Source: an uncultured Candidatus Saccharibacteria bacterium (GTDB lineage: Bacteria > Patescibacteriota > Dojkabacteria > SC72). From it: a stretch of DNA of 40,194 bases. Position 1 is the first letter of the stretch. Every line of letters starts with the position of its first letter. Below the pieces are notes generated by a model that searched no databases, had not been told where the DNA came from, and worked only from the letters and a program-made list of their open reading frames with translations. The translations under genes and the position numbers were made by a program. The stretch covers positions 1 to 40,194 of the forward strand of contig CAZOFW010000002.1 of assembly GCA_964579365.1 (NCBI GenBank), in the 5' to 3' direction. Of the stretch, positions 1-40,194 are shown piece after piece.

Positions 1-72
1 GGAGCGGTCAAACGCATTGGACTGTAAATCCAACTCCTTCGGGATACACAGGTTCAAATCCTGTCCTCTGCA
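1..72 (+). tRNA. tRNA-Tyr (anticodon GTA), 5' part cut by the window edge
   Basis: The window opens inside the D-loop (GAGCGGTCAAA). Anticodon arm is TTGGA-CTGTAAA-TCCAA at 17-33. There is a long variable arm, a T-arm ACAGG-TTCAAAT-CCTGT, and a 3' acceptor CCTCTGC plus discriminator A ending at 72. CCA is not encoded. Confidence 0.8.
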
Positions 73-149
73 TATGTCCCCTTTTCTCTTGCTTTTATCT
101 CAATTCTGTTTAAAATATACATATATCTAATTTAGGCTATTTATTCTAA

Positions 150-863
150 ATGAGTACACTATCTCCTATTATTTTCGCTATATTATCAATCCTTGGGACT
201 CTTTTTGCAGTGGGAGGCGTTATTTACGCAATAATATATTTTACAAAAAAGAAAAAGGATGAAAAATTCTCTATTTCCGTTGATCTTCTACTAAAGATTT
301 ACCTTTATGTCATATCAATCGCAACGCTTGCTATTGCAGTTATTGGAGGCACTATTCTTCTTAAATCGGCATCCTCTTATGCTTTTGGCATACCTTTTGC
401 ATACGATACATACAAGACAAACCAAGAACTGCAACCAATTGAAAAAGATCCAGATGCTCAAGTCCCTGTGTGCTACGAGGCAGAAAAGACTACAATTAAT
501 GGACAAGTGGTTTGTTTTAATAATGACCAAATTAAACAAGATCTAATAAATGGTGCAACTATATTCTTCTCAATGATTGTACTATTCACCATACACATGG
601 TTGGAATTAAAATGATAGAGAAAAGGAGTGTCACAGAATGGTTAAAGAAAGCATATACCTTTATTTCTCTCATTGTATATAGCCTAGTCGGTATAGTAAC
701 AATCCCAATCGCAATATATCAACTTTCTACACACCTACTCTACAGGGTTGAGGATATTACAAAATATGAGGCTCCAGCTACAGCATTGTCCCTACTGATA
801 CTTGTCTTACCACTCTGGATATTTTACTTAGTGAAAACAACTAAGCTACGAAATAACGACTAG
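150..863 (+). CDS. hypothetical multi-pass membrane protein
   Basis: 237-aa ORF. An N-terminal hydrophobic helix (IIFAILSILGTLFAVGGVIYAIIYF) is followed by KKKKD, and several further hydrophobic segments follow. I recognise no catalytic motif. Confidence 0.6.
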   Translation: MSTLSPIIFAILSILGTLFAVGGVIYAIIYFTKKKKDEKFSISVDLLLKIYLYVISIATLAIAVIGGTILLKSASSYAFGIPFAYDTYKTNQELQPIEKDPDAQVPVCYEAEKTTINGQVVCFNNDQIKQDLINGATIFFSMIVLFTIHMVGIKMIEKRSVTEWLKKAYTFISLIVYSLVGIVTIPIAIYQLSTHLLYRVEDITKYEAPATALSLLILVLPLWIFYLVKTTKLRNND

Positions 864-884
864 ATATTGTATAATTGCCCTGTT

Positions 885-961
885 GCTGGATTAGCTCAGT
901 TGGTTAGAGCACATTCATGGTAAGAATGAGGTCCTGAGTTCGACTCTCAGATCCAGCTCCA
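885..961 (+). tRNA. tRNA-Thr (anticodon GGT), CCA encoded
   Basis: Cloverleaf read by hand: acceptor GCTGGAT/ATCCAGC, D-arm GCTC-AGTTGGTTA-GAGC, anticodon arm CATTC-ATGGTAA-GAATG, T-arm CTGAG-TTCGACT-CTCAG, then T-CCA. Confidence 0.9.
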
Positions 962-1624
962 TTACCTCTTCCTCTTTTTCATATATCCCTTTATTAGAAA
1001 TCCGAAAAGGATACTTGTCCCAACCATAAAACCAACCCAAATCATTATCCCCATCTCACTTTGAAAATCCATTTTCTTAAAAACCAAATATGACAAGAAG
1101 TGTGTTACAAAACTTGTTATTGTAGTAATCAAAAAATAGCTTTTGAAAGAGATGTTTGTTAAACCTGCTGCATAAGAGATAAATTCAAACGCAGAAAAGC
1201 CCAAAAGTCTTGCGCCTATCAAAGCCTTTTCCCCTTGTAAAGACGTAAAACTATCAACCTCCTCCATCGCTTTTTGTCCAACAAGCTTGGTTACGAGTCT
1301 TCTTCCATATTTACGACTTATATAGAAGTTTATGATTGCACTAACCAGGCTTGCAAGATAAAGGATTATCATTCCAACCTTTATTCCATATATCGTTACA
1401 CCCAGGAGTACTCCCGGTGTACCAGATAAAGGGGCGAAGATATGGGAAAGGACAGTATAGCCCATGACAATGAAATATCCACCTATTCCGACATTGGCTA
1501 CATAAGCTTTAAAAGTCTCAGAAAGAATTATGGGGACAAGAAAGAGTTTCAGAAGTACATACAAAAGGACAATAACTGCCACGAGTTCAAATATTACGAT
1601 CCACTCCTTTTTTCTAAATTGCAT
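962..1624 (-). CDS. TVP38/TMEM64-type (DedA-related, VTT domain) membrane protein
   Basis: 220-aa ORF with 5-6 hydrophobic helices. The segment HIFAPLSGTPGVLLGVTIYG...INFYISRKYGRRLV resembles the VTT/SNARE-associated core. The stop codon abuts the tRNA-Thr 3' end. Confidence 0.6.
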   Translation of the reverse strand: MQFRKKEWIVIFELVAVIVLLYVLLKLFLVPIILSETFKAYVANVGIGGYFIVMGYTVLSHIFAPLSGTPGVLLGVTIYGIKVGMIILYLASLVSAIINFYISRKYGRRLVTKLVGQKAMEEVDSFTSLQGEKALIGARLLGFSAFEFISYAAGLTNISFKSYFLITTITSFVTHFLSYLVFKKMDFQSEMGIMIWVGFMVGTSILFGFLIKGYMKKRKR

Positions 1625-1705
1625 ATTGATGTTGTATATATTTCTCTACCAAGGGATGTATATGTTAAACATTTTATACACCCCTTGGTGCTACAGAGAA
1701 AACGG

Positions 1706-1927
1706 TTAATCATTTCCTATTCCAGTGAATAACTCTCTCCAAAAAGACTCTCGACGCATTTTTCTTACCTCTCTTTCTGCCCATCCTTCTTCTCTTTTTC
1801 TCTTTTGACTTTCAAAAAAGTCAAGAACAGAGCAGAATACCAGAAGTATTGCAAAAAGAATTACAAAACAACACGCAAGAACCACATCTATAAAAGAATT
1901 CCATACTTTTTTCATTTCCTCTCCCAT
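1706..1927 (-). CDS. hypothetical small membrane protein
   Basis: 73-aa ORF with one hydrophobic helix (VVLACCFVILFAILLVFCSVL) and a charged C-terminus. No family recognised. Confidence 0.4.
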   Translation of the reverse strand: MGEEMKKVWNSFIDVVLACCFVILFAILLVFCSVLDFFESQKRKREEGWAEREVRKMRRESFWRELFTGIGND

Positions 1928-1968
1928 TCTCTGTATAAAAAGAGCTAGATTCCATTATATCAAACTAT

Positions 1969-1997
1969 TTGACCTTACCCATAATTTCCCATATAAT
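1969..1997 (+). promoter_or_regulatory. sigma70-type promoter candidate for rpmG-tRNATrp-secE-nusG-rplKA
   Basis: TTGACC (1969-1974), a 17-nt spacer, then TATAAT (1992-1997), about 50 nt upstream of the rpmG ATG. Confidence 0.55.
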
Positions 1998-2047
1998 ACG
2001 CAGTATATTTCCCAATATAGCATCTTTAATTTTGATTTCCGAGGGAT

Positions 2048-2212
2048 ATGGCAAAAGTAAAAAGAGATATCATAGCTTTGAAATGTACAGTATGTAATGA
2101 AAAAAACTATACAGAGTATAAAACTAAGAATATTAAGGAAAAACTTGAATTAAAAAAGTATTGCTCTAAGTGCCAAAAGCACACAGACCACAAAGAAACT
2201 AAGGTTAAATAA
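2048..2212 (+). CDS. rpmG: 50S ribosomal protein L33
   Basis: 54-aa ORF absent from the supplied track because it is too short. Translation is MAKVKRDIIALKCTVCNEKNYTEYKTKNIKEKLELKKYCSKCQKHTDHKETKVK. It has the CxxC...CxxC zinc ribbon and the KET tail typical of L33, and sits in the canonical position before tRNA-Trp/secE. Confidence 0.9.
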   Translation: MAKVKRDIIALKCTVCNEKNYTEYKTKNIKEKLELKKYCSKCQKHTDHKETKVK

Positions 2213-2231
2213 TAGCTCTTTAATTAACTAG

Positions 2232-2308
2232 GGGCCCATAGTTTCAACTGGTTAAAACCGCGGTCTCCAAAACCGCTATTCCCTGTTCGAATCAGGGTGG
2301 GCCTGCCA
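2232..2308 (+). tRNA. tRNA-Trp (anticodon CCA), CCA end encoded
   Basis: Acceptor GGGCCCA/TGGGCCT (G1-U72 wobble), D-arm GTTT-CAACTGGTTA-AAAC, anticodon arm GCGGT-CTCCAAA-ACCGC, T-arm CCCTG-TTCGAAT-CAGGG, then G-CCA. Confidence 0.88.
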
Positions 2309-2323
2309 AATATATATACAAAA

Positions 2324-2497
2324 ATGAAAATACTAAAAAATATATTAATAGAACTAAAGAAAAGTAAGTGGCCAAAAGGCAAAGAATTGTTGGTTCTTTC
2401 AATATATGCTCTAGTATTATGTGGTATAATCACCGCGTTAATATTAGGTTTAGATCTTGTCTTTTACAAAGCAAGAGAGTGGTTTTTAAATCTTTAA
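2324..2497 (+). CDS. secE: preprotein translocase subunit SecE
   Basis: 57 aa counted from the in-frame ATG at 2324; the track start at 2297 would overlap the tRNA-Trp. It has the KKSKWP motif, a single C-terminal TM helix, and lies immediately upstream of nusG. Confidence 0.85.
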   Translation: MKILKNILIELKKSKWPKGKELLVLSIYALVLCGIITALILGLDLVFYKAREWFLNL

Positions 2498-2507
2498 TTA
2501 AGAAAAT

Positions 2508-3065
2508 ATGACCAAAGAAGAAGTTAAAACAAAAGAAAATCCAAATGCAAAGTGGTATGTTCTGAATATTAGGACTGGATACGAAAACAGTATTCAAAAA
2601 GAACTTAAGCAGAGGATTGAAGCAACAGGAATGGAAGACAAGATTGTAGATATACTTGTACCTGTACAGAAGAAGATCTTTGTTAAAAAAGGTAAACAGG
2701 ATGTAAAAGAGGAGAAGATATTCCCTGGATATGTCCTCATAAAGATGGAACTGGATAACAGTACATGGGATTTGGTAAAAAATACTGAGGGTGTAAGAGG
2801 TTTTGTTAAGACAGACAGATACCCAAGACCCCTACCACAGTCAGAGGTAACAGCAATTACAAAGTTCATGGAAGTTGAACAACCATCATTCCAGAATTCA
2901 TTTAGTGTTGGTGAAGCAGTAAAGATTGTAGATGGTGCATTTGCAGACTTCATTGGAAGTGTTCAGGATGTAGATACTGAAAAGGGTAAGATTAAAGTCC
3001 TCATATCTTTCCTTGGTAGAGAAGCTCCTGTTGAATTAGATCTAACACAAGTAAGTAAACTTTAG
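2508..3065 (+). CDS. nusG: transcription termination/antitermination factor NusG
   Basis: 185 aa. The NGN domain shows KWYVLNIRTGYEN...FPGYVLIKM...GVRGFV and the C-terminal KOW motif shows VGEAVKIVDGAFADFIGSV. secE-nusG-rplK synteny is conserved. Confidence 0.95.
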   Translation: MTKEEVKTKENPNAKWYVLNIRTGYENSIQKELKQRIEATGMEDKIVDILVPVQKKIFVKKGKQDVKEEKIFPGYVLIKMELDNSTWDLVKNTEGVRGFVKTDRYPRPLPQSEVTAITKFMEVEQPSFQNSFSVGEAVKIVDGAFADFIGSVQDVDTEKGKIKVLISFLGREAPVELDLTQVSKL

Positions 3066-3079
3066 TTAAATATATACAT

Positions 3080-3505
3080 ATGGCAAAAATAATTAAAAAG
3101 ATAATCAAGATAACAATACCTGCAGGTGGTGCAACAATGGCTCCTCCAATTGGACCAACCTTAGCTCCTTACGGTATCAATGCACAGGATTTCTGTGCCC
3201 AGTTTAATGAGAAGACAAGAGAGAGCAATGGTATCCTTACACCAGTAATATTAACAATCTACGAGGACAGATCCTTTGGATTTGAACTTAAGACTCCTCC
3301 TACATCCGAACTAATCAGAAGAGAGCTTAAGATTAAGGCTGGTTCTGCAAAACCAAACCTTGAGAAGGTTGGAAAGCTTTCCAAAGAACAACTAATGAAA
3401 ATAGTAGAGGTAAAAATGCCAGACTTGAATACATCAGACCCAGATAAAGCAGCAAAGATCGTTGCAGGTACTGCAAAACAGATGGGTGTAGAGGTAGAAC
3501 TTTAA
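3080..3505 (+). CDS. rplK: 50S ribosomal protein L11
   Basis: 141 aa with IKITIPAGGATMAPPIGPTLAPYGINAQDFCAQFN, which is diagnostic for L11. Confidence 0.97.
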   Translation: MAKIIKKIIKITIPAGGATMAPPIGPTLAPYGINAQDFCAQFNEKTRESNGILTPVILTIYEDRSFGFELKTPPTSELIRRELKIKAGSAKPNLEKVGKLSKEQLMKIVEVKMPDLNTSDPDKAAKIVAGTAKQMGVEVEL

Positions 3506-3524
3506 TTATACATATAACACAGCT

Positions 3525-4214
3525 ATGAAAAGAGGAAAGAAATATACAAAAAGTGTAAAAGGACTAGACAAGAGTATTGAATATACCTTAGTAGATGGAG
3601 TTAAGAAAGTTAAAACACTCTCCTACTCTTCCTTCACAGGTACACTTGAAATGCATGTAGATATTAAAATACCTAAGGACAGAGATCCAAAATCCATAAA
3701 GGGTGCTGTTTCTCTTCCACATTCTTCTACCAAAAAAGAAGTTAAGATCGCTGTATTTTGTACTCCAGATAAGGATGCTTTGGCTTCAAAGGCTGGTGCA
3801 GATTTTGTAGGTTTAGAAGATTTAGTAAAAGATATTAAGGCTGGAAAGGTTGAATTTGATGTTGCAATTGCTACTCCAGATGTAATGGCAAAGATTGCAA
3901 TTTTAGGTAAAGAGCTTGGTCCTAAGGGATTAATGCCAAGTCCTAAGAATGGAACAGTTACAAACGATCTAGAGGGTGCAATTGGTGAATACAAGAAGGG
4001 TAAGCAGACATTCGCATGTGATGATTCCGGAGTTATACATTTAAATGTAGGTAAACTAGATTTAGAGGATGAGAAATTAATAGAGAATATCAATGTTGCA
4101 GTAGTAGCATTAGAAGAGATATTTGGAAAACCATATGATCAGATTGCAGACAGAATGCATATAGCACCAACAATGGGAGCTAGTGTTAAGATAGCCTACA
4201 CTAAACCAGAATAA
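3525..4214 (+). CDS. rplA: 50S ribosomal protein L1
   Basis: 229 aa with MAKIAILGKELGPKGLMPSPKNGTVT, typical of L1. It follows rplK. Confidence 0.96.
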   Translation: MKRGKKYTKSVKGLDKSIEYTLVDGVKKVKTLSYSSFTGTLEMHVDIKIPKDRDPKSIKGAVSLPHSSTKKEVKIAVFCTPDKDALASKAGADFVGLEDLVKDIKAGKVEFDVAIATPDVMAKIAILGKELGPKGLMPSPKNGTVTNDLEGAIGEYKKGKQTFACDDSGVIHLNVGKLDLEDEKLIENINVAVVALEEIFGKPYDQIADRMHIAPTMGASVKIAYTKPE

Positions 4215-4234
4215 CCATATTACATTGTAATTAG

Positions 4235-4259
4235 AAAGACCTCGTAAGAGGTCTTTTTT
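4235..4259 (+). terminator. rho-independent terminator after rplA
   Basis: 9-bp stem AAAGACCTC / GAGGTCTTT with GTAA loop, running into a T tract ending at 4259. Confidence 0.75.
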
Positions 4260-4272
4260 GTTATATATACTC

Positions 4273-4301
4273 TTTACAACACATACTCTATGGGATAGAA
4301 T
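4273..4301 (+). promoter_or_regulatory. promoter candidate (TTTACA-N17-TAGAAT)
   Basis: TTTACA at 4273-4278, a 17-nt spacer, TAGAAT at 4296-4301. The same hexamer pair recurs at 4836-4864. Confidence 0.45.
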
Positions 4302-4303
4302 AT

Positions 4304-4708
4304 ATGTCGTTGCTCTTTAGGGTAAAAAGACAAAAGAAAGGGTCTGAAAAGATGAAATCACGGGAAGGAACGCTGTTAAGAATAGAAGCAAGAACATTAG
4401 TGGTAAAGGGAGATTATCTGGATCTACTTGTCTTACAAGGAGAAGATCATAGACTAATCTTCTATTTCGAGAAAATTGGTCTTGAAGCACGATGTGAGAG
4501 TAAAAGTAAAAATTTCTCCCGCTATGTAGCATACGAGAGAGGAGATAATACTTTTTCGTTCAATGGCAAACCCTTTGATGTGATTGGTTATGAAAGCTTG
4601 GGAAACAATTCTCTTGTCTTAAAAACTAGACTTTTAAACTATAAGTTTGCTTTTAGGATTGATACTAAGAACAAGAGACTCCTAAGTGTCGACATACTAA
4701 TCAACTAA
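4304..4708 (+). CDS. hypothetical protein (orphan; true start may be the ATG at 4352)
   Basis: 134-aa ORF with no recognisable motif. The ATG at 4304 lies only 3 nt after the putative -10 hexamer. If that promoter is used, the internal Met (MKSREGTLL..., 118 aa) is the likelier start. Confidence 0.45.
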   Translation: MSLLFRVKRQKKGSEKMKSREGTLLRIEARTLVVKGDYLDLLVLQGEDHRLIFYFEKIGLEARCESKSKNFSRYVAYERGDNTFSFNGKPFDVIGYESLGNNSLVLKTRLLNYKFAFRIDTKNKRLLSVDILIN

Positions 4709-4835
4709 AACAACACCCCCCCTAAAGAACGACAGAGAGAGTTGAGTATAGAATGCTGAAAAGCAACCTAGGAGCATTTCAGCTCACGATTTTTACATCG
4801 CACTTGACTCTCTCAGCACCACCCCATATTACATA

Positions 4836-4864
4836 TTTACAAACTATTTCCCATAGTATAGAAT
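4836..4864 (+). promoter_or_regulatory. promoter candidate (TTTACA-N17-TAGAAT)
   Basis: TTTACA at 4836-4841, a 17-nt spacer, TAGAAT at 4859-4864, upstream of the AGGAGA-led ORF at 4928. Confidence 0.45.
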
Positions 4865-4927
4865 GTCTAGGCAACAAGTATACTGTTGCTCTTCAAAAAT
4901 TCAAAAGTTCACCCCAAGGAGAATACA

Positions 4928-5359
4928 ATGGATGCATGTTTTGGATGCAACAAGCAGTGTAATGAGGACTGCACAATTTTCATCGACCCATTACCAAATC
5001 GGAAAAGAAAGAAACAAAACAATGCAGGTGTTAATTTAAAACATCTGATTGTTTTCGATGAGGTCCAAGTCGGAGAAAGAGTAAAGTTTCGAATACCTGC
5101 TGGCCGTGTTTGTTGTATCAAGACACAGAAAGGGATTAAGATAATCAAGATTCTGAGGACAAAAACACAGAAGAAAAGCCAAATCCCTACAGAACGAGAA
5201 CATCAAGAGGTCCTACTCCCAGAGAATATCTCCACAATGGAAATAGAGAATGGTGATTGGAAGGAAATATTATCTTCTTTACAAGAAGATTCAAAGACAC
5301 AAAAGAAGGTATCTTCCACAGCCTGGAAAAAGGAACTTCTTGCATTATTGGGTGCCTAA
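4928..5359 (+). CDS. hypothetical Cys-rich/basic protein (orphan)
   Basis: 143 aa from the ATG at 4928. That ATG is preceded by AAGGAGA with a 6-nt spacing, one of the few clear SD sites in the window. The track start at 4886 is a TTG extension. The N-terminus has CxxCxxxCxxxC (MDACFGCNKQCNEDC) followed by RKRKKQ. No family recognised. Confidence 0.5.
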   Translation: MDACFGCNKQCNEDCTIFIDPLPNRKRKKQNNAGVNLKHLIVFDEVQVGERVKFRIPAGRVCCIKTQKGIKIIKILRTKTQKKSQIPTEREHQEVLLPENISTMEIENGDWKEILSSLQEDSKTQKKVSSTAWKKELLALLGA

Positions 5360-5398
5360 TATTCACAGTCTTGACAGTTATACTTGTTGAAACAGGAT

Positions 5399-5468
5399 GG
5401 TGGATCTAAGTGATTCTAAAGAAGCTGGCTCTGCGCAGAGTTTCTTTTAATCGTTTCTTAGGTCCACC
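5399..5468 (+). other. about 70-nt nested inverted-repeat (structured RNA/terminator-like) element
   Basis: The outer 12-bp stem pairs GGTGGATCTAAG (5399-5410) with CTTAGGTCCACC (5457-5468), with one G-U pair. An inner stem pairs AAAGAA (5418-5423) with TTCTTT (5442-5447). The central palindrome is CTCTGCGCAGAG (5429-5440), followed by TTTCTTTT. Confidence 0.35.
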
Positions 5469-5478
5469 TGCAATTCCC

Positions 5479-5507
5479 TTGACCATCCCCTATCCTACTG
5501 ATATAAT
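5479..5507 (+). promoter_or_regulatory. sigma70-type promoter candidate for rplJ-rplL
   Basis: TTGACC (5479-5484), a 17-nt spacer, TATAAT (5502-5507), about 88 nt upstream of the rplJ ATG. Confidence 0.55.
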
Positions 5508-5594
5508 CCACCTAGTATTTAACCAAAGAAACAAGGTACAAAAATAAATCCTTGCGAGGTTAAAAATATACATTCAATTAAAAAATATATAACT

Positions 5595-6116
5595 ATGTCT
5601 AAATCTCGTTCACAGAAGACAGAGCTATTAGAGAGATACAAAGAAATACTAAAGAGTAAAGAAGGATATTTCTTAATCAACTCTGATAAAGCAGATACAC
5701 TTACTACAACAGGATTAAAAATCCAGTTGAAAGGTACAGGTGCTAACCTTGCTGTAGTTAAAAACAGTATCTTTAAGGTAGCCCTACAAGAGACAGAACA
5801 GCCATTAAACACACAAGAGTTTGATGGACCAACAGCAATTGTTTACTTTGATGAAGATCCTACAGCTCCTGCAAAATTAATAAAAGAAGCACAGAAAAAA
5901 ACACAGCTTTTTGATGCAAGAGGTGGAGTATATGAGGGTGAATTCTTAACAGCAGAGAAGGTTATGCAGTTAGCAGAAATACCTTCTAGAGAAATCTTAC
6001 TTGGAAAGTTACTTGGAACTATGTCAGCACCAGTATCTGGATTTATGAATGCAGTAACAGGAAATGTAAGAGGATTAACTATGGTTCTAAAGGGCATCTC
6101 TGAAAAGGGTGCTTAA
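5595..6116 (+). CDS. rplJ: 50S ribosomal protein L10
   Basis: 173 aa. The N-terminal KSRSQKTELLERYKEIL...LAVVKNSIFKVAL pattern and the position directly upstream of rplL support the call. Confidence 0.93.
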   Translation: MSKSRSQKTELLERYKEILKSKEGYFLINSDKADTLTTTGLKIQLKGTGANLAVVKNSIFKVALQETEQPLNTQEFDGPTAIVYFDEDPTAPAKLIKEAQKKTQLFDARGGVYEGEFLTAEKVMQLAEIPSREILLGKLLGTMSAPVSGFMNAVTGNVRGLTMVLKGISEKGA

Positions 6117-6155
6117 CCGAACATTATTTTGTATTTAATTTAAACATATATAACC

Positions 6156-6560
6156 ATGGCAGACGAAAATACAAAGCTTCCAGAGCTATCTGAGAACTCT
6201 AAGAAAGTACTAGAGATAGTAGAGAAGATGAGTGTATTAGAACTTGCAGACCTTGTTAAGGTCATGGAGGACAAATTTGGAGTAAGCGCAGCAGCTCCTG
6301 TTGCAGTAGCAGCAGCTCCAGCTGAAGCAGCAGAACCAGAAGAAGAGAAAACAATCTTCAATATCGTCCTTAAAGAAGCAGGTGCTAACAAGATTGGAGT
6401 TATCAAGGTAGTAAGAGAGATAACTGAGCTTGGATTAAAAGAAGCTAAAGATCTTGTAGATACAGCTCCTCAGACAGTAAAAGAGGGAGTTAAAAAAGAG
6501 GATGCAGAAGCATACAAGGCTAAATTCGAAGAAGCAGGTGCTACAGTAGAATTAGCATAA
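6156..6560 (+). CDS. rplL: 50S ribosomal protein L7/L12
   Basis: 134 aa with an Ala/Pro/Glu hinge ([21 protein letters not shown]) and a C-terminal domain ([24 protein letters not shown]...[23 protein letters not shown]). Confidence 0.97.
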
Positions 6561-6583
6561 CTATATATTTAAGAATATATATT

Positions 6584-6616
6584 AAAAGAGCCACGAAAGT
6601 GGCTCTTTTTGTTTTT
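6584..6616 (+). terminator. rho-independent terminator after rplL
   Basis: 11-bp stem AAAAGAGCCAC / GTGGCTCTTTT with GAAA loop, followed by TGTTTTT. Confidence 0.8.
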
Positions 6617-6630
6617 ATAGCAAGTGTACT

Positions 6631-6671
6631 CTCTCCCAATGGATGTTTAAAAACCGATTCCATCGGGAGAG
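6631..6671. terminator. 13-bp inverted repeat, possible terminator of the minus-strand ORF 6682-6993
   Basis: CTCTCCCAATGGA (6631-6643) pairs with TCCATCGGGAGAG (6659-6671) with one A-C mismatch and a 15-nt loop. It lies 11 nt past the stop of the minus ORF. There is no clear U-tract on the minus strand. Confidence 0.35.
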
Positions 6672-6681
6672 TTTGATACAC

Positions 6682-6993
6682 CTAAATCCGTGAGAGAAGC
6701 TCTTCAATATGGAAACACCTCTCTATAATCTTTCTTACTTTCTTGATCAGATCAATAGAGAGCGTAGCCTCTTTTTGACTAATTATGATAGAGTCTTCGT
6801 TAATCGCAATATCTTTCAAACATTCACAAAGGTCCAATTCATCTAGTATGAACTTTGTAATTGCTGGTATTTCTATTCCAATCTCCTCCCCCTCTTCGAG
6901 AGCATCGAGACTGCACCCTTCTAATAGGCAACGATTAACCTTGAAATACAGAAACTCACTATCTTCTTTCAGCAAGATCTTAAGCTCTGCCAT
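6682..6993 (-). CDS. hypothetical small acidic protein
   Basis: 103-aa ORF rich in Glu/Asp/Leu/Ile with five Cys. It is divergently oriented from the ATP-grasp operon across a 156-nt AT-rich spacer. No family recognised. Confidence 0.5.
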   Translation of the reverse strand: MAELKILLKEDSEFLYFKVNRCLLEGCSLDALEEGEEIGIEIPAITKFILDELDLCECLKDIAINEDSIIISQKEATLSIDLIKKVRKIIERCFHIEELLSRI

Positions 6994-7078
6994 CTCTCCT
7001 CCTCTTTTAGGTATATTTTTATAGATCTATATACAAATTATTGTATATTAACAGGATTATACACTTAATTAACTCCCA

Positions 7079-7108
7079 TCGACAAATATATATCCAAAGA
7101 AGTATAAT
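7079..7108 (+). promoter_or_regulatory. promoter candidate for the 7TM/ATP-grasp operon
   Basis: TCGACA (7079-7084), an 18-nt spacer, TATAAT (7103-7108), 41 nt upstream of the ATG at 7150. Confidence 0.45.
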
Positions 7109-7149
7109 TATACTGAATCTGCCAATATATTAATTTATCAATATATCTA

Positions 7150-7818
7150 ATGGACTACACACCTTTTACTAAATGGGTACTGGATAATGGTATTGCTGAA
7201 CAAACCTTGGGATTACTTGTAGGAATAGCAATTATCGCTACAATTGTAAGCCTAGCTAGATACCTTGTAGGATCAAAGTCCTTTGGGATATATGTCCCAA
7301 TAATACTAGCTGTAGCATACACATATACAGGACTTAGATATGGGCTGATCATAACAGCAGTAGTCATAGCATCCTCCCTACTCTCTTTCCTCATCCTTAG
7401 CAGAATTAGAATGCACTACATATCTAGAATGGCAATTAATTACTGCCTCATCATAATGTCTTTAATTGTTTTCTTTGTAGTTGTTAAAAAATACAACCTA
7501 GGATTACCAAATATGTCCCTCATACAGCCATTGGCAATAATCTCCATAATCGCACTTTCCGACTTCTTCGCTAAACAACAGATTAAAAAAGGATTCAAAA
7601 CAACTATGTTAGTACTTGGAAGTACCATCATAATTGCCTCTCTCGGATGGTTCTTAATTACTAGAGAAGCTGTATCTGCCTTCATGGTTAACAATCTCTG
7701 GCTAATACCAGCCCTCATTGTAGTAAACATCCTTATCGGACAATTCTCAGGACTTAGATTTAAAGATCTTTTGAGATTTAGAACCATTATCCAAGAAAAA
7801 GAAAATGTCAAAAAGTAG
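7150..7818 (+). CDS. seven-transmembrane protein, resembling the 7TM module usually fused to an inactive transglutaminase (7TM_transglut-like)
   Basis: 222 aa with seven hydrophobic segments counted by eye: LGLLVGIAIIATIVSL; FGIYVPIILAVAYTY; YGLIITAVVIASSLLSFLIL; MAINYCLIIMSLIVFFVVV; IQPLAIISIIALSDFF; TMLVLGSTIIIASLGWFLI; LWLIPALIVVNILIGQF. It overlaps the next gene by 14 nt. The family call rests on the GxKxFGxYxP-like motif plus the known association with alpha-L-glutamate-ligase-like ATP-grasp genes. Confidence 0.6.
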   Translation: MDYTPFTKWVLDNGIAEQTLGLLVGIAIIATIVSLARYLVGSKSFGIYVPIILAVAYTYTGLRYGLIITAVVIASSLLSFLILSRIRMHYISRMAINYCLIIMSLIVFFVVVKKYNLGLPNMSLIQPLAIISIIALSDFFAKQQIKKGFKTTMLVLGSTIIIASLGWFLITREAVSAFMVNNLWLIPALIVVNILIGQFSGLRFKDLLRFRTIIQEKENVKK

Positions 7819-9265
7819 GAAGATAAAAGAAATACTGGGATTAAACAGACGAAACCAAGAGTATGTTCGTCCATTAAACCCACCATCTGCAAAAAGAATT
7901 GCAGATAACAAAATTCTCACAAAAAAGATATTGGCAAGGGAAAGAATTAAAACACCAGAGGTATATAAGCTTGTAAAGACAAAAAAACAGTTACAATTCC
8001 TAGATTTTGAATCCCTACCAAACAGTTTTGTCATAAAACCAAACCAAGGTACAGGGGGAAACGGTATTGTTGTACTCTACGGTAAAAAGAAAGGCCAAAC
8101 AGCCTGGATAAGACCAAGTGGAGAAATAATGACTGCAAGAGACATAACACTGCATATTGAGAACATTTTAGATGGTAGGTACTCCATGGGCTCTAGAAAA
8201 GACATCGCGATCATAGAGGAGAGAGTCAAAACAGATCCCTTTCTCAAGCAATATTCATACAAAGGAGTCCCTGACATTAGAATAATCGGATACAACCAAG
8301 TCCCCATAATGGCCATGATGAGACTACCAACGAAGAAGTCCAATGGTACCGCAAATTTGCACTCTGGAGCTATCTGTACCGGTATAGATATTAGTTCTGG
8401 TATAACCACCTACTCTATGCATATGCAGGATAGAAGCATAATGAGTGACTCCTACGAAATGATAGATTCAACTCTAGATCTTAAAGAGAACAAAAAACTT
8501 GGTGGTATTCAAGTACCATACTGGGACGAAATTTTAGAAATAGCTGTAAAGTGCCAAAGAGCAAGTAAACTAGGATACATTGGCGTAGATATAGCCTTAG
8601 ATGCAGAGAAAGGACCTGTTGTCTTTGAACTAAACGCAAGACCAGGACTTGGTATCCAGGTAGCAAATCAAGCAGGACTTAGATGGAGGCTGGAGAAAGT
8701 AAAGGGAATTGAGATAAAGAGTATAAATCATGGTATCCGAGTAGCAAAAAATCTCTTCGGGGGAGAGGTCGAAGAAAGCATCGAGGCAATTAGTGGAAGA
8801 AAAGTTGTGAACATTAACGAAAAAGTCCTCCTCTACTATAAGACACCCGTTTCTAAGAAGAAAAATGACCCTCAAAATCGTGAAGCCATAAGAGTATTCG
8901 TAGATACAGGATTAATAACCTCCCGTATAAACAAAACCCTCGCTTCTAGGATAGGATTTTTTGAAGCAATAGAGTACTTCTACTCTCTTTCCATACCAAA
9001 GAAGTTTGAAAGCTTCAAAGAGGGTCAAGAATACATAGATTCTAACCAATCCACCATTATAGGTCACCCAGACATCCTTAGAGTCGCAAAAATTGTAGAA
9101 GAAGGAGCAATAAAGATAAGACCTGTCATACATGTACATACCAAAATAGCTAGTGAAGAAAAAGATATTGAAATGGTTATCACCGAAGATACCACATATA
9201 ATGTAGTAATCGGAAGAAACGAACTCAAAGGATACTTAATAGATACATCTAAAACATTTACATAG
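7805..9265 (+). CDS. alpha-L-glutamate ligase-like ATP-grasp enzyme fused to a C-terminal retropepsin-like (DUF785 / 'ATP-dependent zinc protease') domain
   Basis: 486 aa. The N-terminal ~330 aa carry LGLNRRNQEYVRPLNPPSAKRIADNKILTKKIL, FVIKPNQGTGGNGIVVL, GVPDIRIIGY..PIMAMMRLPTKKSNGTANLHSGAI and LGYIGVDIALD...GPVVFELNARPGLGIQVAN. These match my memory of the RimK-related alpha-L-glutamate-ligase-like family. The C-terminal ~150 aa (nt ~8807-9262) carry VFVDTGLITS (D-T-G) and IRPVIHV....EMVITED..YNVVIGRNELKGYLIDTSKTF, matching the DUF785 pattern. Confidence 0.8.
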   Translation: MSKSRKIKEILGLNRRNQEYVRPLNPPSAKRIADNKILTKKILARERIKTPEVYKLVKTKKQLQFLDFESLPNSFVIKPNQGTGGNGIVVLYGKKKGQTAWIRPSGEIMTARDITLHIENILDGRYSMGSRKDIAIIEERVKTDPFLKQYSYKGVPDIRIIGYNQVPIMAMMRLPTKKSNGTANLHSGAICTGIDISSGITTYSMHMQDRSIMSDSYEMIDSTLDLKENKKLGGIQVPYWDEILEIAVKCQRASKLGYIGVDIALDAEKGPVVFELNARPGLGIQVANQAGLRWRLEKVKGIEIKSINHGIRVAKNLFGGEVEESIEAISGRKVVNINEKVLLYYKTPVSKKKNDPQNREAIRVFVDTGLITSRINKTLASRIGFFEAIEYFYSLSIPKKFESFKEGQEYIDSNQSTIIGHPDILRVAKIVEEGAIKIRPVIHVHTKIASEEKDIEMVITEDTTYNVVIGRNELKGYLIDTSKTFT

Positions 9266-9266
9266 T

Positions 9267-10259
9267 ATGAAAAAATACGAAGAATATTTAAAAGAGGCAG
9301 GAAATGTTCATTTGGCTTACTACATAGAAGCTGCAGATGAACTTGGAATCGACTACGAAATAGTTGTTCGCAGCCTTCTTGCTAGATTTACATACCAAAA
9401 CAAACACTGGTTCATAATCAATACCGTTACTCCACTTACTCCTTCTCCAGGAACTACCATTGCTAAAAGAAAATACCTTACAAACCTTGTACTGAGCATG
9501 GCAGATATAGATGTTCCAAAACAACAGCCACTTGGAAGTGCAATAGATGCAATAAAGTTCTTCAATAAATACAAGAACATCGTCATAAAACCCTCCCAGC
9601 AACTCGGCGGAATTGGAATAACTATGCTACCAGAGACAGAAGATCAGGTAATTGAAGCATACGAGAATGCATTACACAAAAGTAATGCAAAGGGAGCAGT
9701 AAAGGTGTTAGGTGAAGAGTTCATAAAGGGCGAAAATTACAGATTCCTAGTAGTGGGAGAAGAGGTTGTAGGAATAGTATGGAGAAAAGCCCCAGTAGTT
9801 ATCGGTAATAGCAAAAACACTATAAGGGAGCTAATCGAAATTAAAAACAAAGAGCGCAGAATGCTTGTTCTAAAACCAATTCCCATAGACACAGAGGTAG
9901 ATATAAGACTAAAAAGTCAAAATCTAACCCTCGACTCTGTCCCTAAGGATGGAGAAGAAATTGTTCTAAGATATAATTGCAATCTAACAACAGGAGGAAC
10001 TACAGAAGAATGCTCCGACATAGTAGATCCGTACTACAAGAAGCTTGCAGTCCAAGCAGTAAAAGAACTAGATCTTGAACTCGGAGGCGTAGATATAATT
10101 GCAGAAGACATTACTAAACAAGATAAATGTGGAATTAATGAGATAAACTACAACCCAGGTCTTAGATTGCATTACAAAGTAAACAAAGGACAAGTTGTAA
10201 GAGTAGCCATACCAATAATGGAATATATCCGAGATAAATACATAAATTCAGTTAAATAA
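9267..10259 (+). CDS. ATP-grasp ligase, cyanophycin-synthetase G-domain-like (stand-alone)
   Basis: 330 aa with IVIKPSQQLGGIGITML, GENYRFLVVGEEVVGIVWRKAPVVIGNSKNTIRELIEIKNKERR, LDSVPKDGEEIVLRYNCNLTTGGTTEE, LGGVDIIAEDITK and INEINYNPGLRLH. These parallel CphA's DHRVLVV..VVAVAERVPAHVIG.G..T..ELIE..N, L.SV...G....LR..ANLSTGG and VN..PGFRMH. Confidence 0.8.
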   Translation: MKKYEEYLKEAGNVHLAYYIEAADELGIDYEIVVRSLLARFTYQNKHWFIINTVTPLTPSPGTTIAKRKYLTNLVLSMADIDVPKQQPLGSAIDAIKFFNKYKNIVIKPSQQLGGIGITMLPETEDQVIEAYENALHKSNAKGAVKVLGEEFIKGENYRFLVVGEEVVGIVWRKAPVVIGNSKNTIRELIEIKNKERRMLVLKPIPIDTEVDIRLKSQNLTLDSVPKDGEEIVLRYNCNLTTGGTTEECSDIVDPYYKKLAVQAVKELDLELGGVDIIAEDITKQDKCGINEINYNPGLRLHYKVNKGQVVRVAIPIMEYIRDKYINSVK

Positions 10260-10261
10260 AA

Positions 10262-11932
10262 ATGGTAAAAGTACTTCAAGGATTGAATTTAGAAAATGAA
10301 ATCTCTTCAATTGAGATACATGTAAAGAAAACAGTAGATTTAGAAAAGATAATCAAGCTAATACACTCCTTCCACCCCATATTCATCAAAGAATATAAAT
10401 TTACCGAAGATACACTAAAGATCTATACCAATATACCATCGCTTTGGGAAGAACTTGGTAGTGTATTAGAGAGAAATTTGCCATACAAAGAAACTCTAGA
10501 TAAATGTTTAGAGATAATAAGAATAAGGGTCTCGTCAATGTCCACCATACCCCTACTCTTTGCAGCGCATAAGCTTGGATACGAGACAACCCCAACAATG
10601 GCCACTGAACAATCCCTTACATACACACCATCCTTTAATCGTCACTACACAGTAGGTTGTGGTAAAGGTTCCGAGATAATCTACTCAATCTCTTCTTCTC
10701 AAGATTCTAAGATTGCAAAAGAAATCCAAAGAGATAAATGGTCAAGTAATCTAGTAATTCAAAAACTTGGATTACCACTCCCCTCATGGGAGATCATAGA
10801 TTCATTTACAGAAATAGAAAATGTCTGGAAACATTTTGAAAAACCAGTTGTAATTAAACCAACAGGACTTACTGGTGGAAGTGGAGTTTCAGTTGGTATA
10901 AATACCATTGAAGAAGCTAAAGAAGCATACAAATATGCCAAAGAAATGATAGACAGTAAGCTTAGAAAAGATTGGCAGACCAAAGTAATGATGCAGGAAC
11001 AGGTAAGTGGAGAAGATTACAGGCTCCTAGTTATAGATGGCCATTTAGAAGTCGTAACAAAAAGAATCCCTGCATTTGTAATTGGAAATGGTAAAGACAC
11101 AATAGCAAAGCTCATAGAAGATACTAACAAAGATCCTAAGAGAGACATTACCAGTCCTGCACACACATTAAAACCAATTGAAATAGACCAACCATTGAAA
11201 GCATATCTTAAAGCACAAGGCTTAGATCTAAGCTCAATACCACAAAAAGAGCAGAAAATAGCAGTAAGAAAAGTCGCAAGTATGAGCCAAGGCGGTATAA
11301 CAGAAGACTTTACAGACAAAGTAGGACCAGAGATTAAAAGCATCGTAGAAAGTATAGCAACATCAATCCATGCATTCGCTCTTGGAGTTGATATAATGTG
11401 CAAAGATATCTCCAAACCTCTTACTACAGACAATGGAGCTATCCTTGAGATTAACACTATGCCAGAGGCATATCTCAACCTCTTCCCTGTAATTGGAATA
11501 GACAGAGGCTACGTTGCAGATACTTATATTAAAAAACTACTTGTAAACAACAAAACAAAAAAGATTGTTGTAATTGGTCATCCCCAATATGATATCCCTA
11601 CCACACTTAAACAGAAAAATATGTTCTCCTCCTACTTAAAAAAGGAAGATGTGGTCGGAGAATACAAAGACGGAGAGATCAGAATAAATTCACTAGCATT
11701 GAATAAAGATCTAACCAAAAAGCAGGGTGTAGAAGCACTTAAACTTAATGCCTCTCTTGATGCAATCATAATCCATCATCGAAATTGGGAAGAAGTAGCA
11801 AAAGATGGCCTTGGATTAAATAAAATAAACCTCCTAATGATAGAAACTTCCTTGAAAGAGAATAAAGATTGTATGAAAGTCATAAATAAATACAAACGAA
11901 AAGGATTAATATCTAAAATAAAGACATTCTGA
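10262..11932 (+). CDS. cyanophycin-synthetase-like protein: N-terminal domain plus ATP-grasp G domain, lacking a functional Mur-ligase (M) domain
   Basis: 556 aa with VVIKPTGLTGGSGVSVGI, GEDYRLLVIDGHLEVVTKRIPAFVIGNGKDTIAKLIEDTNKDPKR, LSSIPQKEQKIAVRKVASMSQGGITED, ALGVDIMCKDISKPL and GAILEINTMPEA. In the C-terminal ~130 aa, KKIVVIGHPQYD sits where CphA has its ILSVTGTNGKTT P-loop, and no P-loop is present. The gene ends in TGA. Confidence 0.8.
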   Translation: MVKVLQGLNLENEISSIEIHVKKTVDLEKIIKLIHSFHPIFIKEYKFTEDTLKIYTNIPSLWEELGSVLERNLPYKETLDKCLEIIRIRVSSMSTIPLLFAAHKLGYETTPTMATEQSLTYTPSFNRHYTVGCGKGSEIIYSISSSQDSKIAKEIQRDKWSSNLVIQKLGLPLPSWEIIDSFTEIENVWKHFEKPVVIKPTGLTGGSGVSVGINTIEEAKEAYKYAKEMIDSKLRKDWQTKVMMQEQVSGEDYRLLVIDGHLEVVTKRIPAFVIGNGKDTIAKLIEDTNKDPKRDITSPAHTLKPIEIDQPLKAYLKAQGLDLSSIPQKEQKIAVRKVASMSQGGITEDFTDKVGPEIKSIVESIATSIHAFALGVDIMCKDISKPLTTDNGAILEINTMPEAYLNLFPVIGIDRGYVADTYIKKLLVNNKTKKIVVIGHPQYDIPTTLKQKNMFSSYLKKEDVVGEYKDGEIRINSLALNKDLTKKQGVEALKLNASLDAIIIHHRNWEEVAKDGLGLNKINLLMIETSLKENKDCMKVINKYKRKGLISKIKTF

Positions 11933-11934
11933 CA

Positions 11935-12873
11935 ATGAAATACCTTGTAATAGACAAACGACCAAGAGTAAAACAGATGGAAATACCTACAGCTTCTGTT
12001 AGGATATTAGAGGAGTTAAAAAAGAAGGATATACCAACAGATTTTGTTTACAACGATGAAATAGAAATTCTTTTCACAGAGGGTTCCACACAAATTAAAG
12101 CTAAAGGGATAGATGTGAAGGAGTATACACACATCATTTTTAGAGGTCATGCACTTCACAACGACAGGCAGTATGCGCTTAAGAGATACATCATAGATTA
12201 CATTGAGCAACATAACAGTGACAACCCAGAAAAAAAAGTGCTCGTTCAAAATTCCAAAGCAATTAAGAAATTGCCATATTACAATAAGGTAGCCATTTCT
12301 TTGCTATGTTCACAATATAACCTCCCCTACTTTCAGACATATTACAGAACAGATGGTAAATATCTAGAACCCAGAGATATGTTAAAAGAATATCCATTAA
12401 TCATAAAAGAGTATGCTGGTATCAATAGAGTTGAGATAATTGACGGCGAAGAGAAGATTAAAAAGAATGTTTACAAAATAGAAAAAGACGAGGATTTTGA
12501 ACAAGAGGGATTAAAAGGTCAGAATCTAGGGGATTTCTTTCTTCAAGAATTCTCAGATACTGCCGAAGATTACAGAGTTTTTGTTAAACTAGGTAAAGTA
12601 ATTGGTGGATGGAAAAGAAGTGCATCTAAAGGCTTTATGACTGTGAATAAGGGAATATATGAGATGTACAATGAACCAGACCAAGAGATGAAAGAGATAG
12701 CAGAGAAAATGGCAAGTATTCTAGAAGCTGATTTCATAGCTGTAGATTTTATGTATATGAATGGTAAACCCTGTATACAGGAGATAAGCCTACATCCAGG
12801 ATTTAAAGCCTACGAAACAAAGATAAAGGGAACACCTGTTAATATAGCAGAAGCTATAATAACTGCATTCTAG
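11935..12873 (+). CDS. RimK-like ATP-grasp ligase
   Basis: 312 aa. DYRVFVKLGKVIGGWKRSASKGFMTVNKGIYE...IAEKMASILEADFIAVDFMYMNGKPCIQEISLHPGFKAYE aligns by eye with the RimK pattern DIRCFVVG..VVAA..R.A..G.FRSN.H.GG...A...A......AGVD.L....GP.V.EVN.SPG. Confidence 0.75.
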   Translation: MKYLVIDKRPRVKQMEIPTASVRILEELKKKDIPTDFVYNDEIEILFTEGSTQIKAKGIDVKEYTHIIFRGHALHNDRQYALKRYIIDYIEQHNSDNPEKKVLVQNSKAIKKLPYYNKVAISLLCSQYNLPYFQTYYRTDGKYLEPRDMLKEYPLIIKEYAGINRVEIIDGEEKIKKNVYKIEKDEDFEQEGLKGQNLGDFFLQEFSDTAEDYRVFVKLGKVIGGWKRSASKGFMTVNKGIYEMYNEPDQEMKEIAEKMASILEADFIAVDFMYMNGKPCIQEISLHPGFKAYETKIKGTPVNIAEAIITAF

Positions 12874-12944
12874 CCTCCTGTTGATGGACCGCCTATTGTC
12901 CCTGGACCACCATCCGTATCAGGACCAAAGTTAATATTCTTCAT
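12870..12944 (-). CDS. candidate small ORF (24 aa, Gly/Pro-rich): MKNINFGPDTDGGPGTIGGPSTGG
   Basis: Found by hand translation; it is too short for the supplied track. The ATG at 12944 is preceded by AGGA with a 7-nt spacing. Its TAG stop (12872-12870) interlocks with the TAG stop of the last ATP-grasp gene in the palindrome CTAG. The stretch is conspicuously GC-rich within an AT-rich spacer, 30 nt downstream of and co-directional with the MATCAP-like gene. Confidence 0.3.
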   Translation of the reverse strand: MKNINFGPDTDGGPGTIGGPSTGG

Positions 12945-12974
12945 AAATATATCCTACAATAAAATATATTCTTT

Positions 12975-14138
12975 TTAAATCCCTGCTTTCTTAAATATCT
13001 CCAACCAATCGTTCTTGGTTGGAATCTTACCTGCTTTTGGAATTAATCCCTCCTCTACCCACTCACACTGTTTGAAAGTAATCTTTCCAGAGTAAAGTTT
13101 CTGGTACAAAGTAGGATCCTCCTCCAATTTCTTCATAACCTTCCTAAATCCTCTGAAGTAAACAACATCCTTTGCGTAAATACCTGGATAAGATGTATCT
13201 GAAAGACCTCTTTTAACTCTATATGCTATATCAAAAGCCCCTGGTTTAGAAAAACTACCAAGAAGTACGTTGTAAAGCTGTCTAAAAGACAACTCCTCTC
13301 CAACATATATGGCCCATGTTAAAGCTGCTTTGTTTCTTAGAGATTTCACTGGGAGAAGCCCCATATTATTCTCATTCCAAGAAGCTAACCCCTCCTCAAT
13401 ATCTAAATATCCTGGTAAGTTTGGTTTACTTATTGCTTCAAAACCACTCATAAGACCATAATGAGAACGCAAAGCATGTGTTCCTACCTCATGGATTATT
13501 GTCTTTCTCAGTTGAAGTTTACTTTTACTAATATTTCCATCAACCAAAACCTCTTTTCTCTTTACACCAACCTTTACTCCGTTCTTAGCAATATTCAATG
13601 ACTTATTTACAGACCAATCTTCGAGTCCTAACTCCTTAAAGACAACATCAAAAGCAGAAACAATCTTGTCATACCCCAACATCTCTGGATCTTTTATATT
13701 ATCCTCTTTTGCTAAATTGTACTTACCATATTTACCCCTCAAAACTCTTGATGCATTCCTAAAAAGTTTTGCAGATGGTTTGCTATACCTTGCTACAGAG
13801 ATATCTGTAACAGCTTCATTATTCCCTACCGCATGCATAAGGTCACTAGCTTCTCTTTTAGAATCTATTAGGTCAATGTAGAAATCTGAGATCCTTGGAT
13901 CTACATCTGGGATTTCCTTTACCTCAGAAAGTCTTTTTAATATCTGCTCATTATTGTTACTAACTACTCTGTATTGGAATTGAGGCTCATATGTGTCTGA
14001 GTCAAAGAACTTTTTCTTCTCTGAATCTAGGTTTGTTGGTGTAAATACTAAGGCAATTGGAATTTTAAGTTCCCCCAAAAGCTTTGTTACTTCCTCTACT
14101 TTCATTGTTTTCTTAGCTTTTCTGAAGAATATGTTCAT
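12975..14138 (-). CDS. DUF1704 / MATCAP-family metallocarboxypeptidase-like protein (HExxxH ... EGLA)
   Basis: 387 aa. It has TIIHEVGTHALRSHYG (HExxxH), a nearby LDIEEGLASWNE (the QEGLA-motif position), and downstream YAKDVVYFRG and LYSGKI. These match my recollection of the DUF1704 'QEGLA motif protein' / MATCAP fold family. Confidence 0.75.
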   Translation of the reverse strand: MNIFFRKAKKTMKVEEVTKLLGELKIPIALVFTPTNLDSEKKKFFDSDTYEPQFQYRVVSNNNEQILKRLSEVKEIPDVDPRISDFYIDLIDSKREASDLMHAVGNNEAVTDISVARYSKPSAKLFRNASRVLRGKYGKYNLAKEDNIKDPEMLGYDKIVSAFDVVFKELGLEDWSVNKSLNIAKNGVKVGVKRKEVLVDGNISKSKLQLRKTIIHEVGTHALRSHYGLMSGFEAISKPNLPGYLDIEEGLASWNENNMGLLPVKSLRNKAALTWAIYVGEELSFRQLYNVLLGSFSKPGAFDIAYRVKRGLSDTSYPGIYAKDVVYFRGFRKVMKKLEEDPTLYQKLYSGKITFKQCEWVEEGLIPKAGKIPTKNDWLEIFKKAGI

Positions 14139-14174
14139 AGATAATATCTTTACATAAATGGAAATAAAAAGGAA

Positions 14175-15194
14175 CTATCTTCTAAACTCTCGATTGAAAG
14201 AAAACTTTCTGTCACCTGTTTCAAGAAGTTCAAGAGCAATACCCGTACCTTTTGCTACACAAAATGCAGGGTCATCTGCTACATGGGATGGAACACCCGT
14301 TGCTTTGGTAAAAAGTCTGTCTAAATTTCTCAACATTGCCGTACCACCACTCATTACCATACCTCTGTCTATGATATCTGCAGACAATTCAGGAGGAGTT
14401 TTTTCAAGCACAGATTGAATACTCTTAATTATACTTCTAAGAGGTCGCTCTACTGCTTTGGCTACATCATTTGAATCTATAACTATGGATTTTGGCATAC
14501 CACCACCTACATCTCTACCTCTAACCTCCATCTCTTTTGGATCTTTTACTTCTAAGGCAGAGCCAATCTTTATCTTTACCTTTTCAGCGGTCTGTTCTCC
14601 AATTAAAAGTCCCTTTTTCTTTCTCATATACATTATGATTGCCTCATTTATGGCGTCACCAGCAACTCTCAAAGAATCATACTCAACTATGCCATCCAAA
14701 GAGATAACTGCTACTTCAGTAGTCCCACCACCCATGTTAATTATCATATTCCCGGAGGATGTATGTATTGGAAGTTCTGCACCTAGTGCTGCAAGAAGTG
14801 GCTCTGGCATAAGAGTAATATTCTTCGCCCCTACTGCATTCGCTGCTTTAAGTACTGCTCTTTCTTCCACAGAGGTAATTCCTGCAGGTACACTTATCAC
14901 AACATCTGGTTTAAAAAATCTTGATTTACCAAGTGCTTTGTCAAAGAAAAATCTCAGTAAGGCCTCAGTTACTCTAGAATCTGCTATTACTCCATTTCTC
15001 AAAGGTCTTTTTGCAACTATATTCTCCGGAGTCTTTCCAATCATCTCCTTAGCTTCGTTACCCACTGCTACTACAGTAAATTTGTTTACATCTATAGCTA
15101 CAACAGTTGGTTCTACAAAAACTATACCCTCCCCTTGAACAAAAACCACAGAGTTTGCTGTACCTAAATCAATACCTAATTTCTTTGCAAACAT
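14175..15194 (-). CDS. mreB: rod-shape-determining actin homologue MreB
   Basis: 339 aa with LGIDLGTANSVVFV, VISVPAGITSVEERAV, MIINMGGGTTEVAVISL and GMVMSGGTAMLRNLD. Confidence 0.95.
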   Translation of the reverse strand: MFAKKLGIDLGTANSVVFVQGEGIVFVEPTVVAIDVNKFTVVAVGNEAKEMIGKTPENIVAKRPLRNGVIADSRVTEALLRFFFDKALGKSRFFKPDVVISVPAGITSVEERAVLKAANAVGAKNITLMPEPLLAALGAELPIHTSSGNMIINMGGGTTEVAVISLDGIVEYDSLRVAGDAINEAIIMYMRKKKGLLIGEQTAEKVKIKIGSALEVKDPKEMEVRGRDVGGGMPKSIVIDSNDVAKAVERPLRSIIKSIQSVLEKTPPELSADIIDRGMVMSGGTAMLRNLDRLFTKATGVPSHVADDPAFCVAKGTGIALELLETGDRKFSFNREFRR

Positions 15195-15213
15195 AATAAT
15201 ATAAATGTAATAA

Positions 15214-16194
15214 TTAGAAACCCATAGCTGCCAGGACCTTTTCTTCCGTTTCAGAAGCTACTTTTCGAGCTCTTTCCTCTCCCTTCTCCAAAATCTTAAT
15301 CAAATAGTCATCTCCTAAACTTTCTACCTCTGCTCTTTTGTCCCTAATGGGAATCAAGAATGCCTCAATAGCATCGAATAATTTTGTTTTAACTTCTACA
15401 TCTCCAACAGTACCTTTTTGATATCTTTCTTTGAGTATTCGAACCTCTTCTGTATTCGGATTGAAATAATCGTGATAAATAAAAACTGGATTTCCTTCAA
15501 CCTTTCCAGGATCATTCGGATGAATTCTCCCTGGATCTGTATACATCGACATAACTTTTTTTCTTACAGTCTCTGTATCATCTGTGAAGTAAATCCCACC
15601 TGTTGATTTTCCACTCTTACCTTGGCCATCTAGCCCAACAACAATATCGCCTATCAATCCTTTTGGGATATTGAAGACATCCCCATATATCGAGTTAAAC
15701 TTGAGAGCTAAGTCTTTGGCCATTTCGACATGTGCTTCGTTATCTTTACCAACTGGAACCAAGTCAGAATTCATTATCAAAATATCGGAAGCCATTAACA
15801 CTGGATATCCCATAAGACCATATGTCAATTTATACCCTAATGCCAACTTCTCTTTTAGCATTGGTTGCCTTTCTAATTCGGGCATCTTCGTCAACATAGA
15901 CAGTATTACATGTAATCTAAAAATCTGCGGTATTCTCGATTGTCTATAGAAAGTAACACTTTCTGGTTTCAACCCCAAACTCAAATAAGTCTTCAACAAA
16001 CCCAATGTATTTTCTTTTATCTGCGAGACATTCTCTGAATGTGTCGTTAATGCATGATAATCCGCAATAAAGATAAAACTCTCATATTCATCTTGCCTCT
16101 CTATTCTGTTTTTCAGAGTGCCTATATAAGCCGCGATTGGAAATGTTGCTCCCGTGGCCCTATCACCTGTTAAAATTCTTTTCTTTTCATTCAT
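15214..16194 (-). CDS. trpS: tryptophan--tRNA ligase (divergent signature motifs)
   Basis: 326 aa with FIFIADYHALTT, YPVLMASDILIMNSDLVPVGKDNEAHVEMAKDLALKFN, and a C-terminal helical domain ending ...KVLAAMGF. The HIGH position reads PIAA (Bacillus stearothermophilus has TIGN) and KMSKS reads KSGKS. Confidence 0.85.
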   Translation of the reverse strand: MNEKKRILTGDRATGATFPIAAYIGTLKNRIERQDEYESFIFIADYHALTTHSENVSQIKENTLGLLKTYLSLGLKPESVTFYRQSRIPQIFRLHVILSMLTKMPELERQPMLKEKLALGYKLTYGLMGYPVLMASDILIMNSDLVPVGKDNEAHVEMAKDLALKFNSIYGDVFNIPKGLIGDIVVGLDGQGKSGKSTGGIYFTDDTETVRKKVMSMYTDPGRIHPNDPGKVEGNPVFIYHDYFNPNTEEVRILKERYQKGTVGDVEVKTKLFDAIEAFLIPIRDKRAEVESLGDDYLIKILEKGEERARKVASETEEKVLAAMGF

Positions 16195-16242
16195 AGCTTA
16201 CATTCTAACAAAATTATCTTGTATTATGCTATACTTTTCGAG

Positions 16243-17769
16243 ATGTCAGAAGAACATAAAAACTTAAAAGACAAATTAATTCCTGTTCTACTTTCCATAC
16301 TCTCCTCAATCATTATATTACTAGGAGCAGCAATAATCTATCTATATTCTAGTGGATACAGAATAGATATATTTAAGAGAGAAATAAGTCTAACTGGAGT
16401 CATAACTGTACAGAGCGAACCAGCTGCAGCAGATATGTATATAGGCGAGGATAATGTCGGAAGAACGCCAAGAAGTCACGTCCTAAGGGTTGGAGAATAT
16501 GATATTTTATTAAAAAAGGATGCTTACAGAAACTGGAGTAAGAAGGTAACCGTTGTAGAAGGAAAATCTACCCCAATATCTCCTTTTTTAATTTACGATA
16601 CAATAGCAAGTAAGGAAAAATGGAAATCTGAAGGATTAATCGAGAAGATTTGGATCAATGAAACAAGGAACAACATCCTTTTCTTACAAAAAGATTCCAA
16701 CTCCTCCTACTCACTATGGGAGTACACTATCAATATGCCTATCTGGGATTTTTCCACAAACCCTTTAAAAATACTCTCTCTCGAATCAAATAAGATTGCC
16801 ATTAGTATTTCGCCAAATGGACAGAGAGCAATCCTAACTAGTACCGATACGGAAACTACCTCCTTCTACCTTCTTAACACTCAACAACTAAACACTCTTG
16901 GTAGTTCAAACCAATTGCCTTTTGGAAATTATTCTAAATATGCAATGTCTTGGAGTAAAAATAATCGATATATTATGTTCGATTCTTCGAAAGAACTTCT
17001 CTCATACGACATTGAGAAACGAACATTCACAACCCTTCTTAAAAAAGATGTCTCTACAAAATATGTCTGGGATACAGATACTGAAGGTTCTCTATATATA
17101 ATCACAGAGATTGTAAATGACGAACTAGAAAATATCTACACCTACTCCCTTGTACAGAAATCTCTTGCTGGAAACAATACAAAAACCATAATTGAAAAAA
17201 TATACTTACAGGAATCAGAAGAGTATATCAAAAAGTACAGAGAAACCATTACTGATTGGCAAGAATTCTCGAATTCTCCAGAAAGCACACAAAGTACTGG
17301 AGAGATAAAAGATTTGGATGTTAATGTAAATGCTAAGGGTATGTATATATCTACCTCTTTAGCATCTTACTGGTATTTCATAGATACCTCCAAATTTTTG
17401 ATGATCTCACCATATCCAACAGAGCTGCTTTACTACTCTCTCGACTCTTTCCAATTAGGATTTAAGGATCTTAATGGTTACCAGATATTTACATTCGACA
17501 AAGAAGATGAAGATCATACTGTAAAGATTGGTTCAAAGAGCATAAACAGTGTAAAAAGCAATTTCTTCTGGCTATCAGATTCTGCTTATATATATTTCAA
17601 AGAGGATAATAGCATTTATATAGCCGACAAAGATGGTGATAACAAATATCCATTAGCTGAATCAGCAAATATCCTAGATTATGTAATAAACAGTGCCAGA
17701 GAGATACTCTACACCTTCGAGAAAGATAGTAATGGGAAATTAACCATTGTAGAGAACAAGTTCCACTAA
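16243..17769 (+). CDS. membrane-anchored PEGA-domain protein with a large C-terminal beta-rich (TolB-like?) region
   Basis: 508 aa from the ATG at 16243; the track start at 16219 is a TTG. It has a TM helix (LIPVLLSILSSIIILLGAAIIYLY) and a PEGA-like module (VQSEPAAADMYIGEDNVGRTPRSHVLRVGEYDILLKKDAYRNWSKKVTVVEGKSTPI). Confidence 0.7.
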   Translation: MSEEHKNLKDKLIPVLLSILSSIIILLGAAIIYLYSSGYRIDIFKREISLTGVITVQSEPAAADMYIGEDNVGRTPRSHVLRVGEYDILLKKDAYRNWSKKVTVVEGKSTPISPFLIYDTIASKEKWKSEGLIEKIWINETRNNILFLQKDSNSSYSLWEYTINMPIWDFSTNPLKILSLESNKIAISISPNGQRAILTSTDTETTSFYLLNTQQLNTLGSSNQLPFGNYSKYAMSWSKNNRYIMFDSSKELLSYDIEKRTFTTLLKKDVSTKYVWDTDTEGSLYIITEIVNDELENIYTYSLVQKSLAGNNTKTIIEKIYLQESEEYIKKYRETITDWQEFSNSPESTQSTGEIKDLDVNVNAKGMYISTSLASYWYFIDTSKFLMISPYPTELLYYSLDSFQLGFKDLNGYQIFTFDKEDEDHTVKIGSKSINSVKSNFFWLSDSAYIYFKEDNSIYIADKDGDNKYPLAESANILDYVINSAREILYTFEKDSNGKLTIVENKFH

Positions 17770-17773
17770 GATA

Positions 17774-17847
17774 CGCATCCGGCCGGAATCGAACCGACAA
17801 CCTACGCGTTAGGAGTGCGTTGCTCTGTCCTTTTGAGCTACGGATGC
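17774..17847 (-). tRNA. tRNA-Arg (anticodon CCT)
   Basis: Reverse complement: GCATCCG-TA-GCTC-AAAAGGACA-GAGC-A-ACGCA-CTCCTAA-CGCGT-AGGTT-GTCGG-TTCGATT-CCGGC-CGGATGC-G. There is an A31-C39 mismatch at the base of the anticodon stem. CCA is not encoded. Confidence 0.85.
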
Positions 17848-17934
17848 ATGTATAAATATACCACATTTCCCAAAGTAATTTAATTGGCTATAGGATAATA
17901 GATATTGTCATTTAATGATATAATTAAGGTTGCT

Positions 17935-20787
17935 ATGGAACAAGATTATATAAAAATTAAAGGAGCGAGGGAGAACAACCTCAAGAATATATCAGTAGAT
18001 ATACCCAAAAACAAGCTTGTGGTATTTACTGGTGTCTCTGGAAGTGGTAAGTCTACCCTTGCTTTTGACACTCTCTACGCTGAGGGCCAACGAAGATATG
18101 TAGAATCACTATCTTCTTACGCTAGACAGTTCTTAGGAGTTATGAAGAAGCCAGACGTAGATTCAATAACAGGACTCTCCCCTGCTATCTCCATAGACCA
18201 GAAAACTACAGGAACAAATCCAAGATCTACGGTTGGAACCATAACTGAGATATACAATCACCTACGACTACTCTATGGGCATATAGGACAACCTCACTGT
18301 CCAAAGTGTGGTACACCCGTTCAGTCTCAAACCATTCAACAAATAACAAATAAAGTGATCAAGGAGATGTCTAAGACCTCCGATGTTACACAGGTTGTTT
18401 CACCCATCATAAAGAATAGAAAAGGTGAATTTAGTGCTCTTTTTAACAAACTCCTCACAAAAGGATTCTTAAGGGTCATTATTGATGGAAATACATACCT
18501 TCTTGACGATATAGAGAACATAAAATTGGATGAAAACAAAAAACATACCATAGATTTGGTCATAGACAGGATAGATTCCACAAATTTAGACAAAAAAAGG
18601 CTCACAGATGCCATAGAGTTGGCAATTACACAATCAGATGGCGAGATAAAAGTCTTAATTAAAGATAAAGAGCTATTCTTTTCAGAAAATAACACCTGTC
18701 CGAATTGTGAGATATCATATCCAAAGATAACCCCTGCTTCCTTCTCCTTCAATGCACCAGAAGGAGCATGCCCAAAGTGTATGGGACTCGGTGTATTGAA
18801 AGAAATTGACCCCAAGCTGATATACAATCCCGCCCTAACAATACTAGAGGGTGGTATCTTCCCCTGGGGAAACAGGACCAGCAAGGATTCTTGGACATTA
18901 AGAATACTCAAAGCTGTCGCTGTACAACACAACTTTAATCTCACAACACCCATAGGTAAATATCCAAAGGAAATCTTCGACTTAATTTTCTATGGGAATG
19001 GGGCAAAAGAGGCATATACCATAGAATACACAAACAGATTTGGAAGAACACGACTCTATGAAGCAGAATACGAGGGTGTAATACCTGAATTAGAAAGAAG
19101 ATACAAGGAAACCTCCTCTGACTATGCTCGTTTCGAGACTGAGAAGTACATGAGAGAGAATATCTGCCCTGTTTGCGGGGGAAAGAGACTTAAGCCATAC
19201 TCCTTGGCAGTCACAATCGACAATAAAAACATAGATGAAATAACTAAAATCCCTACCAAAGATGTTCTTACATTCTTCAAAAACCTTGAATTAAAAGGTA
19301 ATCAGAAAGATATAGCAGAACCTATCATTAAAGAAATAAACCAGAGATTAAATTTCTTAGAGAATGTTGGTTTAAACTATCTTTCCCTCTCTAGAAAAGC
19401 AAACACACTATCAGGTGGAGAATCACAGAGAATAAGATTAGCCTCTCAAATTGGCACAGGCCTATCAGGAGTACTCTACGTATTAGATGAACCCTCTATT
19501 GGTTTACATCAAAGGGATATCTCCAAGCTCATAACTTCACTTAAAGATCTTCGAGATGGAGGTAACAGTATCATTGTAGTAGAACATGACGAAGAGATGA
19601 CAAAGAATGCAGATTGGATTTTAGACATTGGCCCTCTTGCCGGCAAGCACGGTGGCAAGGTGGTTGCCAAGGGCACTTTAGACGATATTAAGCATAGCAA
19701 CTCGTTAACTGCGAAGTATCTTAACAAAGCCCTCTCTGTAGGGAAAGACATAGGCGCTTCCGGACTTACCCATACAGACAAAGAAATAATTGTTAAGGGA
19801 ATAAAAACTCATAATCTAAAAGACGTAGATCTAACAATCCCACTAAACCAACTAATTTGCATAACTGGGGTTTCTGGCAGTGGCAAGTCCTCTCTGATAG
19901 CGGACACCCTTTATCCAGTACTAGCAAACAGAATTTCAAGGTCTAAGCTTCAAGAGGGATTATACGACTCAATTGAGGGCTTAGAACATATTAATCAAGT
20001 GATTAATATCGACCAATCCCCCATTGGTAGGACTCCAAGATCAAACCCCGCAACTTACACAGGAGTATTCACCCAAATCAGAGAACTTTTCTCCCAAACC
20101 AACGAGGCAAAGGCTCGAGGATACAAAGCTGGGAGGTTTAGTTTCAATGCGAAAGGAGGAAGGTGTGAGAAATGCCGTGGTGACGGCGTTTTAAAGATAG
20201 AGATGCAATTTCTCCCAGATATGTACATAACTTGTGACGAATGTAACGGTAGTAGATACAATGACGAAGCACTTCAGATAGATTTTAAGGGTAAAAATAT
20301 TTCAGATGTCTTGAATATGACAGTTGAGGATGCTCTGGAATTTTTCAAAAATATTCCTTCAATATACAGGAAGCTCTCCGTACTTAACGAGGTCGGTCTC
20401 GGATATATTGAACTTGGACAATCGGCGCTTACTCTTTCGGGTGGAGAATCGCAGAGGGTAAAGCTTTCCAAGGAGCTTTCTAAGATGTCTCGAGGTCATA
20501 CTTTGTACATCCTTGACGAACCTACTACAGGGTTACATTACTACGATGTAGACAAACTCCTCGTAATTCTTCGTAATTTAGTAAAGAAGGGTCATACAGT
20601 AATCACTGTTGAGCATAATATGGATATCATCCGACACTCAGACTGGATAATCGATCTTGGACCAGATGGTGGAGACCTCGGAGGAGAGATAATTGCCCAG
20701 GGACAGGTAGAAGATATCATAAAAAACAAGAGGAGTTGGACTGGAAAATATCTAAAAAATACATTAGTGAAACTTAGAGACCCCTAG
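17935..20787 (+). CDS. uvrA: excinuclease ABC subunit A
   Basis: 950 aa from the ATG at 17935; the track start at 17905 is a TTG. It has two Walker A sites ([18 protein letters not shown]), two ABC signatures (LSGGESQR twice) and CxxC zinc-finger pairs. Confidence 0.96.
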
Positions 20788-20843
20788 GAGATATCACTAC
20801 GGCTTGGCAGTCAATTTGACATGGGTGTAAAAAATAACCCCAT

Positions 20844-20908
20844 TTACGTTTTTGCTTTTCCTAGAGAGTTCTTTGTGTCCAAAAGATGGTTTAAAACCAA
20901 AAACGTAA
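20844..20908. terminator. 11-bp inverted repeat between convergent uvrA and proS (possible bidirectional terminator)
   Basis: TTACGTTTTTG (20844-20854) pairs with CAAAAACGTAA (20898-20908). The loop is long (43 nt), so the hairpin is weak. Confidence 0.3.
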
Positions 20909-20977
20909 TTTCACACAAGTTCAGATAGTTTTAACAGAATTCATATTGAGGGTTTTTGAAATTTCCGTGTGTTCCAC

Positions 20978-22450
20978 TTAGTACGATACTGAAAACACCC
21001 ATTCTTCCGAGGTATCTTTTCCACAGATAATACACTTACCAGAGGAGTCAGCACCCTCTTGTGTCAGACACCTGGTGGTTGCTTTGGTTTCACTCTTTAT
21101 TTGTTCTTCACACTCACTGTTCCCACACCAGTGTGCGAGTATGAATCCTTTGTCAGTGCTTAAAACATCCTTGAACTCATCATATGACCCTACTCTATGG
21201 GTCTTAGATACCAATAATTCTTCCGATTTCTTAAGTAGAGACTCTTGGATCTCTTTAAGCATCTTCTCAACAACATCCTCTATCTTCTCTATGCCTACGT
21301 TTTCTTTCTCTCCAGTATCTCTCCTTACAAGAACTGCTTGATTGCTTTGCATGTCTCTTGGCCCTACTTCGATTCTCACAGGTACCCCTTTCTTTTCCCA
21401 CTCATTGAATTTGAAACCTGCAGAGACATATTCTCTATCGTCGATTTCAACACCCTCAATATCCTCCAAAGATTCTTTTATCTCTTCGCAATACTGCAAC
21501 ACCTTTTCCTTGTCATTTTCATTGAAAATTGGGATTATTACAGCCTTAACAGGAGCGATTGTTGGAGGTAGAACCAATCCATTGTCATCGCTATGTGTCA
21601 TAACAATAGCGCCCATCATTCTTGTACTTACACCCCAGCTATTCTGGTATGGATATTTCTTCTGGCCATCCTTATCTGTAAACATAATTTCAAATGCTTT
21701 AGCAAAGTTTTGGCCTAAGTCATGGGAAGTACCAAACTGAAGAGCTTTTCCATCTTGCATCATTGCCTCTATACCGTATGTATCCACTGCTCCTGCAAAC
21801 TTCTCTGATTCCGACTTCTTGCCGGAGAGTGTTTCCATAGCTAGATACTCTCTTGCAAAGTCATGATACATCTTAAGCATCTCCGCAACTTCCTTCTTAG
21901 ACTCCTCATCTGTTGGATATACTGTATGACCCTCTTGCCAAAGAAATTCTGCTGTTCTTAAAAATGGTCTGGTTCTTCTCTCCCACCTTACAATATTTGC
22001 CCATTGATTGATCTTCAATGGTAAATCTCTCCAAGAAGATACCCATCTTGAGAAAGTATCGTAGATTATGGTCTCAGAGGTAGGCCTTACTATTAATTCC
22101 TCCTCTAACTTAGAACCCTCATCTACTACAACTCCTTTACCATCTTCAGATTCTTTTAATCTGTAATGGGTGACAATGGCACATTCTTTTGCAAATCCCT
22201 TTACATGGCTTGCTTCTTTAGAGAAGAAAGATTTAGGTATGAATATTGGGAAATATGCATTCTTATGACCACTCTCTTTAATCCTCTTATCCAGCTCCTT
22301 TTGTATCAACTCCCATATAGCATAACCGTAAGGTTTAATGACCATACAGCCTCTTACAGAGGAGTTCTCTGCTAACTCTGCTCTCTCGATGATATCCAAA
22401 TACCACTGAGAATAGTCTTGATCTCTTCGTGTTATACCTTTGTTTGCCAT
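20978..22450 (-). CDS. proS: proline--tRNA ligase, archaeal/eukaryote-like type
   Basis: 490 aa with class II motifs (FLRTAEFLWQEGHT, GTSHDLGQNFAKAF). There is no bacterial-type editing insertion. The C-terminal Cys-rich domain (HWCGNSECEE...GKCIICGK) ends in a terminal Tyr (...SVSY), as in archaeal-type ProRS. Confidence 0.92.
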   Translation of the reverse strand: MANKGITRRDQDYSQWYLDIIERAELAENSSVRGCMVIKPYGYAIWELIQKELDKRIKESGHKNAYFPIFIPKSFFSKEASHVKGFAKECAIVTHYRLKESEDGKGVVVDEGSKLEEELIVRPTSETIIYDTFSRWVSSWRDLPLKINQWANIVRWERRTRPFLRTAEFLWQEGHTVYPTDEESKKEVAEMLKMYHDFAREYLAMETLSGKKSESEKFAGAVDTYGIEAMMQDGKALQFGTSHDLGQNFAKAFEIMFTDKDGQKKYPYQNSWGVSTRMMGAIVMTHSDDNGLVLPPTIAPVKAVIIPIFNENDKEKVLQYCEEIKESLEDIEGVEIDDREYVSAGFKFNEWEKKGVPVRIEVGPRDMQSNQAVLVRRDTGEKENVGIEKIEDVVEKMLKEIQESLLKKSEELLVSKTHRVGSYDEFKDVLSTDKGFILAHWCGNSECEEQIKSETKATTRCLTQEGADSSGKCIICGKDTSEEWVFSVSY

Positions 22451-22481
22451 ATGCCTATTCTACTATATTTTCTAAACAAAA

Positions 22482-23855
22482 TTAAACAATCTTTCCTTCA
22501 AACCCCCAATGCTGTCCTGCTTTGGCAAGTGCAGAATCTGGATTTTGAACAATCCAGTCATGAATATTTCCTCTACCAAGAGCAATATCCTTCGCTTGTA
22601 CTACAGCCTCGACACCAGCCTCAATGCCCCATGGATGACCTAGAACCCCTCCACCACACTGTATTATGATATCTTCTCCAAGCTGCTTAATAGATTCTCC
22701 AATTGTACCTGGATGAAGACCACCAGAAGCAACATGCCATACTGGCTTCATTCCGAACCAATTCTGGCCCAGTGTCATAGAACTCTCTGGCGTAACATCT
22801 AATTGCAGAGCATCTCTTATCAATTTTGGCTCCCCGTAGTTCTCCATCTTCGTCTTAGGAGCACCACCATGTATGGAATCTACTCCAAGAAGACGCATTA
22901 ACTTAGCAATTACTACCATAGACATAGAGAAATCTGCGATAAAGCCCTTGTCATAGACACCTCTTCCAGAATCCCTGTCAAACAGACCGTGCATAGCTCT
23001 ATGTGCATGTATTGCCAGCCCTGGATTCTTTAATCTCATTGTATGTACCGCTGTAAATCCAGTAACTACAACATCCAACATCATCCATCTTCCACCTTGT
23101 GCCTTTATACGATCAGTTCTCTCAATCATAGTATCAAAGTTAGAATGAGTAACATTGCAGAGATAGAATTTCTTTTTTCCAGACTTCTTTTCAATATCTC
23201 TCTGCACTTCCAAAACCCTGTCACATCTCTCTTCGAATTTGTTAAAAAACAAACTTGTTAAATTCTCATCGTCCTTAATACCATGATAATCACCATTTGC
23301 AGCAGTAAACAGAATCTTCGCCAATTCTGCCTGTTCCTTTGCTGTTCTTCCTACTTTTGGCTTAGGTACGGTACAAAGAAGAGGTCCCTCCTCTAATTGC
23401 ATCTGCTCTCTTACTCCACTAATACCAAACTGTGGACCAGGAAATGATTGAACAATCGCCTTTGGAAATCTAATATCCAAGCATCTGAAAGCTTTAAGCA
23501 TCTTCATCCCATCTATATTTCCCACCACACCAGCTAGTAGTCCAGACATATTTCCAAGCTCAAAAAGCTCTTTCTTGTAGGCAATCTTGAACGTTTTTGT
23601 CTTCGGTTCAAGATCAAAAGCTACTGCCTTCATCTTGTCTGCCATCTTTACACCAGAATTTTTGCCAGAGTAAACACCTGTCCATGTACCGGTAGAACTT
23701 TCAGCAGCACATGCTGCCGCCACGTCCTCAAATTTATCCATCTCAACACCATCTGCAAGTTCGATATCTAAGTATGAGATAATGTAGTCCTCATCAGGAT
23801 TCTTTGGTTTCCAACCCTTAGGTGCTACATATGATGAATGATCTGAGCTAAACAT
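22482..23855 (-). CDS. RuBisCO large-subunit homologue (form III or II/III-like)
   Basis: 457 aa with AAESSTGTWT, KPKVGRTA (KPKLG site), GIKDDENLTS (carbamylated-Lys motif), HAHRAMHG, ASGGLHPG and QCGGGVLGHPWG. No small-subunit gene is adjacent. proS starts 31 nt downstream. Confidence 0.9.
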   Translation of the reverse strand: MFSSDHSSYVAPKGWKPKNPDEDYIISYLDIELADGVEMDKFEDVAAACAAESSTGTWTGVYSGKNSGVKMADKMKAVAFDLEPKTKTFKIAYKKELFELGNMSGLLAGVVGNIDGMKMLKAFRCLDIRFPKAIVQSFPGPQFGISGVREQMQLEEGPLLCTVPKPKVGRTAKEQAELAKILFTAANGDYHGIKDDENLTSLFFNKFEERCDRVLEVQRDIEKKSGKKKFYLCNVTHSNFDTMIERTDRIKAQGGRWMMLDVVVTGFTAVHTMRLKNPGLAIHAHRAMHGLFDRDSGRGVYDKGFIADFSMSMVVIAKLMRLLGVDSIHGGAPKTKMENYGEPKLIRDALQLDVTPESSMTLGQNWFGMKPVWHVASGGLHPGTIGESIKQLGEDIIIQCGGGVLGHPWGIEAGVEAVVQAKDIALGRGNIHDWIVQNPDSALAKAGQHWGFEGKIV

Positions 23856-23904
23856 TGGCAGTAATGTTAAGGTTATATATCTACATATTAAAGCAAAGCT
23901 CTCC

Positions 23905-23933
23905 TTTTGTAAAATACCTATCTAGGATATAAT
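23905..23933 (+). promoter_or_regulatory. weak promoter candidate for rlmN (-10 TATAAT at 23928-23933)
   Basis: A perfect TATAAT ends 5 nt before the rlmN ATG at 23939. The -35 region is poor (TTTTGT/TTTGTA). Confidence 0.3.
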
Positions 23934-23938
23934 GCGGT

Positions 23939-24940
23939 ATGTTTAAAAAATTCATAACTAAATACAACCTTCCCTCTTTTAGATTAAAACAGTTGCAAGA
24001 GCAGTACTTTCAACACAATATATCTTCTTGGGATGAGTTAACCACATGGTCTAAAGATATGAGGGAGACATTAAAAAAGGAAGTCCCCTTCTCTAAGCTT
24101 TCCAATTGCCAAGAATTTAGTTCAAGTGATGGTAGAACTGTAAAATTACTGTCATACACCAGTGATGGGTATCCAGTAGAAACGGTTTTAATGAGGAACA
24201 AGGAAAGACTAACCATCTGCATAAGTAGTATGAGTGGTTGTCCTGTTGGTTGTAAGTTCTGTGCAACAGGAAGAATGAAAAACAACAGAATCCTTGATGA
24301 GCAAGAGATAATTGACCAAGTTATGCATTTTAAAAGGAAATTAGCAAAGAAAAACGAGAGTGTTACAAATATTGTTTTTATGGGTATGGGAGAGCCTTTG
24401 TTGAATTTAAGCAATGTGCTTAAAGCCATAAAGATACTTACAGATCCCGAGTTAATTGGGCTTGGTAGAAGAAGGATTACCCTTTCTACGGTTGGATATA
24501 TAGAACCATTAAAAGAATTTTTCAAAGCAAATACGGGTGTTAAATTGGCAATTAGTCTACATGCACCAACCCAGAAGCTAAGAGAGTTCTTAATGTCAAA
24601 GGTAGCTAAGGAGAACAGGTTAGATGATTTGATGAAGATATTGATAGATTACCAGAAAAAGAAGGGAAAGAAGGTCACATACGAATATATATTAATAAAG
24701 GATGTAAATGATTCAGTAGAGCATGCTAAAGAGTTAGCAAAGTTGCTTAAGAACCAGATTTGTTTGGTTAATTTGATTAATTTCAATAAATCGGACAATA
24801 TTCCTTTCGAAGCTACAACAAAGAGAAGGGTTGAGGATTTTCAAACTATTCTTAATTCAAGAGATATTAACAATACACTTAGATATTCCCATGGTAATGA
24901 TATTCTTGCTGCTTGTGGACAGTTGGCTTCAAAACAATAG
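23939..24940 (+). CDS. rlmN: 23S rRNA/tRNA adenine-C2 methyltransferase RlmN (radical SAM)
   Basis: 333 aa with SMSGCPVGCKFCATG (CxxxCxxC), FMGMGEPLLN, and a conserved C-terminal Cys (AACGQL). Confidence 0.9.
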   Translation: MFKKFITKYNLPSFRLKQLQEQYFQHNISSWDELTTWSKDMRETLKKEVPFSKLSNCQEFSSSDGRTVKLLSYTSDGYPVETVLMRNKERLTICISSMSGCPVGCKFCATGRMKNNRILDEQEIIDQVMHFKRKLAKKNESVTNIVFMGMGEPLLNLSNVLKAIKILTDPELIGLGRRRITLSTVGYIEPLKEFFKANTGVKLAISLHAPTQKLREFLMSKVAKENRLDDLMKILIDYQKKKGKKVTYEYILIKDVNDSVEHAKELAKLLKNQICLVNLINFNKSDNIPFEATTKRRVEDFQTILNSRDINNTLRYSHGNDILAACGQLASKQ

Positions 24941-24942
24941 CT

Positions 24943-25962
24943 CTATAGTGAATATTCAACAAAACTATTTTCCGAGGGAAGGCCATAGCAGAAAAAAGCT
25001 TTTGATTCATTTGGAAGAAAGATGGCAGAGCCAATTGTCTCTTTTTCCCTACATATAGGATATTCACTGTCTTGTCTATCAGAAAGTATGCCTCTTACAT
25101 CATTAAAACCCATCTTCTCTTTAACAAGCTCCCTTGCTCTTTCATATCTTCTTTCGGAACTTTTTGTATGGAAATCTTCATACTCCTTTAATTCTGGAGT
25201 AAGATAGTGGTTTGTATGAATGTACGGTTTGCCTAATGAATTTTCAATACCAACCCTATCTCCTGCTATCTCGATGTTTCGGACATTCTCTCCTTGTACC
25301 AATACATGATTAAAACCAGATGCCCTTGGCACAGATTCGATTATTTCCTCCGCTTCAGTTAATGATTTTGCTTCTAAAATTGCTCTCGCTATATAATTCT
25401 TTGGCACTCCTATTCCGTTTGCCTGATGTAAATCATTAATACACTGGACTAATCCGAATGAATTCATAGAAGCAGAAAGACCTGGAACTCCAACATTGTA
25501 GTTCAAACCAATGAAAGACCTCTCTTTCATTTTAACTTTCAATATATATAATTCATCGATAACATCGATAGACCAATCTTCATTGTGACCAATGATCGGG
25601 AATCCATTGTTAAATCCAACAACAACCGTACAATGATCTTGGTTTACCATATCTTGCCTATCGGACTCTTCAAAAGGATCATATGCCTCACGATTATTGA
25701 TGAAGAAGTAATCAATCAAAGGTACCTCTGCTGAATTAGCAATCGCTTCAGACTCGTCTATTAAATTGGGAAAATACTCACGGGTAATGGACAAACAGGC
25801 ATTTGATTTTTCAAGATATGTATCATAGCGATCAATCTCTAGTTTTCTTTTCCTCACACTTTCTTGGATTTGTTTTCTGAATGTAGTGCCAATGAATTCC
25901 CCTATCTCCTTATATCCACCAGATATTTCATAATACGGAAGTTTTTTGCTTTCCTTTTCCAT
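24943..25962 (-). CDS. C45-family Ntn hydrolase (acyl-CoA:6-APA acyltransferase-like peptidase)
   Basis: 339 aa. DHCTVVVGF is the candidate nucleophile Cys, and PIIGHNEDW is typical of peptidase C45 / choloylglycine-hydrolase-like folds. Confidence 0.65.
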   Translation of the reverse strand: MEKESKKLPYYEISGGYKEIGEFIGTTFRKQIQESVRKRKLEIDRYDTYLEKSNACLSITREYFPNLIDESEAIANSAEVPLIDYFFINNREAYDPFEESDRQDMVNQDHCTVVVGFNNGFPIIGHNEDWSIDVIDELYILKVKMKERSFIGLNYNVGVPGLSASMNSFGLVQCINDLHQANGIGVPKNYIARAILEAKSLTEAEEIIESVPRASGFNHVLVQGENVRNIEIAGDRVGIENSLGKPYIHTNHYLTPELKEYEDFHTKSSERRYERARELVKEKMGFNDVRGILSDRQDSEYPICREKETIGSAIFLPNESKAFFCYGLPSENSFVEYSL

Positions 25963-25988
25963 TCATTAAATCCTAATTTTATAATACA

Positions 25989-26062
25989 TCGGGGTGACTC
26001 GACTTGAACGAGCGACCTCTACGTCCCGAACGTAGCGCTCTAGCCATCTGAGCTACACCCCG
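25989..26062 (-). tRNA. tRNA-Pro (anticodon CGG)
   Basis: Reverse complement: CGGGGTG-TA-GCTC-AGATGGCTA-GAGC-G-CTACG-TTCGGGA-CGTAG-AGGTC-GCTCG-TTCAAGT-CGAGT-CACCCCG-A. G37 fits a Pro tRNA. CCA is not encoded. Confidence 0.9.
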
Positions 26063-26251
26063 TTATTTTACTTCCTTCTTATTCTCTTTTTGGAAATCCA
26101 CATACTGTTTTACAAGCCCAGCTAGCAATACAACTGCATCATCTACATTTCCCAATAAAGGTATAGCGTCAGCTATTAGATCTATTGGCAGTATTAAATA
26201 CAGTAGTGCAACAACAATAACCCATTTCTTTTTTAAAAATTCTCCTAACAT
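26063..26251 (-). CDS. DUF1232 (YkvA-like) small membrane protein
   Basis: 62 aa. LLYLILPIDLIADAIPLLGNVDDAVVL matches the DUF1232 core motif. Confidence 0.65.
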   Translation of the reverse strand: MLGEFLKKKWVIVVALLYLILPIDLIADAIPLLGNVDDAVVLLAGLVKQYVDFQKENKKEVK

Positions 26252-26272
26252 ATTCGTAATATATAAAATTAA

Positions 26273-28042
26273 CTACATCTGCTCCACAACCTCTATACCT
26301 AAGAGATTTAAACCATCTTTCATTGTAATCATGGTAGCCTCTACTACACTTAAGAGAAATACTTTGTCATCATCCTGAGCATCAAGTACCCGAACATTCT
26401 GGTAGAAGTTGTTAAATTTCTGTCCTAAATCGAACAGATATTGGCAAAGTATTGATGGAGAATAACTCATACCCGAGTTAAGCACAACGCCCCCATACTT
26501 GCCAATATGCGCAAGTAACTCCTTTGTGTAAGGGTTTGCCAAACAGCTACCCAAGCATAGACTTCCCAAATCCTTGCAACCAGAATCCTTCAATATGGAA
26601 TTACCCCTTGCATAAACGTAGAGAAGATATGGACCAGTATCGCCATCGAAACTAATACTCTTTTCGAAATCAAAGACAACATCCTTACCTACCCCTACTT
26701 TAAGAAAAGCGTACTTTATAGCGGCTTGAGATATCTTTTCAGCAGTCTCGTCCTTCTCACCCTTACCATTTTCCTCCATTACAGCCAGAACTCTCTTTTT
26801 TGTTTCATCTAGCAACCACTGGGCCTCTATGATTTTTCCTTTTCTACTAGACATTTTCTCTGCACCAGGAAGCCTGACCATACCATGAGATATATGCCTT
26901 GTCTTTCCTGCGAGATCTTTTCTAACCTTGCCTAAAGCATCAAACAATACCTTGAAATAACCTGCTTGTTCGTTACCAGTAATGATTATTGACTCATCGT
27001 AATCTACTAGCTCATCTTTCTTTATTGCCAAACCTAAATCTTTCGCTTCATATGTTGGAATTCCATATTTATTTACGAAAACCCTTGTATGCAAGCCCTT
27101 TTCTTTGTCTCCTTCATATATAATTGCACCATCATCTTCCTTAAACACACTCCCTACATTATCTAGAACTACCTTCAAACCACTCTCCCCGACTTCACTT
27201 TCGAAGAAGTAGTAGTCAAAAGAGGTACCTACTCGGTCATATATCGTTTCAAAGTAATCTAAACACCACAATCTACCCTTCTGGTATATATCTTTTAGAT
27301 CAATTCCCTCGTACTGTGGAGCTTCTTTCTTCTCTAATTGAGATACAAACATTGAGAATATATAGTAATTAATAGCATCTATCTCCTTAATTGCGTCCTC
27401 ATCCTTCTCATCATCGTAATACTGGAAACCAAGCATATACGCGTCGCCCAAGTACTTTACCCTATCCACTAAACTCTTTTTCTCAATATCTTCAAATGAT
27501 CTCCCCTCCTCACTCATTTTTTTAATAATTCCCCACAAAGTCTTGGCAACATGAAGACCTACATCCCCTTGGTAGTTAGCCCTCTTAACCGTAGCACCTA
27601 GGGCCTCTGAAAGCCTAGCAAAGGATTCTCCTACGACATTGGTATATAGATGACCAATATGTAGTATTTTGAATGGATTTGCGTCTGTGTACTCGATAAC
27701 AATCTTCTTATCCTCTTTGCCACCAATCTTAGAAAATTCCCCACTCTTTACCTTACTTAACTCCTTAAGTAAATGCTGGCTTGATACAAAGAAATTGATA
27801 AATCCAGGCTTTACCGCCTCTATCTTCTCAATATCCACATCTTCGGAGATCTTGGAAACAATATCATTTGCAATATCTAAAGGGTTTCTTTTCAAAGCAG
27901 AAGAAAGCCTCATTGCAATATTGCTTGAGAAGTCACCATTTCCTTCAATCCTTGGTTCTTCCACCTCTATTACATCATACTCAACACCCATCTCTTTAAG
28001 AGAGCTGGCAATCATTACTTCAATCTTCTTCTTAATATCCAT
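26273..28042 (-). CDS. argS: arginine--tRNA ligase
   Basis: 589 aa from the ATG at 28042; the track's longer ORF would run into tRNA-Arg. It has a HIGH motif (NPFKILHIGHLYTNVVGE), an MSSRKG stretch in the KMSKS-loop position, a DALR-type anticodon-binding C-terminus, and a terminal Met (...VVEQM). Confidence 0.93.
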   Translation of the reverse strand: MDIKKKIEVMIASSLKEMGVEYDVIEVEEPRIEGNGDFSSNIAMRLSSALKRNPLDIANDIVSKISEDVDIEKIEAVKPGFINFFVSSQHLLKELSKVKSGEFSKIGGKEDKKIVIEYTDANPFKILHIGHLYTNVVGESFARLSEALGATVKRANYQGDVGLHVAKTLWGIIKKMSEEGRSFEDIEKKSLVDRVKYLGDAYMLGFQYYDDEKDEDAIKEIDAINYYIFSMFVSQLEKKEAPQYEGIDLKDIYQKGRLWCLDYFETIYDRVGTSFDYYFFESEVGESGLKVVLDNVGSVFKEDDGAIIYEGDKEKGLHTRVFVNKYGIPTYEAKDLGLAIKKDELVDYDESIIITGNEQAGYFKVLFDALGKVRKDLAGKTRHISHGMVRLPGAEKMSSRKGKIIEAQWLLDETKKRVLAVMEENGKGEKDETAEKISQAAIKYAFLKVGVGKDVVFDFEKSISFDGDTGPYLLYVYARGNSILKDSGCKDLGSLCLGSCLANPYTKELLAHIGKYGGVVLNSGMSYSPSILCQYLFDLGQKFNNFYQNVRVLDAQDDDKVFLLSVVEATMITMKDGLNLLGIEVVEQM

Positions 28043-28063
28043 ATTCTTTATTCTAACATAATG

Positions 28064-28137
28064 CGCACTCGGAGGGATTCGAACCCCCAACCGTCGGTTC
28101 CGAAGACCGATGCTCTATCCAGTTGAGCCACGAGTGC
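28064..28137 (-). tRNA. tRNA-Arg (anticodon TCG)
   Basis: Reverse complement: GCACTCG-TG-GCTC-AACTGGATA-GAGC-A-TCGGT-CTTCGGA-ACCGA-CGGTT-GGGGG-TTCGAAT-CCCTC-CGAGTGC-G. It lies 21 nt upstream of the argS start. Confidence 0.9.
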
Positions 28138-28149
28138 ACTTCAAATATA

Positions 28150-28223
28150 CGTACCTGGCCGGAATCGAACCGACAACCGTTGGCTCCGCAAGCCAATGCT
28201 CTATCCAATTGAGCTACAGGTAC
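28150..28223 (-). tRNA. tRNA-Arg (anticodon GCG)
   Basis: Reverse complement: GTACCTG-TA-GCTC-AATTGGATA-GAGC-A-TTGGC-TTGCGGA-GCCAA-CGGTT-GTCGG-TTCGATT-CCGGC-CAGGTAC-G. Its T-arm is identical to that of the tRNA-Arg(CCT) at 17774-17847. Confidence 0.88.
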
Positions 28224-28259
28224 AAAAGAGCTATTAATGTATTAATTCTATCACAATTA

Positions 28260-29069
28260 TTACAATTCAAATACAATATTCCCTTGCTCATATGTTATTA
28301 AATATTGCACATTAAGCTTTTTGAACATTTCAACTGTTTCATCATGGGGATGACCGAATTTATTCCCTTCACCAACGGAACAGATGGCAATCTCTGGTTT
28401 GACAGAATTGAGAAACATCTCCGAAGATGCTGTCCTTGAGCAGTGGTGTCCTGCCTTGAGTATATCTACATCAACGATATCACCAGAAATCTCCTCCTCA
28501 ACTTCCTTCTCAGCGTCTCCAGTCAAAAGGAATCGTTTTCCATTAACTTCTACATCCAAAATAACAGATTCATTGTTAATATTTTTCTCACACTTAGCCT
28601 CTACAGGATACGCTACAGATACAGAGATATTCCCATACTGAAGCTTAGTCGAAGAATCAACTTTAACCAGTTTGTCAGCGTATTTTTCAGCTAAGAAGAC
28701 ATATGAGGGAGTATCTGTGCACGACGGAGAATACCAGATACTATCTACATTATAATTCTCCAAAACCATCAGCAACCCTTTCAGATGATCATCGTGGGCA
28801 TGCGTGAGCACGACAACCTCGATTGTCCTGTCATATACCGGCATATACTTTGGAAGTTGGAACAACACTGCATCGTCTGGTCCTCCATCTACTAGGATTT
28901 GAAACCCCTCTTGCTGTATTAGAGTTGCATCCCCCTGCCCTACATCAAGGAACGCAACTACAGGCCCATGGCTATTCCCTCTACTCTGCACAAAAGCCGC
29001 AATTACGACAAACAAAATCACTAACCAATTTTTAAGAAAAAACCTTAAGATAGTAGTTAGAATTTTCAT
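28260..29069 (-). CDS. ComEC C-terminal metallo-beta-lactamase domain encoded as a separate ORF
   Basis: 269 aa with an N-terminal TM helix, VAFLDVGQGDATLI, VVLTHAHDDHLKGL (HxHxDH) and ILKAGHHCSRTASS. It overlaps the upstream comEC ORF by 38 nt in a different frame. Confidence 0.8.
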   Translation of the reverse strand: MKILTTILRFFLKNWLVILFVVIAAFVQSRGNSHGPVVAFLDVGQGDATLIQQEGFQILVDGGPDDAVLFQLPKYMPVYDRTIEVVVLTHAHDDHLKGLLMVLENYNVDSIWYSPSCTDTPSYVFLAEKYADKLVKVDSSTKLQYGNISVSVAYPVEAKCEKNINNESVILDVEVNGKRFLLTGDAEKEVEEEISGDIVDVDILKAGHHCSRTASSEMFLNSVKPEIAICSVGEGNKFGHPHDETVEMFKKLNVQYLITYEQGNIVFEL

Positions 29070-30624
29070 CTCCTACAGGATAGTAATATATACAAAATAA
29101 TACAATAATTATCACCAAAAATATTGATGTCCACCTTCCATCAGTTAGATTCCAATAACCAAAACCACTCTTCCCGATTAACTGCACCACTGCTTCAACA
29201 TACTTTAGCTGCAGATCCACAACCAACATTAAGAAATTGCTGGATAAAACAAGTCCTAGTGCTCCAAACAACATAGTTGATTCAATAACAGGCAATACCA
29301 AAGTATTGGCCAAAACAGCCCACATTGAAAAGGTCTGGAATGTAGATATTGATATTGGAAGAGTAGCAATTGTACAGCTGATAGTAGTTAGCACAGTATT
29401 AACGAAAAATCCCTCCTTGGAACCAATCTTTAAAGCATTAGTGATCGATGGAAGAAGATATATAAGACCACCTGTAGCACAGCAAGATAGTTGAAATCCC
29501 ACATCAAAAACAATCTTTGGATTAAATAGTACAAAAATAAAGATACAGAGAAAAAAGATCGTATGGATTTCCCCTCTCCGGCCAAAAAGCAGACCAATTA
29601 AAGATACACTTGCCATTATACAGGCCCTGACTATCGATGCGGACACACCGGAAAGTAGACAGAAACACCAAATTAAGACTACAGATATTACAATTCTCAC
29701 ATTCTTCGGCAGAAATTTCAAAGACGAGTTCAGCACTATAAGCAAGATAGTTACATTGTATCCAGAGGCAGCAACTATGTGACTTATACCTGCAATACGA
29801 ACATAAGAATCGAAGGTTTTGCTAAAAAGCCTGTTCTCACCCATTAATATGCCCACAAACAAGGAGGACAGTGGCTCATTTATATATTTCTCCACTTTTT
29901 CTATAATTTTTTGTTTCAAATCGACAAGAGATCTTCGCAAAATATAACTACTCTTAAAATCCTCACACTCGACTTTGGGGTACTCCATTAAAAAATAAAT
30001 ATTTTTGTTTTTTAGAAATTTTTTGTAATCAAAATTTTCGGAATTTTTTGGTTCGACTAAATTGCCAGAAAATTTACACTCATCCCCTACTTGAAATTTT
30101 TCAAATCTTTCAACTTTGACTAAAATATCTCCTGAAATATCACTATCCCGTAGAGGGTGCACTGTGAGATTCTGGTAACTGTGCTTTTGGGCTGGTTCAG
30201 AAAGAACATAACCCTCAAATTCTGTGTAACCCGAAGTGAAACTCGTTGCTGAATTTGAAACAATTTCTTCCTTGCCTACAATAGCGCTGGATCGCACCAG
30301 GCTAAAAGTGGCTATAGCAAAGACAAGAAGAAATATACTCATACCTACCCTCCTCCTCTCTCTAAGGTCCCTCATATCCCTACCCATAAAATTGTTGTCT
30401 CTTTCTCTTTTGGCTATACAGCCATACATCACAAGGCATAGGAGTATAGACGCAACCGCGTAGAACAATCCGATAGTTGGCACACTCGTACTGTTTCTCA
30501 GAAGGACTATTCCAACTGAAATATATATGACATGTAAAACAGAGACCAAGATGATTTTGAAATCCCAAACATAAACAACCAAACTTACAAACCTCTGAGC
30601 AAAAACTTTGGGAGAGTGAAACAT
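29032..30624 (-). CDS. comEC: DNA internalisation channel ComEC/Rec2 (DUF4131 plus competence TM domain, no MBL domain)
   Basis: 530 aa from the ATG at 30624; the track start at 30678 would overlap comEA. It is multi-pass, with RIAGISHIVAASGYNVTILL and LSGVSASIVRACIMA motifs typical of the ComEC competence domain. Confidence 0.8.
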   Translation of the reverse strand: MFHSPKVFAQRFVSLVVYVWDFKIILVSVLHVIYISVGIVLLRNSTSVPTIGLFYAVASILLCLVMYGCIAKRERDNNFMGRDMRDLRERRRVGMSIFLLVFAIATFSLVRSSAIVGKEEIVSNSATSFTSGYTEFEGYVLSEPAQKHSYQNLTVHPLRDSDISGDILVKVERFEKFQVGDECKFSGNLVEPKNSENFDYKKFLKNKNIYFLMEYPKVECEDFKSSYILRRSLVDLKQKIIEKVEKYINEPLSSLFVGILMGENRLFSKTFDSYVRIAGISHIVAASGYNVTILLIVLNSSLKFLPKNVRIVISVVLIWCFCLLSGVSASIVRACIMASVSLIGLLFGRRGEIHTIFFLCIFIFVLFNPKIVFDVGFQLSCCATGGLIYLLPSITNALKIGSKEGFFVNTVLTTISCTIATLPISISTFQTFSMWAVLANTLVLPVIESTMLFGALGLVLSSNFLMLVVDLQLKYVEAVVQLIGKSGFGYWNLTDGRWTSIFLVIIIVLFCIYYYPVGDENSNYYLKVFS

Positions 30625-30625
30625 T

Positions 30626-31282
30626 CTAAATACATATTTTGTCCTTAAATTTGTCCAGGGTAGCCTGTCCAATTCCACTCACATTTAGAAGATCGTCTAC
30701 CTGTGCGTATGGTCTTCCGGTTATTATCTTCTGCGCAGTAGAATCTCCCACTCCGCTTAGTGTTGTTAGTTCCTCTTTGCTTGCTGTGTTGATGTTTATA
30801 CATGTAGTTGAGTTATTTTCTGTATCATTATTTCCGATAGTATTATTGAGATTATCTTCTATATCTTTAGCCGTAACTGCAAATTCCTGTAGTTTGCAAT
30901 CTACATCTTTTTCAAAGGGGATATATATCTTCTGATTATTTCTAAGTGGAAGTGCAAGATTAATCTTTCTAGATAGATACTCCCCTGCATAACCTTTCTT
31001 AAGGCCACCAGAGATATTTAGAGCATCTATAACTATGGAGCCTTCGTCAAAGCAGTAGACATTTGGCCTAGCAACAGCACCAGATACATCTACCCTAATT
31101 GGGCATTCTTTCTTCTCTTCGACTACAGGCTTACATTTATTTTCTACTACATATACACTCTGTTCTTTAAGGTTATTCCCTATCTTGCCTAGCTTTGGTA
31201 CTAGGTAATAAACAGTAAGTGCACCAACAAAAAATCCCAAAAGAAGGCACGCAATGGATACATAAATATATCTTCTGTTCAT
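30626..31282 (-). CDS. comEA: competence protein ComEA (TM anchor, SLBB-like domain, helix-hairpin-helix DNA-binding domain)
   Basis: 218 aa. The C-terminus INTASKEELTTLSGVGDSTAQKIITGRPYAQVDDLLNVSGIGQATLDKFKDKI is a tandem HhH motif. Confidence 0.85.
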   Translation of the reverse strand: MNRRYIYVSIACLLLGFFVGALTVYYLVPKLGKIGNNLKEQSVYVVENKCKPVVEEKKECPIRVDVSGAVARPNVYCFDEGSIVIDALNISGGLKKGYAGEYLSRKINLALPLRNNQKIYIPFEKDVDCKLQEFAVTAKDIEDNLNNTIGNNDTENNSTTCININTASKEELTTLSGVGDSTAQKIITGRPYAQVDDLLNVSGIGQATLDKFKDKICI

Positions 31283-31317
31283 ACAGAAGAATATATCTCA
31301 CAGAGATTAAAAAATGA

Positions 31318-31974
31318 TTAATTCTCCAGTATCTGGATTGACTCTACAGTGACATTATTGGCCGGTTTATCGTTGGAGTCAGTAGTTACCCTCTCGATAG
31401 AATCAACGACTGCAAAGCCCTCTACAACCTCTCCAAAGATGGTGTAATTTCCATCTAGGTTCGACATAGCACTCTGTGGAATATTTCCACTAGTTATGAA
31501 GAATTGAGAACCATTTGTATCTGGTCCTGCATTGGCCATTCCAAGTGTATATGGTTTGTATTTCCTACTTGTTATCTCGTCATCTATGGTATATCCAGGG
31601 CCTCCACTACCCGTCCCTGTTGGATCTCCTGTTTGTATAACGAAATTTTTAATTACTCTGTGGAAGGTAACTCCCTCATAGTATCTTTGTCCTATTAAAA
31701 AGAGGAAGCTGTTTACTGTATCTGGTGTTTCGTTTTCGAAAAGATCAATAGTTATATCTCCTACCGATGTTTTAAGAACTACTTTGTAATCTATTCCCTT
31801 CTCTAAAACACTTTCTGGTTTGGTAAATTGCATTGTATCTGTATTGATTAAATTATTTGTATTAATGGTAGAACCTTTCATAAAGGAAAGCCCTACTATG
31901 GAGGCAACAAGTAGTCCTACCGAGAGTAGCAATATTTTTTTATTATCTTTTAATCCATCTTTAAGTCCTGGCAT
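31318..31974 (-). CDS. membrane-anchored cyclophilin-type peptidyl-prolyl cis-trans isomerase
   Basis: 218 aa with an N-terminal TM helix, FHRVIKNFVIQTGDPTGTGSGGPGY and LGMANAGPDTNGSQFFIT. Confidence 0.9.
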   Translation of the reverse strand: MPGLKDGLKDNKKILLLSVGLLVASIVGLSFMKGSTINTNNLINTDTMQFTKPESVLEKGIDYKVVLKTSVGDITIDLFENETPDTVNSFLFLIGQRYYEGVTFHRVIKNFVIQTGDPTGTGSGGPGYTIDDEITSRKYKPYTLGMANAGPDTNGSQFFITSGNIPQSAMSNLDGNYTIFGEVVEGFAVVDSIERVTTDSNDKPANNVTVESIQILEN

Positions 31975-32010
31975 ATTACAGGATACTATATTTATATATT
32001 CTGATGCAAA

Positions 32011-35000
32011 TTACGGAGTATTAACCCACCAGAAAGGTTGTTTTGCACCATTACTGTTAAACCACTTCCCATGCCTCATAACCTGGTCCATCGTAGGACC
32101 ATCCACTCCATAATCCAATTGTACTTGAGATATATATGGAGTTACATCGGTATCCCAAGTGTTAAATATGGTTTTGTACTGGAAGTATCGTCCGCTTGAT
32201 GGAAAGGTTAGTTCTTCACCGGTATATGCTGAAAGGTAACCAGAGGTTGATCTAAGGTCATCTATCCAGATATTTCTTCCCTCTGTCCCGTTTGTAATTC
32301 TAAATGTCAAAAGATTAACAGCATTAACATGTGTGCTCACAGTCCTATTCTTAATTGGTATATATTCTTTTTGCCATTTAAATACATCTGCATTTACAGT
32401 ATATCCCGCACTTGGGAATGTAGAACCACTGTCCCACGAGGAGACTGTGACAGCGCCTGTGCTTGCAGTTATTGCGGATACAGTACCCTGTGCCAGATAT
32501 TCCGTACCATCGTAATTTTCTTTTACAATAATCTTCTCATCTTTGTATATTCCGCTCCCTAACTCAGCTAAACCATATACAGTTGCATCTATACTAAATG
32601 ATGTATCCCCAGAACCCGTTATTAGGTTACCACTTACCAGTGATGCACCAAAATCTATATTTACGCTATGTGTTCTTAAACCTACTTCATATGATTGACG
32701 GATTTCATCTGGAGTACGAGCGACACCTGATACTTGAACTTCATCTAACAATCCATTGAGGGGATAGCTGGCAGGGGAAGCTGCGTATGTTCCCAAGGTA
32801 AAGACTGATGTTGTTGCGGCCGGATTAACATGTGTACCAGCAGAGGCTGTAATATCCTGCCCATTTACATATATACGGACAGAGCTTCCGCTTCGAGTAA
32901 TTGTTAGAAGTTGCCATCTATTCGTAAATATTCCTACCGCAGATGTAGTATATTGTACAGCTCCGGATTGATTTGTGTAAAAAGTAACTTGTCCTGCGGT
33001 GTTAAATTGAATGTAGACCCCACCTGTGTTATAGACCCCGTTGCTTACTGGGATTGGACTATTTGCAAGACTCACTGGATTTACCCAAAGAGAAAAAGTA
33101 AATGGACTTGCACCAATATTATAATTAGCTCCCGTTGCAATATAGTCACTACTAGTCCCATTAAAACTTCTAGCCCCACCTATCTTGCCACTACTGCTAT
33201 ATGTGGTCCCCGTTGGTGTTCCATTACCACCCCATCCAGAAGAATCTAATATATACGCTCCCGTGCCAGATGCTTCATCCAAATGCCATAACCCAATCGT
33301 ATTTGCATCTGGTTGATAGTTGGAATATGTTGTTTCTCCCCATGTTGCATTAAGATAAGGACCTGGCCTATCACTAGCAATATATATTGGCAAGGTTGTT
33401 GATGAAGAGAGGTCTCTTGTGCTCACAGCCCTATTAATATATGTGTCTCTACCAAGTCTATATGAGTCTGCAATTTCGTTTGCAGTGCGGGCGATATTTG
33501 AAATGCGAAGCTCATCAACAGTACCATCAAGAAGATTCCTGTAATATGGCGAAGTGGAGAATTCTACAGCCCCAATTGTAAGATTATTTGCTATATCATT
33601 GGGAGTACCAGTAGCAGCGGCAGTATTATTTAATACCCCATTTATGTATATCCTAACATTTGATCCATCGTATGTTCCCGCTAAGTGATAATAGGCACCA
33701 GCAGATAATGTAGCTGTTGAGGTTACAACCTGAGCAGTACTTGATGTTTTATAGAAACCAAACGTCACTGTATTTCCACTATTTACAGTCATGTACACAC
33801 TTGGCCATAGTGAACCACCCACCTCCTTGTCAAAAATCGATTGTGCTTTTCCTATATTTGCAAGTTTAACCCAAGCTTCATATGTAAAATATCCAAGAGT
33901 ATCAATATCTGGGGCATCTATATAGTTACTTGTCCCATTGAGAGTTCTCGCTCCTCCGACTTTTCCACTATTTGAATATGTCGCACCAGATGGTGTTGCA
34001 TTGTAAGCATTGGTAGAAGAATCCTTTAAATATGCTCCCGTCCCTCCTCTTTCATCTAAATGCCACAAAGCTACAGTATTTTTATCTATGCTCCCATCTC
34101 CAACAGAAATTCTTCGACTATTATCCCCCTCTACCTTAACAATCGAATCACCCTTAATATGTATCTGATCATATCTCGTCAAGCCTGCTAGATAACTCGT
34201 TTGGACATCAGAAGCTGAAAACGCAGAGTTAAAAAGCCTAATCTCATCCATATTTCCATCTAAAGGCTGCCACGCACTATTAAGATATGCAGTTCCCCAT
34301 CTTGGTGCAGATGTAAGATTTGGAAGTGCGTTAGAGGCAATTGCTGTATAAACAGTCATTGTAATTTCAGTAGCGTTTACATAAACTTTTAAGTTTGTCC
34401 CATCTCTAACAACTGTTAGATATGCCCATGTATTTGCTGGTATCCCATGTGTACCATTGTAATGAGCCTTTACACTTCCAGCCGAAATAGCATAGAATTG
34501 AATTACTGTTGTATCAATAGCGAAATGGATTCTGTTATTACTATCGGTATATTGTCCATACATACCATCCACTGCAGTACTTGTGTTTGTTAGTTTAACC
34601 CACATACTCATAGTGAAAGAGTTTGTCCCGAAATTAAAGGTATCACTATCTGCCATAGAGATATACTCACCTGTACCACTTAGATTTCTAGCTTTACCAT
34701 ACAGACCGTCAATCACTCTTGTTCCCGTTGCAGTTCCTGTATTACTTCCAACGACATCGCCCACTGATGTACCACTTGTTTCTTCCATTGGCCAATATCC
34801 AACCAACCCAGTTGCATCACTATCATAAAAATATGGATCGTCAAAACTCTCCCAAGCAAGATCACTTGCAGAAGTACCATATGACGTCCAACTACTCCAA
34901 GTACTATTATCAGTACTTACTCTATATTGAAATTCAATGTTACCTGCTTGGTAATTCGAGAGTATTTCATCTACCGAAAGTACACGAGAATAAAGAGAAA

Positions 35001-37542
35001 CCAAATCTATAATCCCATTAATAGTGTTGGAGCCGTTTGATCCAATATAGAATACCTCAGTACCATAAGAGATTGCGGTAGAAGTATTTGACCCAACATT
35101 CACACCATCTATATAAAACTCCAAATTAGTACCATCAAAAGTTCCAACTAAATAGTGCCACTCGCTATCATATACTGATATACCACCTGAACCAGTAGTT
35201 GAATTTGATGTACCATTACCCAACTGGAAATATGGGGTACCTCCGGCATCTCCATTGATACCTATTTGATAACCTTGATAATTAGCGCTAACAAACTTCC
35301 CCGCAACCCTTAACCATCCAGCTTTATTATTTAATTTAACCCATGCGCTAAGAGAAACACTTGATAATTCTAAATCCGATAAGTCCCCAATACTTACATA
35401 ATCATCACTTCCATCAAACATTAATGCCCCTGCTCCCCACCTCTTGTTATTTGCAGTCCACCCTGTACCTGCAGCAGCATCTTGAGAGCCTGTAGATGCG
35501 AAATTAGTTAATGTTCCATCACATGTTGCTCCACAACTACCCTCATTGTCTGCTGTGGTACCACTTGTCTCGTTGAAATCCCATTTTGTAATCATATCTG
35601 TTGTACTATATGGTGTTTCCCCATTACCAGTATTTACACCAGAAGGTGTCCAAGAAAGAGTCGCTTCTGAAATGCTAGATTCCATATCTAGAGATGAAGA
35701 AGTGTATTCTCCAGAAGTAATTATCTCCTCTTCGATTGGTATATATTTAACAATAATAATTCCTGAGCCACCAGACATACCAACACTATATCCAGCACCA
35801 CCTCCTCCACCTGTGTTGGCAGTCCCTGCAGTTGGAGCAACACCATTACCTCCACCATTACCTCCACCGCCAAGACCACCAGATACACTAATACTGGAAC
35901 GTGATGCACCACCACCTCCACCAGCATAATACTTAGAGGTTCCACTTATAGAATATGCAAGACCATTTCCGCCAGCGCCTCCATGCCACGAATCACTATC
36001 CCATACATTCACACCTCTTGCTCCCATACCACCACCACCTCCCCCTGCATATGCTACACCGGCAGAAACAGCGTCACCACCACCATACCCTTGTGTACCA
36101 GAGGCACCATAATTGGTAGTATTCCAAGCACCACCTCCTCCTCCACATCCTCCAGAAGTTCCATCTACACCAGCTCCACCAGCACCACCTCCATATCCCG
36201 TAAGTGTAGAAAAACTAGAATTACCACCATTGCTTGCTGGACTTCCACCATTCCCAACAGTTGCGGTGTAAGATCCTGCACTGATTGAAAAATTTGCATT
36301 ATAGACTAACCCACCAGCACCACCACCACCATTTCCAGTTAATCCAGCATTACCACCACCACCACCACCACCAACAACAAGTACTTCAACATTCCCAGAA
36401 CCCACGCATACCAATGAACTACTTGCTGTAAAAGTATGTATTTTGTATTCACCCGATGTCGTTACAGTTCCTCCAGTACAATCAAAAGCTTCTGTATTTT
36501 CAATCTTCTGTATCTTCGGTCCAGTTACACTCTCTACCATGTTAAATATCCCCCCACTAAAATCTGCAGTATCATCATGTACAATACTCGGGTCTATTCT
36601 TACAGGAAATACCCTCTCACCACTTAATAACCAACCTATATCAACAGTAACCTTTGCCCTGTAGTTATCATCCTCTCCCTTCTCTACCTTCAAACTAACA
36701 TCAGAGGTTTTGTATCCGACATTATCTACTGCAAAGTTAGGAAGAAAATGTGCTAAATACCTACCTTTACCATCTACAAAATAATATGTACTTGTACTCT
36801 TACCATCTATCGTAAACCACCCCTCCTTTATCTCTACTCCTTCATCTACATTCAAGTCGAAAACAAACTCATTCAAAGGTAATTTACACCCACTATCCTT
36901 ACAACTATTCTTGTACGCTTCCAAATCCCTTATGATTATCTCCTCCTTTAAACCCAATCCCGTAAGTATCTGGTACTCCAAATCTACACCATCTGCTACC
37001 CCCTTGTTCAAAACAGTCTGTTTAGATACAGGACCATCATCATTGTAGTTACCAATCTCCCTCCCAACATCTATTAATTCTGTAGAGGTCTTTACATTGT
37101 CAGTCCCTATTACATCTGCAACCTTAATCACTTCCTCACCATACTTTTCTAAATCTTCCTTCTTAAGATCTACCCCTACCAAAGACATCTCAATTCCGTA
37201 TCTTTCTTTCTTTTGGAAAAGTCCCTTTATTTTGGAAAATATGTTTCCCTCTTCACTTTCAAAAGGATTTTTTCTAGAAGTATCTGCTTCAAATCTTACA
37301 ATTTGCTTTTCTGGTTGCTCAACCGTACCAAAATTTACAGAGAATTTAGGATTCTGATTTACTAAAAACGCAACGCTATCTTTCTCTGGTACGAATATTC
37401 TGTCATTGGGAGAAAGCCTACCAAAGAGGAAATATATAGTGAGACCGATAGTGAGTTGGAGGGAAAGAAAGACAACAAAGATAGTTGTTTTATGTTTACC
37501 ATAGAAACTCTTTATTCTATTTTTTATGGCAGATTTTTTCAT
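32011..37542 (-). CDS. giant (1843 aa) N-terminally anchored surface protein: glycine-rich module plus at least four LamG/concanavalin-A-like repeats
   Basis: The N-terminal TM helix is TTIFVVFLSLQLTIGLTIYFLF. The Gly-rich block spans aa ~385-600 (VLVVGGGGGGGNAGLTGNGGGGAGG...NTGGGGGAGYSVGMSGGSGIIIVKY). Four repeats each start with WDFNE / YWPMEE / LWHLDE / LWHLDE. They end with IIDLVSLYSRVLSVDEILSNY, NMDEIRLFNSAFSASDVQTSY, TVDELRISNIARTANEIADSY and LLDEVQVSGVARTPDEIRQSY, which is the Laminin_G_3 style. Confidence 0.85.
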   Translation of the reverse strand: MKKSAIKNRIKSFYGKHKTTIFVVFLSLQLTIGLTIYFLFGRLSPNDRIFVPEKDSVAFLVNQNPKFSVNFGTVEQPEKQIVRFEADTSRKNPFESEEGNIFSKIKGLFQKKERYGIEMSLVGVDLKKEDLEKYGEEVIKVADVIGTDNVKTSTELIDVGREIGNYNDDGPVSKQTVLNKGVADGVDLEYQILTGLGLKEEIIIRDLEAYKNSCKDSGCKLPLNEFVFDLNVDEGVEIKEGWFTIDGKSTSTYYFVDGKGRYLAHFLPNFAVDNVGYKTSDVSLKVEKGEDDNYRAKVTVDIGWLLSGERVFPVRIDPSIVHDDTADFSGGIFNMVESVTGPKIQKIENTEAFDCTGGTVTTSGEYKIHTFTASSSLVCVGSGNVEVLVVGGGGGGGNAGLTGNGGGGAGGLVYNANFSISAGSYTATVGNGGSPASNGGNSSFSTLTGYGGGAGGAGVDGTSGGCGGGGGAWNTTNYGASGTQGYGGGDAVSAGVAYAGGGGGGMGARGVNVWDSDSWHGGAGGNGLAYSISGTSKYYAGGGGGASRSSISVSGGLGGGGNGGGNGVAPTAGTANTGGGGGAGYSVGMSGGSGIIIVKYIPIEEEIITSGEYTSSSLDMESSISEATLSWTPSGVNTGNGETPYSTTDMITKWDFNETSGTTADNEGSCGATCDGTLTNFASTGSQDAAAGTGWTANNKRWGAGALMFDGSDDYVSIGDLSDLELSSVSLSAWVKLNNKAGWLRVAGKFVSANYQGYQIGINGDAGGTPYFQLGNGTSNSTTGSGGISVYDSEWHYLVGTFDGTNLEFYIDGVNVGSNTSTAISYGTEVFYIGSNGSNTINGIIDLVSLYSRVLSVDEILSNYQAGNIEFQYRVSTDNSTWSSWTSYGTSASDLAWESFDDPYFYDSDATGLVGYWPMEETSGTSVGDVVGSNTGTATGTRVIDGLYGKARNLSGTGEYISMADSDTFNFGTNSFTMSMWVKLTNTSTAVDGMYGQYTDSNNRIHFAIDTTVIQFYAISAGSVKAHYNGTHGIPANTWAYLTVVRDGTNLKVYVNATEITMTVYTAIASNALPNLTSAPRWGTAYLNSAWQPLDGNMDEIRLFNSAFSASDVQTSYLAGLTRYDQIHIKGDSIVKVEGDNSRRISVGDGSIDKNTVALWHLDERGGTGAYLKDSSTNAYNATPSGATYSNSGKVGGARTLNGTSNYIDAPDIDTLGYFTYEAWVKLANIGKAQSIFDKEVGGSLWPSVYMTVNSGNTVTFGFYKTSSTAQVVTSTATLSAGAYYHLAGTYDGSNVRIYINGVLNNTAAATGTPNDIANNLTIGAVEFSTSPYYRNLLDGTVDELRISNIARTANEIADSYRLGRDTYINRAVSTRDLSSSTTLPIYIASDRPGPYLNATWGETTYSNYQPDANTIGLWHLDEASGTGAYILDSSGWGGNGTPTGTTYSSSGKIGGARSFNGTSSDYIATGANYNIGASPFTFSLWVNPVSLANSPIPVSNGVYNTGGVYIQFNTAGQVTFYTNQSGAVQYTTSAVGIFTNRWQLLTITRSGSSVRIYVNGQDITASAGTHVNPAATTSVFTLGTYAASPASYPLNGLLDEVQVSGVARTPDEIRQSYEVGLRTHSVNIDFGASLVSGNLITGSGDTSFSIDATVYGLAELGSGIYKDEKIIVKENYDGTEYLAQGTVSAITASTGAVTVSSWDSGSTFPSAGYTVNADVFKWQKEYIPIKNRTVSTHVNAVNLLTFRITNGTEGRNIWIDDLRSTSGYLSAYTGEELTFPSSGRYFQYKTIFNTWDTDVTPYISQVQLDYGVDGPTMDQVMRHGKWFNSNGAKQPFWWVNTP
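35745..36420 (-). repeat. coding low-complexity GGN-codon tract (glycine-rich module of the 1843-aa protein)
   Basis: The plus strand shows long imperfect ACC/TCC/GCC runs (e.g. accaccaccaccaccaccaac at ~36355-36375), which are Gly codons on the minus strand. Confidence 0.7.
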
Positions 37543-37546
37543 TGAA

Positions 37547-40194
37547 TTACAATGATCTGTTATAAATAATCTGTATATCTCCTACTCTTGCATAGCTATC
37601 ATTAGCAGAGGACATCTTAATAACAAACATACATGTTGTACCAGCACCAGTACATTCATCTAAACCAGAACCTGAGATTGTTGCCGTATTCCATACACCG
37701 GCAGTGCCGGAAGCTTGACCTGTAGAAGACCCATCCACAGTTGCAGAACCCTCTTCATACACATAGAAATCTAATTTGTTGTTTGTTGTACCCGTAGCTT
37801 CAGTAGCATAATTAAACACCACCCAGCCAGAACCCCAAGCGTTGAAATCTGCCGGTAAAGTAAATCTAACACGTATATCATAATCGTTAAGAGATGTTTC
37901 CGCACTGCTCCATTCGTAGTAATTCATTGAGTCAGAGGCTGTACCTTCACTGTCCGAAGTCATAGCACCACTGTTACTACTCCCGTCCGCAGAGAGAACA
38001 GCTCCCGGATACTCTGCGGAGAGGGTAACTGTGTTAGTGTAATCTCCCAATGGCATCCAGCCACCGTCTATATAGAATTCTAAATGATCTGAGGTGGCAT
38101 TGTATCTAATTCCACCCTGATATCCTATGCCTTCTCCTAGCGTTAAAGTAACATTGCCAGAGGAACCTCCTCCAAAGGTTGCATTTCCAGCAGAGTCTAC
38201 TACAAACATATCACTACCACTCTCCTGCATTCTAATAAGGTTGCCACCTGTCCCCGTCTTGTTGATCCAAATACTGTTTGTATCGTTAGCACTATCTACC
38301 TGTGCAGACGAAGGTGCTAGATTGACATATGCTAATGTTCCAGCATTCTCCCCTCCTGAGAGTGCAACTGTAAGTTTAAGATACTGTGTTGCTCCAGAGT
38401 AGTTATATAGTCTTACATTGTTGTTATCCTGGACCACTACCCTGTATCCGGTATTGTAGGATATGGATATATTTTCTAATCTTGGGTAGTAAGCTAGATT
38501 TGTGGTAGTAAATATTACTCTATACTGAAGGTAATTGTTTGGTGTACTTGCAATTACAGAACCATCATTATCTGTTAGTAATTCCTCCGCCTTTACATTA
38601 TCTAGATATATCGTGTTACTCGTCGATGACTGGTTTGTTAATCTTAATTTGGTAATACCATCTCTACTGGCACTAGCTATCGCCGAAATATCCAAATACA
38701 CTTTCTGCCATGTATCAGCAGCATCTACAGTAATATCTTGGTATATCTCGGTTGCAACACTCTCTCCCATACCTAGTCTTAATGTATTACCAGTTTGCGA
38801 TGCTCTTACCCAAACTGTTGCATAATCGTAACCTGATAGATCTGTACTCGATATTGTTGCTTCTGCATATCCCCCAGAGGTACTACTAGTAATCTTAGTT
38901 ACATTGGTAGCAGTTCCCTCATCTTCATCTTCAAAGAAATCTATGTTCCTAGTTACATCTCCTTCTGCAACTGTAGCATTGGTACCTGTCCACGCAGTAT
39001 GCGTATCTGCATTTTGAAGTACTAAGTAATTTGTACTCGCCGTAGAGGGTTTCCAAGCTTCCCATGTTCCATCAGTAGAATCTGTTGAGTTTCCACTTCT
39101 TGTTTGTATTGATATATTTCCATATGTATCCAATGATTCTGTCCATCTTAGATTGTCATATGATTGAGCTGAACGGGTTGCTATGACTGGGCTATTGTAG
39201 ATACCATAACTGTTGTAACCTACAGATGTATAAGAGGTAACAGAGGCATTCGCTGTAGATCCAGAATAGGAAGATGCGTAAGATACTACTATTCTGCCTA
39301 AACCACCTGCACCACCATAATATGTAAGTGTTCCAGTTGAACAACCAGATCCTCCAGAGCCTCCATTTACTCCTACTAAACTACTGCCTAAGACTGCACT
39401 ATTTGCCTGTAAATATATTGACCCCCCAGCACCACCACCTCCTCCACCATTATATCTACCTGATGCACATGTATAACCATTAGACCCAGTCGCTCCATTG
39501 GAAACAATGCTCCCAGATACCGTTAAGGATGTTGCCCCAACATATATTATCCCCCCCCCGTTCGCACCAGCACCACCACCATCCACCGTAGCATTCCAGT
39601 TTCCGCCACCACCACCTGCAGAACCAAAATACAATTTTGACAAAGAAGATTCTCCATAAGTTCCTCCATTACCACCAAGACTTGTGCTTCCGTTTGAAGA
39701 TGCGTTTGTCGCATAACCTGTACCATATCCACCACCACCACCACCATGGTGGGCACCACCACCACCACCAGAACCTCCCGATGTTGCAGAACCTGTACCA
39801 GGAGTTCCCCCCGTATAAGTACCACCACCACCACCTGTAATACCGTTCCCTGCTACTCCAGGAACTCCTCCGGTCGTTACTCCTGCACCACCTCCGGCAG
39901 CCCCGTTACCACCAGTGGTAAAAGCGGATGTTCCCCCCGTACCACCCAACCCACTAAAAGCCTCTCCTCCATCACCACCAGCTCTTCCATAATCATTTGT
40001 TCTCGCTACACCTCCTCGATACCCCAGACTACTAGTTGTAATAGAGCCACTTACGGAAACAGCTCCATTCGCTCTAAAGAAAATCACTCCACCCTTTGCA
40101 CCATTCCATGCGGATGGAGAAAATGTCATAGAGGAATTCACAGTTACATCATTGTAATTAGGAACTCTCTGCAACATTACTCTCTGGGTACCTG
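37547..40194 (-). CDS. large glycine-rich surface protein, N-terminus beyond the window edge (partial)
   Basis: The frame stays open upstream of the Met at 40177 to the window end (...GTQRV-MLQRV), and the visible start has no signal peptide. The Gly-rich block spans aa ~55-300 (GGGGGAHHGGGGGGYGTG..., GGGGGGAGGSIYLQANS...GGAGGLGRIVVSY), followed by ~570 aa of Thr/Ser/Asn-rich beta-type sequence. The stop is 4 nt before the next giant gene. Confidence 0.8.
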   Translation of the reverse strand, partial: GTQRVMLQRVPNYNDVTVNSSMTFSPSAWNGAKGGVIFFRANGAVSVSGSITTSSLGYRGGVARTNDYGRAGGDGGEAFSGLGGTGGTSAFTTGGNGAAGGGAGVTTGGVPGVAGNGITGGGGGTYTGGTPGTGSATSGGSGGGGGAHHGGGGGGYGTGYATNASSNGSTSLGGNGGTYGESSLSKLYFGSAGGGGGNWNATVDGGGAGANGGGIIYVGATSLTVSGSIVSNGATGSNGYTCASGRYNGGGGGGAGGSIYLQANSAVLGSSLVGVNGGSGGSGCSTGTLTYYGGAGGLGRIVVSYASSYSGSTANASVTSYTSVGYNSYGIYNSPVIATRSAQSYDNLRWTESLDTYGNISIQTRSGNSTDSTDGTWEAWKPSTASTNYLVLQNADTHTAWTGTNATVAEGDVTRNIDFFEDEDEGTATNVTKITSSTSGGYAEATISSTDLSGYDYATVWVRASQTGNTLRLGMGESVATEIYQDITVDAADTWQKVYLDISAIASASRDGITKLRLTNQSSTSNTIYLDNVKAEELLTDNDGSVIASTPNNYLQYRVIFTTTNLAYYPRLENISISYNTGYRVVVQDNNNVRLYNYSGATQYLKLTVALSGGENAGTLAYVNLAPSSAQVDSANDTNSIWINKTGTGGNLIRMQESGSDMFVVDSAGNATFGGGSSGNVTLTLGEGIGYQGGIRYNATSDHLEFYIDGGWMPLGDYTNTVTLSAEYPGAVLSADGSSNSGAMTSDSEGTASDSMNYYEWSSAETSLNDYDIRVRFTLPADFNAWGSGWVVFNYATEATGTTNNKLDFYVYEEGSATVDGSSTGQASGTAGVWNTATISGSGLDECTGAGTTCMFVIKMSSANDSYARVGDIQIIYNRSL
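39280..40015 (-). repeat. coding low-complexity GGN-codon tract (glycine-rich module of the partial protein), includes a G9 homopolymer
   Basis: Imperfect ACC/CCA/TCC runs on the plus strand, with C9 at 39551-39559. Confidence 0.7.

Follow-up and report, generated by a model that had tools for sequence, protein, structure and literature searches.

The 40,194-nucleotide stretch of DNA analyzed here (the window; contig CAZOFW010000002.1 of an uncultured Candidatus Saccharibacteria bacterium, GTDB lineage Dojkabacteria) contains a cluster of six genes, which encode an RloB-like 7TM protein, an RloC-like ligase-retropepsin protein, two CphA-like ligases, a RimK-like ligase, and a MATCAP-like peptidase. 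The open reading frames of the two CphA-like ligases were confirmed at 9267-10259 and 10262-11932, coding for proteins of 330 and 556 amino acids (aa) that are designated G330 and G556. Cyanophycin synthetases, to which both proteins are related, are the textbook non-ribosomal amino acid polymerases and are of industrial interest. The features of the locus are as follows.

6584-6609: rplL terminator
7079-7108, + strand: promoter-like site (TCGACA-18-TATAAT, 11/12), ∼40 nt ahead of the 7TM gene, the first of the operon
7150-7818, + strand: RloB-like 7TM membrane protein, 222 aa (Pfam 7TM_transglut PF14402, E 5e-16; NCBIfam RloB, positions 311-507 of 508 only)
7805-9265, + strand: RloC-like ATP-grasp protein with a retropepsin-like C-terminal domain (ATPgrasp_ST PF14397, E 1e-68; TIGR02291; DTG at aa 367-369)
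9267-10259, + strand: G330, stand-alone CphA/GshF-type ATP-grasp protein (G domain with G-omega insert; CphA1 aspartate-site residues kept)
10262-10651, + strand: G556 N domain, aa 1 to ∼130 (CphA2-like; whole-length fold match to 7ta5; no HxxEH metallopeptidase motif)
10652-11551, + strand: G556 G domain, aa ∼131-430 (ATP-grasp catalytic set intact; unique substrate-site signature S340/S342/E402/Y404/N406)
11552-11932, + strand: G556 vestigial M-domain stub, aa ∼431-556 (homologous to the Mur-ligase-like core, of which it covers the first ∼100 residues; P-loop lost)
11935-12873, + strand: RimK-like ATP-grasp ligase, 312 aa, last operon gene (Pfam RimK, E 3.6e-8; NCBIfam rimK_fam, E 2e-14, below cut-off)
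12975-14138, - strand: MATCAP/DUF1704 (QEGLA-family) metallopeptidase (MATCAP, E 2.6e-25; TIGR02421, E 2.4e-33, below cut-off; HEVGTH at aa 216-221)

A conserved Rlo-like gene cluster

The ends of neighboring cluster genes abut or overlap (the 7TM gene overlaps the RloC-like gene by 14 nt), no terminator-like sites were found on the + strand between 7150 and 12873, and the MATCAP-like gene is convergent with the operon. Asp_protease matches at the DTG of the RloC-like fusion protein were weak. The assignment of a retropepsin-like domain is supported because the homologue in cassette L021, which aligns through residue 483, carries Zn_protease (PF05618; E 3e-9). Nothing was found in the literature on bacterial MATCAP proteins together with ATP-grasp enzymes.

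In 13 genomes, rplJL and mreB flank the same six genes, arranged in identical order, and both CphA-like genes were present in 15/15 genomes of the same family. The G330 and G556 families each span more than 100 clusters at 55-77% identity, all from Dojkabacteria where named, and are, judging from their sequences, under purifying selection. Among other Patescibacteria, a CphA-like G gene lies within 10 kb of the single-copy ATPgrasp_ST gene in 17 of the 34 genomes that have both (binomial P 2e-17 at 3% chance). In all six of the cassettes inspected, the 7TM gene was followed by an ST-retropepsin gene and then by two to three G-like ligase genes. The L021 protein fuses the RloC-like ATP-grasp, retropepsin, and MATCAP parts in a single chain of 800 aa.

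The cluster resembles the RloABC system of Pseudomonas aeruginosa (PMC11957051) in that its first two genes are RloB-like (7TM_transglut) and RloC-like (ATPgrasp_ST/TIGR02291) and in that it also has a retropepsin-like protease domain. However, the protease in the cluster is fused to the cytosolic ligase, whereas it is secreted in RloABC; the RloB-like protein consists of the 7TM part only, lacking the inactive transglutaminase-like domain; and three further ligases and the MATCAP-like peptidase have been added. The initial annotation of this DNA treated the pair of CphA-like genes in isolation; the cluster context is the main clue to their function.

Two small open reading frames nearby were considered and rejected. 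The 24-codon frame at 12870-12944 is unlikely to encode a substrate peptide because the RimK-like and MATCAP-like genes are ∼2-10 nt apart in L007 and L016, which leaves no room for it. The acidic 103-aa frame at 6682-6993 is not conserved as a partner, the gap between rplL and the 7TM gene being ∼130-140 nt in relatives.

Fold, architecture, and descent of G330 and G556

The initial annotation assigned both proteins to the CphA-type ATP-grasp (G) domain on the basis of motif blocks, and profile searches agreed. The NCBIfam cyanophycin synthetase model TIGR02068 was matched by G330 (E 1.3e-58; model positions 165-470) and by G556 (E 1.9e-68; model positions 182-482), a similarity to CphA that is far above chance, and CphA1 and CphA2 chains ranked best among PDB sequence matches. 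Every quoted motif block was present in the translations of G556 (EDYRLLVIDGHLEVVTKRIPAFVIGNGKDTIAKLIEDTNKD, LSSIPQKEQKIAVRKVASMSQGG, LGVDIMCKDISK, EINTMP, and KKIVVIGHPQYD) and G330 (ENYRFLVVGEEVVGIVWRKAPVVIGNSKNTIRELIEIKNKE, LDSVPKDGEEIVLRYNCNLTTGG, GGVDIIAEDITK, and EINYNP), although G330 has NYR, not the DYR that had been described for both. The structures of CphA2 include 7ta5 (Gloeothece citriformis) and 8fxh and 8fxi (Stanieria sp.), and those of CphA1 include 7wac, 7lg5, 7lgm, and 7lgn. Ddl and GshB models matched G330 and G556 at E 1e-5 to 1e-11, compared to 1e-58 to 1e-70 for CphA models, and Ddl folds were far down the ranking in structure searches. Thus, neither protein groups with Ddl or GshB, either of which placements would have contradicted the original assignment. 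The two proteins are 32% identical, neither is closer to the other than to CphA, and they belong to different clades, which rules out a recent duplication as the origin of the pair.

G330 is essentially a G domain alone, as had been proposed: the protein ends where the G domain ends. Its model (pLDDT 84.5; TM 0.77 to CphA1 G domains) is equally close in fold to the ATP-grasp module of GshF (3ln6; E 3e-24) and to CphA1 (7lgj; E 2e-22). GshF/GshAB (3ln6, 3ln7) is its top Foldseek match and the same ATP-grasp subtype with a G-omega insert, and the large loop of G330 (LRYNCNLTTGG) is similar to that of GshF (LRxNSNISTGG). However, G330 stands alone without a GshA fusion and has the CphA-type PGLRLH where GshF has PMMMMH, G556 has a CphA-type N domain, and the P-loop of both proteins has Gly where GshF has Tyr/Phe.

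The AlphaFold model of G556 (pLDDT 91.8) had CphA2 7ta5 as its top fold match (E 8.5e-42; TM 0.71/0.68), aligned end to end over ∼597 columns. This predicted correspondence backs the earlier suggestion of an N-terminus the size of a CphA N domain; profile-profile comparison to CphA1-size proteins left the first 98 residues unaligned. A CphA1-type N-domain metallopeptidase (Cx19HxxEH; the HxxEH motif is defined in PMC9262961) was ruled out, as the motif is absent. In an hhalign comparison with 23 CphA1-size proteins (probability 100; E 2e-63), residues 99-539 of G556 aligned with CphA1 159-576, a stretch that includes the Mur-like core up to and beyond its GLGFD motif, and the P-loop lysine of TeCphA1, K499, corresponded to Pro446 in the HMMER alignment. 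The initial annotation was therefore right to read the C-terminal stub as a true remnant of the M domain that has lost its P-loop. Twelve columns of the stub are invariant across 52 orthologues. Neither G330 nor G556 has a Mur_ligase Pfam match or a GxxGK[ST] motif, and the HMMER alignment, hhalign, and the motif scan together ruled out a hidden Mur P-loop in G556, so that a functional Arg-adding Mur-ligase domain is missing from both proteins, as first claimed.

The combination of N domain, active G domain, and dead M stub is the architecture of characterized CphA2, which makes cyanophycin from beta-Asp-Arg (10.1101/2023.04.15.537035), and the layout of G556 is thus not new. Like CphA2, G556 has a non-catalytic N domain, an ATP-grasp G domain that includes the G-omega insert, and a shortened M domain lacking a P-loop, and the two also have in common an aromatic residue at position 458 (TeCphA1 numbering) and an RKVA motif ahead of the large loop. 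The differences are that G556 is shorter (556 aa versus 629-642 aa), is found in Dojkabacteria rather than cyanobacteria, has a G-domain P-loop reading TGLTGGSG rather than AGHKGIG, sits in a multi-ligase Rlo-like cluster, and belongs to a genome without CphA1 or cyanophycinase, the suppliers of the beta-Asp-Arg that CphA2 uses. Furthermore, the conserved Asn of the large loop (N394) is Ser in G556, G456 is Glu, and H460 is Asn.

In trees of 275 G-domain columns, with SH-aLRT as the only support measure and a sample picked by similarity to G556, G556 nested within the CphA radiation in a 46-tip clade (SH-aLRT 95) that contains CphA2 and also uncharacterized non-cyanobacterial proteins; support for a direct sistership to CphA2 was only 36-67. 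G330 branched outside the CphA1/CphA2 crown. Descent from a full CphA, which had been suggested on the strength of the M stub, is therefore reasonable for G556, nested as it is in the CphA radiation, but is not supported for G330. A derivation of G556 from the full-length CphA-like genes of other CPR cassettes was not supported, as L024_960 lies outside the CphA crown.

Active-site residues and the cyanophycin question

The G-domain fold, the G-omega insert, and all catalytic residues of CphA1 are common to G330 and G556. The positions essential in TeCphA1 (K220, K261, R309, R323, D431, and E450; PMC9427784), as well as N452, are invariant in 52 G556 and 48 G330 orthologues, and residues that bind ATP and Mg or stabilize the acyl phosphate are invariant in both families. 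G330 and G556 are probably active ATP-grasp amide ligases.

The aspartate site of CphA1 is formed by N394, S396, G456, R458, and H460, which were present in 25/25 CphA1-size proteins. In the G330 family these positions read N, T/S, G, R, and H, and with R323 the signature is complete. Because the full aspartate-binding set is kept, the residue added by G330 is most likely L-Asp or a closely similar compound, and its acceptor would be one without arginine side chains. The prediction of Asp draws on five aligned positions. G330 differs from CphA1 at positions 215, 219, and 267 and in the absence of an N domain. Position 215, which is acidic in CphA1 and binds the Arg of the polymer, is Thr in G330, and position 267, the P-loop His of the CphA1 G domain, is Gly in both G330 and G556.

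The G556 clade differs from the CphA1 set, with S, S, E, Y, and N at the same five positions. N394 is near-universal apart from this clade, in which all 52 orthologues have Ser; Y/F at 458 is the CphA2 state; and position 215 is E in 28/52 orthologues and otherwise T, Q, K, or N. With its incoming-substrate pocket remodeled in this way, G556 probably adds or polymerizes a unit other than that of G330. The Glu in place of Gly456, an oxyanion position, could impair catalysis; the contact in CphA1 is made by the backbone. Pocket positions 215, 267, 456, and 458 also vary among the G-like paralogues of the cassettes, which fits one specificity per ligase.

Neither protein has the CphA1 M-domain P-loop (TGTNGKT, with K499) that serves the addition of Arg, nor His267 or the N-domain HxxEH site. 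The initial annotation took the loss of the M domain to mean that canonical cyanophycin could not be made. Loss of the M domain alone does not exclude this product, because CphA2 makes cyanophycin without a working M domain. It had also been proposed to look for cyanophycinase or an isoaspartyl dipeptidase elsewhere in the genome. The 92%-complete genome yielded neither a full CphA nor a cyanophycinase of the Peptidase_S51 family, and the search for isoaspartyl peptidases, which covered Asparaginase_2, also found none. With these partner genes missing and substrate residues changed, canonical cyanophycin is an unlikely product, and very unlikely because full CphA, cyanophycinase, and isoaspartyl peptidase are all lacking; the absent M domain and the absent partner genes together led us to reject canonical synthesis as the function of the pair. 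A literature search on cyanophycin in Dojkabacteria returned nothing.

A possible Rlo-type pathway and its alternatives

The best explanation, to which we give a somewhat better than even chance, is that G330 and G556 are competent ligases that act not on cyanophycin but in a membrane-linked Rlo-type pathway that builds a product and trims it. By analogy with the solved mechanism of CphA, each would use ATP to phosphorylate the C-terminal carboxylate of an acceptor chain, to which the incoming amine would then be joined. The two CphA-like proteins, the RloC-like protein, and the RimK-like protein would be the four ligases of one pathway, which would further include the 7TM protein, the retropepsin-like domain, and the MATCAP-like peptidase. 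Each ligase may contribute a residue of its own to a lengthening chain, a peptide or poly-amino acid that is probably acidic and that the peptidases would cut back, and G556, with its N domain, presumably active G domain, and inert M stub, would add or polymerize a different unit. The data described above establish homology and architecture, the integrity of the catalytic residues, conservation, and the linkage of the genes; which substrates are used, in what order the enzymes act, and what the acceptor is are inferences. The acidic nature of the chain is suggested by the RimK-like and MATCAP-like partners, both of which score under the curated family cut-offs.

It is also possible, though unlikely, that the ligases extend a protein, adding Glu/Asp-type residues to a tail, either the cytoplasmic C-terminal one of the 7TM protein or that of some other (e.g., ribosomal) protein, and that the MATCAP-like and retropepsin-like peptidases trim this tail; the whole would amount to a bacterial equivalent of the RimK/S6 or the tubulin TTL/MATCAP system. 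In favor of this, the cassettes include RimK-like, TTL-like, and MATCAP-like partners, L021 has ligase and peptidases in one polypeptide, and the 7TM gene invariably comes first, with its translation coupled to that of the ligases. In a divergent Dojkabacteria locus, L025, the 7TM protein terminates in an encoded ...SEEEEEEEREEE tail. However, the 7TM protein of the window ends in ...IIQEKENVKK and other CPR 7TM proteins end in basic residues, so that an acidic tail is not general; and the known targets of CphA-type G domains are free polymers or small peptides rather than proteins. More speculative, and rather improbable, is the idea that Patescibacteria as a whole use a modular toolbox, made up of CphA-like, RimK-like, and TTL-like ligases along with peptidases of the retropepsin and MATCAP types, to write and erase a non-ribosomal amino acid tail that differs between lineages and is carried by the RloB-like 7TM protein at its cytoplasmic end. 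If so, G330 would add Asp and G556 a second unit, certain lineages, L025 among them, would have part of the tail fixed in the gene as encoded poly-Glu, and bacteria would possess an equivalent of the tubulin tyrosination/glutamylation code.

Just as improbable is a small soluble product, a defined di- to tetrapeptide serving as a compatible solute or thiol-like cofactor, which the four ligases would build in the manner of Ngg for NAGGN or GshF for glutathione and the peptidases would degrade on osmotic downshift. This proposal agrees with the equal nearness of G330 to CphA and to the GshF ATP-grasp module, with the matches of both proteins to the N-acetylglutaminylglutamine synthetase model (E 2e-37 and 2e-31), with the link between Rlo genes and osmotic tolerance in Pseudomonas (PMC11957051), and with the observation that linked ligases frequently work one after another on small peptides (PMC4431377). 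It does not account for the polymerase-type CphA2 N domain and M-stub scaffold retained by G556, which a one-step ligase would not need; two endo-/carboxypeptidase-type enzymes and a 7TM partner are atypical of solute pathways, and a GNAT or GshA partner is absent.

We regard as highly improbable a CphA2-like salvage route, in which G556 would re-polymerize beta-Asp-Arg from a host or the environment into cyanophycin: its layout, its top fold match, its Tyr at 458, its place in the CphA2-containing clade, and the cyanophycin synthetase label given by some annotation pipelines would all suit such a role, but the genome has none of the partner genes sought, N394, invariant in CphA1 and CphA2, and G456 and H460 are replaced, the Arg-binding acidic position 215 is not conserved in the clade, and the gene is fixed among unrelated ligases. 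There is equally little to recommend the idea that either or both of the proteins have lost catalysis and serve as scaffolds for, or regulators of, the other ligases, as might be read from the M stub, already a dead domain kept for structure, from the Glu at the oxyanion position of G556, and from the Gly that replaces His267, given that not only the catalytic residues but also the pocket residues are invariant, which argues for a retained specific substrate.

The locus indicates that the CphA G domain and the CphA2-type scaffold of N domain, G domain, and dead M domain have been reused outside cyanophycin metabolism, with pockets that are remodeled and highly conserved. The cluster is also an expanded version of the Rlo system known from Pseudomonas (PMC11957051). 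The CPR versions, with their fused ligase-peptidase proteins and interchangeable ligases, offer concrete reagents for decoding Rlo-type products, and residue-level predictions, such as that of G330 as an Asp ligase, give a handle on what these systems make. The product of the cluster probably matters to these ultra-small, likely symbiotic cells, because this bacterium spends ∼1.2% of its 0.58-Mb genome on the cluster and all sampled members of the family retain it.

Gene layout around the CphA-like pair

The window comes from a 581-kb genome assembly (92% complete), of which it is contig 2, and its relatives are named Candidatus Dojkabacteria (WS6), members of the Patescibacteria/CPR. Five plus-strand genes at 7150-12873, including those for the CphA-like proteins G330 and G556, abut or overlap one another. 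N, G, and M below denote the N-terminal, ATP-grasp, and Mur-ligase-like domains of cyanophycin synthetase (CphA).

Features of the gene cluster
6584-6609: rplL terminator
7079-7108: promoter-like site (11/12)
7150-7818, +: RloB-like 7TM_transglut protein, 222 aa, without the transglutaminase-like part
7805-9265, +: RloC-like ATPgrasp_ST (TIGR02291) protein, 486 aa, with a DTG domain at the C-terminus
9267-10259, +: G330, 330 aa, CphA-like G domain
10262-11932, +: G556, 556 aa, CphA-like, N + G + M stub
11935-12873, +: RimK-like ligase, 312 aa
12975-14138, -: MATCAP/DUF1704 peptidase, 387 aa, the sixth gene, convergent with the other five

Only 2-10 nt separate the RimK-like and MATCAP genes in the loci of two close relatives (L007 and L016), which leaves no space there for a counterpart of the 24-codon ORF of the window (12870-12944, -). 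An acidic 103-aa ORF between rplL and the operon (6682-6993, -) had only a weak DUF6304 match and is not conserved, the corresponding gap in relatives being only ∼130-140 nt. Adjoining mreB is a TrpRS gene (15214-16194, -) with 76-81% identity to the copies in L007 and L011. The TrpRS of another relative (L008:12515-13513) is only ∼41% identical to that of the window, whereas the L008 neighbor genes are 85-97% identical, which suggests that it may have been replaced in place by another TrpRS type.

Relationship of G330 and G556 to cyanophycin synthetases

Every CphA G-domain motif block that the initial annotation had listed was found in the two proteins, which share only 32% identity. Both matched the cyanophycin synthetase model TIGR02068 over its G domain only (G330, E = 1.3e-58, model positions 165-470; G556, E = 1.9e-68, positions 182-482), with lesser matches to models for GshAB and N-acetylglutaminylglutamine synthetase. 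The top PDB sequence matches were CphA1 (7wac, 7lg5, 7lgm, and 7lgn) and CphA2 (8fxh and 7ta5). A literature search found no paper on either family; both are uncharacterized. Neither protein had a Mur-ligase Pfam match or a GxxGK[ST] motif, as expected from the earlier claim that a Mur-ligase domain is missing. The companion claim, that these are not cyanophycin synthetases, was right. The 92%-complete genome lacks a full CphA, and neither a cyanophycinase (Peptidase_S51) nor an isoaspartyl peptidase (Asparaginase_2) was found in it, so that cyanophycin metabolism is very unlikely.

G556 is of the CphA2 type. A model computed with AlphaFold from an alignment of 52 orthologues (pLDDT, 91.8; pTM, 0.90) had as its top PDB fold match the CphA2 of G. 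citriformis (7ta5; E = 8.5e-42; TM, 0.71/0.68), with ∼597 aligned columns covering the entire chain; CphA1 structures came next, and GshF covered the G part only. Profile-profile alignment of the G556 family with 23 CphA1-size proteins (probability, 100; E = 2e-63) placed G556 residues 99-539 on CphA1 residues 159-576, reaching into the initial ∼100 residues of the Mur-like core and through the GLGFD motif of that core. Where CphA1 has the P-loop TGTNGKT, G556 has G....DIPT, with K499 (TeCphA1 numbering) aligned with Pro446 of G556. The C-terminal stub is thus a vestigial M domain, as had been proposed, but a characterized precedent for the architecture was missed: CphA2, as described, combines an N domain and an active G domain with an M domain that is truncated and inactive (10.1101/2023.04.15.537035). 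A motif scan of G556 did not find Cx19HxxEH, known from the N domain of CphA1 (PMC9262961); CphA2 likewise lacks it.

G330 is a G domain alone. Its model (pLDDT, 84.5) resembled CphA1/2 G domains (TM, 0.77; rmsd, 3.5 Å) and the ATP-grasp module of GshF (3ln6; E = 3e-24) to about the same degree.

For phylogeny, 1.84 billion proteins were searched, and G domains of the 150 best representatives were combined with PDB anchors transcribed from alignments, G330 orthologues, and CPR paralogues, a sample selected for its similarity to G556 (FastTree and IQ-TREE with LG+C20; SH-aLRT support; GshF root; 275 columns). The G556 clade (support, 100), which includes an orthologue of 35% identity in a different family of the same class, was nested in a 46-tip clade (support, 95) with both CphA2 anchors and ∼29 uncharacterized proteins, mostly of ∼570-670 aa. 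The four CphA1 anchors all fell in the sister of this clade (joint support of the two, 92); candidate sister placements for G556 within the 46 tips had support of only 36-67. The G330 family (support, 100) fell outside the CphA crown, amid stand-alone CPR G-like ligases, which points to a separate origin of G330, a correction to the earlier interpretation. Neither protein showed affinity to Ddl or GshB.

A large separate clade (P0139, P0142, P0133, P0134, P0137, and P0140) typically has the form G-G-acylphosphatase (∼770-790 aa). In the representative search, proteins of this clade carried two or three CphA-like G domains per chain, and other members were fused to TPR, PGA_cap (CapA), AMP-binding, or LPG_synthase_C domains; tandem CphA-like G domains in one chain are therefore a recurrent, uncharacterized architecture. 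In L027 (6570-10298), P0189, from a ∼600-aa group sister to G556, adjoins a second, 622-aa paralogue in a cluster that further encodes TauD, GNAT-BKACE, and an AMP-binding/RimK fusion and, from its gene content, looks like a natural-product pathway.

Active-site residues and predicted substrates

In the TeCphA1 G domain, K220 and K261 bind ATP, D431 and E450 bind Mg, R309 binds the acceptor carboxylate, and R323, N394, and R458 bind the incoming Asp in a pocket formed by S396; G456 contributes to the oxyanion site, H267 lies in P-loop-G, and E215 binds Arg of the polymer (PMC9427784). When these positions were transferred by HMM alignment, the catalytic set was invariant in 52 G556 and 48 G330 orthologues. 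N394, S396, G456, R458, and H460 were present in 25/25 CphA1-size proteins, and the G330 family has the same set (N, T/S, G, R, and H) but departs from CphA1 in Thr 215, Arg 219, and Gly 267. G330 thus probably accepts an Asp-like incoming substrate but an acceptor other than that of CphA1. At 394/396/456/458/460, the residues of the G556 clade are S, S, E, Y, and N, without variation, whereas Asn394 is near-universal elsewhere (CphA1, CphA2, GshF, and sister groups); Tyr458 corresponds to the Tyr/Phe state of CphA2. The incoming unit of G556 probably differs.

Rlo-like multi-ligase clusters

The main clue to function is the Rlo-like multi-ligase context, which was overlooked when the pair was initially read in isolation. 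In Pseudomonas aeruginosa, the Rlo system comprises a protease (RloA), a 7TM protein (RloB), and an ATPgrasp_ST ligase (RloC); rloA mutants have hypo-osmotic tolerance and cell-shape defects, which are suppressed by deletion of rloB or rloC (PMC11957051). Thirteen Dojkabacteria genomes keep the six-gene order, flanked by rplJL and mreB; the identities of the genes (52-94%) are close to that of the ribosomal protein L10, and both CphA-like genes were present in 15/15 genomes of the same family.

ATPgrasp_ST was found, as a single copy, in 99 of 301 sampled Patescibacteria, and CphA-like G genes, often two or three in tandem, occurred in 45 genomes that do not belong to the Dojkabacteria class. 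The two lay within 10 kb of each other in half of the genomes having both (17/34; binomial P = 2e-17). All six cassettes inspected had the order 7TM, ST-retropepsin, and two or three G-like ligases, with RimK-like ligase, TTL/YheCD-like ligase, and MATCAP-like genes as extras. In one (L021:3474-5876, +), a single 800-aa protein combines ATPgrasp_ST, a retropepsin-like Zn_protease, and MATCAP; ∼20 of the 99 ATPgrasp_ST open frames are 750-844 aa long, a length that suggests the same fusion. In another Patescibacterium, an Rlo-like cassette includes a full 891-aa CphA-like protein (L024:960-3635, +) with Mur_ligase_M/C domains, an intact TGTNGKTTT P-loop, and Asp at 456 and 458, followed by a DUF3541 gene (L024:3645-4622, +). 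Linked peptide ligases generally act in succession (PMC4431377), and the variation of cassette G-like paralogues at substrate-pocket positions would fit ligases of different specificities acting successively.

In a divergent genome of the Dojkabacteria, the RloB-like 7TM protein (L025:3708-4394, +) has an encoded poly-Glu C-terminus, ...SEEEEEEEREEE. It is possible that such a tail serves as a ligase primer, but not generally, because the 7TM protein of the window ends in ...IIQEKENVKK and other CPR 7TM proteins are basic there.

In four other Patescibacteria (L021, L022, L023, and L026), the Rlo-like cassette lies beside ruvC and yebC; the genes on its flanks were recognized by N-terminal sequence only. 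The L026 cassette is located between ruvC and ruvA/ruvB, and that of Dojkabacteria is located between rplJL and mreB.

Follow-up and report, generated by a model that had tools for sequence, protein, structure and literature searches.

A putative 24-codon micro-gene between convergent ligase and peptidase genes in a genus of Candidatus Dojkabacteria

In the genome of an ultra-small CPR bacterium of the Candidatus Dojkabacteria, a 24-codon open reading frame (ORF) is wedged between an ATP-grasp ligase operon and a convergent metallopeptidase gene. The locus raises the question of whether this frame encodes a peptide and, if so, whether the peptide serves the enzymes encoded on either side. To our knowledge, genes this small are missed by every annotation pipeline, and CPR bacteria are known almost exclusively from pipeline annotations. 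No gene caller had found the ORF, and an annotation of it is absent from all of the approximately 40 contigs examined. The original prediction, made from the window (the whole 40,194-nt stretch of DNA that was analysed), offered three readings: a primer, acceptor or RiPP-like precursor for the ligases, a decayed gene fragment, or a chance frame.

The ORF reads on the minus strand from 12944 to 12870 as ATG AAG AAT ... GGA GGC TAG and encodes MKNINFGPDTDGGPGTIGGPSTGG*, as had been described (Table 1). A head, MKNINF, precedes three units, each 18 nt long and of the form GPxTxG. The 18-nt repeat was found by a direct-repeat search (family D2); Tandem Repeats Finder, run with its own thresholds, did not report it. 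The other positional claims were confirmed: an AGGA is located at 12955–12952, 7 nt ahead of the ATG, the ATG lies 30 nt past the stop of the MATCAP-like gene (12977–12975), and the stops of the ORF and the ATP-grasp gene (11935–12873) share the CTAG at 12870–12873. The 30-nt spacer upstream of the ORF contains an in-frame TAG. The Gly/Pro-coding part is GC-rich, as claimed, with 55% GC over positions 12870–12929 compared with 20–38% in the flanks; the GC content of the ORF is maintained at 55% against 36% genome-wide. The 581-kb genome contains 38 GC-rich islands outside long ORFs, most of which read as tRNA genes when the printed sequences are inspected by eye, and the non-tRNA island at the ORF is therefore unusual. 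The Gly-Pro codons form GGWCC palindromes, and some constraint on them at the DNA level may exist.

The MATCAP-like metallopeptidase gene lies upstream of the ORF on the same strand. The RimK-family ligase gene is the last of a five-gene operon (7150–12873) and converges on the ORF. The operon opens with genes for an RloB-like 7TM protein and an RloC-like (TIGR02291) ATP-grasp protein fused to a retropepsin-like domain; the locus also contains two CphA-like ligases, the RimK-like ligase, and the MATCAP-like peptidase. The NCBIfam matches of the four ligases are to TIGR02291, cyanophycin-synthetase-like, and RimK-family models, with no ribosomal-peptide maturase model among them. The tail of the 7TM protein was considered as an alternative acceptor and rejected, as it ends ...QEKENVKK and not in Glu.

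Table 1. Coordinates of the micro-ORF, its parts, and the adjoining genes in the window.
Feature	Position	Strand	Remarks
Micro-ORF, 24 codons + TAG	12870..12944	-	Encodes MKNINFGPDTDGGPGTIGGPSTGG; direct read
Conserved head MKNINF, codons 1-6	12927..12944	-	Allele alignment
Repeat unit 1, GPDTDG = GGT CCT GAT ACG GAT GGT	12909..12926	-	Sequence read
Repeat unit 2, GPGTIG = GGT CCA GGG ACA ATA GGC	12891..12908	-	18-nt-period direct repeat
Repeat unit 3, GPSTGG = GGT CCA TCA ACA GGA GGC	12873..12890	-	Direct repeat
CTAG, ORF TAG (-) interlocked with ATP-grasp TAG (+)	12870..12873	both	
AT-rich 30-nt spacer, MATCAP-like stop to ORF ATG	12945..12974	-	
101-nt spacer between ATP-grasp and MATCAP-like genes	12874..12974		Absent from most relatives
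MATCAP-like / QEGLA (DUF1704) metallopeptidase	12975..14138	-	Pfam PF08014 E = 2.6e-25; NCBIfam TIGR02421
RimK-family ATP-grasp ligase	11935..12873	+	Pfam PF08443; NCBIfam TIGR00768 below its cut-off

Eight alleles were recovered: seven at full length (18 or 24 codons) and a 12-codon form from genome G002. They occur in groundwater and digester communities. Six allele types were looked up again, and each was present unchanged in 2 to about 19 independent assemblies. The sense frame contains no stop in any of the eight alleles, and each of the other five frames is stopped in at least one of them. The ATG is present in every allele. Four of the alleles share one upstream spacer, and the ATG is kept even in L118 and G002, whose spacers are unrelated. 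The best-conserved part of the peptide has the consensus MKNxxFGPxT, which comprises the head and the GPDT that follows it. The codons for K, N, F, G, P, and T in this segment change at their third positions alone, the two-fold degenerate ones by transitions only and the four-fold degenerate ones to any base. After the head, the alleles carry one or two further [G/D/S]-P-x-[T/M]-x-G units. Unit 1 is found in all alleles except L040, in which units 1 and 2 are merged, unit 2 is missing from the L118 allele, and the L113/L116 and L114 alleles lack unit 3. In G002, the frame closes after 12 codons, and approximately 100 nt of unrelated spacer follow. T10 never changes and T16 almost never, and acidic residues shift among positions 9, 11, 13, and 15; Thr/Ser and Asp/Glu residues occur in every allele, with a single Glu in that of L040. 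The interlocked stop (CTAG, TTAG, or CTAA) is found in all seven full-length alleles and follows automatically from the ATP-grasp gene ending in TT[CT]-TA[GA].

The substitutions in the alleles are codon-periodic. In a small sample of eight alleles and 23 informative codons, in which the repeat units were aligned by hand, 6, 9, and 19 variable sites fall on codon positions 1, 2, and 3 (chi-square p = 3e-4), and the corresponding minimum numbers of changes are 9, 10, and 25 (p = 0.004). The pooled pN/pS of the sense frame is 0.30, compared with 0.43–2.2 for the other five frames and 0.05–0.17 for the flanking genes. Among four independent allele pairs, about 15 of the 28 changes are synonymous, where 23% would be expected (binomial p = 5e-4). 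Relative to the window allele, the pS of the ORF (0.30–0.73) matches that of the flanking genes (0.21–0.69), and its pN is two to seven times theirs. The antisense frame running on from the ATP-grasp gene shares its third positions with the ORF and has a pN/pS of 0.43, so the periodicity alone does not identify the coding strand; the strand is settled by the stops of the antisense frame in L082 and L085, together with the conserved ATG.

The start of the ORF resembles those of other genes in the genome. In a position-weight matrix, its context ranks at the 46th–77th percentile among the true starts; among internal ATGs it ranks above the 98th percentile, although these are ATGs inside coding sequence and any AT-rich intergenic ATG may score well. 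The AGGA ahead of the ATG had been pointed out in the original prediction, but a Shine-Dalgarno argument from it was rejected: an SD-like 4-mer is present at 4–11 nt in 8% of 442 long ORFs, the same share as at random positions, and the AGGA is missing from two allele types. The AGGA thus carries no weight in a genome that lacks Shine-Dalgarno enrichment.

These comparisons show that an ORF of 18–24 codons with a fixed ATG has stayed open, constrained by purifying selection, in several lineages of a single genus that have diverged from one another. The retention of the frame in eight diverged alleles and the codon-periodic substitution make the ORF more than a chance occurrence, and the comparative and codon-periodicity analysis that the original prediction had proposed as a check speaks for a real coding ORF. 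We put the probability that the 24-codon frame is a real protein-coding micro-gene at about 0.7.

The ORF was found in some species of a single Candidatus Dojkabacteria genus and is missing from two of the four species in that genus. Its N-terminal motif occurs in 2 of 120 genomes of the order (G000 and G002). A search with a longer motif across all GTDB species gave 8 matches, approximately the number expected by chance, and no related ORFs. At the DNA level, a search of 100 genomes of the family returned AT-rich noise apart from one real lead, G002, and blastn and tblastn searches of the window's genome with the spacer and the peptide gave only noise in place of a second copy or source gene. 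A Gly/Pro match on contig C7 was discarded as a relative of the ORF, as it is the antisense of another gene.

The neighbouring genes, in contrast, are widely conserved. Of 61 related genomes, 57 carry the MATCAP-like gene, and in 25 of 30 fetched loci it is convergent with the ATP-grasp gene. In 22 of 25 related loci, including those of two congeners, the stops of the two genes overlap or abut, with offsets of −20 to 0 nt, and there is hence neither a spacer nor an ORF at these sites. The ORF-bearing spacer measures 83–160 nt across the alleles, and other lineages of the same genus carry the spacer. The ATP-grasp protein ends ..AIITAF* in the ORF-bearing lineages and ..AFSD* in the ORF-less congeners. 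From this distribution, we infer that the spacer is an insertion into an ancestrally overlapping stop–stop junction. Mapped on the ATP-grasp tree, the presence of the ORF requires at least four changes, and monophyly tests, which were named after the tree had been seen, reject a single clade of ORF bearers (p-AU = 0.014); the presence and absence of the ORF do not follow the phylogeny of the neighbouring gene.

A miniature mobile element was rejected, as G000 and G002 each have a single copy of the spacer, with no terminal inverted repeats around it and no visible duplication at the junction. Genus g15, in which the ATP-grasp protein also ends in AF*, is not a further micro-ORF case: there is no micro-ORF at the site, and the AF* ending is due to a kinase gene and a methyltransferase-like gene inserted there. 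The start region of the ORF resembles the 3′ end of the MATCAP-like gene, with 15/18 and 13/15 matches, and the word ATATTAAC is common to the ORF and the antisense of the ATP-grasp 3′ end. Both resemblances are, by a rough estimate, at most borderline in AT-rich sequence, and local duplication is therefore kept only as a hint.

In the history that we propose, the spacer would have been gained once by insertion into the overlapping junction, after which homologous recombination may have spread it or repeated losses may have removed it. Slippage at the 18-nt repeat could have changed the number of units. The ORF would be the last cistron of a trpS–mreB–MATCAP-like transcription unit and would be translated without a Shine-Dalgarno sequence from an AT-rich start 24–33 nt past the MATCAP-like stop. 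The product is predicted to be a short, non-hydrophobic, probably disordered peptide, in which the scaffold residues would be constrained and the x positions would evolve several times faster than the flanking proteins.

The ORF is an accessory gene and not a core part of the ligase/peptidase system. Since it is restricted to some species of one genus and its neighbours are widely conserved, its peptide cannot be the general or core substrate of the system. Any function of the ORF must also be dispensable, because congeners live without it. Our best guess, to which we give about one chance in three, is that the peptide is a further substrate or a competitive modulator, working together with the ligases and the co-transcribed MATCAP-like peptidase. 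With about equal likelihood, it has nothing to do with them and is a young micropeptide that emerged at a rare permissive site of a very compact genome.

The role in which the peptide was originally cast, a ribosomally made primer, acceptor or RiPP-like precursor that is extended or modified by the RimK-/CphA-like ligases and trimmed by the MATCAP-like carboxypeptidase, is unlikely. Its appeal lies in the position of the ORF, which is flanked immediately by the ligase operon and by the peptidase gene and is probably co-transcribed with the latter, in the combination of a conserved head with fast-evolving x positions, as in a leader-plus-core layout, and in the Thr/Ser and Asp/Glu residues of every allele. 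Adjacency is weak evidence, however, as the convergent junction is among the few insertion-tolerant places in the genome. The 57 of 61 relatives with the peptidase gene stand against 2 of 120 genomes with the ORF motif, which leaves the proposal unsupported as a core role, and there is no relocated copy of the ORF in the ORF-less congeners G001 and G003. The -GG tail that had been singled out as an acceptor feature is not conserved: the alleles end in TGG, MGG, TIG, or TGS, none of them acidic, unlike the known RimK/LysX acceptors. The native substrate of Rlo systems is unknown (PMC11957051) and graspetides occur in CPR bacteria (PMC8939145), both of which leave room for such a pathway, but a graspetide-type maturase and the Phhx(1,2)h leader motif are both absent from the locus (PMC8939145). 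A more specific version, in which MKNxxFGPDT would dock on one of the RimK-like or CphA-like ligases, a chain of amino acids would be built on the small C-terminal residue or on Asp/Glu/Thr side chains, the MATCAP-like peptidase would trim or release it, and the x positions and unit number would tune the product between strains, is quite unlikely. Sortase-like PxTG and lasso-like T-x-G...D/E readings of the peptide were rejected, as the motifs are not conserved across the alleles and a signal peptide and a cyclase are absent.

It is very unlikely that the locus is non-coding, with GGWCC-N13 repeats serving as a protein-binding roadblock, transcription-termination aid, or RNA hairpin between the convergent operons and the frame being incidental. 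The palindromic GGTCC/GGACC sites recur with 18-nt spacing exactly where convergent transcripts would collide, and only two clusters of at least three GGWCC sites in a 60-nt stretch exist genome-wide. Nevertheless, a terminator-like site was not found there, the fold z-scores are −0.8 and −1.2, and the consensus structure of the alleles (alifold) has an energy of −1.4 kcal/mol without useful covariation. Rfam gave no match below E = 4.9, and ARAGORN found no tRNA. Moreover, the codon-periodic change extends to the AT-rich head, which lacks GGWCC, and in L082 and L085 the GGWCC of unit 2 is broken while the Pro codon is kept.

The idea of a decayed fragment, widened to any neutral relic (an insertion, a duplication, or the 5′ end of a lost gene) that stays open because Gly/Pro codons rarely become stops, is highly improbable. 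It would account for the early stop and unrelated spacer of G002, for the dispensability of the ORF in congeners, and for the weak likeness between its start and the MATCAP-like 3′ end, but local repeats of this kind are of borderline significance in AT-rich sequence by rough estimate. The ATG and the frame are kept in all seven full-length alleles along with the scaffold residues, the pN/pS of 0.30 is significantly below neutrality, change is concentrated at third positions, and the 55% GC is held against a 36% background across synonymous divergences of 0.3–0.9. The same observations tell against the chance ORF of the original prediction.

That the frame is a C-terminal extension of a neighbour, made by stop read-through, is barely credible. 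In its favour, the plus frame beyond the ATP-grasp TAG has 34 open codons in the window and third positions in common with the ORF, and none of the three spacer types (30, 33, and 24 nt) puts the ORF out of frame with the MATCAP-like gene. However, the ATP-grasp stop is TAG or TAA in all alleles, the extension frame is stopped in L082 and L085, the route from the MATCAP-like gene must pass two in-frame stops in every allele, and the Dojkabacteria genes at the locus translate normally with table 11.

Read as a selected micro-gene, the ORF would offer a clean, datable case of micro-gene emergence in an extremely compact genome. The derived state would be an insertion of about 83 nt, whose ORF selection has since maintained through changes in repeat number and variable positions. 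The adjoining, uncharacterised ligase/peptidase system is found order-wide and is related to the Pseudomonas Rlo stress-tolerance operon, and the comparative result narrows the question of the Rlo-type substrate by removing the ORF peptide as a general one. For assays of the ligases and the MATCAP-like peptidase, the peptide would still make an inexpensive synthetic substrate. If the primer reading were true, the locus would encode a hybrid of a ribosomal primer and ATP-grasp extension, and would give a first handle on Rlo-type products.

Two known pairings of ligase and acceptor resemble parts of the locus. In RimK–S6 and LysX–LysW, a RimK-family ATP-grasp enzyme ligates amino acids onto the C-terminus of a protein or small carrier, and the known acceptors end in conserved acidic residues (S6 ...EE, LysW ...EDWGE) and co-occur with the ligase. 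Here, too, a RimK-family ligase gene abuts the gene of a small peptide, and C-terminal extension is chemically plausible; in contrast, the peptide has GG, IG, or GS at its end and lacks such co-occurrence. In the tyrosination/detyrosination cycle of the tubulin tail, a TTL ligase is paired with a MATCAP carboxypeptidase. The presence of an ATP-grasp ligase beside a MATCAP-family peptidase, near a flexible peptide tail, is similar by analogy only, as the ORF peptide lacks an acidic, Tyr-ended tail.

The neighbouring operon shares its RloB-like 7TM protein and RloC-like ATP-grasp protein with RloABC/RimBK of Pseudomonas; unlike the Dojkabacteria locus, the Rlo/Rim loci have no reported micropeptide gene (PMC11957051). 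The two CphA-like ligases, the RimK-like ligase, and the MATCAP-like peptidase are additions of the Dojkabacteria locus. Graspetides are RiPPs cyclised by ATP-grasp enzymes, and their precursors have a leader of 20–40 residues with a PFFARFL or Phhx(1,2)h motif (PMC8939145). The ORF peptide resembles the graspetide and microviridin precursors in its small size, its location beside ATP-grasp genes, its repeated core-like units with Thr and Asp/Glu, and its variable core positions. It differs in having neither such a leader nor either motif; each Pro in the 18–24-residue peptide precedes D, G, E, S, or Y, and never two hydrophobic residues. The adjacent ligases are furthermore of the RimK, CphA, and TIGR02291 types, and are conserved without the peptide.

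No members of the peptide family were found in any library searched. The ORF most resembles the taxonomically restricted small proteins of fewer than 50 residues: it is unannotated, shorter than 30 codons, confined to a narrow lineage, and fast-evolving, and, like them, it is detectable only through the conservation of its frame and start and through codon-periodic substitution. Its dating is unusually good for such a gene, because the insertion that contains it sits at a junction whose ancestral, overlapping state survives in sister species.

The 24-codon micro-ORF has exactly the sequence originally predicted, with an AGGA that ends 7 nt upstream of its ATG and the peptidase stop 30 nt upstream of the frame. 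The palindrome CTAG (12870–12873) is common to its stop and that of the ligase on the opposite strand. The GC richness described in the original prediction is likewise present, as positions 12870–12929 have 55% GC versus 20–38% in the surroundings. The Gly/Pro part, in a feature that had escaped remark, consists of three units of 18 nt, each encoding GPxTxG (direct-repeat family D2). The micropeptide is short, non-hydrophobic, and devoid of cysteine. Imperfect direct repeats connect the start region of the ORF to the 3' end of the peptidase gene (window 12934–13005): one pair, GTAGGATATATTTATGAA and GTTGGAGATATTTAAGAA, matches at 15/18 and the second at 13/15. They hint that the ORF start may be the product of a local duplication, with repeat statistics that are borderline in AT-rich DNA. 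The flanking genes belong to the 581-kb, 36% GC assembly of the window's genome (G000), which the names of close homologues assign to Candidatus Dojkabacteria (WS6), a lineage of the CPR. Pfam and NCBIfam scans identified the five proteins of the plus-strand operon and those of the convergent unit.

Features of the ligase–peptidase junction and its surroundings
Feature	Coordinates	Strand	Description
Micro-ORF	12944-12870	minus	MKNINFGPDTDGGPGTIGGPSTGG, then TAG
Operon	7150-12873	plus	five proteins
Operon member		plus	7TM protein, RloB type; C-terminus ...QEKENVKK, hence no Glu tail as target
Operon member		plus	ATP-grasp, TIGR02291 (RloC-like) type, with C-terminal extension
Operon members		plus	two cyanophycin-synthetase-like ATP-grasp proteins
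Operon member (ligase)	11935-12873	plus	RimK-family ATP-grasp
Convergent unit		minus	class-I tRNA-synthetase-family protein (TrpRS of the original prediction)
Convergent unit		minus	MreB homologue
Convergent unit, last annotated gene (peptidase)	14138-12975	minus	MATCAP/QEGLA (DUF1704) peptidase, 387 aa
Acidic ORF	6682-6993	minus	103 aa, in the gap that separates the rplL terminator from the ligase operon, opposite to the operon

The MATCAP-like gene is present in 57 of 61 related genomes and remains convergent with a RimK-like ligase in 25 of the 30 loci retrieved. The synteny search proposed for a conserved small ORF at this position located the ORF in G002, the fourth species of the genus, and in six further allele types. 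In 22 of the 25 loci there is no spacer, and the two stops overlap or abut at offsets of −20 to 0. These include the congeners G001 and G003, the MATCAP-like proteins of which are 88–89% identical to that of the window. The −4 overlap, in which the last Asp/Asn codon of the ligase is antisense to the last Ile codon of the peptidase, recurs across genera; therefore, the overlap is taken as ancestral and the 101-nt spacer of the window as derived. Other insertions were observed at this permissive junction. In an order-level relative (L029, G043:C6:1097-5248), the MATCAP-like stop is followed by a different 135-nt spacer without an ORF, made of approximately 4.5 tandem copies of the 17-nt unit CCATGRTCTRTATCTAG. 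In genus g15 (L126, G030:C5:108300-112600), a gene for a 763-residue membrane histidine-kinase-like protein, the 3' end of which overlaps that of the ligase, and a 500-residue gene separate ligase and peptidase.

The spacer of G002, reached via a weak DNA match, is 160 nt long and begins with the frame ATG AAG AAT ATA TTA TTT GGA CCA GAT ACT GGT TCA TAG, which encodes MKNILFGPDTGS. The six additional allele types, drawn from metagenome contigs with close MATCAP-like relatives or with ligase homologues ending in AIITAF, encode MKNINFGPGTIGGPETGG, MKNSKFGPYTGTDPETTGGPSTGG, MKNPKFGPYTGTSPETTGGPSTGG, MKNINFGPDTEGGPETIG, MKNINFGPDTDTGPETIG, and MKNKDFGPDTGTGPSMGG. Sample sources include groundwater, hydrocarbon, and activated-sludge metagenomes. 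Six re-checked allele types were each found unchanged in 2 to ~19 independent assemblies and are therefore not assembly errors. The alleles contain one, two, or three GPxTxG units and differ by whole 18-nt units, a pattern expected if slippage at the GGTCC repeats, or unequal exchange between them, changes unit number. In all three unrelated spacer types, the micro-ORF and the MATCAP-like gene have a common reading frame, at distances of 30, 33, and 24 nt (window 12945–12977; loci L039, 642–671, and L118), with one additional in-frame stop between them in each; the shared frame is probably a coincidence, with a chance of ~1 in 9.

The predicted frame is the only one of the six without a stop in any of the eight alleles. 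In a codon alignment of this small set, with 23 sites per codon position and repeat units aligned by hand, 6, 9, and 19 sites vary at positions 1, 2, and 3 (chi-square p = 3e-4), and the minimum numbers of changes are 9, 10, and 25 (p = 0.004). The invariant K, N, F, G, P, and T residues have third-position changes only, which are restricted to transitions in two-fold codons and involve any base in four-fold codons. Pooled pN/pS is 0.30 in the micro-ORF frame versus 0.43–2.2 in the other five, and synonymous changes account for ~15 of 28 in four phylogenetically independent pairs, versus 23% expected (p = 5e-4). Synonymous divergence from the window allele (0.30–0.73) is comparable to that of the flanking genes (0.21–0.69), while non-synonymous divergence is 2–7 times higher than in the flanks, which have pN/pS of 0.05–0.17. 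The plus-strand frame running on from the ligase stop calls for caution, since it is open in the window and has third positions in common with the micro-ORF. Two alleles interrupt this frame with stops, TAG or TAA is conserved at the end of the ligase gene, and the frame has a higher pN/pS (0.43); thus, the constraint was assigned to the minus-strand ORF. The ATG is retained even in two allele types with unrelated upstream spacers, and a start-site matrix trained on G000, with coding sequence as the negative set, scores all allele starts like true starts. The substitution patterns show selection acting on the amino-acid sequence of the putative micropeptide, in the head MKNxxFGPxT and the P, T, and G scaffold positions.

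A non-coding role fits this region poorly: neither a terminator-like site, a tRNA, an unusual fold on either strand, nor a structure conserved across alleles was found, and Rfam gave no match below E = 4.9. There are no terminal inverted repeats around the spacer and no second copy of it in G000 or G002. Most of the 38 GC-rich islands outside long ORFs in G000 read, as judged by eye, as tRNA genes, so a sustained 55%-GC island suggests function in itself. Islands of at least 52% GC over 55 nt that are not tRNA-like by eye (C4:14335-14389, C8:7578-7651, C10:15461-15519, C15:4403-4457 and 14542-14599, C17:5621-5680, C20:4845-5218, C21:9161-9227, and C24:354-408) could be small RNAs or additional unannotated small genes.

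Within the genus, every ligase ending in AF is followed by an intact ORF, and every ligase ending in AFSD has overlapping stops and no ORF. The tree of the window's ligase and its homologues (P0001–P0022) conflicts with junction state, as ORF-bearing and ORF-less lineages are interleaved and at least four changes are required; a single ORF-bearing clade, with groups named after the tree was seen, is rejected (p-AU = 0.014). The conflict suggests that Dojkabacteria species have recombined here. The alternative history is repeated loss of the micro-ORF. Given that a single sequence is common to all junctions without the ORF, and the AF ending to all those with it, we infer two old junction alleles, swapped among the species of the genus by recombination. 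The ORF-less congeners have no relocated copy, and the micropeptide is dispensable within the genus.

The location of the micro-ORF, 24–33 nt past the end of the peptidase gene on the same strand and without an intervening terminator, would make it the final cistron of the trpS-mreB-MATCAP-like unit. Translation would begin from an AT-rich, Shine-Dalgarno-independent start. The AGGA lost its value as evidence of translation, since Shine-Dalgarno-like words precede 8% of 442 long ORFs of G000 and 8% of random positions, the start consensus is simply A/T-rich, and two allele types lack the AGGA. We estimate the probability of a functional link to the neighboring enzymes, in which the micropeptide would serve as an accessory substrate or a modulator, at roughly one in three, similar to that of a young micropeptide with no relation to them. 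The more specific proposal of a primer, acceptor, or RiPP precursor for the ligases is suggested by adjacency and a leader-plus-variable-core appearance, but is improbable, as the enzymes are conserved without the micropeptide, its C-terminus is neither conserved nor acidic, and neither a graspetide-type maturase among the neighbors (NCBIfam) nor a graspetide leader motif (PMC8939145) was found.

The related rloABC operon of Pseudomonas affects osmotic-stress tolerance, and RloA has polyglutamate-cleaving activity in vitro (PMC11957051). Of 120 genomes of the order, only 2 contain the ORF motif, with nothing beyond chance matches elsewhere among GTDB species representatives. The micropeptide family is absent from every library searched, and no gene caller reported the micro-ORF in any contig examined. 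It is a taxonomically restricted bacterial micropeptide gene, a kind that is already known.
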